Shown piece by piece: positions 1 through 33,502 of a stretch of DNA of 33,502 bases (positions are counted from its first letter, which is position 1; each line of letters opens with the position of its first letter). A model generated the notes under the pieces. That model was not told the origin of the DNA, did not search any database, and saw only the letters and a program-made list of their open reading frames with translations. Source of the DNA: an uncultured Bacillales bacterium (lineage in GTDB: Bacteria; Bacillota_I; Bacilli_A; RF39; UBA660). A program made the position numbers and the translations under genes. The stretch lies in assembly GCA_947303225.1 (NCBI GenBank), contig CAMYXG010000002.1, positions 1 to 33,502 of the forward strand, read 5' to 3'.

Positions 1-82
1 TAAGATAGGCATATCCTAGAGTAATACACATGATTAATATAGCAAATAATAAGTATAACCATCCTCTTCTGTTTCTTTTCAT
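1..82 (-). CDS. N-terminal fragment of a membrane-anchored protein (continues past window start)
   Basis: ATG at 80-82 follows a GGGAG RBS. It reads MKRNRRGWLYLLFAILIMCITLGYAYL with no stop to the window edge: a basic N-terminus followed by a hydrophobic helix. Confidence 0.4.
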   Translation of the reverse strand, partial: MKRNRRGWLYLLFAILIMCITLGYAYL

Positions 83-108
83 AAACATACTCCCTATTCT
101 ATGAATTA

Positions 109-137
109 ATTATAAGATAAATTGTATTTGTTAGCAA
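109..137 (-). promoter_or_regulatory. sigma-A-type promoter for the partial gene at 1..82
   Basis: On the minus strand: TTGCTA (132-137), a 17-nt spacer, then TATAAT (109-114). Confidence 0.4.
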
Positions 138-151
138 GATATTTATAAAAC

Positions 152-175
152 AAAAAAGATAGAATTCTCTATCTT
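152..175 (-). terminator. intrinsic terminator after the CpsB-like gene
   Basis: An 8-bp stem (156-163 / 168-175) with a 4-nt loop overlaps the stop codon. On the minus strand it is followed by a T-run (plus-strand A-run 152-157). Confidence 0.45.
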
Positions 176-897
176 AACATTGCTATATCTTCATTATTGA
201 TTACTTTATCAAAGTTCTTTTCCATTAAAGCATCTACATAGTCTTTATCTTTTGTAATTTTTAATAATTTTTTTCTTAATTTTTTACTATTAAAATGTAC
301 ATCATGATGAGTATCACTTCCTAAGAAAGTAATCCATTTTTTCTTTAATAGTAGTTTTAAAGTTTTTTCTGCAGTCTTTCCATATTTTCCAAATAAAGAA
401 GTAAAGTTTCCTTGTAATAATAATCCTGTTCTTAAATATTCTTCTAATAGATTCGGATGTTTTTGGAAAGCATAATATCTTTCTGGATGAGCAAGTACTG
501 GAATATATCCTTTACTTACTAACTCATTTACAATAAATCCTGTATTATTATAGATTTGTCTCATTGGAAATTCAAATAATATGTATTTACTATTATTTAA
601 TGTTTTTATTTCTTCCTTTTTTATTAAACTTACTAAATTTGTTGAAATAAAAGCTTCATTTCCTAAATATAGCTTGATATTAATATTTTCTTCATTTACT
701 TTTTCTTGTAAATCCATTAGTAGTTTTTCTTTTTCTTTATTGTTACATATATATTCTGATTCCTCTATATAATGAGGTGTTAGAATACATTCTGTGATTC
801 CCTCTTTTTCCATTTGTTTTAATAAACGAATAGACTCTTCTTCTGTTTTACTTCCATCGTCTATTCCATATAATAAGTGACAATGTAAGTCTTTCAT
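169..897 (-). CDS. cpsB: PHP-family protein-tyrosine phosphatase (CpsB/YwqE type)
   Basis: The N-terminal DLHCHLLYGIDDGS, AHPERY and GSDTHH motifs are typical of Mn-dependent CpsB/YwqE phosphatases. The gene lies directly downstream of the BY-kinase, with a 1-nt overlap. Confidence 0.85.
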   Translation of the reverse strand: MKDLHCHLLYGIDDGSKTEEESIRLLKQMEKEGITECILTPHYIEESEYICNNKEKEKLLMDLQEKVNEENINIKLYLGNEAFISTNLVSLIKKEEIKTLNNSKYILFEFPMRQIYNNTGFIVNELVSKGYIPVLAHPERYYAFQKHPNLLEEYLRTGLLLQGNFTSLFGKYGKTAEKTLKLLLKKKWITFLGSDTHHDVHFNSKKLRKKLLKITKDKDYVDALMEKNFDKVINNEDIAMLR

Positions 898-1613
898 TAT
901 TTTTTAGATGGATCTCCGTAATAGTCTTCACTATAATAATAACTATAATAACTATTTCCAGCTACTTGAGCTTTATTGAATATTACTCCATCAATCTTAA
1001 TACCTGATTGATCAAATAGTTTTTTAACTCTTTCTAAGTTTTCCATTCTAGTCTTTTTAGCAGATACTGTAATCAAATTGATATCTGACAGGGTTGCTAG
1101 AATTAGGGAATCTGATAATCCTATAATTGGAGCACAGTCCATTATAATTAAATCATATTTTTTCTTTAACTTTGCTAATAATTTTTTATTTTTTTCGCTT
1201 CCTAGTAATTCTACTGGATTAGGTGGCATTGGTCCTGTAGGTAATAAATCAATATTTTTATCATGAGTTGGAAAAATATATTTACTTAGATCAATGTTTT
1301 CTTTATAGTTTAACATTAAGTTAGAATATCCACCACTTGTTATATTCATTACTTCAAATATTTCATGTTGTTTTCCACGACGTAAGTCTGCATCCACTAA
1401 TAATACTTTTTTATCTTCTTGAGCATATGCAACTGCTAAGTTTGCTGTTACAAAGCTTTTACCATCTCCTGCTTCTGGAGATGTATTAATAATTACTTTT
1501 ACATCTTTATCTAGAGAAGCAAAGGCAATATTGGTACGAATACTTCTAATTGATTCAGAGAACAATGATTTTGGATTTTTATTTATAATTAAATCTTTAT
1601 TTCTAATTGCCAT
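897..1613 (-). CDS. cpsD: BY-kinase (tyrosine-protein kinase, CpsD/YwqD type)
   Basis: Has a Walker A-like TSPEAGDGKS, a Walker A' VLLVDADLRR, a Walker B LIIMDCAP, and a C-terminal tyrosine cluster YYSYYYSEDYY. Confidence 0.9.
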   Translation of the reverse strand: MAIRNKDLIINKNPKSLFSESIRSIRTNIAFASLDKDVKVIINTSPEAGDGKSFVTANLAVAYAQEDKKVLLVDADLRRGKQHEIFEVMNITSGGYSNLMLNYKENIDLSKYIFPTHDKNIDLLPTGPMPPNPVELLGSEKNKKLLAKLKKKYDLIIMDCAPIIGLSDSLILATLSDINLITVSAKKTRMENLERVKKLFDQSGIKIDGVIFNKAQVAGNSYYSYYYSEDYYGDPSKK

Positions 1614-1620
1614 ATCACAC

Positions 1621-2289
1621 CTACTCCTTTTCTACCTTAGGAACTATTCCCATTACCGTTAGTCCTAATTTATTTTCTATTTCTTCACTTGTTTTAATTG
1701 TTGTATCAAAATAGAAATTTATAAAGATAATTCCACATGATAAAACTAATCCTATTGCTATATAGATAACATTGTCTTTTATATAATTCACATTATATGG
1801 TTTTACTGCATCTACTGCTTTATCCACAATTGAAACGTTATTTAATTTATAGATTTTTTGAATTTCATCTGAGAAAACTGTTGCAATCTCATTTGCTATT
1901 TTTGTAGCAAGAGCTGCATCTGGATCTCCTACTGCGATTCTGATAATTTCTGTATTCGTTACTGCAGATACTGTAATATTTCTAGATAATTCCCCAACAC
2001 CATAATTAAGATTTAAGTTTTTAATTACTTGCTCTAGTACTTTTCTTGATTTAATAATTTCTGAATAAGTACTTACTAAGTTTTTATTCATTTGTAGTTC
2101 TGTTGAATTATATGATTCTGTTTGATTTTCACTTACTAATACAATTGTTGTATTACTTTGATACATTGGTACTCTTGTTAAGATGGTATATATATTACCA
2201 ATTCCTATTAAAAGTATCACAATTGCGATAATCCAAACTATTTTACTCTTAAAATAATCAAATAATTCTTTTAAATCAATTTCTTCCAT
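1621..2289 (-). CDS. cpsC: Wzz/CpsC-type chain-length determinant, transmembrane modulator of the BY-kinase
   Basis: Has an N-terminal TM (VWIIAIVILLIGIG), a periplasm-like middle region and a C-terminal TM (IYIAIGLVLSCGIIF). It sits immediately upstream of the kinase. Confidence 0.8.
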   Translation of the reverse strand: MEEIDLKELFDYFKSKIVWIIAIVILLIGIGNIYTILTRVPMYQSNTTIVLVSENQTESYNSTELQMNKNLVSTYSEIIKSRKVLEQVIKNLNLNYGVGELSRNITVSAVTNTEIIRIAVGDPDAALATKIANEIATVFSDEIQKIYKLNNVSIVDKAVDAVKPYNVNYIKDNVIYIAIGLVLSCGIIFINFYFDTTIKTSEEIENKLGLTVMGIVPKVEKE

Positions 2290-2319
2290 AAAACAATCCC
2301 TCTCTTTTCAAACGAATTC

Positions 2320-2348
2320 ATTATAGCACTAATTATCTTATAAATCAA
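2320..2348 (-). promoter_or_regulatory. sigma-A-type promoter of the cpsC-D-B-like operon
   Basis: On the minus strand: TTGATT (2343-2348), a 17-nt spacer, then TATAAT (2320-2325), about 30 nt upstream of the 2289 start. Confidence 0.5.
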
Positions 2349-2412
2349 GGAAATCTTTTATTTCTTATTATGTTTTATACTATATTATATGAATAAAAAA
2401 ATCCTAAATCAT

Positions 2413-2439
2413 AAAAAGCAAGCAGATTTCTCTGCTTGC
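2413..2439 (-). terminator. intrinsic terminator after the 2446..3144 gene
   Basis: GC-containing stem GCAAGCAG/CTGCTTGC (2418-2425 / 2432-2439) with a 6-nt loop, followed by a T-run on the minus strand. Confidence 0.7.
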
Positions 2440-2445
2440 TTCTTT

Positions 2446-3144
2446 TTACATTTTAAATTGTGTATAGTCTTTATTTTGATTTTCTTCTTCTAGCATTTTT
2501 GCTAAGTCTGATTGATCTCTATTATTCATATCATTTGGTTGATATTCTTTATTTTGAGTATTTTCTATGAAATCTTGTGAAATGTCATGATTTTCTTTTA
2601 TATTATTATCTTGTCTTTCTACTAGTTCTTTCATTTGATCGTATAAATCTTTGTCTGGATCATCTGCTTTATTGAAATCCTTTGATGAAATTTTCATAAT
2701 TTCTACAATTACTTCTACATCTGGATACATTGATTCATATAGTGCTACTAAAGCTGCTACATCAGCATCAGTGACTTCATACATTCCTAATTCTGGATTA
2801 AGTGGATATTCATTTGAAAAGTCAGGATACGTAGTATCTGAAGATATATATCCTTCTGGAATTTCTCCTGCTGGTTTATCTCTTAAAATTGATGGTGAAA
2901 CTGATATTATTTGTCCATCTGGATATTTATAAGTATAGCTTGGCTCTAATCCTTTCATGGATGTTAAAGCTGGTGCATCAATATATTTTTTACCATTTTC
3001 ATCCTCATAAATTCTTAATACCATTGTTCTTTTATTTTTTGGTTTTTCTATTACTTGTGGTGCATGCTGGGGTTGTGGCTCATAAGCAAAGTCTCCAAAT
3101 CCATTTCCTTGTGGTGGAGCGATTATTGTTTGTTCTCCGTTCAT
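2446..3144 (-). CDS. hypothetical acidic, Pro/Gln-rich soluble protein
   Basis: Long ORF. The start is moved to ATG 3144 (MNGEQ...) because the GGAGG RBS lies inside the track's first 6 codons. The gene has its own terminator. No recognisable motif. Confidence 0.6.
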   Translation of the reverse strand: MNGEQTIIAPPQGNGFGDFAYEPQPQHAPQVIEKPKNKRTMVLRIYEDENGKKYIDAPALTSMKGLEPSYTYKYPDGQIISVSPSILRDKPAGEIPEGYISSDTTYPDFSNEYPLNPELGMYEVTDADVAALVALYESMYPDVEVIVEIMKISSKDFNKADDPDKDLYDQMKELVERQDNNIKENHDISQDFIENTQNKEYQPNDMNNRDQSDLAKMLEEENQNKDYTQFKM

Positions 3145-3218
3145 ATTATTACCTCCTATCATTATTCTAGCATATATATCTTTATTTATAAAGAAAAACG
3201 TTGTTTATTTTACAGTGT

Positions 3219-4877
3219 TTACACTTTCTTATTTTGATACATTTCAATTCTTTTTAAGATTCTATCTTTTCCTAGTATTTTCATAATACTAAATAGATCT
3301 GGTGACTTTAATCTTCCTGTAATCATTACTCTAATTGCTTCACAAATATCTCCAACATGTCCTTTATAATCATCTGGATTTTTCTTATAATCTTTTGGAC
3401 TAGCAGCATAACCATTGTTACTTGCAAATTCTTTTATACCATTAAACCATGTTTCATTATCCGTATCTAAATCTAAATGATTTTCTATATAATCTTTTAT
3501 TAGATTAATATCATATGTTTTTTCACTTTCATTTTTCTTATAATTTTCTTTTTTAAATAAAGAATCAATGGCATATGAAAATTCTTCTTTTACTTCACTA
3601 TATTTTGAAATGTCTTTTCTAGGTCTAGTTCCATCTTTTTCAATATTTAAAAATTGAATCATATCTTCTTTATTAGCTAGTAATATTTCAGCATATTCTT
3701 TGTCATGCTTTAATGCCCAAGCAAGTGTTTCTTCATAAACTTCTTCCCCACTTTTACGAGAAAAATATGTTTTACATAAATTTATTAACTTAGCTTCATC
3801 AAAAGATGTTCCTCCGATTGCTTGTTTATCAAATGAAAATTCAAAATCTGATATATTTTTATCTGGATTTTGTAAATACCATTCTTCAAAATTCGTATTC
3901 GTAATAGTTGCTAGATATAGATGTAAGGCTTCTATTGGAATACCATTTTCATCATAATATTTTACTCCAAACCATGGATCTTTTCTTTTACTAATTTTTC
4001 TAATATTTCCTGTTTCTTGGTCTTTTATTGTGATAGGTGCAATATGTGCATATTTAACAGGAGTAAATTCTAATATCTGAAATAATTGTATATGTAGAGG
4101 TAGGCTTGATACCCATTCATCTCCACGTATTACGTGTGTTGTATGCATTAAATGATCATCTATTGCATGGGCAAAATGATATGTTGGTGTTCCATCTTTT
4201 TTTAATAACACTGTATCGATATCGTGTTCTGGAAATTTCATTTTTCCTTTGATACAATCTACTACTTCTATTTCTTTTTTAGCATCTCCTGGAGATTTTA
4301 GTCTAATAACATATTCATCTTTATTCTTTAGGTGTTCTTTTACTTCATCTAAACTTAAATCTCTATCAACTGCATAGTGACCATATATTCCTATTTTTAC
4401 TTTATTAATGGCTTGTTCTTCTTTTATATCATTTTGTTCTTCTTCAGTCATAAAACATGGATAAGCATAACCTTTAACAATTAAATCTTTGATATAAGCT
4501 TGATATATTTCTGTTCTTTCACTTTGTTGATATGGACCATATTCTCCTCCAAAAGAGTATCCTTCATTTGGTAATATTTGAAAATCATGTAAAACACTAA
4601 CAATATTTTCTATACCACCATCAATCATTCTCTTTTGATCAGTATCTTCTATTCGTAAAAAGAAACTCCCTTTAGTTTGTTTTGCATACATCATATCTGC
4701 AAATGCACTAAGTAAATTACCTAAATGTACAAATCCTGTTGGACTAGGTCCATATCTCGTTACCATTGCTCCATCAGGAAGATTTCTTTCTGGATATTTT
4801 TTTTCATAGTACTCTCTTGTTTTATCAATATTTGGAAATAACAATTCTGCTAGTTCTATTCTTTCTTCTTTTGTCAT
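3219..4877 (-). CDS. gltX: glutamate--tRNA ligase
   Basis: Class I HIGH region PSPTGFVHLGNL, the GluRS signature LRIEDTDQKR, and a KMSKS-like KISKRK. Confidence 0.9.
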   Translation of the reverse strand: MTKEERIELAELLFPNIDKTREYYEKKYPERNLPDGAMVTRYGPSPTGFVHLGNLLSAFADMMYAKQTKGSFFLRIEDTDQKRMIDGGIENIVSVLHDFQILPNEGYSFGGEYGPYQQSERTEIYQAYIKDLIVKGYAYPCFMTEEEQNDIKEEQAINKVKIGIYGHYAVDRDLSLDEVKEHLKNKDEYVIRLKSPGDAKKEIEVVDCIKGKMKFPEHDIDTVLLKKDGTPTYHFAHAIDDHLMHTTHVIRGDEWVSSLPLHIQLFQILEFTPVKYAHIAPITIKDQETGNIRKISKRKDPWFGVKYYDENGIPIEALHLYLATITNTNFEEWYLQNPDKNISDFEFSFDKQAIGGTSFDEAKLINLCKTYFSRKSGEEVYEETLAWALKHDKEYAEILLANKEDMIQFLNIEKDGTRPRKDISKYSEVKEEFSYAIDSLFKKENYKKNESEKTYDINLIKDYIENHLDLDTDNETWFNGIKEFASNNGYAASPKDYKKNPDDYKGHVGDICEAIRVMITGRLKSPDLFSIMKILGKDRILKRIEMYQNKKV

Positions 4878-4942
4878 AATACCACCTCTTTTTTAAACTA
4901 TTAATATCATACACTATTATCAAAAAAAAAGAAAGAATCTCT

Positions 4943-5173
4943 TTATTTTGATTTTCTTCCTTCATTTATATTTTGATCACTACGATATTCCATTTCTTGC
5001 ATAATAGCATCTAAAATACCTATTTTTTCATCTTTAATATCATCTACTTCAATATTCGTTCTTGCGGAAGATAATTCTTCGTCTGATAATGTTGTTAAAT
5101 ACTCTGTTAAAGCATGATGACGATAAAAGAATATTAGTGCCTCCTGTGATGTCATTTTATTTTCCTCTTTCAT
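4943..5173 (-). CDS. small hypothetical protein (76 aa)
   Basis: Internal ATG at 5173 with a GAGAGGAAG RBS. The longer track ORF (to 5293) runs through the tRNA gene and is rejected. Confidence 0.45.
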   Translation of the reverse strand: MKEENKMTSQEALIFFYRHHALTEYLTTLSDEELSSARTNIEVDDIKDEKIGILDAIMQEMEYRSDQNINEGRKSK

Positions 5174-5211
5174 ATTTCTTCCTCTCTTTCTACTTTTACT
5201 AAATAAAAAAA

Positions 5212-5286
5212 TGGCTGCCCCAGTTAGATTCGAACTAACGCGTGATGGAGTCAGAGTCCACTGCCTTACCGCTTGGCTATGGGGCA
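5212..5286 (-). tRNA. tRNA-Gln (anticodon CUG)
   Basis: Hand-folded cloverleaf: acceptor TGCCCCA/TGGGGCA, with the U1-A72 pair typical of bacterial tRNA-Gln. D arm GCC..GGC, anticodon stem GTGGA/TCCAT, loop CTCTGAC, T arm GTTAG-TTCGAAT-CTAAC, and an encoded CCA. Confidence 0.85.
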
Positions 5287-5336
5287 ATACCACTTTTATT
5301 TTATAATACTTTTTTTAAAAAAGAAAGTATTTTTTA

Positions 5337-5789
5337 TTATTTTGTGTTTTGATATACTATTTCATTCTCATTTTCTACTACTTTACCTGGTGTACTATAT
5401 TCATATTGACGTGTTATTTCATTATAAGTTGCTTCTGCAGTTACAGTTTCTGTATTAGTAAACCAAACATCAAATCCTTTTGTTACGGATCCTCTTCCCT
5501 TTGTATCTATATAGTTTTCTATTTCTAAGATTTCATATCCTTCAGGTATTTCTACTTGTCCATTCGTAATACTTGAAGTATTCATGTAGGAATCTGATAA
5601 TTCATACCTTCTATAAAATACATGTTCATATGGTTCGAATTCTTGATCAGAAGGTTTTTCAATTTGTTCCTGTTTTTCTTTTGCCTCTAAACAGTCTACT
5701 GCTGTTCTATAAATTGGACTTGCTATAGAAACAACTAAAGTTGCTGCTAAAGCAGTTGTTAGCATTCTATATACTTTTTCTTCTCTCAT
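5337..5789 (-). CDS. hypothetical N-terminally membrane-anchored or secreted protein
   Basis: GGAGAG RBS and a hydrophobic N-terminus (LTTALAATLVVSIASPI). It is the last gene of a tightly spaced four-gene operon. Confidence 0.6.
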   Translation of the reverse strand: MREEKVYRMLTTALAATLVVSIASPIYRTAVDCLEAKEKQEQIEKPSDQEFEPYEHVFYRRYELSDSYMNTSSITNGQVEIPEGYEILEIENYIDTKGRGSVTKGFDVWFTNTETVTAEATYNEITRQYEYSTPGKVVENENEIVYQNTK

Positions 5790-5798
5790 AGTTCTCTC

Positions 5799-6557
5799 CT
5801 ATTTTTTTCTTTTCATTAATATTTTTTTTTCAGAATTTTTTGGAAATAATTGATCAAATTCAGGCTCTATTCTTTTTCTTAATTCTTCTTCTCTTGCTAA
5901 TTTTTCTTGTTCAATTCGAGCTAATTCTTGTAAATATTCTTCTTCTCTTCTTTTTCTATCTATCTCTTGATTTTGTTTTGTAGCAGCGATATAATGTTGA
6001 TTCATTTTTCTCTCATTTTTCTTTTGATAGAACATGATGATTTTCTTTTTAGCTTCTTCTTTCATTGCTTCTACTGTTTGAATTACTTCCTCTTTTCTTG
6101 GCATTGTTTCTTCTATAATCTTTTGTTTCATTTCTGGAGTTAATTCTTGCATTACTACTCCATCATGATAATAACTATAAGAACCAATTGCTAATGGTTG
6201 ATGTAGAAGTGATGATTCTTGTTTTAATGCTTCTACTTCATAACTTTGTGTAACAGTATCTAAAATATCTTCATCTATTGTTTGTCTTCCATATACTTCT
6301 CCTGTTATTAAGTCTAAGTATTGTCCATTACCAAGATATTCTACAACTGTCCATAATTCTGAGATTGGATCAGCTGATAATTCATAATAATTACAAATCA
6401 TAGTTGCACAAGTATATGGATGTTCTTCTTTTGTAGAAATTGATGTTGATAACCTCTTATATGGCATTGCAAATCTTTTTCCTATTCTTTTTTCTTCTGT
6501 TTGATCTATTTTTACTTCTTTCTTTTTTTCTTTTCTAAATAATTTTTCTAATAACAT
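5799..6557 (-). CDS. hypothetical protein, uncharacterised family (paralog of 19968..21065) with a C-terminal Arg/Glu-rich helix
   Basis: Start set at ATG 6557 (AAAGGAAG RBS); the track start at 6575 is a TTG. Shares the blocks RFAMPY, LWTVVEYLGNGQ, TVTQS and LTPE..PRK with 19968..21065. Confidence 0.65.
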   Translation of the reverse strand: MLLEKLFRKEKKKEVKIDQTEEKRIGKRFAMPYKRLSTSISTKEEHPYTCATMICNYYELSADPISELWTVVEYLGNGQYLDLITGEVYGRQTIDEDILDTVTQSYEVEALKQESSLLHQPLAIGSYSYYHDGVVMQELTPEMKQKIIEETMPRKEEVIQTVEAMKEEAKKKIIMFYQKKNERKMNQHYIAATKQNQEIDRKRREEEYLQELARIEQEKLAREEELRKRIEPEFDQLFPKNSEKKILMKRKK

Positions 6558-6580
6558 ATTTTCTCTTCCTTTCAATCTTA

Positions 6581-7426
6581 TTATTTTTTTACTTTTATAT
6601 AATTATCTGGTTGAAAAAATCCTTTTTGATCAACTTCATATTCATTATTGATTGCTTCTATAATGATTTCTAATTGTTCTTTAAAATATTTAATTCTTTT
6701 TTGAAAATCTTCATCTGTTTCTGTTTTTCCAAAATCGTCATAATATTTATCAATTGCTGTATGTACTAAATCAAATATTCTTGATGTTGAATTGTCAAAT
6801 GTTAATCTATTTTCGTATGAATCATTTTTGTAGATTGCATATCCATCTCTGTCTTTTTTGCCTAAATAAATCCACTCATCTTCGTCATAGATTTTAACAT
6901 TACTTGTATCTCCTTCATATTCTGTTGCAGATAAAACGATTGTTTTTGATAATTCCATATTAAAGTCTATTAAATCTGTTTGACCATATTGAATTACATA
7001 GTTTCCTATTTTTTGATATATTTCATTTAACTGTAAATATAATTTTTCTTGTTCCTCTAATGATAAAGATTCTGTATCTTCAATACTTGATAAAAATTGT
7101 AATACTTCATCTAAATCGATATCATTAATAGATTCTCTTGTTACATCCTCTCTTTTTTCATATTTAATGTCTAATCCTAAGTCATCAATTTTTTCTATGA
7201 TTTGTATCATTTTTTCTAAGTTAATAATCTTTTTTTGTAATTCTTCTGGATTAGCTACTTTTTCCATAAATAAGTCATCTATTGTACTTGCAGGATTTTC
7301 AATCATAGATTGTTCTACAGAAGTTGATTGTTCCTTTTTTAGTGTAAAACCACATCCATTTAATAATGTAATTGCTCCTGATAAGTATAATACAATGCTT
7401 AATAGTTTTAAATTTTTTAATTTCAT
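6581..7426 (-). CDS. putative lipoprotein
   Basis: Signal peptide ending in the lipobox-like LLNGC (MKLKNLKLLSIVLYLSGAITLLNGC). GGGGGG RBS. The mature part is acidic. Confidence 0.65.
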   Translation of the reverse strand: MKLKNLKLLSIVLYLSGAITLLNGCGFTLKKEQSTSVEQSMIENPASTIDDLFMEKVANPEELQKKIINLEKMIQIIEKIDDLGLDIKYEKREDVTRESINDIDLDEVLQFLSSIEDTESLSLEEQEKLYLQLNEIYQKIGNYVIQYGQTDLIDFNMELSKTIVLSATEYEGDTSNVKIYDEDEWIYLGKKDRDGYAIYKNDSYENRLTFDNSTSRIFDLVHTAIDKYYDDFGKTETDEDFQKRIKYFKEQLEIIIEAINNEYEVDQKGFFQPDNYIKVKK

Positions 7427-7443
7427 ATTTATCCCCCCTATTA

Positions 7444-7803
7444 TTATTTTATTTTTTTAACTTTTTCTACTGGTATATTTGTCTTTTGTAATTCCATGGC
7501 CCAAGTAATTAATGAGTCAATAGAACTTTTTAATCTTAATACTAGATTCCTACTTCTTTCTAAATCTAATAATTCAAACCAATTATCATATAATTGTTTT
7601 TTTACTTCATTGTTGAAGAAGGATGGATCTGTATAGATTTTATTTGTTAGTTCTTTGATTTCACTAATTAATTTAATATATTTTGGTATACTTTCCATAG
7701 GACATGATGATAATAATGAATCACTTAAGTTCATTAATAAGAATTGTAATTTCATGTGTTCTTCATCATTATAGATATAATAAATTCTTTCTTCTTCTGT
7801 CAT
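7444..7803 (-). CDS. hypothetical helical cytoplasmic protein (119 aa)
   Basis: Start set at ATG 7803, 7 nt after GGAGG. The track start (TTG 7851) lies inside the upstream terminator stem. Confidence 0.6.
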   Translation of the reverse strand: MTEEERIYYIYNDEEHMKLQFLLMNLSDSLLSSCPMESIPKYIKLISEIKELTNKIYTDPSFFNNEVKKQLYDNWFELLDLERSRNLVLRLKSSIDSLITWAMELQKTNIPVEKVKKIK

Positions 7804-7958
7804 ATTCATTCCTCCTTTCTTTTTCATGAAGTTTTGCATATAAAAAAGCAAGACCTCATGAATGATTCATGAAAGTCTTGCCCAAATACAATGTATTTTT
7901 ATGATACAGGATAACCGAGATGATGTATCATAACTTTTAAGGACTACTCCCTTTCAAT
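7804..7958 (-). promoter_or_regulatory. candidate cis-regulatory leader (riboswitch/attenuator) or small RNA of unknown class
   Basis: The transcript predicted from the consensus promoter contains an 8-bp hairpin AUGAUACA/UGUAUCAU (7924-7931 / 7901-7908). It also has two AUACAUUG boxes and ends in a strong terminator before the RBS of 7444..7803. Confidence 0.45.
7842..7881 (-). terminator. intrinsic terminator (ends the HD-gene operon and/or acts as a leader attenuator)
   Basis: Stem GCAAGAC/GTCTTGC (7848-7854 / 7875-7881) plus an inner TCATGA/TCATGA stem and a 5-nt loop, followed by TTTTTT on the minus strand. Confidence 0.8.
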
Positions 7959-7964
7959 GTATAC

Positions 7965-7993
7965 ATTATACCACATTTTACACTTTTTGTCAA
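7965..7993 (-). promoter_or_regulatory. consensus sigma-A promoter
   Basis: On the minus strand: TTGACA (7988-7993), an exact 17-nt spacer ending in TGG, then TATAAT (7965-7970). It starts 24 nt after the stop of 8018..11632. Confidence 0.7.
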
Positions 7994-8017
7994 TTTTTTG
8001 TTCGTATTCTACTGTTA

Positions 8018-11000
8018 TTATAGTCTATTTTGTCCAGATGAAACCTGGTCTTCATCAGCATTTGTATTTTGTTCTGACTTGTTTGGATGTAACGGATGTT
8101 CTTTTGCAAAATCTATTCTTAATTCTGCCATGTCTTCTCCTGTTAAGACATTATTTTTATCCTTTCTATTGATTACATAAGCCATAAATCCCTTGCAATA
8201 GTCTATATAGTCTTCCAATATAGCTGCTATTAAAGGATCTTTACTTTTATATTGATTTAGTATTTTATCTAGCATTTCATATTCTAATAAGAAATTCATT
8301 GTTTGTTTACTTCGCATATTTACTAGAATAAATTGATTTAGTTGCCAGATTAACGTCGTAATATAATGACCTGCTATGTGCATATTCTCACTTTCTAGTT
8401 GCATTCTATCTTCAACTGAAAATAATCTCATATATTCTTCAACTTCTGTTGTTTTTTGGGTTTGTATTTCTTCTTGTTTAGGTGGATATATCCAAACTCT
8501 ATTTGGATTAATTGATCCTAGCTGAAATTTTCTATCAAGCCATTCCGTTGCAATGAGTTTTTTTGTTATTCTTATTTTCTCTTCTTCTTCTTTACTTGCT
8601 ATATTGGAATCGAATATATTACGATCAACACTTATGACAAAAAACTTACCTAGTTCTTTTGGAACTTTTAAATATCGATTTTCATTATATTGGTTTAATA
8701 GTTTTAGATTGGTTTTTAAATCTTTTAATTCTAAATAAATTTGTTCTTTTTCTTTGTCACTTATATCTTCTTTTAATAAATCTTTCTCTAAATCATTTAT
8801 TCGGCTTTCCCAATTCTCTATTAATTTTTCTACAAGGAATTCATTCCAATCTTTGTTCTTGAATAGTTTATATGGCTGTTCTGTAGTTATTGATCGTTTT
8901 CCTTCTTCTGCATGGTTTATAATAACATTGTTTTCTGAAATCGTTATTTCTTTTATCTCTTTTTTGATTTTGTGCTGTTTCTTATCAAAGATACATGCTA
9001 ATTCGCTACAATCTGAGACAAGGTAGTTTTCTATTGCTATTCTTGCTGCTTTATGCAAACTATTTATCACTTTAATGATATTAGAATCTAACACAATTGG
9101 ATCTTTAATATCAAAGCAAAAATATTCGTTTAATAACTCCACAAAGCTTTTACCAGGAGTTGCTATAATATCAAAAGATGGTTCTTTATAAGGGGATGTT
9201 GGATAAATTCCTAAACATCTTTGATTTAAAATATCTACTTTATCAGCATCTGTTGTAATTAATAATGGATATGTCATGAAGAAATGAATCATTTCCATAT
9301 TCTCTGTTTTACCTAGAATACTATTCTTATCGTCAGTAGAGTCACCACTAGTAGAGCTTTGTGCATCAGGGAAACTTTGAGCAGCAGTAGGTCTTGAGGA
9401 ATGATATGCTTTGAAGTCTGCTTGCATAGCTCTTGCAATATCAAAATCTTGTAGGTTATGCAACATCTGTTTTATTTCTTCAGAAGATACTTCTTCTATT
9501 TGTTTCAATTTATCCTGAGTTATTTTACCTCTGAGATTCTTACTTAGATCTCTTATTATTTTCATAATTCTTTCTACTGCATCATTTTCTCTTTCATCTA
9601 TATTTAAAGGTGTTTCTTCATTTGGATGATTTGTACCTTCTATAACATCTTTTCTAAATTCCCTAACTATTGTTTCAATTCTTTCTTGAGCTTCTTCTAG
9701 CTTTTTTGTTATTTCGCTCTTAGATTTGTCTAACAAGAATCCTTCATCATCTACTAAAGTAATATCTATTTTTTTAGATAAAGAATCTTTTATTCTTTCT
9801 CGTAGTTTTTTTTCTTGCTCATCTGAAATCATTAACGAAATCTCTAATGGTTCTGTTTCTGTTAAATCATTATGTTCTTGAATTACATTGGCTTGGGAGT
9901 ATTGTAGGTTCTCTTTGATTCCATTATTCATCTCGTCATCCATTTCGTCATCCATGTCATCATCCATGTCGTCACCTATGATTCTAGAGATGAATTGTTT
10001 CATGAATTGTAGTTCTTCTTGACGTATCTCTCTCTCTGTTTCATATGCCATAGCTCTTGAAGAAGAGTATAATGCATTAATATACTTATAAACATATTGT
10101 AACTCTTCTGTAAAATCATTACCAGAGCCCATAATATCTGTTATACTAAATATAGAATCAAATTCAGGCATATCTTTGTTTGAGATTTGATGAAAACGTA
10201 CAACAAGTGCTACTATAGCATTCAATACAAACTCTTTGCGTGCTTCTTCAGTTTCTAATTCTTGACTTTGGAATACTAGGGAACTTGCCAAAGCAAAATA
10301 GTATCCTGCACAAGCATGATCGAAACTACCTTCTTCTTCGATATCTCTTGCTATTTTTTCTTCGTCAGACATGATTGCATCTTTAAATGTATTAAAATGG
10401 GCAGCTTGATAGAATCTTCCAACATCATGAAGAAGTGCTGAAGTTAATGTAATCGTCTTTAATAGTTGAGCTCTTTCAGACGAAGAATCTTGTTTGCTGG
10501 CTTCCATCATATGATCAAAATCATATTGTGCTATATAAACGACTCGTGCAGAATGGCCAAATTTAATTTGCATGTTATATAGTCTCATTATTTGAGCTAG
10601 AAACCATTGATCTTCAATTGAATTTGGTTGGTTATTTTCATAACGATTGATGATATTAATTAATCTTTCTATAATATTTATTTTATCTCCTTCTAAATCT
10701 ACACCCATCATATTGAAAAATGGGATATATATATTTTGAAAAAGATTACTTAAGAAATCACTTGTTTCTATTTTCGGAAAAATTTCTAGTTCTATTGCTT
10801 CTCTTCTTAGTCTTTCTATTCCTAACCTTAAAATTTTTTGCTGCTCTTTTGCTTTTGCTATTTCACTTGTTCGATATTCTTCAGATATCATATCATTTGA
10901 TATTAGGTCATTTATTCTCTTCTCGACTTCTGCCAATCTTTTTTTTGCTTCTTCAATTATTTTGAAAGTATATTCAAATGATGATTGTGTTAGTTTATCT

Positions 11001-11632
11001 AATAACTTTTGTAATTTCTCTTTCTTTTCGCTTGAATCTACTTCTTCTATTTTTTTTGTTATACTTTGAATAGCTTTTTCTTTTTTTTCTTGTAATTTTT
11101 TCCATAGTTCAGCTATGTTCTTTTTTGCTTCTGTTAGTTGCTCTATCGCTTCTTCCATCTCACTTGCTCGATATTCTTCTGATATCATATCATTTGATTG
11201 CAATTCATTTATTTTGTTTGTTGCTTCTGTTATTTTGTCTTGTTCTTCTTCTATTTTTTTGAAAATACATTCTCCTATAATATTTCCATTTATTTGCTTT
11301 ATGACTTCTTTTATTTCTGCTTCATCCACTTCCTGTGTTTTTTGTTTAAAGAATGGAGAATATTGTTGTTGTTCTTTTGGTGTTTTACCTTCTGATTCTT
11401 TAATACTTTGTTCTGCTATTTCTTTCAATTCTTTCTTACATGATTCATAGTATTCTTCTAGTATACTCCATGCATACCCAATACTTTCATCACTTTCACC
11501 AATTGCTTGTAGCCATTCTATTGCTGCTGCTTCATCTGCTCCCATTATTCTTATTGCTTCTTGGTCAATTTTAGCAGAACTACTTGATGATAATTGTTCC
11601 ATAATCTTATTGTTCATATCATCATTTGTCAT
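8018..11632 (-). CDS. 1204-aa coiled-coil protein with an HD (HDIG-like) metal-dependent phosphohydrolase domain
   Basis: Motifs are GHSARV (H360), ALLHDVGRF (H402-D403), DHACAG (H439), RFHQ (H481) and DADKVD (aa 795-800). There is an N-terminal repeat of about 99 aa and an acidic DDM repeat. GGAGGTG RBS, and an ATGA overlap with the upstream gene. Confidence 0.7.
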   Translation of the reverse strand: MTNDDMNNKIMEQLSSSSSAKIDQEAIRIMGADEAAAIEWLQAIGESDESIGYAWSILEEYYESCKKELKEIAEQSIKESEGKTPKEQQQYSPFFKQKTQEVDEAEIKEVIKQINGNIIGECIFKKIEEEQDKITEATNKINELQSNDMISEEYRASEMEEAIEQLTEAKKNIAELWKKLQEKKEKAIQSITKKIEEVDSSEKKEKLQKLLDKLTQSSFEYTFKIIEEAKKRLAEVEKRINDLISNDMISEEYRTSEIAKAKEQQKILRLGIERLRREAIELEIFPKIETSDFLSNLFQNIYIPFFNMMGVDLEGDKINIIERLINIINRYENNQPNSIEDQWFLAQIMRLYNMQIKFGHSARVVYIAQYDFDHMMEASKQDSSSERAQLLKTITLTSALLHDVGRFYQAAHFNTFKDAIMSDEEKIARDIEEEGSFDHACAGYYFALASSLVFQSQELETEEARKEFVLNAIVALVVRFHQISNKDMPEFDSIFSITDIMGSGNDFTEELQYVYKYINALYSSSRAMAYETEREIRQEELQFMKQFISRIIGDDMDDDMDDEMDDEMNNGIKENLQYSQANVIQEHNDLTETEPLEISLMISDEQEKKLRERIKDSLSKKIDITLVDDEGFLLDKSKSEITKKLEEAQERIETIVREFRKDVIEGTNHPNEETPLNIDERENDAVERIMKIIRDLSKNLRGKITQDKLKQIEEVSSEEIKQMLHNLQDFDIARAMQADFKAYHSSRPTAAQSFPDAQSSTSGDSTDDKNSILGKTENMEMIHFFMTYPLLITTDADKVDILNQRCLGIYPTSPYKEPSFDIIATPGKSFVELLNEYFCFDIKDPIVLDSNIIKVINSLHKAARIAIENYLVSDCSELACIFDKKQHKIKKEIKEITISENNVIINHAEEGKRSITTEQPYKLFKNKDWNEFLVEKLIENWESRINDLEKDLLKEDISDKEKEQIYLELKDLKTNLKLLNQYNENRYLKVPKELGKFFVISVDRNIFDSNIASKEEEEKIRITKKLIATEWLDRKFQLGSINPNRVWIYPPKQEEIQTQKTTEVEEYMRLFSVEDRMQLESENMHIAGHYITTLIWQLNQFILVNMRSKQTMNFLLEYEMLDKILNQYKSKDPLIAAILEDYIDYCKGFMAYVINRKDKNNVLTGEDMAELRIDFAKEHPLHPNKSEQNTNADEDQVSSGQNRL
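9929..9976 (-). repeat. four tandem 12-nt units encoding the acidic DDMDDDMDDEMDDEM tract
   Basis: catctcgtcatc / catttcgtcatc / catgtcatcatc / catgtcgtcacc are read directly from the plus strand. The units are in frame within 8018..11632. Confidence 0.9.
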
Positions 11633-12108
11633 GCATTATACACCTCCTTTTCAAGATTTTCATATAATTTTGTTGCTTCTTCATAAAACATTTCTAAAAA
11701 TTTTATCTTGTTCATTAATACTCCATTTCTATAATTATCTTCCTGAGCAAATGCTTTTGGAAGTGTCATTCTTGCTTTTTTTAAACTTTCTAGGAAGTCA
11801 GTATTCCTTTCTAAATTACGATATACTTTTATAGCATCTGATGATGAAAAAGTAGTTTCTTGATTTTTAGAAAGTTCTTCTATCATTAAAAACAATCCTG
11901 ATTTATGAATAATATCTATCCATCTTTTTAAAGCAAAAAATTGTTCTTCATATTCTTCTTTTGATTGAATATCTTGAATCCAAGAAAATAAATTTATTTT
12001 TATTTTTTTTATGTTTTCATATTGTATATCATCCGTTAGGACATATTTTGTCATTGCATATATAGCATCTTCTCCTATTTGATGCTTCCATTCAAGTAGA
12101 TTATTCAT
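11629..12108 (-). CDS. hypothetical helical protein (159 aa)
   Basis: AGGAGG RBS. Its stop overlaps the start of the HD-protein gene (ATGA). No recognisable motif. Confidence 0.65.
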   Translation of the reverse strand: MNNLLEWKHQIGEDAIYAMTKYVLTDDIQYENIKKIKINLFSWIQDIQSKEEYEEQFFALKRWIDIIHKSGLFLMIEELSKNQETTFSSSDAIKVYRNLERNTDFLESLKKARMTLPKAFAQEDNYRNGVLMNKIKFLEMFYEEATKLYENLEKEVYNA

Positions 12109-12131
12109 TACTTTATCCTCCTATTTCTTTT

Positions 12132-13091
12132 TTATTTTAATTCTACTTTATTTTCTTCTGCATGCTCAACCATCTCTTCTGCATGAAATGTTATTCCCAT
12201 TAAGTTTCTTCCTTCTCTATCTGTTGGAACTCCGTCTACTCTAGAATGATAACTTCTGGCATTTGAAAAATAATTTTCATCAAACAAGGTATTATTTGGA
12301 TCAAAATAGATGTGATCTGTTGAGACTCCGCTTGCTATTATTTGATCATAAACTTTGTCTCCATAGTGAATGATAAACTTTCCATCGATTTCTTCTATAT
12401 ATCCTTGCCATTCTTCACGAATTCCAATAATATTTCCTTCTTCATCTTTTAATGCTGCGAATGGTGGCATTGTATCATAAGTCCATCCATCCATAGCAAA
12501 GGCGCCTACATATACTTCAATGTCTTCTATATTGGAACCGAAATGTTCTTGCATGTATTGAATAGATGATCCAATTAAGTCTTCTGTTGTTCGAGAAGCA
12601 TCTGAATGAGTTAGACCAATTACTTCTCTTTTTGGATCATAGAATCTTACTACAGCACAATCTGCTGCTGGAAATACTAGGGAAACACTTCTTCCAAATT
12701 CTTTTAAAATTCTATCATGAGTTTCTTTTGTCATAAAAATGGTATTGTATCTTTTATCGATATTCCAAATAGTTCCTTGTTTTCGATAGATTTCACTGTT
12801 GTAATATTCTACGAATTCTTCATATGTTATTTCATGGCATTCTTCTATTAATTTATCTTTTGCTGGTTGATCTGGCATGGCTAAATCATCTAATCCTACA
12901 CTGCTTGCATTTCCCATCAAATATCTGATACGGATCATAGCTTCTTTCATTTCTTCTGGAAAGAATCTTGGTGCTGTATTCCAACTGTAAATATGTGTTC
13001 CTGTTGTTCTCTTGGTTAAGGTAAATGGTACAGCTGTATGTGTTCTTAAATATTCTAAATTAACTTCTAATTCATTTATTGGATTTTTCAT
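12132..13091 (-). CDS. divergent YfiH/PgeF/LACC1-like (DUF152, Cu-oxidase_4 fold) protein
   Basis: A by-eye alignment to E. coli YfiH matches three regions. ETHD aligns with QVHG. FPAADCAVV aligns with MTADCLPV. IGLTHSDASR aligns with AAVHAGWRG. The C-terminal FSNARS...EGRNLMGITF aligns with FSYRRD..TGRMASFIW. The His/Cys/His positions are retained. Confidence 0.55.
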   Translation of the reverse strand: MKNPINELEVNLEYLRTHTAVPFTLTKRTTGTHIYSWNTAPRFFPEEMKEAMIRIRYLMGNASSVGLDDLAMPDQPAKDKLIEECHEITYEEFVEYYNSEIYRKQGTIWNIDKRYNTIFMTKETHDRILKEFGRSVSLVFPAADCAVVRFYDPKREVIGLTHSDASRTTEDLIGSSIQYMQEHFGSNIEDIEVYVGAFAMDGWTYDTMPPFAALKDEEGNIIGIREEWQGYIEEIDGKFIIHYGDKVYDQIIASGVSTDHIYFDPNNTLFDENYFSNARSYHSRVDGVPTDREGRNLMGITFHAEEMVEHAEENKVELK

Positions 13092-13103
13092 ACTATTCTC
13101 CTC

Positions 13104-13478
13104 CTAATATAATTTTGATCCTGCTGGAATTGTATCGTCTACTATCATTAGATTTAATCTTTCTTCTCCATCAACATTATGAACTGCAGACATAAGCATT
13201 CCACACGAATCGATTCCCATCATATTTCTTGGTGGTAAATTCAGAATGGCAATAACTTTCTTTCCTACTAATTCTTCTGGTTCATAGTAGGAATGGATTC
13301 CACTTAAAATAATTCTTTCTTCTTCTGTTCCATCATCTAATACGAATTTTAATAGTTTTTTGCTTTTAGGAACTGCTTCACATTCCTTAATATGAACTAC
13401 TCTAAAGTCTGATTTAGAAAAGGTATCAAAATCTACATATTCTTTTGTTAATGGTTCTAATTCAATCATTTCTTCCAT
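13104..13478 (-). CDS. stand-alone tRNA-binding (OB-fold, CsaA/Trbp111/EMAP-like) domain protein
   Basis: FSKSDFRVVHIKECEAVPKSKKLLKFVLDDG...ILSGI...LVGKKVIAILNLPPRNMMGIDSCGMLMSA is the classic tRNA-binding-domain pattern. Start set at ATG 13478, after AGGAGA. Confidence 0.75.
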   Translation of the reverse strand: MEEMIELEPLTKEYVDFDTFSKSDFRVVHIKECEAVPKSKKLLKFVLDDGTEEERIILSGIHSYYEPEELVGKKVIAILNLPPRNMMGIDSCGMLMSAVHNVDGEERLNLMIVDDTIPAGSKLY

Positions 13479-13488
13479 TTTGATTCTC

Positions 13489-14412
13489 CTATTCATTATT
13501 TTCATTTAATTCTTCTATTGATTTTTTTAATATACTAATAGAATTTTTTAGTTTTTCTGTTTCATTTTCTGTTAAATTAAAATGTATCTTTTTCTCTGCT
13601 CCGTTTTTATTGATAATACTTGGTAAGCCAATATAAATATCATTTGTTGGATCATAAGTAGAAACTACCATAACAGTATTCTCATCCCCTAAAATAGCAT
13701 TGGTAATCCTAACTAAACACATTCCAATTCCATAATAGGTTGCTCCTTTTGCTTTAATGATTTTATATGCAGCATCTTTTACTTCATCTTGAATTTCTTC
13801 TTGATCTTCTTTTGTTATAAAATCTGTAATAGGTTGAAGTGCTACATTGACATTACTCCATGGAATGAATTCAGAATCTCCATGTTCTCCTATGACATAA
13901 CCATGTACATTGGATGGAGATACTCCTATTTTGCTTGCTACTAAGTATTTTAATCTTGCTGTATCTAGTGTTGTTCCACTTCCTATTACTCTTTCTTTTG
14001 GTAAATTAGAATATTGTTGTGTTAAATAAGTCATGATATCGACTGGATTGGTAGCAATTAAGAAGACTCCATCGAATCCATTTGACATTACTTCTGTAAT
14101 GATACTTTTAAAAATGGAAGCATTTTTCTTTAATAAGTCTAGTCTTGTTTCTCCTTCTTTTTGATTTACTCCTGCTGCTAGAACAATTAAAGAGGCATCC
14201 CTGCAGTCTGAATATTCTCCTACTTTTATTTTCATTTTAGATGGAGAAAATGCTAGACAATGATTTAGGTCCATTACTTCTCCTTCTACTCGTTCTTTAT
14301 TTAAATCGATTAAAGCTAATTCGTTGACATAAGTTCTTTGATTTAATAAAGCATAAGCATAACTCATGCCAACATTTCCACATCCTATGATGACTACTTT
14401 TTTATTTTTCAT
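13489..14412 (-). CDS. ldh: L-lactate dehydrogenase
   Basis: Rossmann motif KVVIIGCGNVG, plus NPVD, GSGTTLDTAR and the catalytic IGEHGDSE. Start set at ATG 14412 (GGAG RBS); the track start is a TTG. Confidence 0.9.
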   Translation of the reverse strand: MKNKKVVIIGCGNVGMSYAYALLNQRTYVNELALIDLNKERVEGEVMDLNHCLAFSPSKMKIKVGEYSDCRDASLIVLAAGVNQKEGETRLDLLKKNASIFKSIITEVMSNGFDGVFLIATNPVDIMTYLTQQYSNLPKERVIGSGTTLDTARLKYLVASKIGVSPSNVHGYVIGEHGDSEFIPWSNVNVALQPITDFITKEDQEEIQDEVKDAAYKIIKAKGATYYGIGMCLVRITNAILGDENTVMVVSTYDPTNDIYIGLPSIINKNGAEKKIHFNLTENETEKLKNSISILKKSIEELNENNE

Positions 14413-14423
14413 ATTATCTCCTT

Positions 14424-15611
14424 TTACATTAAATTCTTTATTGCCCAATTATAGACAGATTTTGAAACGGTTCCTCTAGTATCTCCATCTACATGAAAAT
14501 TAAATCCTAATAGTGCGATATAATATCTTTTTCCTTTATGATTAAATCCCCATATTCCATGCTTATAAGCTTGAGTTCCACTTTTAATATAGAATAAACC
14601 ATTATTATTTCTTCCTCCAATTCCGGAAGCGAAGTACTCATCTTTCATAGCAACTGTTGTTACTAGTACTAAATCACTTGCTGTTATTCCAAATGTTCCC
14701 TTTGAAATACCATTTCCATCAAATTCTCCCCATCTATTGGCTCCATAGTTATAGTTTACTCCACTAGAACTAACTAGCTTTGTTCTTTTACAACCTACTT
14801 CCATTAAATATTCATTGATTTTATCCATTCCTTTATTATAAGCATCTGCATCTGATGATGTATTATAATATTTTTTTCCGATAGCAATCGCTATATTAGC
14901 CGTTGTTATGTTTGATGAACCTGGGAAATCTTTTGTAGCTGCCTGGGAAACTGTTAATCTTTGGCCTACTTTTACGTCTGGGTCTCCCATATATGGCATA
15001 TTTTGAGCATACTGTGTACTGATAATAATATCTTGAGTTGGATCTAGTAGTTTTACCGCAGCTAGTCCTGTAAATACTTTCGTGGTAGATCCTCCTTCTC
15101 TTAATAAGTCCGGATCTTTTTCTGCTAAAATATTTCCATTATCATCTGCTATTACGACACTTAAATTACTATGGGGAGCTCCTGCTAATACTGATGATGG
15201 AATGCTTTTAGCATTTGTATTGTTCATACTAACTCCAGAGCCACCTTTTTCATAATCGGAAGCATTTCCATAAATTTTTTGTTTTTCTTTTCCACTAATA
15301 TCAATATAATCTGTTCCTATTGATATTTGTCCTGAAACGTTATTCCAACAATAACTTATATTATTAGTTTCTCCTAATAATAGCATAATTGCATTTACAA
15401 TAACTGGAACAAAGAATACAATTGCTGCAGCTAAGAATTGATTAATTATTTTTTTGATACCATTTTTTTCTTCTGGATTTTTGACTAATTTTATAAATGA
15501 AATTGTTCCAAATACTATTAATAATATTGGTACAAATATTTGTATCAATGTCATAATATTTTTTACAATAGTTAGTATTGCACTCAATGTTGTATCATCA
15601 CAATTATTCAT
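14424..15611 (-). CDS. membrane protein: two-TM N-terminal module fused to a penicillin-binding/beta-lactamase-fold (DD-peptidase-like) domain
   Basis: Carries SxxK (GGSTTK), SxN (GSSNIT) and K[ST]G (IKSGT) motifs, with spacing similar to class A/S11 enzymes. Two N-terminal TM helices are flanked by conserved Cys residues. It is a paralog of the next gene. Confidence 0.6.
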   Translation of the reverse strand: MNNCDDTTLSAILTIVKNIMTLIQIFVPILLIVFGTISFIKLVKNPEEKNGIKKIINQFLAAAIVFFVPVIVNAIMLLLGETNNISYCWNNVSGQISIGTDYIDISGKEKQKIYGNASDYEKGGSGVSMNNTNAKSIPSSVLAGAPHSNLSVVIADDNGNILAEKDPDLLREGGSTTKVFTGLAAVKLLDPTQDIIISTQYAQNMPYMGDPDVKVGQRLTVSQAATKDFPGSSNITTANIAIAIGKKYYNTSSDADAYNKGMDKINEYLMEVGCKRTKLVSSSGVNYNYGANRWGEFDGNGISKGTFGITASDLVLVTTVAMKDEYFASGIGGRNNNGLFYIKSGTQAYKHGIWGFNHKGKRYYIALLGFNFHVDGDTRGTVSKSVYNWAIKNLM

Positions 15612-15627
15612 AATTCTTTTCCTTCTT

Positions 15628-16824
15628 TTATTTTATTAAATTAGTAATGGCCCAATTATGTAAATCATTTACTACTTTATATTTATCATCTCCAGCATCG
15701 CAATTGATTCCTAATTGTGAGATATAATATCTTTTCCCTTTATAATTAAATCCCCATATTCCGTGACATTGATATCCAGTACCACTTTTTACAAAGAATA
15801 ATCCTTCATTATTTCTTCCTCTAATTCCAGATGAAAAATATTCTTCTTTCATTGCTTCTATGGTTACTATTGCTAGGTCATTTGCTGTATGTCCATCTTC
15901 ACATCCATCTCTTGGTAATCCATTTGGAAAAAATCTCATATGACCTTTTGGATAAAAATCTAGGCCACTAGTATTTCCTAAATGAGTATCAGCAAGATTC
16001 ATATCGCTATAAAATTCATTTATTTTTTTCATTCCTTTATGAAAAGCATCTTCATCTGATGAACAATTATAATACTTTCTTCCTACTGCAACAGCGATAT
16101 CTGTTGCTGTTGTATTAGAAGATCCTGGAAAATTATAGGTAGCTGCTTTTGGAATAGAAAACTTATTTCCAACTCCAATAGGGGCTCCATTCCATTTTCC
16201 AACTGCATCTACTGCAAATTGTGTTCCTGTTATTACATCTGTTTCTGGGTCTAGTAGTTTAATAGCTGCATATCCTGCAAAGACTTTGGTGGTGGAACCT
16301 CCTTCTCTTCTAACTAGTGCTTTTCTTTCAGCAAGAACATAACCTTCTTCATCTGTTATCACGATACTTGGATCACTATGTGTGGCATTTTTTAATACAT
16401 CATTTGGTACTTCTACTGCATTACTATAGTTTAGATGTACTCCCCCTATTTCATAATCTTCTGCATTTGGTAGAATTTTGTTTTTTTCTTTACCATTAAT
16501 TTGTATATATTCTGCATTATTTGATATTCTGTCATTTGCATTTATCCAACACTTACTAATATCATTTCCATCTCCTAGCATCATCATAACTGTATTTACA
16601 ATAACTGGAATAAAGAATATGATTGCTGCTGCTAGAAACTGATTGATTATTTTTTTGATACCATTTTTTTCTTCTGGATTTTTGACTAGTTTTATAAGTG
16701 AAATTGTAGCAAATATCATTAATAGTATTGGTATAATGATTTGTATCAGTAACAAAATATTTTTTACGATGCTTAAAACTGATTGCAGAGAAGAATCGTT
16801 ACAAGTAGTTACTATTTCATTCAT
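15628..16824 (-). CDS. membrane protein: two-TM N-terminal module fused to a penicillin-binding/beta-lactamase-fold domain (tandem paralog)
   Basis: Has the same architecture (GGSTTK, GSSNTT, VKSGT). A 42-nt stretch (16647-16688) is identical to 15446-15487 in the neighbouring gene. Confidence 0.6.
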   Translation of the reverse strand: MNEIVTTCNDSSLQSVLSIVKNILLLIQIIIPILLMIFATISLIKLVKNPEEKNGIKKIINQFLAAAIIFFIPVIVNTVMMMLGDGNDISKCWINANDRISNNAEYIQINGKEKNKILPNAEDYEIGGVHLNYSNAVEVPNDVLKNATHSDPSIVITDEEGYVLAERKALVRREGGSTTKVFAGYAAIKLLDPETDVITGTQFAVDAVGKWNGAPIGVGNKFSIPKAATYNFPGSSNTTATDIAVAVGRKYYNCSSDEDAFHKGMKKINEFYSDMNLADTHLGNTSGLDFYPKGHMRFFPNGLPRDGCEDGHTANDLAIVTIEAMKEEYFSSGIRGRNNEGLFFVKSGTGYQCHGIWGFNYKGKRYYISQLGINCDAGDDKYKVVNDLHNWAITNLIK

Positions 16825-16844
16825 ACAATATACTCCTCTATTGT

Positions 16845-16853
16845 ATTATATCA
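16845..16853 (-). promoter_or_regulatory. extended -10 element (TGATATAAT) upstream of 15628..16824
   Basis: Read on the minus strand, directly downstream of the NUDIX terminator. No good -35 element. Confidence 0.35.
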
Positions 16854-16882
16854 TATTTATTCATTTCTTTCTTTGAATGTGT

Positions 16883-16906
16883 AAAAAAGATTGTCAACTG
16901 ACAATC
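16883..16906 (-). terminator. intrinsic terminator after the NUDIX gene
   Basis: Stem GATTGT(CA)/(TG)ACAATC (16889-16906), followed by TTTTTT on the minus strand. Confidence 0.6.
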
Positions 16907-16910
16907 CTTT

Positions 16911-17372
16911 TTATTTTATATGTTCTCTTATTTTCTCAATATAATTTTTTGTAACAGGAGATAAATTATCTGGAAGCTTATGAATTGGAATCCATTCTAA
17001 TTTTTTTGATTCATCATCATTAATTTTTAAGGTACCATGATATTTTCTTATTTCACAGAGAACTGATACTACATATAATTCATCTCCATTTGGATATTTT
17101 CTGTATGTTTTTTCTCCGGAGAAGATATCTAATATTTTAATATCATCCATTTCTAGATTTGTTTCTTCTTTTAATTCTCTTCTTGCTGCTTCTTCTATTG
17201 ATTCATTTAATTCTAATGTTCCTCCTGGAAAATCCCAAGAATTAAAATCACTTCTCAATTGCATTAATATTTCATTTTTATCATTATATACTAATAACCA
17301 TGTTCCTGCTGTTAAGAGTGGTCTATGTCCTACGTATTTTCGAATACTTTCTAGATAGTTTTCTTCTTTCAT
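16911..17372 (-). CDS. NUDIX hydrolase
   Basis: Nudix box GTLELNESIEEAARRELKEETNL (G-x5-E-x7-REUxEE). Confidence 0.85.
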   Translation of the reverse strand: MKEENYLESIRKYVGHRPLLTAGTWLLVYNDKNEILMQLRSDFNSWDFPGGTLELNESIEEAARRELKEETNLEMDDIKILDIFSGEKTYRKYPNGDELYVVSVLCEIRKYHGTLKINDDESKKLEWIPIHKLPDNLSPVTKNYIEKIREHIK

Positions 17373-17381
17373 ATTATCCTC

Positions 17382-17804
17382 TTATAATTTGTTATATTCT
17401 TCATCTGTTACTGGTTCACACCATTCATTACTCGTATTTTCTCCTGGTACTTCTACTGCTATATGGGAAAACCATGAATCTTTTTTTGCTCCATGCCAGT
17501 GTTTTACATTGGCTGGTATTGTTATGACTTTTCCTGGTGTAAGTGATACTGCTGCTTTTCCTTCTTCTTGATACCATCCTTCTCCTGCTATACAAATCAA
17601 GACTTGTCCTCCACCTTTTGTTGCATGATGAATATGCCAATTATTTCTACAAGAGGGTTCAAATGTAACGTTAAATAAACTAAAATTAATATCATCTAAT
17701 TTTGCTAAAGGATTTAGATAACTTTTTCCTATAAAGTATTGTCCAGCTGGGTTATCCTCTCCTTGTCCAAATACATTGATTTTATCAAATTCTTCTTTAT
17801 TCAT
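17382..17804 (-). CDS. cupin-domain protein
   Basis: Has cupin His motifs (NNWHIHHATKGG...; VKHWHGA). Start set at ATG 17804, 9 nt after GGAGG; the track start is a TTG inside the upstream gene. Confidence 0.7.
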   Translation of the reverse strand: MNKEEFDKINVFGQGEDNPAGQYFIGKSYLNPLAKLDDINFSLFNVTFEPSCRNNWHIHHATKGGGQVLICIAGEGWYQEEGKAAVSLTPGKVITIPANVKHWHGAKKDSWFSHIAVEVPGENTSNEWCEPVTDEEYNKL

Positions 17805-18117
17805 CACCATACACCTCCTCAATCATTGGAAATGTTGACCATGCTTTTGGCCAACCACAATAGAAAGCAAGTTGGGTAATGGCTTCTACTACTTCCTCTT
17901 TTTTTAATCCATGTTCTTTTCCCATGATTAAATGTGACTTCAATTGAGGATATAAACCCGCTGAGAATAATGCAGATATCGTTATTAAACTTCTATCCCT
18001 AGGAGATAATTGTTCTTCTCTAGACCATACTTCTCCAAATAATACATCATCATTTAATCTTGCAAATTCTGGGGCAAGATTTCCCAATCTTTCTTTTCCG
18101 GCTGTTTGCTTTTTCAT
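17797..18117 (-). CDS. carboxymuconolactone decarboxylase (CMD/AhpD-like) family protein
   Basis: Its size and sequence pattern (VWSREEQLSPRDRSLITISAL...HLIMGKEHGLKKEEVVEAITQLAFYCGWP) are typical of the CMD family. CMD genes are commonly paired with a cupin gene. Confidence 0.7.
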   Translation of the reverse strand: MKKQTAGKERLGNLAPEFARLNDDVLFGEVWSREEQLSPRDRSLITISALFSAGLYPQLKSHLIMGKEHGLKKEEVVEAITQLAFYCGWPKAWSTFPMIEEVYGDE

Positions 18118-18129
18118 ACTATCTCTCCT

Positions 18130-18522
18130 TTAAAATTCAATTATTTTTGGTTCTTCTGTAAAAGAAGAAAATGTAGCGATAGCATCTTCAAAATACAATA
18201 CTATCGTATTCTCATCTAATTCATTATACATATCTCTTAAATTTGGATTCTTATCTAACATATCTTTTTTTGCTTCTACTCTATTATCTTCTATCAGTTT
18301 TCCAGATACTCTTAACCAAGTTCCTTCTTTAAATGCACATATTTCTACTTGATTATTCTTTTCAATTTGCTTATATACTTCTTTTTTCTTTCCTGTTTGA
18401 ATATATAAGTGATTTTCAAATATTTCTGCTGTTCCGAATGGTCTTACTCTTGGTTGATTTCCATCAATAGTAGCAAGATAATAGATTCCACATTTTTTTA
18501 GAAATTCTTGTACTTCTTTCAT
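18130..18522 (-). CDS. pyridoxamine 5'-phosphate oxidase-like FMN-binding split-barrel protein
   Basis: 130 aa. The pattern YYLATIDGNQPRVRPFG...VEICAF...WLRVSGK is typical of this family. Confidence 0.65.
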   Translation of the reverse strand: MKEVQEFLKKCGIYYLATIDGNQPRVRPFGTAEIFENHLYIQTGKKKEVYKQIEKNNQVEICAFKEGTWLRVSGKLIEDNRVEAKKDMLDKNPNLRDMYNELDENTIVLYFEDAIATFSSFTEEPKIIEF

Positions 18523-18549
18523 TTTTTTCCTTTCTATTATCTATTGATT

Positions 18550-18984
18550 TTAATCTATAAAATGGTCTTTTTCTAATGTTGATTCACAATAATGACAACG
18601 ATACACTTTATCTTTTTTATTTGTTAAATTAAATATTTGATCTAAGTTTCTTTCTGTTGAAGTGATACACCTAGGATTATTGCATTTACATACATTCATT
18701 AAAACTTCTGGTAGTTGTAATTTTTTCTTTTCTATGATTTTATCTTTTTTTACAATATTTACTGTTGCTTTCGGATCAATATAAGCAATTTTATCTAGAT
18801 TAATATCAATTAATTGTCCTATTTTTATTAGGTCTTTTGTTTTCATCTTTTTACTTTTTGCATTGGTAATTAATGCTACTTGACAATCAAGTTTTTCTAA
18901 ATTTAATAATCGATATATTTTAATGGCATTTCCTGGAGTAATATGGTCAATGACATAGCCATCTTTTATGGTATCAATATTCAT
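18550..18984 (-). CDS. pyrI: aspartate carbamoyltransferase regulatory chain
   Basis: Has [10 protein letters not shown] and the C-terminal zinc motif [10 protein letters not shown]...YRCHYCE. The ATG overlaps the pyrB stop (ATGA). Confidence 0.85.
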
Positions 18985-19913
18985 TCTCTTCCCTCCAAAC
19001 ATTTTAGTATTAAAGCCATTCTTATATAAACTCCATTATAAGCTTGTTCAAAGTAGGTTGCTCTATCATCATCATCTACTTCTGTAGCAATTTCATTGAC
19101 TCTTGGTAGTGGATGCATGATGCACAAGTCTTTCTTGGCAGTACTAAGTTTCTTTTTATCTAGAATATAATAATCTTTTAATCTTAAATAATCTTCTTCG
19201 TTAAAGAACCTTTCTCTTTGTACTCTTGTCATATACAGAATATCTAATTCTTTCATGTATTCTTCCATACTATCTGTCTCTATGTATTCTACTTTATTCT
19301 TCTCTAATACTTCTTTGGTAATGTATTCTGGAAGTCGTAACTCTTTTGGTGATATTAAGATAAATTTAATATTTTTATATCTTACCATAGCTGAAATTAA
19401 GGAATGAATGGTTCTTCCAAATTTTAAGTCTCCACATAAGCCAATTGTTAGATTATCTAATCTTCCTTTCTTTCTGCTAATCGTCAGTAAATCTGTTAAT
19501 GTTTGAGTAGGATGATTGTGTCCTCCATCACCTGCATTAATAATTGGAATAAAGGACTTTTTAGCTGCTACCATTGGTGCTCCTTCTTTTGGATGACGCA
19601 TCGCTATGATATCAGCATATCCACTAACGGTTTCAATCGTATCTGCTAGAGTTTCTCCTTTGGCAGTAGATGATGATGCTGCCTCTGAAAATCCTAATAC
19701 CTTTCCTCCTAGCCTTAACATTGCTGATTCAAAACTTAATCTTGTTCTAGTACTTGGTTCAAAAAATAAAGTAGCCAATATCTTCCCATCACATTTATGA
19801 GCATATGCTTCTTTGTGAAGAATAATATCATTGGCTACTTTAATTAAATCATCTATTTCTTTTGTTGATAAATCTCTAATATCAATTAAATTTTTTGTTT
19901 TTTCTTTTGTCAT
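18981..19913 (-). CDS. pyrB: aspartate carbamoyltransferase catalytic chain
   Basis: Has the [13 protein letters not shown] and HPLPR signatures. Confidence 0.9.
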
Positions 19914-19967
19914 TCTATCTCCTCCTTATTGTCTATTTTATCATGAGGAGAAATATTCTGTCTATTA

Positions 19968-21065
19968 TTATTTTTGCAAAGACGTCGTTATAACTGGTTC
20001 TGCTTCATTTTCACTAAAAAAGGTATCAAATTCTCGTGCTACTTCTCTTTCTCTTTCTAGTCTAGCTCTTTCTTGGCGATTTGATTCTTGATGTTCTCTT
20101 GCTTTTTGTTCTTGTCTTTTTATCTCTTCTAATTTTTTTAATACAGCTTGTCTAATTTTTTCTTCTTCCATGTGAATTTTTTCAGATTGGCTCATAGCAT
20201 CTTCATAATAACGGTCCATAACTAGTGCATTTACTTTTTCAAAGTATTGGTTGATTCCTAAAACAGAAGCTTGTTTTAATTCTGCTATTTTAGTTTCTAT
20301 TTCTTGTTTTCTTGGAACAGTATATTGTAAAATACTTTCTTGGATTTCTGGGGTTAGAGACTCTAGTACTGGAAATATTTCATCTGTTATTGGTACTTCT
20401 GTTAAGTATAATTCAAAATCTTGGTGATTTAAGTTTTCTGTTACTTTTGTAATTTCCACTGCTCTTATTCCTAATGGATGTTGCTGCAATGATTCATGTT
20501 GCTTTCTTGCTTCTTGTTCAGTAGATTGTGTTACAGTATTTAGTACTAAATCTGATTTTGTTGGAATTACAAAGATTTCTTCCGTAATCAAATCTTTAAA
20601 TTGTCCATTACCAAGATATTCTACAACAGTCCATAAATCTGCAAGTTCACCCAATATGCTTTTTGTATCTAGACCAGTCTCATCTACTCTGCTTCTCTTT
20701 GAACTAGAAACCATATTATATCCTGCAGGTGGAAAAGATGATTGAGTAGAAACCCTTACTCCATTAATTGAACTAGTAATATCACTATACCGTATTGCAA
20801 ATCTTTGTCCTACTTCTGCTAAAGATAAATTTGGAAGTTGTTCATATTCACTTAAATCTGGTTCAGCTGGTGCTTTTGGCATTGGTATAACATCTCCTAG
20901 CCAACGTGTAAAAAAGCTAGATGTAGCTTCGCGATATCTCTGTAATTTTTCTTGATATACTCTTAATCTTTCTTGATAGTCTCTTAATATACTTTCTCTT
21001 TTTTGTTCCATTTCTTCAATATATGATAAGTATTGATCTTTAAAGTCTTTAAAATCTCTTGCCAT
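19968..21065 (-). CDS. hypothetical protein, uncharacterised family (paralog of 5799..6557) with a C-terminal Arg/Glu-rich helix
   Basis: AGGAGG RBS. Shares collinear blocks with 5799..6557, including a 27-nt identical DNA core (20601-20627 = 6321-6347). Confidence 0.65.
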   Translation of the reverse strand: MARDFKDFKDQYLSYIEEMEQKRESILRDYQERLRVYQEKLQRYREATSSFFTRWLGDVIPMPKAPAEPDLSEYEQLPNLSLAEVGQRFAIRYSDITSSINGVRVSTQSSFPPAGYNMVSSSKRSRVDETGLDTKSILGELADLWTVVEYLGNGQFKDLITEEIFVIPTKSDLVLNTVTQSTEQEARKQHESLQQHPLGIRAVEITKVTENLNHQDFELYLTEVPITDEIFPVLESLTPEIQESILQYTVPRKQEIETKIAELKQASVLGINQYFEKVNALVMDRYYEDAMSQSEKIHMEEEKIRQAVLKKLEEIKRQEQKAREHQESNRQERARLEREREVAREFDTFFSENEAEPVITTSLQK

Positions 21066-21127
21066 TTTTCTATCCTCCTATTTTTAGTTTATCATAGAAG
21101 TTTTTCTCTTTCAATGATTTTTCTATT

Positions 21128-21176
21128 AAAAAAAAAGAAAAGTGTTTACAAATTATGATTCTCTTAACACTTTTCT
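21128..21176 (-). terminator. intrinsic terminator after 21153..22025
   Basis: An 11-bp stem (21136-21146 / 21166-21176) spans the stop codon and is followed by T8 on the minus strand. Confidence 0.6.
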
Positions 21177-22025
21177 TTGTTTCCTTACTAATGTTTTTTC
21201 CCCTTTTGGAATTATTACTTTTTGATGATAACGTATCATTTCTGGATTTTTAATTCTTCCATAGTTTTGATAGATGGCATCAATTTCCTTTGTGTCAAGC
21301 AATAATCCTAATTCGCTATTCATTTCTTCTATAAACTTCTTTGCTCGTTTATAACCCATTTCTGGAGTATTTGAAGCATAAAGTATTTTTAATGCTGTTA
21401 ATTTTAAAAGTCGATGTCTTAATTCTATTAGAAAATGATTATTTTCTATAACATTTTCTAGTTCATGATAATCAAATCTAGATGGATTTTCTTTTAGATA
21501 TTGATATATTGTTTCAATGTTTTGATTTACAAAAGAAGTTATTCTACTATCTATTATTCTTCCTGTATCTGGCTCTACTAAGATAGGGTAATTTTTCCTA
21601 TCATCTTCCTTATCATATAGATTGAATCCTATCCAACATTTTGCTACCTTTCTTCCATTCTCTATCTCTCTATAATTACCTGATGCATTTCCTGTCATTC
21701 CATACTCACAATCCATTATAATTAGTTGTTTTAACGGTAGTCTTATTAGCATTTCTTCTACTCCAATATTGGAATGATTCATCGTTCTTAAACGCTCTCC
21801 CCATGGATTATTTGGATATGGTTCTAATAAATAATCTGGATATTTTAATTGATACCAATTTGTTAAGGTATCTATTAGCATTTGAAAATCTTCTAAATTT
21901 ATATGATAACTTAGTTTTGCTCCATTTTGTATGGATAAATAATACCATTTTAAGAAATCTTCATTGTTTTTTACTTCATATTTTTTTCTGTCTCTTTTAT
22001 AATAATTTCTTTCTACTATATTCAT
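21153..22025 (-). CDS. hypothetical protein (290 aa)
   Basis: Long ORF with a GGGAGGG RBS and its own terminator. No motif recognised. Confidence 0.6.
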   Translation of the reverse strand: MNIVERNYYKRDRKKYEVKNNEDFLKWYYLSIQNGAKLSYHINLEDFQMLIDTLTNWYQLKYPDYLLEPYPNNPWGERLRTMNHSNIGVEEMLIRLPLKQLIIMDCEYGMTGNASGNYREIENGRKVAKCWIGFNLYDKEDDRKNYPILVEPDTGRIIDSRITSFVNQNIETIYQYLKENPSRFDYHELENVIENNHFLIELRHRLLKLTALKILYASNTPEMGYKRAKKFIEEMNSELGLLLDTKEIDAIYQNYGRIKNPEMIRYHQKVIIPKGEKTLVRKQRKVLRES

Positions 22026-22091
22026 AGTAAACCCTCCCAGTTGTTATTATAACACAACTAAAATAGAAGGAAAGATTTTTCTATCCTTCTA

Positions 22092-22652
22092 TTATTTAAT
22101 ATCATTATATAACATAGCTTTTTTTAATGATTTAGAATCTCCTCCTAGTTTTTCTAAGAGCATGTAGGCAAATGGAAACGTTGTTGCTGGTCCTCTACTA
22201 GTAATGATATTATCATCCACTACTACTATCTCATCATCTACGTAATTTGATTTCTTTAATATTTCTTTGTATTTTTCATTTGGATAAGAAGTGACTTTTC
22301 TGTTTGTAATGATTCCTGCTTTTTCTAATACTTGTGGTGCTGCACAGATAGCAGCAATCCATTTTTTCTTTTCATTAAAATCTTTTACCCAATTGATTAC
22401 TTCTTTTTCATCTCTTAAATTGTCTGCTCCTGGTTGTCCTCCTGGTAATACTATCATGTCATAGGTATCTTTTTTGATTTCTTTTATCGTATAGTCTGAT
22501 TTTATTGTTATTTGATGACTTCCTGTTACCATTTCTTCTCCTATTGATATTATGTCACAGATGATATTCCCTCTTCTTAATATATCTACAACCAATAGTG
22601 CTTCTCCTTCTTCAAAACCATTGGCTAATAAAATTGCTACTTTTTTATTCAT
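22092..22652 (-). CDS. DJ-1/PfpI family protein
   Basis: Has VAILLANGFEEGE, LPGG and the nucleophile elbow AAICAAP. Start set at ATG 22652, after AGGAGA. Confidence 0.8.
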   Translation of the reverse strand: MNKKVAILLANGFEEGEALLVVDILRRGNIICDIISIGEEMVTGSHQITIKSDYTIKEIKKDTYDMIVLPGGQPGADNLRDEKEVINWVKDFNEKKKWIAAICAAPQVLEKAGIITNRKVTSYPNEKYKEILKKSNYVDDEIVVVDDNIITSRGPATTFPFAYMLLEKLGGDSKSLKKAMLYNDIK

Positions 22653-22662
22653 ATTCTTTCTC

Positions 22663-23088
22663 CTACTCATTATTTCCTATTATGAAAAATACCATATAAT
22701 CTTTAAATTCTATCCAATATAGATTATCTACTATATAAAAGGGAGAATTAGCCCCTTCACTTCCACTCATTTTATATAATAGTTTATTATTTTTTGTTGT
22801 AGTTATTTTTATTGGTTCCCCTATATGAAAGTTAATCCAATAATGAATGGATTCTAATAATTTTTGATCTTTTCCTAATAATTCTTGTAGTAAATCCATG
22901 AATGATATTTTAACTTCTTCCCATTCATATTCTTCGTTTGGTACATGATAATCTTTTAATAGATTAGATAGTGCATTTTCTTTTTGATAACATTCTACTT
23001 CAATGTATGATGGCCCAATCCAGGTAGATAATGAAGATGCTAAATTCATGATACCAGATAAATAATTACTTAGTCTTGTTTGAACCAT
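22663..23088 (-). CDS. hypothetical protein (141 aa)
   Basis: ORF with an AAGGAG RBS, located directly upstream of the DJ-1-like gene. No motif recognised. Confidence 0.5.
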   Translation of the reverse strand: MVQTRLSNYLSGIMNLASSLSTWIGPSYIEVECYQKENALSNLLKDYHVPNEEYEWEEVKISFMDLLQELLGKDQKLLESIHYWINFHIGEPIKITTTKNNKLLYKMSGSEGANSPFYIVDNLYWIEFKDYMVFFIIGNNE

Positions 23089-23140
23089 AGAAAGCTCCTT
23101 TCTTTTCTGTATGTTTCATTGCCATTTCTATACTAATTCA

Positions 23141-24241
23141 TTATTCAAATGCTTCTGCTACTTTTTCTAGTAAATCTCTTATTTTTAGGTGTTGTGGACA
23201 TACTCTTTCACATTTTCCACATTTGATACAATCGCTTGCTTTACCATTGGTCTTTGTATGTATTCCATAATAATAACTAGAGTTCCAATCATGAAATTGT
23301 TCTTTCGCGTTGTAGCAAGCAAATAAGTCAGGAATGGAGATATTTTTTGGACATCCATCTGTACAATATCTACAAGCAGTACATGGAATTCCATTTAGTT
23401 TTTTTAATTCTTCTACTACTTGTTCTATTGCTTCATACTCTTCTTTATTTAATGGTTCAAAATTTTCCATATAGCTGGTATTATCTTTTAATTGCTCTAG
23501 ATTACTCATTCCAGATAAAACCATTTTTACTCCTTCTAGAGATGCTGCGAAACGAATTGCATAGCTTGCATAACTGAGCTTTTTATCAGAATTGCATTCA
23601 TCAAATATCTTTTTAGCACTATCTGGAAGGTTAACTAGATTTCCTCCTTTTACGGGTTCCATAATTAAAACTGGTTTTTCATATTTTCTACATACTTCAT
23701 AGCATTTTTCACTTTGAACACTTGCATCTTTATAGTCTAAATAATTTAATTGTATTTGTACAATCTCTATTTCTGGATGTTCTTTTAGTATTTGTTCTAA
23801 GACTTCTGCAGTATCATGAAAAGAAATTCCAAGGTGTTTGATTTTTCCTTCTTCTTTCAATTCTTGTGCTATTTTATATGCTTCGCATTTCGTAAAATGC
23901 TTATAATTATCTCTATCTTGAGCATGCATTAAGTAATAATCAAAATAATCTACTCCACATAGTTTTAATTGTTCTTCAAAGAATGGTTTTATATCTTCTT
24001 TTTTATTAAAATATGATTTTGTTAGTTTATTGGTTAAGATATAATCTTCTCTTTTATATCTTTTGGTAAGACAATCTCTAATTGCTGTTTCGCTTTTTCC
24101 TCCTAAATAACCATGAGCCGTATCAAAATAATTGAATCCTTTTTCTATAAAATAATCAATCATTTGATTAAATTCATCATACTCTACTTTTCCATTTTTC
24201 ATTGGAAGTCTCATACATCCAAATCCTAATTTCTTTTCCAT
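23141..24241 (-). CDS. aldo/keto reductase with a C-terminal 4Fe-4S ferredoxin-type domain
   Basis: Has an AKR N-terminus (GFGCMRLP...FDTAHGY) and two Cys clusters, CTACRYCTDGCP and CIKCGKCERVCP. Confidence 0.8.
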   Translation of the reverse strand: MEKKLGFGCMRLPMKNGKVEYDEFNQMIDYFIEKGFNYFDTAHGYLGGKSETAIRDCLTKRYKREDYILTNKLTKSYFNKKEDIKPFFEEQLKLCGVDYFDYYLMHAQDRDNYKHFTKCEAYKIAQELKEEGKIKHLGISFHDTAEVLEQILKEHPEIEIVQIQLNYLDYKDASVQSEKCYEVCRKYEKPVLIMEPVKGGNLVNLPDSAKKIFDECNSDKKLSYASYAIRFAASLEGVKMVLSGMSNLEQLKDNTSYMENFEPLNKEEYEAIEQVVEELKKLNGIPCTACRYCTDGCPKNISIPDLFACYNAKEQFHDWNSSYYYGIHTKTNGKASDCIKCGKCERVCPQHLKIRDLLEKVAEAFE

Positions 24242-24262
24242 TTTCTTTACTCCTTTTTTTTA

Positions 24263-24901
24263 TTAATAAAATAACATTATTGTTGAAATTGTAACTAAGA
24301 ATTGACATATTACATTACAAATTTCTATTAACCAGTGTACTTTTGGTTTCTTTAAATTAGCTTTCATTCCTACTCCACATAAGAATATAAATAAAATAAT
24401 TGCTATACCATATAATATGATTGGAAGAATCATTCTTTCTCTCATTGCTTCTGTGATTAAGGAAGTATAGATCAATAAGTATCCGATTGCTCCTATTAAT
24501 ACTGCTATTGTATTGACTTTTTTTGTCTTATAATAGATTAGTAATAGAAATAATAGATAGATTAGTACTAGTATACTCCATACAATAATTGGTATTTTTA
24601 GAGTGTATTTCATTAATGTTATTCCAGTTAGAAAGAGACCTGTATTTACGAGGAATACTAAACTAACAGGCATTCTAAATTTTATTATTTTTAATCCTAC
24701 TAGTACTTTTCCAGTTGGAATGATAAATCCAAATATTAAAGACATGATGATTCCTATTACTAGAAGATAATACCAATTTGGAGTCATTCTATTTTGTAAA
24801 TGAGTGATTAATACTATCGATGTTATTGTATATAGAATAGGATTGCCATAATCTAATAATCCTAATGGTACGGAAAATTGATTCATTTTTTCTTCTTTCA
24901 T
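24263..24901 (-). CDS. polytopic membrane protein, unknown function
   Basis: At least 6 hydrophobic segments. Its start overlaps the flavodoxin gene stop by 4 nt. Confidence 0.6.
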   Translation of the reverse strand: MKEEKMNQFSVPLGLLDYGNPILYTITSIVLITHLQNRMTPNWYYLLVIGIIMSLIFGFIIPTGKVLVGLKIIKFRMPVSLVFLVNTGLFLTGITLMKYTLKIPIIVWSILVLIYLLFLLLIYYKTKKVNTIAVLIGAIGYLLIYTSLITEAMRERMILPIILYGIAIILFIFLCGVGMKANLKKPKVHWLIEICNVICQFLVTISTIMLFY

Positions 24902-25398
24902 TTTATACTCCTTTTAAACGTTTGAATAAAATGATTGATATCTTTTTTCTTTTCTGTTGTTTCTTTCTCTTTGGGATCAATTAGAATTAATTCTTTTTGA
25001 AATTCTTTTATTCCAATATATTCTTTTAATTTCTCTATTGCTTTTTTTGCTCCTCCTCCGCTATAACAGATTATGACAGATATCTTTTTTTCTTTTAACT
25101 TTTCTTTATTTTCTTTTATAAAGGTTCTAATTGGTGGTGCAAAAGAACTTGCCCAAACAGGAGTTCCAATGATAATTTCATCATACTGGCTTGCATCAAA
25201 ATGATATTCTTCTAGAGTTGGAGTTTCTTTCATAACAGAGCTTTTTCCTCCCCAGAAAAATTTTTTAAATCCTTTCTTTGGGTAATCTTTCTTTGGAATG
25301 ATAGGCATTAAATCAACATCTAATTCTTTTTCTATCTTTTTTACAACATATTCTACATTTCCCGACATAGAATAATATATGACTGCTATTTTATTCAT
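24898..25398 (-). CDS. flavodoxin-like protein
   Basis: MNKIAVIYYSMSGNVE is an FMN-binding loop. Start set at ATG 25398, after GGAG. Confidence 0.7.
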   Translation of the reverse strand: MNKIAVIYYSMSGNVEYVVKKIEKELDVDLMPIIPKKDYPKKGFKKFFWGGKSSVMKETPTLEEYHFDASQYDEIIIGTPVWASSFAPPIRTFIKENKEKLKEKKISVIICYSGGGAKKAIEKLKEYIGIKEFQKELILIDPKEKETTEKKKDINHFIQTFKRSIK

Positions 25399-25440
25399 AA
25401 AATCTCCTTTTACTTTCTTATAGTATATCATTTTTTACCC

Positions 25441-25464
25441 AGAAAAAATCAGAAAAAATCTGAT
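25441..25464 (-). terminator. weak hairpin/terminator after the MBL gene
   Basis: A 6-bp stem ATCAGA/TCTGAT (25448-25453 / 25459-25464) followed by a T-run on the minus strand. The stem is AT-rich, so it is weak. Confidence 0.35.
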
Positions 25465-26295
25465 TTATTGTTTGATTAGGATATTATCTCCATTTGAATA
25501 TACAGAAATACTACCATTTTTTGTTAAATAGGGTTTCATTTGGAATGATTTTATTACATTCATTGTTTCTTCTTCACACCCTTCACTATTCGAACATGTT
25601 ATTACTCCATATTTTGGATTTATTTCTTCTAATAAGTTATCTAGACGCTTTAAATAATTTCCATGATAAGGTATTTTTATGAAATCATAGGTAGCATTAT
25701 TTTCTTTTAAAAAGTCTTTTATTCTAGCGTTTTCACTATCTCCCATAAATAAGAAGCTATTATTATTGTATATGATAGAAACAATTAAGGATGAATTATT
25801 GCTTTCATTTTTTTCATAGATAGTTTCTGGTCCATTTACATTGATTTTTAATTTTTCAAAAGAAATTTTAGTATCTCCTGAGACGGTTGTTGGAGTAATA
25901 TTTTTTTTCTCTAGGGAGTTTAAATAATTCTGATAGTAAGTACTATCTTTTGGACTATTACTTTGTAGGACTTCTCCTATTTCTATATTATCAATAATGC
26001 TACTAGCACTTCCTACATGATCTTTGTCAAAGTGAGTAATGATTAAGTATTCTAATCTTTTAATATTATTATTTTCAAAGTAATTTAATATTTCTTTTGA
26101 TAAAGATTCTTCTCCTGTGTCGATCATGATATATTTTTCATTTTTAGATATTAGAATAGCATCTGCTTTTCCTGCATTAAAGAAGTATATTTTTAAGTCA
26201 TAATCACTACTAATCTTTTCATTTTTATATAGAAAGAAAAGAATAATAGCAATGAATAATCCTACTATAACCATAATAATAATATCTTTTTTCAT
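25465..26295 (-). CDS. membrane-anchored metallo-beta-lactamase-fold hydrolase (ComEC C-terminal-domain-like)
   Basis: Has an N-terminal TM, DTGE, the HxxxxDH variant ITHFDKDHVG, and GDSE...PYHGN. Confidence 0.7.
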   Translation of the reverse strand: MKKDIIIMVIVGLFIAIILFFLYKNEKISSDYDLKIYFFNAGKADAILISKNEKYIMIDTGEESLSKEILNYFENNNIKRLEYLIITHFDKDHVGSASSIIDNIEIGEVLQSNSPKDSTYYQNYLNSLEKKNITPTTVSGDTKISFEKLKINVNGPETIYEKNESNNSSLIVSIIYNNNSFLFMGDSENARIKDFLKENNATYDFIKIPYHGNYLKRLDNLLEEINPKYGVITCSNSEGCEEETMNVIKSFQMKPYLTKNGSISVYSNGDNILIKQ

Positions 26296-27572
26296 CTTAC
26301 ACCATATCCTCTTCTTTCACCTTGTCCACCTCTTCCACCACCCATCATTTGATTGGTGATTTCTGTTGATTCTTCTCCATTTATGATCATTGTTCCACCA
26401 GAATATTTTGCTTCTCCGTCATAATCGAATGGTGAATTAGCTGTAATGTTGATGGTTCCTCCTTTGATATAGATATTGCCATTTGAATCGATAGCATCGG
26501 TATCACCTGAACCCATTTTAATGGTTAATGTTCCACCACTTATTTCTATTGTAGGTGTATACTTGCTTGATTTATTTCCAGCATTGATTCCATCGTCTGA
26601 TGCATTTATCGTTGTTTCTCCGTTATTTATTTTTACATAAGTTGCTTCGATTCCTTCTCCTGCATCTAACGTTAATTCTCCACCATTTATTTCGACTAAT
26701 CCATCGGCATGAATGGCATCATCCTTACTATTAATCATTATTTCACCTTTATTTATGGTAATATTTTCATTCGAATGAATTCCATCATCGGCTGAGTTAA
26801 TTTCATACTTACCTCCATCTATTGTTAATTGTTTTTCTGCTTTTAATCCTTTTGCTGATACATTATTGGTATCTGTTGTTGTTATAATGAAGGTACCATC
26901 TGTAATGGATAGGTTTGTTTCTGCTTGAATCGCATCTTCTTTACTAGTAATTTTAAAATTTCCATTTTGAATGGTTATTACTCCTTTATCACTCTCTTCC
27001 ATATTGGTTGATTGTATTCCATCTCCTCCTGAAGTAATGGTAAAGTCTCCATTTTCTATGGTTACCTCATCTTTTCCTTTCAGTGCATCATCATCTGATT
27101 TGATTGTATACGTTCCACTTTTTATTATTAAACGGTCTTTTGATACAATACCATCATAATTTGAAGTTAATGTTAAGTTTCCATCTCCTGATAGAATTAA
27201 ATCTTCTTTTGAAAAAATAGCTCCTTCTAAGTTTTCTACTGTATTGGCAGAAATAGTATTATCTCCTTTTAAAACAATATTCACCTCATCGGCTTCTTCT
27301 ATGTTTATTGCAGGTCCACTTTCACAAGTAATATTTGCATTGTCTAATACTAGTTCTATATCTTGAGTTGTATTTATAATAATACATTCATTGGTACCAG
27401 TAATTTCATGGGTACCTCCTTCTGTAATATTGGTAGTATTCTTGCTTTTAGTCGTTTTATTTGAAATTGTATTATCTGAATGCTTATTATTCATAGCAAT
27501 CATCATACTGAATAATACTATTGTAATAACTAGTATAACGATTGCTGGTAACATTTGTTTTTTTCTTTTCAA
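26292..27572 (-). CDS. secreted or anchored parallel beta-helix repeat protein (DUF4353-like 'carbohydrate-binding domain' family, from memory)
   Basis: Has an N-terminal TM, then periodic DDGI(H/N)x / DDAIHA / GDGIQS / EDAIQA repeats with TI/TL strands, and a Gly/Arg-rich C-terminus (MMGGGRGGQGERRGYGVR). Confidence 0.55.
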   Translation of the reverse strand: MKRKKQMLPAIVILVITIVLFSMMIAMNNKHSDNTISNKTTKSKNTTNITEGGTHEITGTNECIIINTTQDIELVLDNANITCESGPAINIEEADEVNIVLKGDNTISANTVENLEGAIFSKEDLILSGDGNLTLTSNYDGIVSKDRLIIKSGTYTIKSDDDALKGKDEVTIENGDFTITSGGDGIQSTNMEESDKGVITIQNGNFKITSKEDAIQAETNLSITDGTFIITTTDTNNVSAKGLKAEKQLTIDGGKYEINSADDGIHSNENITINKGEIMINSKDDAIHADGLVEINGGELTLDAGEGIEATYVKINNGETTINASDDGINAGNKSSKYTPTIEISGGTLTIKMGSGDTDAIDSNGNIYIKGGTINITANSPFDYDGEAKYSGGTMIINGEESTEITNQMMGGGRGGQGERRGYGVR

Positions 27573-28355
27573 TTATCTTACTCTCCTTTCTTTAATCCCT
27601 AATGAATAGACTCCCTTATATTTTTCATTAATAAATAGCTGTACATATTTTTCATTCTTTGATAATGTTTCTGCTTTGGTAATTTTATAGTCATCTTGTT
27701 TTGGCATTCCAAATATTGAAATATGATTTTCTCTTTCGTTATGTCCTAGTGATTCCTTTATTAGAGAAAAACGATATTCTTGATCATCTTTTATTATCTT
27801 TAATGATCCTTTTGATTTTAACACTCTTTGAATAGAATCTATATCATTATCAAATAATTCTATATTCACATCTATTCTTCCATGATTATCATTTTCTTCT
27901 TTCATAATACTTAAAATCGGATAATTTGTAGTGACAAGAGAATAGATGTGATAAGTATGTTTATCATATATCATTATTTTTGTTTTATTGTCTTTTTCTA
28001 ATAAGTTATCTGTTATTGATTGATTGATGGCTATTTTGATATGATTTGGTTTATATTGAATGGAAGGATTATATTTGGTAGATGATTCTATCATTGAATA
28101 ATAGATGATATTGTCTTCTTCATCTATCATTAAATTGTAATCATTAAATGTTATGTTTTGAAATCTTAATTTGGTACTATTTTCTCTACTACTAATGATT
28201 TTATTCCATTTTTCTTTCGATACTATTAAATTCTGATATTTACTCTTTTTTGATAATAAGAATAATAATCCTATCATAGAGAATGTTAGTAACAAAATGA
28301 TTCCTAAGAGTATTTTTCTTTTTTTGTTAGACAATGTCATCTGCATCATACTCAA
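27573..28355 (-). CDS. CotH-like protein, N-terminal region only (no kinase core seen)
   Basis: An N-terminal TM, then blocks resembling CotH family N-terminal regions, ending at LFINEKYKGVYSLGIKE (compare the NGxYxGxYxLxEK block). The ORF stops 3 nt before the next gene's ATG. Confidence 0.4.
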   Translation of the reverse strand: MSMMQMTLSNKKRKILLGIILLLTFSMIGLLFLLSKKSKYQNLIVSKEKWNKIISSRENSTKLRFQNITFNDYNLMIDEEDNIIYYSMIESSTKYNPSIQYKPNHIKIAINQSITDNLLEKDNKTKIMIYDKHTYHIYSLVTTNYPILSIMKEENDNHGRIDVNIELFDNDIDSIQRVLKSKGSLKIIKDDQEYRFSLIKESLGHNERENHISIFGMPKQDDYKITKAETLSKNEKYVQLFINEKYKGVYSLGIKERRVR

Positions 28356-28989
28356 TAATAGAGTATTTAGTAACCTTTTTGTTATTTGATAATTCTTGTT
28401 TTAATCCTTCTATATCTTTTACTGTTAATTCTATTGCATAATCATATCCTTTATTTGTATAGTTTCTTGATTTAAATCGATTATTTATTTTTTGTTCTTT
28501 AAAATACTCTTTTAATTCTTGTTCTAGGTCTTTTTCACTACGTAGTATTAATACAATTGGTTGCCTTCCAAACTTTACATGTTCTAATACCACTAATACT
28601 ATTGTAACGATAATAGAAGTTAAAACACCTACTTCAAATAGTTGACAACCACATACTATACCAATATAAACACTCCATAATAGATATAACATATCGGTTG
28701 GATCTTTAATAGCTGTTCTAAAACGAATAATTGCTAAGGCTCCTATAGTACCTAGTGTAATAATAATATTAGATTGTAGGCATAATATAATCGTTGATAT
28801 AAAGAATGGTAATATGGTTATGGTAATATTAAATGATTTATTATAAAAAGAACGATGTGATATAAAGCGATATACAAAGAATTCGTATATTGCTAATAAT
28901 AAAACCATCAATAATACCGAAATAATAGTTAATGTTGTAATACTCTCATTAGAGTATAGATTAATAATATTTTCAAATAATTCTATCAT
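28327..28989 (-). CDS. DUF4956-like membrane protein
   Basis: Multi-TM N-terminal half with ALAIIRFRTAIKDPTDMLYLLWS, typical of DUF4956 (recalled from memory). Adjacent to the VTC gene. Confidence 0.6.
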   Translation of the reverse strand: MIELFENIINLYSNESITTLTIISVLLMVLLLAIYEFFVYRFISHRSFYNKSFNITITILPFFISTIILCLQSNIIITLGTIGALAIIRFRTAIKDPTDMLYLLWSVYIGIVCGCQLFEVGVLTSIIVTIVLVVLEHVKFGRQPIVLILRSEKDLEQELKEYFKEQKINNRFKSRNYTNKGYDYAIELTVKDIEGLKQELSNNKKVTKYSIIEYDADDIV

Positions 28990-28999
28990 TTTCTCTCTC

Positions 29000-29698
29000 C
29001 TATCTCATATATGAATCAATGATTTTTCTACCATAATAATATTTTGAAAAAGAACTTTGTTGGAAGTTATAGGACTCTACTATATTTCTAATATAAGATG
29101 GTAAAATATCATCAAATTTAATTTCTAAAATATTTATTCCATTGGGATTAATATAATATTTTGAATAATCTCCTTCTAAGAATCTATCTAATTCGTATGA
29201 TGCTGATATTTTCATATCGAATGTAATTCTGACATTTGTAGCTTCTTCTACATAGGCTATTCTTTCATAATCAATAATTACTTTTGGCTCATAGTGATAT
29301 AGTAAGATATCTCGAGCAAGTTCTTTGATTTCTTTTTTCTTTGTACTATATACTAGTTCTGTGATATCTCCTTCTATAATTTTTTTATATTCTTCTTTTG
29401 TTAGATGACAGCTTTTTTTATGACATCTACTTTCTTTTTTTTCTTTTCTTTCTAACACTATATAATCTAATTCATTATTATAATATCGAATTCTCCATTT
29501 AAAGCGTTTGGAAAGACCAGCGTTTGTAGAATATAATCCGGAATCTTTATAATCATCAAAATATAAGGAATGAATAAGGTATCTACCATTTTTTGGAGTA
29601 TGTGGATCTTTTTCTAATACTTCAGATATTCTGGAATGTAATAGAGATAGTTCTTGATTGGTTAAACGATATTTCCATTCATTCCGATATTTTTTCAT
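29000..29698 (-). CDS. VTC-domain (polyphosphate polymerase-like, CYTH/triphosphate-tunnel) protein
   Basis: Has YRNEWKY (an ExK tunnel motif), SLYFDD, KRFKWRIRYY and LERKEK. Start set at ATG 29698 (GGTGA RBS); the track start is at 29725. Confidence 0.65.
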   Translation of the reverse strand: MKKYRNEWKYRLTNQELSLLHSRISEVLEKDPHTPKNGRYLIHSLYFDDYKDSGLYSTNAGLSKRFKWRIRYYNNELDYIVLERKEKKESRCHKKSCHLTKEEYKKIIEGDITELVYSTKKKEIKELARDILLYHYEPKVIIDYERIAYVEEATNVRITFDMKISASYELDRFLEGDYSKYYINPNGINILEIKFDDILPSYIRNIVESYNFQQSSFSKYYYGRKIIDSYMR

Positions 29699-29734
29699 TT
29701 CATCACCTACTTTCCTATAAGCCATTCTGCATCA

Positions 29735-29743
29735 ATTATATCA
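29735..29743 (-). promoter_or_regulatory. extended -10 element (TGATATAAT) upstream of the VTC operon
   Basis: Read on the minus strand, 37 nt upstream of ATG 29698. The -35 element is weak. Confidence 0.35.
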
Positions 29744-29844
29744 TATCTAAAATGCAGAACAAACTCTTATTTCCTTCCCTCTTATGAAAGATATTTTTCT
29801 CTTTCATGATTATTATTGTAAAAAAGAAAGATTAAAAGAACATT

Positions 29845-29869
29845 AAAAAAGAATAGTTTTCTATTCTTT
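29845..29869 (-). terminator. intrinsic terminator after 29873..30103
   Basis: Stem AGAATAG/CTATTCT (29850-29856 / 29861-29867) with a TTTT loop, followed by a T-run on the minus strand. Confidence 0.6.
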
Positions 29870-29872
29870 CTT

Positions 29873-30103
29873 CTATCCTATACAAAATAGTAGAATTCCA
29901 ATTCCTAGTAGGATGCTTCCTATTATAATGATAATTCTACCTATTTTTTTTAATTCTTCCTTTGTTATATTTTTCATACTAACTTGAGCACGTCCAAATA
30001 ATAATTCATTTTTATGCCCTGTATAAAAATAGATCCCCACTAGTATTAATAAAGTACCAAATATACTGATTAGGGTTCTTATTCCAATAATATCTTCTGA
30101 CAT
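29873..30103 (-). CDS. small two-TM membrane protein (76 aa)
   Basis: Two hydrophobic helices. AAAGGAG RBS. 11 nt downstream of the Isf-like gene. Confidence 0.5.
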   Translation of the reverse strand: MSEDIIGIRTLISIFGTLLILVGIYFYTGHKNELLFGRAQVSMKNITKEELKKIGRIIIIIGSILLGIGILLFCIG

Positions 30104-30114
30104 TTTTATCTCCT

Positions 30115-30741
30115 TTACTCTAGTCCATCTGAAAAACTGGTAAATATAGTGTGTTCTTGTTTTGGTAAACCTTCTTTTTCTTTTTGATTATGTATGGCTT
30201 TTATTAAGAAAGACATATTTCTTCCTAAATTTCTCATTGTTTGTAATCCTTCTACGTCTTTTTCTACATCTTTTTCTGAAAAGCCATGTACTTCATTCCA
30301 ATAAGTACTGGATACAATTGGCATACTAGCAATCGTAAAGTACTTATTGATTTCATCAAAAGCGGATGTTGATCCTGCTCTTCTAGAGGAGATAATTGCT
30401 GCTCCTACTTTCATTGTTTTGTCAAATTGTGTGCTATAAAACAACCTATCTAGGAAAGATATCATAGTTACATTAGAGCCGGAATAATATGTTGGGGTCC
30501 CAAGTACAATTCCATCAGCTTCTTCAAACTTTGGTGCTATTTCAGCTACAGCATCCCCAAATACGCAATGACCTAATTCTCTACATTTCCCACATGAAAT
30601 ACATCCCCTTATGTCTTTATTTCCGATTTGAATTAATTCTGTTTCTATGTGTTCTTTTTCTAATGTATCTTTTACTTCTTTTAAAGCTCTTGCTGTACAA
30701 CCATTTTTATGGGCACTTCCATTAATTAATAATACTTTCAT
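30115..30741 (-). CDS. iron-sulfur flavoprotein (Isf-like, NADPH-dependent FMN reductase fold)
   Basis: Has VLLINGSAHKNGCT and the compact Cys cluster CISCGKCRELGHC (CX2CX2CX5C), plus a flavodoxin-like core. Confidence 0.75.
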   Translation of the reverse strand: MKVLLINGSAHKNGCTARALKEVKDTLEKEHIETELIQIGNKDIRGCISCGKCRELGHCVFGDAVAEIAPKFEEADGIVLGTPTYYSGSNVTMISFLDRLFYSTQFDKTMKVGAAIISSRRAGSTSAFDEINKYFTIASMPIVSSTYWNEVHGFSEKDVEKDVEGLQTMRNLGRNMSFLIKAIHNQKEKEGLPKQEHTIFTSFSDGLE

Positions 30742-30763
30742 ATCTATCCTTCTTTCTAGTTGT

Positions 30764-30772
30764 ATTATATCA
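30764..30772 (-). promoter_or_regulatory. extended -10 element (TGATATAAT) upstream of the Isf-like gene
   Basis: Lies immediately downstream of the terminator at 30772-30797 and 23 nt upstream of ATG 30741. Confidence 0.4.
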
Positions 30773-30797
30773 AAAAAAAGTAGATATTTCTATCTAC
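30772..30797 (-). terminator. intrinsic terminator
   Basis: Stem GTAGATA/TATCTAC (30780-30786 / 30791-30797) with a 4-nt loop, followed by T8 on the minus strand. It lies about 165 nt downstream of the flavin reductase stop. Confidence 0.7.
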
Positions 30798-30960
30798 TCT
30801 CGTCAAGTATGTAATGAGGTGTGTAGAGAAAGAATCATTACAATACTTCACCTGAAGAAAGAAGAATTTGTCCTAATATATTTTGATAGGAACTCTTCAA
30901 TTAATATTCTTCTTTCTAATTTATCTTATCATGAAAATATTAAATGAAAATTAAAAATTA

Positions 30961-31515
30961 TTATTTTAATTCTAATCCATCTTTGAATGCATTTCCGACT
31001 CTTGGTCCGATTTCATAATAACCATGTGTAAATGGATCAAAACTAATTGCATGTAATTTAGAAATATCAACATTCTCTTCGTTCATGACTTCTTCTAATG
31101 CAGAAACTCCAATTACTCTTCCAACGATTCCCCAATTACTTCCATCTTCTATTAATTCACATTCCATACAAACTGGAAATTCATTGATAATTGGAGCATT
31201 GACAAGTTCACTTGGGGTTGCTGATAAACCACTTTTTTCAAACTTATTTTGAGTATCATTACCTGATACTATTCCAAAATAATCAGCTGCTTTCACATTT
31301 TTAGTATCAGCAATACTTACTGTAAATGCTCTATTCCTTCTAATATTTTTTACTGTCTTGTGAGTCCCGGTTAAATTTAGAATTACTTGTCCTCGTTGTA
31401 ACATCGTTCCCCATGCTGCGTTCATCACATCTATTGTACCATCTTCATTGTAAGTAGCAACCATCAATACTGGCATAGGGAAAATAGCTTCTGTATTTTT
31501 TAATTGTTTTCTCAT
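30961..31515 (-). CDS. flavin reductase-like FMN-binding split-barrel protein
   Basis: FPMPVLMVATYNEDGTIDVMNAAWG and its overall length are typical of the flavin reductase domain family. Confidence 0.7.
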   Translation of the reverse strand: MRKQLKNTEAIFPMPVLMVATYNEDGTIDVMNAAWGTMLQRGQVILNLTGTHKTVKNIRRNRAFTVSIADTKNVKAADYFGIVSGNDTQNKFEKSGLSATPSELVNAPIINEFPVCMECELIEDGSNWGIVGRVIGVSALEEVMNEENVDISKLHAISFDPFTHGYYEIGPRVGNAFKDGLELK

Positions 31516-31692
31516 TTTATCATCCTCCTAATGATATTGTATCATACTTTTTACTGTTTTATTCTATTGTTTTTTTGAAATTAAATGTAATAATTATTTC
31601 ATGATTCTTTGTTATAAGTTTCTTTCATCAAAAATTATTATGAATTAAATACTTTTTATTATTTTATTAATTCTTTTTGAATCGATTTATGT

Positions 31693-31698
31693 TATAAT
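31693..31698 (+). promoter_or_regulatory. -10 box (TGtTATAAT) for the dipeptidase gene
   Basis: An extended -10 element 30 nt upstream of ATG 31729. No convincing -35 element. Confidence 0.35.
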
Positions 31699-31728
31699 TG
31701 TTTGGTATTTATGGAAAGGAATGATTCT

Positions 31729-32364
31729 ATGAAAGATAAATTATTATCAGAATTTGTAATTTTAAATGACTATATTCCTGATGCTATTTATGATCTTCGT
31801 TACTATTCTACTAATAATTTTATGGGCAGAAGAGTTCCTGGTTATGTAGAAAATTGTGCTATTTTAAGTAAAAAAGCTGCTAAAGAATTAAAAAAAGTAA
31901 ATGATGAATTAAAAAAAAATCATTTGTGTCTTAAAATATTTGATACTTATCGACCTCAGATGGCAGTAGATGCTTTTTTAGCTTGGTCTTGTGATTATCA
32001 TGATTTAAAAATGAAAAAGTTCTTCTATCCAAATATTCATAAATCTGATTTAATTCCAATGGGATTTATTTCTACTCCTTCTAGTCATAGTCGAGGGAGT
32101 ACGGTTGATTTGACAATTTGTGATCAAAATACAAAACAAGAATTAGATATGGGTGGTTCTTTTGATTATTTTGGTAAAATATCTTATACTTCTTATTCTC
32201 AATTAACTCCTTTACAAAAAAAGAATCGATTCTTTTTACAAGATATTATGAGTCGATATGGGTTTGCTCCTATTGAAGAAGAATGGTGGCATTTTACTTT
32301 AATAGAGGAACCATTTCCTAATACTTATTTTAATTTTCCTGTTAAAAGGTTTCATAAAAAATAA
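31729..32364 (+). CDS. D-alanyl-D-alanine dipeptidase (VanX/DdpX family, M15 zinc peptidase)
   Basis: Has DLRYYSTNNFMG, SSHSRGSTVDLT and EEEWWHF motifs. Start set at ATG 31729 (AAAGGA RBS); the track start is a TTG. Confidence 0.85.
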   Translation: MKDKLLSEFVILNDYIPDAIYDLRYYSTNNFMGRRVPGYVENCAILSKKAAKELKKVNDELKKNHLCLKIFDTYRPQMAVDAFLAWSCDYHDLKMKKFFYPNIHKSDLIPMGFISTPSSHSRGSTVDLTICDQNTKQELDMGGSFDYFGKISYTSYSQLTPLQKKNRFFLQDIMSRYGFAPIEEEWWHFTLIEEPFPNTYFNFPVKRFHKK

Positions 32365-32405
32365 AACAGAAATTCTTAAAATTCTTAAAATTTCTGTTTT
32401 TTATT
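32363..32405. terminator. bidirectional intrinsic terminator
   Basis: A 12-bp stem (32363-32374 / 32389-32400) flanked by T-runs on both strands. It sits between convergent genes. Confidence 0.65.
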
Positions 32406-32827
32406 TTATTCTGTTCTTAAAGCTTCTACTGGGTCTTTATTCGCAGCCATTCTTGCTGGTCTGCTTCCAGCAAGAACATTTAATAGAATACTTAATAGTA
32501 TCAAAACTACAGCACTTCCTAATGGCATACTTGCTATATGATTATAGTTCTTATTCACTAACCCAGCAATTCCATTAACGATTCCATCTATTATAAATGC
32601 AATTCCTACTCCTAAAGATCCTGCTATAAATCCTTCAATCATTAAATCTCCACTATCATATTGATCCAATCCTCCAATGATATTTAGTAAAGTAGTCTTT
32701 CCACTTCCACTAGATCCTAGGATTGAAGTACATTCACATCTTCTAAAAGAAATAGTAATTCCTTTCAATACTGTTTGTTTATTTTCTCCGACATTATAGC
32801 TTTTTTAATATTTTTTAATTCTAGCAT
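32406..32827 (-). pseudogene. decayed ABC transporter gene (fused ATPase/FtsX-type permease): frameshift plus large internal deletion
   Basis: ATG 32827 (GGAG RBS) reads MLELKNIKKAIMSEKINKQY*. A shift of one frame gives ...SYNVGENKQTVLKGITISF..GSSGSGKTTLLNIIGGLDQYDSGDLMIEG, which joins directly to an FtsX C-terminus (...AGSRPARMAANKDPVEALRTE). Confidence 0.65.
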
Positions 32828-32890
32828 TATCCCGCTCCTTATCTGCGTTTATTATAATCTTTTTTTAATTTTTTTCAACTTATCTCTTTT

Positions 32891-33439
32891 CTATACTTTT
32901 TCTAATAATGCTATTATATCCTCTTCTATATCTTTGGGATTAAATGTTGGAGCATATCTTTTCACGGCATTTCCGTCTTTATCTACTAGAAATTTTGTAA
33001 AGTTCCATTTAATATCCTCTGGTTTCACACAAGTAGTGCTGATTTTTTTGATAGCTTTCATTGCCATTTTATTTTTCATTCCTTTGATTTCTTCTGTTGG
33101 TTGCTGTTGCTTTAAAATAGTAAATACTTTGCATTCATTATCTCCATTTACTTCAATTTTTTTTAATTGATCAAATTTTGTTTTATATTTTCCTGTACAA
33201 AATTCATGTATCTCGTTATCACTTCCTGGAGCTTGATGTCCAAATTGGTTACAAGGAAAATCTAATACTTCAAATCCTTTATCATGATACTTTTCATATA
33301 AACTCTCTATTGCTTCATACTGAGGAGTAAAACCACATCCTGTTGCTGTATTTACTACTAATGATACTTTTCCTTTTAAAGTACTTAAATCAATATCTTC
33401 TCCTTTCCTATTTTTCACAACTTCATTATATATACTCAT
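32891..33439 (-). CDS. gpx: glutathione peroxidase (Cys-type)
   Basis: Has NTATGCGFTPQY (catalytic Cys), FPCNQFGHQAPG and WNFTKFLVDK. Confidence 0.9.
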   Translation of the reverse strand: MSIYNEVVKNRKGEDIDLSTLKGKVSLVVNTATGCGFTPQYEAIESLYEKYHDKGFEVLDFPCNQFGHQAPGSDNEIHEFCTGKYKTKFDQLKKIEVNGDNECKVFTILKQQQPTEEIKGMKNKMAMKAIKKISTTCVKPEDIKWNFTKFLVDKDGNAVKRYAPTFNPKDIEEDIIALLEKV

Positions 33440-33502
33440 CTATAACTATCCTCGTATAATCAATCTTATAGAAATGTTAATCTATCTGATTGATCCTTTC
33501 TA

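Follow-up and report, generated by a model that had tools for sequence, protein, structure and literature searches.

The region from position 8,018 to 13,091 of the window (the whole 33,502-nt stretch of DNA that was analysed) consists of two unrelated things, a lone YfiH/YlmD-type gene and an autonomous two-gene cassette (8018–12108) made up of a small gene and the large gene that overlaps it. The conserved unit is this small–large gene pair, and not the three-gene module that the earlier note had proposed. In our best reading, to which we give a probability of roughly 55%, the cassette encodes a two-subunit, probably dinuclear HD phosphohydrolase or phosphodiesterase, and the YfiH-like gene is independent of it.

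We compared the three minus-strand genes with the list of open reading frames (ORFs), and their coordinates and strand agreed with those given in the earlier note (Table 1). The local features on which that note had built its module were also recovered: 23 nt separate the YfiH-like gene from the 159-aa gene, the junction between the 159-aa and 1204-aa genes is a 4-nt ATGA overlap (gca-tga / atg-aca), and a strong ribosome-binding site precedes each of the three genes (AGGAGGAG, AGGAGGA and AAGGAGGTG). The close packing runs on upstream of the YfiH-like gene, through a tRNA-binding-domain gene that stops 12 nt short of the YfiH-like gene, an LDH gene that overlaps the tRNA-binding-domain gene, and two further genes, and every intergenic gap from 16,824 down to 8,018 is 23 nt or less. 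Because the packing extends past the YfiH-like gene in this way, spacing does not delimit a three-gene module. At the other end, the hairpin and T-run at 7842–7881, previously taken as the terminator of the module, is real but belongs to a separate unit. A perfect TTGACA-17-TGnTATAAT promoter with a TG extension (7993–7965; 12 of 12 positions) lies between the stop of the large gene and the hairpin, so that the hairpin at 7881–7842 ends a unit of its own; its RNA of about 115 nt folds with a minimum free energy of −35.1 kcal/mol (z = −4.15), and Rfam gave no match for it.

Table 1. Coordinates of the features in the analysed region, with the basis of each assignment
Feature	Positions	Strand	Basis
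Divergent YfiH/YlmD-type (PF02578) protein, 319 aa; neighbour outside the cassette	12132..13091	-	Pfam, 43.7 bits
Small partner, first gene of the pair; 159-aa all-helical protein without known family	11629..12108	-	ORF
ATGA stop/start overlap coupling the small and large genes	11629..11632	-	Sequence
Large gene, 1204-aa HD-domain protein; conserved ~720-aa core plus copy-specific insertions	8018..11632	-	ORF
Copy-specific charged helical insertion, residues ~73-315	10688..11416	-	In no other family member
Putative HD core, N-terminal part, residues ~335-500	10133..10630	-	Invariant columns, alignments A4 (31 sequences) and A2
Copy-specific central insertion, residues ~556-680, with acidic run DDMDDDMDDEMDDEM	9593..9967	-	Alignment
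Putative last HD metal-ligand helix DADKVDILNQR, residues ~790-810	9203..9265	-	D797, K798, I801, Q804 invariant
Conserved C-terminal helical domain, residues ~1085-1175, LIWQLNQFILVNMRSK	8108..8380	-	Q1100, N1105, R1107 invariant
Promoter, structured ~115-nt RNA and hairpin/U-run terminator; outside the cassette	7842..7993	-	Sequence, fold

The pair was conserved wherever the large gene was found. At all 14 other loci an ORF of about 160–250 aa immediately precedes the large gene, and in 13 of them the junction is an overlap or a gap of at most 12 nt. The ATGA overlap recurs at L001, L005, L011, L013, L015 and L018 (7 of 15 loci with the window), the overlap is 13–14 nt at L002, L009 and L017, the genes are 1–12 nt apart at L010, L012, L014 and L016, and L006 has a gap of 87 nt. 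The YfiH-like gene was not part of this arrangement. Absent synteny had been named beforehand as grounds for rejecting the three-gene module, and the order was conserved in neither direction: no YfiH-like gene was present near the large-protein homologue at any of the 14 other loci (flanks of up to 10 kb), and the pair was near none of the YfiH-like homologues at six distinct loci (eight contigs fetched). The YfiH-like loci without the pair include the closest relatives of the window's own YfiH-like protein (67–70% identity).

The large protein is rare, with only four other 90%-identity clusters among 5.8 billion proteins. A search of 1.84 billion representatives gave 79 family matches at E ≤ 1e-3 and 37 clusters at E ≤ 1e-30, a pattern scan of 185,579 species genomes gave 11 full-length loci, and all members of the family come from uncultured Bacilli of the gut and rumen. 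At L001, L005 and L011 the gene order is RluA–small–large–(NUDIX)–ASCH. At L040, whose RluA is 84% identical to that of L001, ASCH follows RluA after 8 nt and the pair is absent between them, an empty site in the sense of this site and not of the whole genome. Only 355 aa of the large protein remain at L015, where they are joined to a NUDIX-like tail, and the copy at L014 is split into 442 and 515 aa. With one empty site in a close relative, one truncated copy and one split copy, the pair looks accessory, and the cassette looks dispensable rather than core. It also diverges faster than its flanks, with identities of 56–60% for the large and 39–50% for the small protein against 80–85% for the flanking RluA and 81–86% for HSP20. 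That four species with RluA proteins only 80–85% identical share the pair at one locus points to long vertical inheritance. Its neighbours at 13 of the 14 loci are housekeeping genes (scpAB, rpsB-tsf, obg, rluA, addA-like) without defence or mobility genes; at L017 it lies between a large serine recombinase gene and an Amidase_3+LysM gene. No copy of the pair was found by tblastn against 50,697 phage and 72,556 plasmid records, and no relatives were found in a scan of IMG/VR. As a side observation, a NUDIX gene lies directly 3′ of the large gene at L001 and L005 and is fused to it at L015, a hint of a nucleotide link; this association is limited to one clade.

The small protein matched no Pfam, NCBIfam, PADLOC or PHROG family. 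Its AlphaFold2 (AF2) model, predicted with high confidence (pLDDT 90.2, pTM 0.83), comprises nine helical elements and had no neighbour in the PDB by Foldseek (best E 1.3). A word-based homologue search returned the protein itself alone, and its homologues were identified by position and a local HMM: the ORFs directly 5′ of the large gene were homologous at E < 1e-16 in 10 loci, weakly in 2 and by position only in 2. No natural fusion of the small and large proteins was found among the representatives.

The large protein had been described as a very large coiled-coil scaffold around HD motifs. That description fits about 377 aa of charged insertions belonging to this copy, but the core is a compact ~720 aa, which the AlphaFold model presents as one globular, mostly helical fold. 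The first insertion contains an internal duplication (residues 121–165 against 221–265, 56% identical, BLASTP E 3e-13). The AF2 model of a compact homologue, P0002, reached a pLDDT of 87.2 and a pTM of 0.83; compared as a whole chain with the PDB by Foldseek, it gave no match below E 0.045, and the top matches included no HD protein; nothing significant was found in BFVD. Phmmer and profile searches of PDB sequences, with the large protein or its family as query, returned coiled-coil noise only.

The HD motifs claimed earlier were present, with H402-D403 in LLHDVGR invariant across the family, but the window protein itself matched no Pfam (E ≤ 0.1) or NCBIfam model. The invariant residues of the putative HD core are R350, N353, K357, H360, H402-D403-x-G405-R406-x-Y408-Q409, H439, G443-Y444, H481 and N485. 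The DADKVDILNQR helix is separated from the rest of the core by helical inserts, and with its D797 the residues H360, H402-D403, H439 and H481, all invariant in 31 sequences, form an extended H...HD...H...H...D set. Pfam HD (PF01966) matched 21 of the 31 family members at E ≤ 0.05 (best 4.2e-05), member L016 scored 22.2 bits, the cut-off being 22, and shorter relatives of about 250 and 370 aa exceeded it at 26–48 bits. Membership of the window protein in the HD superfamily would hold transitively, through the motifs and these relatives, and not directly. Profile–profile comparison (hhalign) linked the large family to the ~370-aa HD relatives with a probability of 99.5%, at the C-terminus only; the link in the HD region came from hmmsearch. 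Residues 360–482 gave a weak Cas3-HD match in PADLOC (E 0.021, 13 bits), among solved sequences the ~370-aa relatives came closest to 2o08 (YqeK, a dinuclear Ap4A hydrolase; E 0.006), and the relatives had weak HDIG, Cas3'' and YqeK matches in NCBIfam. Because the whole-chain Foldseek search with the high-confidence model returned no HD structure, the HD assignment has no fold-level backing. Identities as RNase Y, Rel/SpoT, dGTPase/SAMHD1 or HD-GYP were rejected, as there were no KH, RelA_SpoT, TGS, HD_assoc or GYP signals, and neither the window protein nor its relatives matched dGTPase/SAMHD1 models in Pfam or NCBIfam or the dGTPase models of PADLOC.

A review (PMC8177086) treats the H...HD...H...H...D motif as the mark of a dinuclear site and describes, for phosphohydrolases, a basic residue three positions ahead of the first His; in the large protein an invariant Lys357 stands three residues before H360. 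Cas3-type nucleases and diiron oxygenases share these six ligands (PMC8177086). No particular substrate is indicated. In the preferred reading, the small and large proteins would be produced in fixed proportion and would then form a complex, presumably with two metal ions in the large subunit. Within it, the large subunit would act on a nucleotide-type substrate, hydrolysing a phosphoester or phosphodiester bond; candidates are dinucleoside polyphosphates, oligonucleotides (cyclic or linear) and nucleic-acid ends. The small subunit may be an obligate regulatory, inhibitory or targeting partner.

It is possible, though we hold it only tentatively, that the pair is instead a toxin–antitoxin-like or anti-phage module, with the large HD protein as a nuclease or nucleotide-degrading effector and the small protein as its antitoxin, inhibitor or sensor. 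The layout, with a small gene 5′ of and overlapping a larger one, would suit such a module, as would the patchy distribution, the empty site, the truncated and split copies and the rapid divergence relative to the flanks, but the housekeeping surroundings and the long vertical inheritance at one locus argue against it. Copy-specific insertions with a recent internal duplication, the serine recombinase beside the pair at L017 and the weak Cas3-HD similarity point the same way as the layout; that similarity was the sole PADLOC match, and neither PHROG nor the phage, plasmid and IMG/VR collections yielded a copy. The defence-type role raised in the earlier note thus gained no direct support, with no PADLOC system and no PHROG, phage or plasmid match. 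With a similarly guarded expectation, the pair might represent an undescribed two-component conflict system of gut and rumen Bacilli, in which a giant dinuclear HD effector with no PDB neighbour would be restrained by a helical partner of new fold.

We consider it very improbable that the YfiH-like enzyme, the 159-aa protein and the HD protein form one nucleoside/nucleotide-processing or signalling system, as the earlier note had it. The LACC1/FAMIN branch of the YfiH superfamily acts on nucleosides. Both enzyme superfamilies have nucleotide-acting members (HD: PMC8177086), and the co-directional genes of the window, with their short gap, overlap and strong ribosome-binding sites, would fit a shared function, but the packing is equally tight further upstream. 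The nucleotide-processing idea loses its basis because the YfiH-like gene and the pair never adjoin elsewhere, at any of the 14 pair loci or the six YfiH-like loci. In addition, the YfiH-like family is far commoner, with 89 clusters at 90% identity against 5 for the large-protein family in the same database. A literature search found no paper on an HD + YfiH operon. The statement that no named system is matched does hold, for the two translationally coupled genes.

The YfiH-like gene is the lineage's own version of a YfiH/YlmD laccase-domain enzyme, which stands upstream of the cassette by chance. Members of its family, from uncultured Bacilli, are about 305–324 aa long. At one locus, L036, it has ftsZ on one side and sepF-divIVA on the other, as ylmD does in B. 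subtilis (ftsZ ... sepF-divIVA). The YfiH/DUF152-type assignment was borne out by a PF02578 match of 43.7 bits against a cut-off of 22.9, and the PgeF equivalog cut-off (TIGR00726) was missed (31.6 against 141.15 bits). Compared with YfiH, PgeF and YlmD, the protein aligns over residues 135–280 only and has a longer, divergent N-terminal half; the C-terminal FSN.RS and GRN motifs are kept. The proposed His/Cys/His set survived in part. Cys145 of AADC and, 17 residues on, His162 of THS fall at the ADC and HAGW(R/K)G motifs when aligned with the solved YfiH/YlmD proteins 6dzd, 7fbg and 6t0y, and are invariant across 17 family members (catalytic Cys107 and His124 in E. coli), but the ETHD residues H125 and D126 vary within the family (N, F, Y), H125 being N in P0034 and F in P0037, and the invariant His is H86. 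In place of the DQxH motif there is an invariant DQP. The replacement of the HAGWRG loop by HSDASR was found as described, the family having HSD(A/I)..T at this point. In E. coli YfiH, W127 and R128 of HAGWRG contact the UDP diphosphate (residue roles from PMC8844914); in the alignment, these two residues are replaced in the window protein, and the equivalents of His71 and of the triad Asp (Asp89) are not conserved in its family.

A diiron HD-domain oxygenase like MIOX, PhnZ or TmpB, in place of a hydrolase, is a highly unlikely identity for the large protein: such oxygenases use identical H...HD...H...H...D ligands (PMC8177086) and TmpB was matched very weakly (E 1.7 among PDB sequences and, for a distant relative, 0.0065 against NCBIfam), but the invariant basic residue three before the first His is as in phosphohydrolases (PMC8177086), phosphonate or inositol genes were not found nearby, and the hosts are metagenome-assembled gut and rumen Bacilli, presumably anaerobes, in which O2-dependent chemistry would be unlikely.

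These results remove a false lead, the YfiH–HD nucleotide system, and replace it with a defined, testable and rare paired cassette, which as it stands is an uncharacterised family and not a demonstrated new system. Its large enzyme is placed in the HD superfamily by metal-site motifs alone, and the predicted structures of both proteins, modelled with high confidence, are without solved neighbours. Since nucleotide second messengers, dNTP pools and nucleic-acid cleavage are all under the control of HD enzymes, a new two-subunit branch could reveal a new substrate, regulatory or defence mechanism.

Among known systems, type II toxin–antitoxin and two-gene anti-phage systems resemble the cassette in coupling a small 5′ gene to a larger enzyme gene and in their patchy, decaying distribution. 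The pair differs from them in matching no toxin, antitoxin or PADLOC family, in lying mostly in housekeeping neighbourhoods without phage or plasmid copies, and in the size of what would be the toxin of a type II system, 720–1204 aa. Two-metal HD hydrolases of the YqeK/HDIG type (PgpH, Cas3'' HD) have the same extended ligand pattern, whereas the large protein reaches no curated cut-off and no Foldseek match to them. YqeK is a stand-alone protein of about 190 aa; in the large protein, 720–1204 aa in total, long helical inserts interrupt the HD core, after which come a small beta-containing region and a conserved C-terminal domain, and the gene is always paired with the small upstream gene. The ~370-aa HD proteins (P0138–P0160) are half the size of the large protein or less, lack its N-terminal region and long inserts, and carry a LysM-like segment. 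In the one context seen for P0152, the order is bPH_1–HD–LDH with no small overlapping partner; the context of another ~370-aa relative is one short contig. These proteins have in common with the large protein every motif (K..H, LLHDIGRF.QA, NHA..GY, H and D.DK.DIL.QR) and the C-terminal WW..FL..NF...Y domain.

The three open reading frames that the earlier note had grouped as one module were confirmed, with a 23-nt gap, then an ATGA stop/start overlap, and AGGAGG-type ribosome-binding sites before all three starts. The window has a G+C content of about 28%, and its minus strand carries almost every gene. Two more genes lie upstream of the LDH gene with gaps of ≤16 nt, and the largest intergenic gap from 16824 down to 8018 was 23 nt. 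Since gaps of ≤23 nt continue upstream past the YfiH-like gene, spacing cannot delimit a three-gene module. Each of the two tandem paralogues in this region (55% identity) has a T4SS pilin-like N-terminal membrane segment and a weak S11 D-Ala-D-Ala carboxypeptidase-like domain.

Features of the window and of related loci
Sequence	Coordinates	Strand	Feature
Window	15628-16824, 14424-15611	-	tandem paralogues, 398 and 395 aa
Window	13489-14448	-	LDH gene; overlaps tRNA-binding-domain gene
Window	13104-13505	-	tRNA-binding-domain gene; ends 12 nt before YfiH-like start
Window	12132-13091	-	YfiH-like gene, 319 aa
Window	11629-12108	-	small gene, 159 aa
Window	8018-11632	-	large HD-domain gene, 1204 aa
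Window	10838-11272	-	duplication in large gene, residues 121-265
Window	7993-7965	-	perfect sigma-70-type promoter, TTGACA-17-TGnTATAAT, directly past large gene's stop
Window	7842-7993	-	promoter-terminator unit
Window	7444-7851		135-aa ORF
Window	5337-7851	-	four successive genes: 135, 281, 258, 150 aa
Window	5212-5286	-	tRNA-Gln (CTG)
Window	4943-5293		116-aa ORF
Window	3219-4877	-	gltX-like gene
L001	1599-6004		pair locus between RluA and ASCH
L014	3747-5072, 5076-6620		split large homologue, 442 and 515 aa
L015	9956-11020		truncated, fused large gene
L040	1-1133		empty site
L045	1974-4360		large serine recombinase and NERD-domain genes

We compared 14 distinct loci with a large-protein homologue besides that of the window, drawn from a species-genome scan and metagenome contigs. 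The YfiH-like gene was absent from 14/14 (tblastn, flanks up to 10 kb), and none of eight fetched contigs (six distinct loci) with YfiH-like homologues, including the closest relatives (67-70% identity), carried a small- or large-protein homologue. Synteny of the three genes thus fails both ways, the outcome that the earlier note itself had held to be decisive against its module, and this refutes the three-gene reading. In all 14 loci the large gene was immediately preceded by an ORF of ~160-250 aa; its product matched the 159-aa protein of the window at E<1e-16 in 10 loci and weakly in two, while in the other two only the position was kept. At the junction the two reading frames shared an ATGA in six loci and overlapped by 13-14 nt in three; they were separated by 1-12 nt in four and by 87 nt in one. 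These results demonstrate that the small and large genes form a conserved unit.

The hairpin and U-run taken as the module's terminator are real, but they close a separate small unit with its own promoter. Downstream of this promoter comes a stretch of ~115 nt with strong secondary structure (MFE -35.1 kcal/mol, z -4.15), in which a perfect 10-bp hairpin precedes a long hairpin with the U-run. Situated just 5' of the 135-aa ORF, the unit had no Rfam match; it is a candidate for a small RNA or for a cis-regulatory leader. The four genes downstream of the cassette had no family in Pfam, PADLOC or PHROG and no homologue in any fetched locus, and the N-terminus of the 281-aa protein resembles that of a lipoprotein. 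The tRNA-Gln gene sits just 5' of the gltX-like gene and is overlapped by a 116-aa ORF that is probably spurious.

For the large protein, only four further 90%-identity clusters were found among 5.8 billion proteins, and a profile search with its family against 1.84 billion representatives gave 79 matches at E<=1e-3, 37 of them at E<=1e-30. Eleven full-length loci were recovered from 185,579 species (one genome per species), in MAGs labelled Bacilli, Bacillales, Erysipelotrichaceae or 'Tenericutes', plus one Clostridium. A core of ~720 aa is common to the family, and to this the window copy adds about 377 residues in charged stretches; its extra segments are residues 73-315, 575-677, 758-781, 938-991 and 1051-1077, and it also contains an acidic run. 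A recent internal duplication (121-165 vs 221-265; 45 residues, 56% identical) sits within the copy-specific N-terminal insertion, with the motif SNDMISEEYR at residues 146 and 245.

Across 31 family sequences, the following residues were invariant (window numbering): R350, N353, K357, H360, H402, D403, G405, R406, Y408, Q409, H439, G443, Y444, H481, N485, D797, K798, I801, Q804, Q1100, N1105 and R1107. This set has the extended H...HD...H...H...D pattern diagnostic of a dinuclear site in the HD superfamily, and K357 is the basic residue found three positions before the first His (here H360) in HD phosphohydrolases (PMC8177086). The window protein matched nothing in Pfam or NCBIfam; PF01966 was matched at E<=0.05 by 21/31 family members, and one family member reached the cut-off. 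That cut-off was clearly passed by two groups of shorter relatives, of ~250 and ~370 aa, the latter sharing all motifs with the large family, including the C-terminal domain (hhalign probability 99.5%). The nearest solved sequence was YqeK (2o08, E 0.006). The AlphaFold model of P0002, a compact homologue, was confident (31-sequence alignment; pLDDT 87.2, pTM 0.83) and mainly helical plus a small beta region. Foldseek against PDB and BFVD found nothing below E 0.04 for this model, and therefore the HD assignment rests on sequence; as modelled, the large protein's overall architecture has no solved counterpart. The small protein was confidently modelled as all-helical (11 sequences; pLDDT 90.2, pTM 0.83) with no Foldseek neighbour; it had no family match and no homologue by word-based search, and its relatives are annotated 'hypothetical protein'.

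Among the ~370-aa relatives, P0150 (743 aa) carries an N-terminally fused PBP4B/AmpH-like beta-lactamase-fold domain, and a LysM-like segment is present in this branch, which may thus have a cell-wall connection. The recombinase and NERD-domain genes upstream of the bPH_1-HD-LDH block in L045, a contig with such a relative, are missing from the otherwise similar L046 and L047 and are therefore a probable mobile-element insertion.

The pair's neighbours varied by clade and were mostly housekeeping genes (HSP20-RluA ... NUDIX/ASCH; scpA-scpB; rplU-rpmA-obg; rpsB-tsf; addA-like helicase); at one locus (L017) it was flanked by a large serine recombinase and an Amidase_3+LysM gene. In the RluA-context clade the pair was kept at one locus in four species and diverged faster (large 56-60%, small 39-50% identity) than its flanks (RluA 80-85%, HSP20 81-86%). 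There it stood between RluA and ASCH with or without NUDIX (L001, L005, L011); at the empty site of L040, RluA was 84% identical, ASCH followed 8 nt later and the pair was absent between them. In L015 the large gene, lying behind an intact small gene, was truncated past its HD motif and ran on in frame into a NUDIX-like C-terminus, apparently through a deletion that merged two adjacent genes; in L014, just downstream of scpA-scpB, the large homologue was split into two adjacent ORFs. Taken together, these observations mark the pair as dispensable, patchily distributed and quick to evolve, though passed on mostly by vertical descent.

The best supported reading is a predicted two-subunit HD metallohydrolase, probably dinuclear, in which the large subunit would act on a nucleotide-type phosphoester and the small protein would be its obligate partner; the sole contextual hint of substrate class comes from the NUDIX gene next to the pair in one clade. 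A conflict module is the main rival: the TA-like layout, the patchiness and the decay agree with it, but no family, island or mobile-element evidence favours it outside one locus; no copy of the pair was found in phage, plasmid or IMG/VR collections, and no defence model matched it. An oxygenase would use the same ligand motif but is unlikely in hosts presumed to be anaerobes. The earlier observations were largely accurate, but the three-gene interpretation built on them is without support, as synteny fails; what remains is a real, uncharacterised two-gene HD cassette within the known HD superfamily.

The YfiH-type identity of the upstream neighbour held (PF02578, 43.7 bits vs cut-off 22.9), with the match confined to residues 135-280; the PgeF equivalog cut-off was missed by a wide margin (31.6 vs 141.15 bits). 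Its own family comprises 89 clusters of 305-324 aa, from uncultured Bacilli throughout, the few named members being annotated 'laccase domain' or 'polyphenol oxidase family' protein. Genomic context varied among loci; in L036 the gene lies among ftsZ, ftsK, M16 peptidases, sepF and divIVA, the place occupied by ylmD in Bacillus subtilis (ftsZ/sepF/divIVA region). C145 (AADC) and H162 (THS) were invariant and match ADC and HAGW(R/K)G of solved YfiH/YlmD proteins; H86 and a DQP where DQxH is expected were invariant too. The proposed first ligand His, H125 of ETHD, did not hold up: some family members have N or F there, and others have Y or F in place of D126. E. coli YfiH has the triad His124-Asp89-Cys107 and holds the UDP diphosphate with W127/R128 of its HAGWRG loop (PMC8844914). 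This loop reads HSDASR in the window's protein. Judged by these residues, the protein belongs to a divergent subfamily of PF02578, for which UDP-MurNAc-peptides may not be a substrate.
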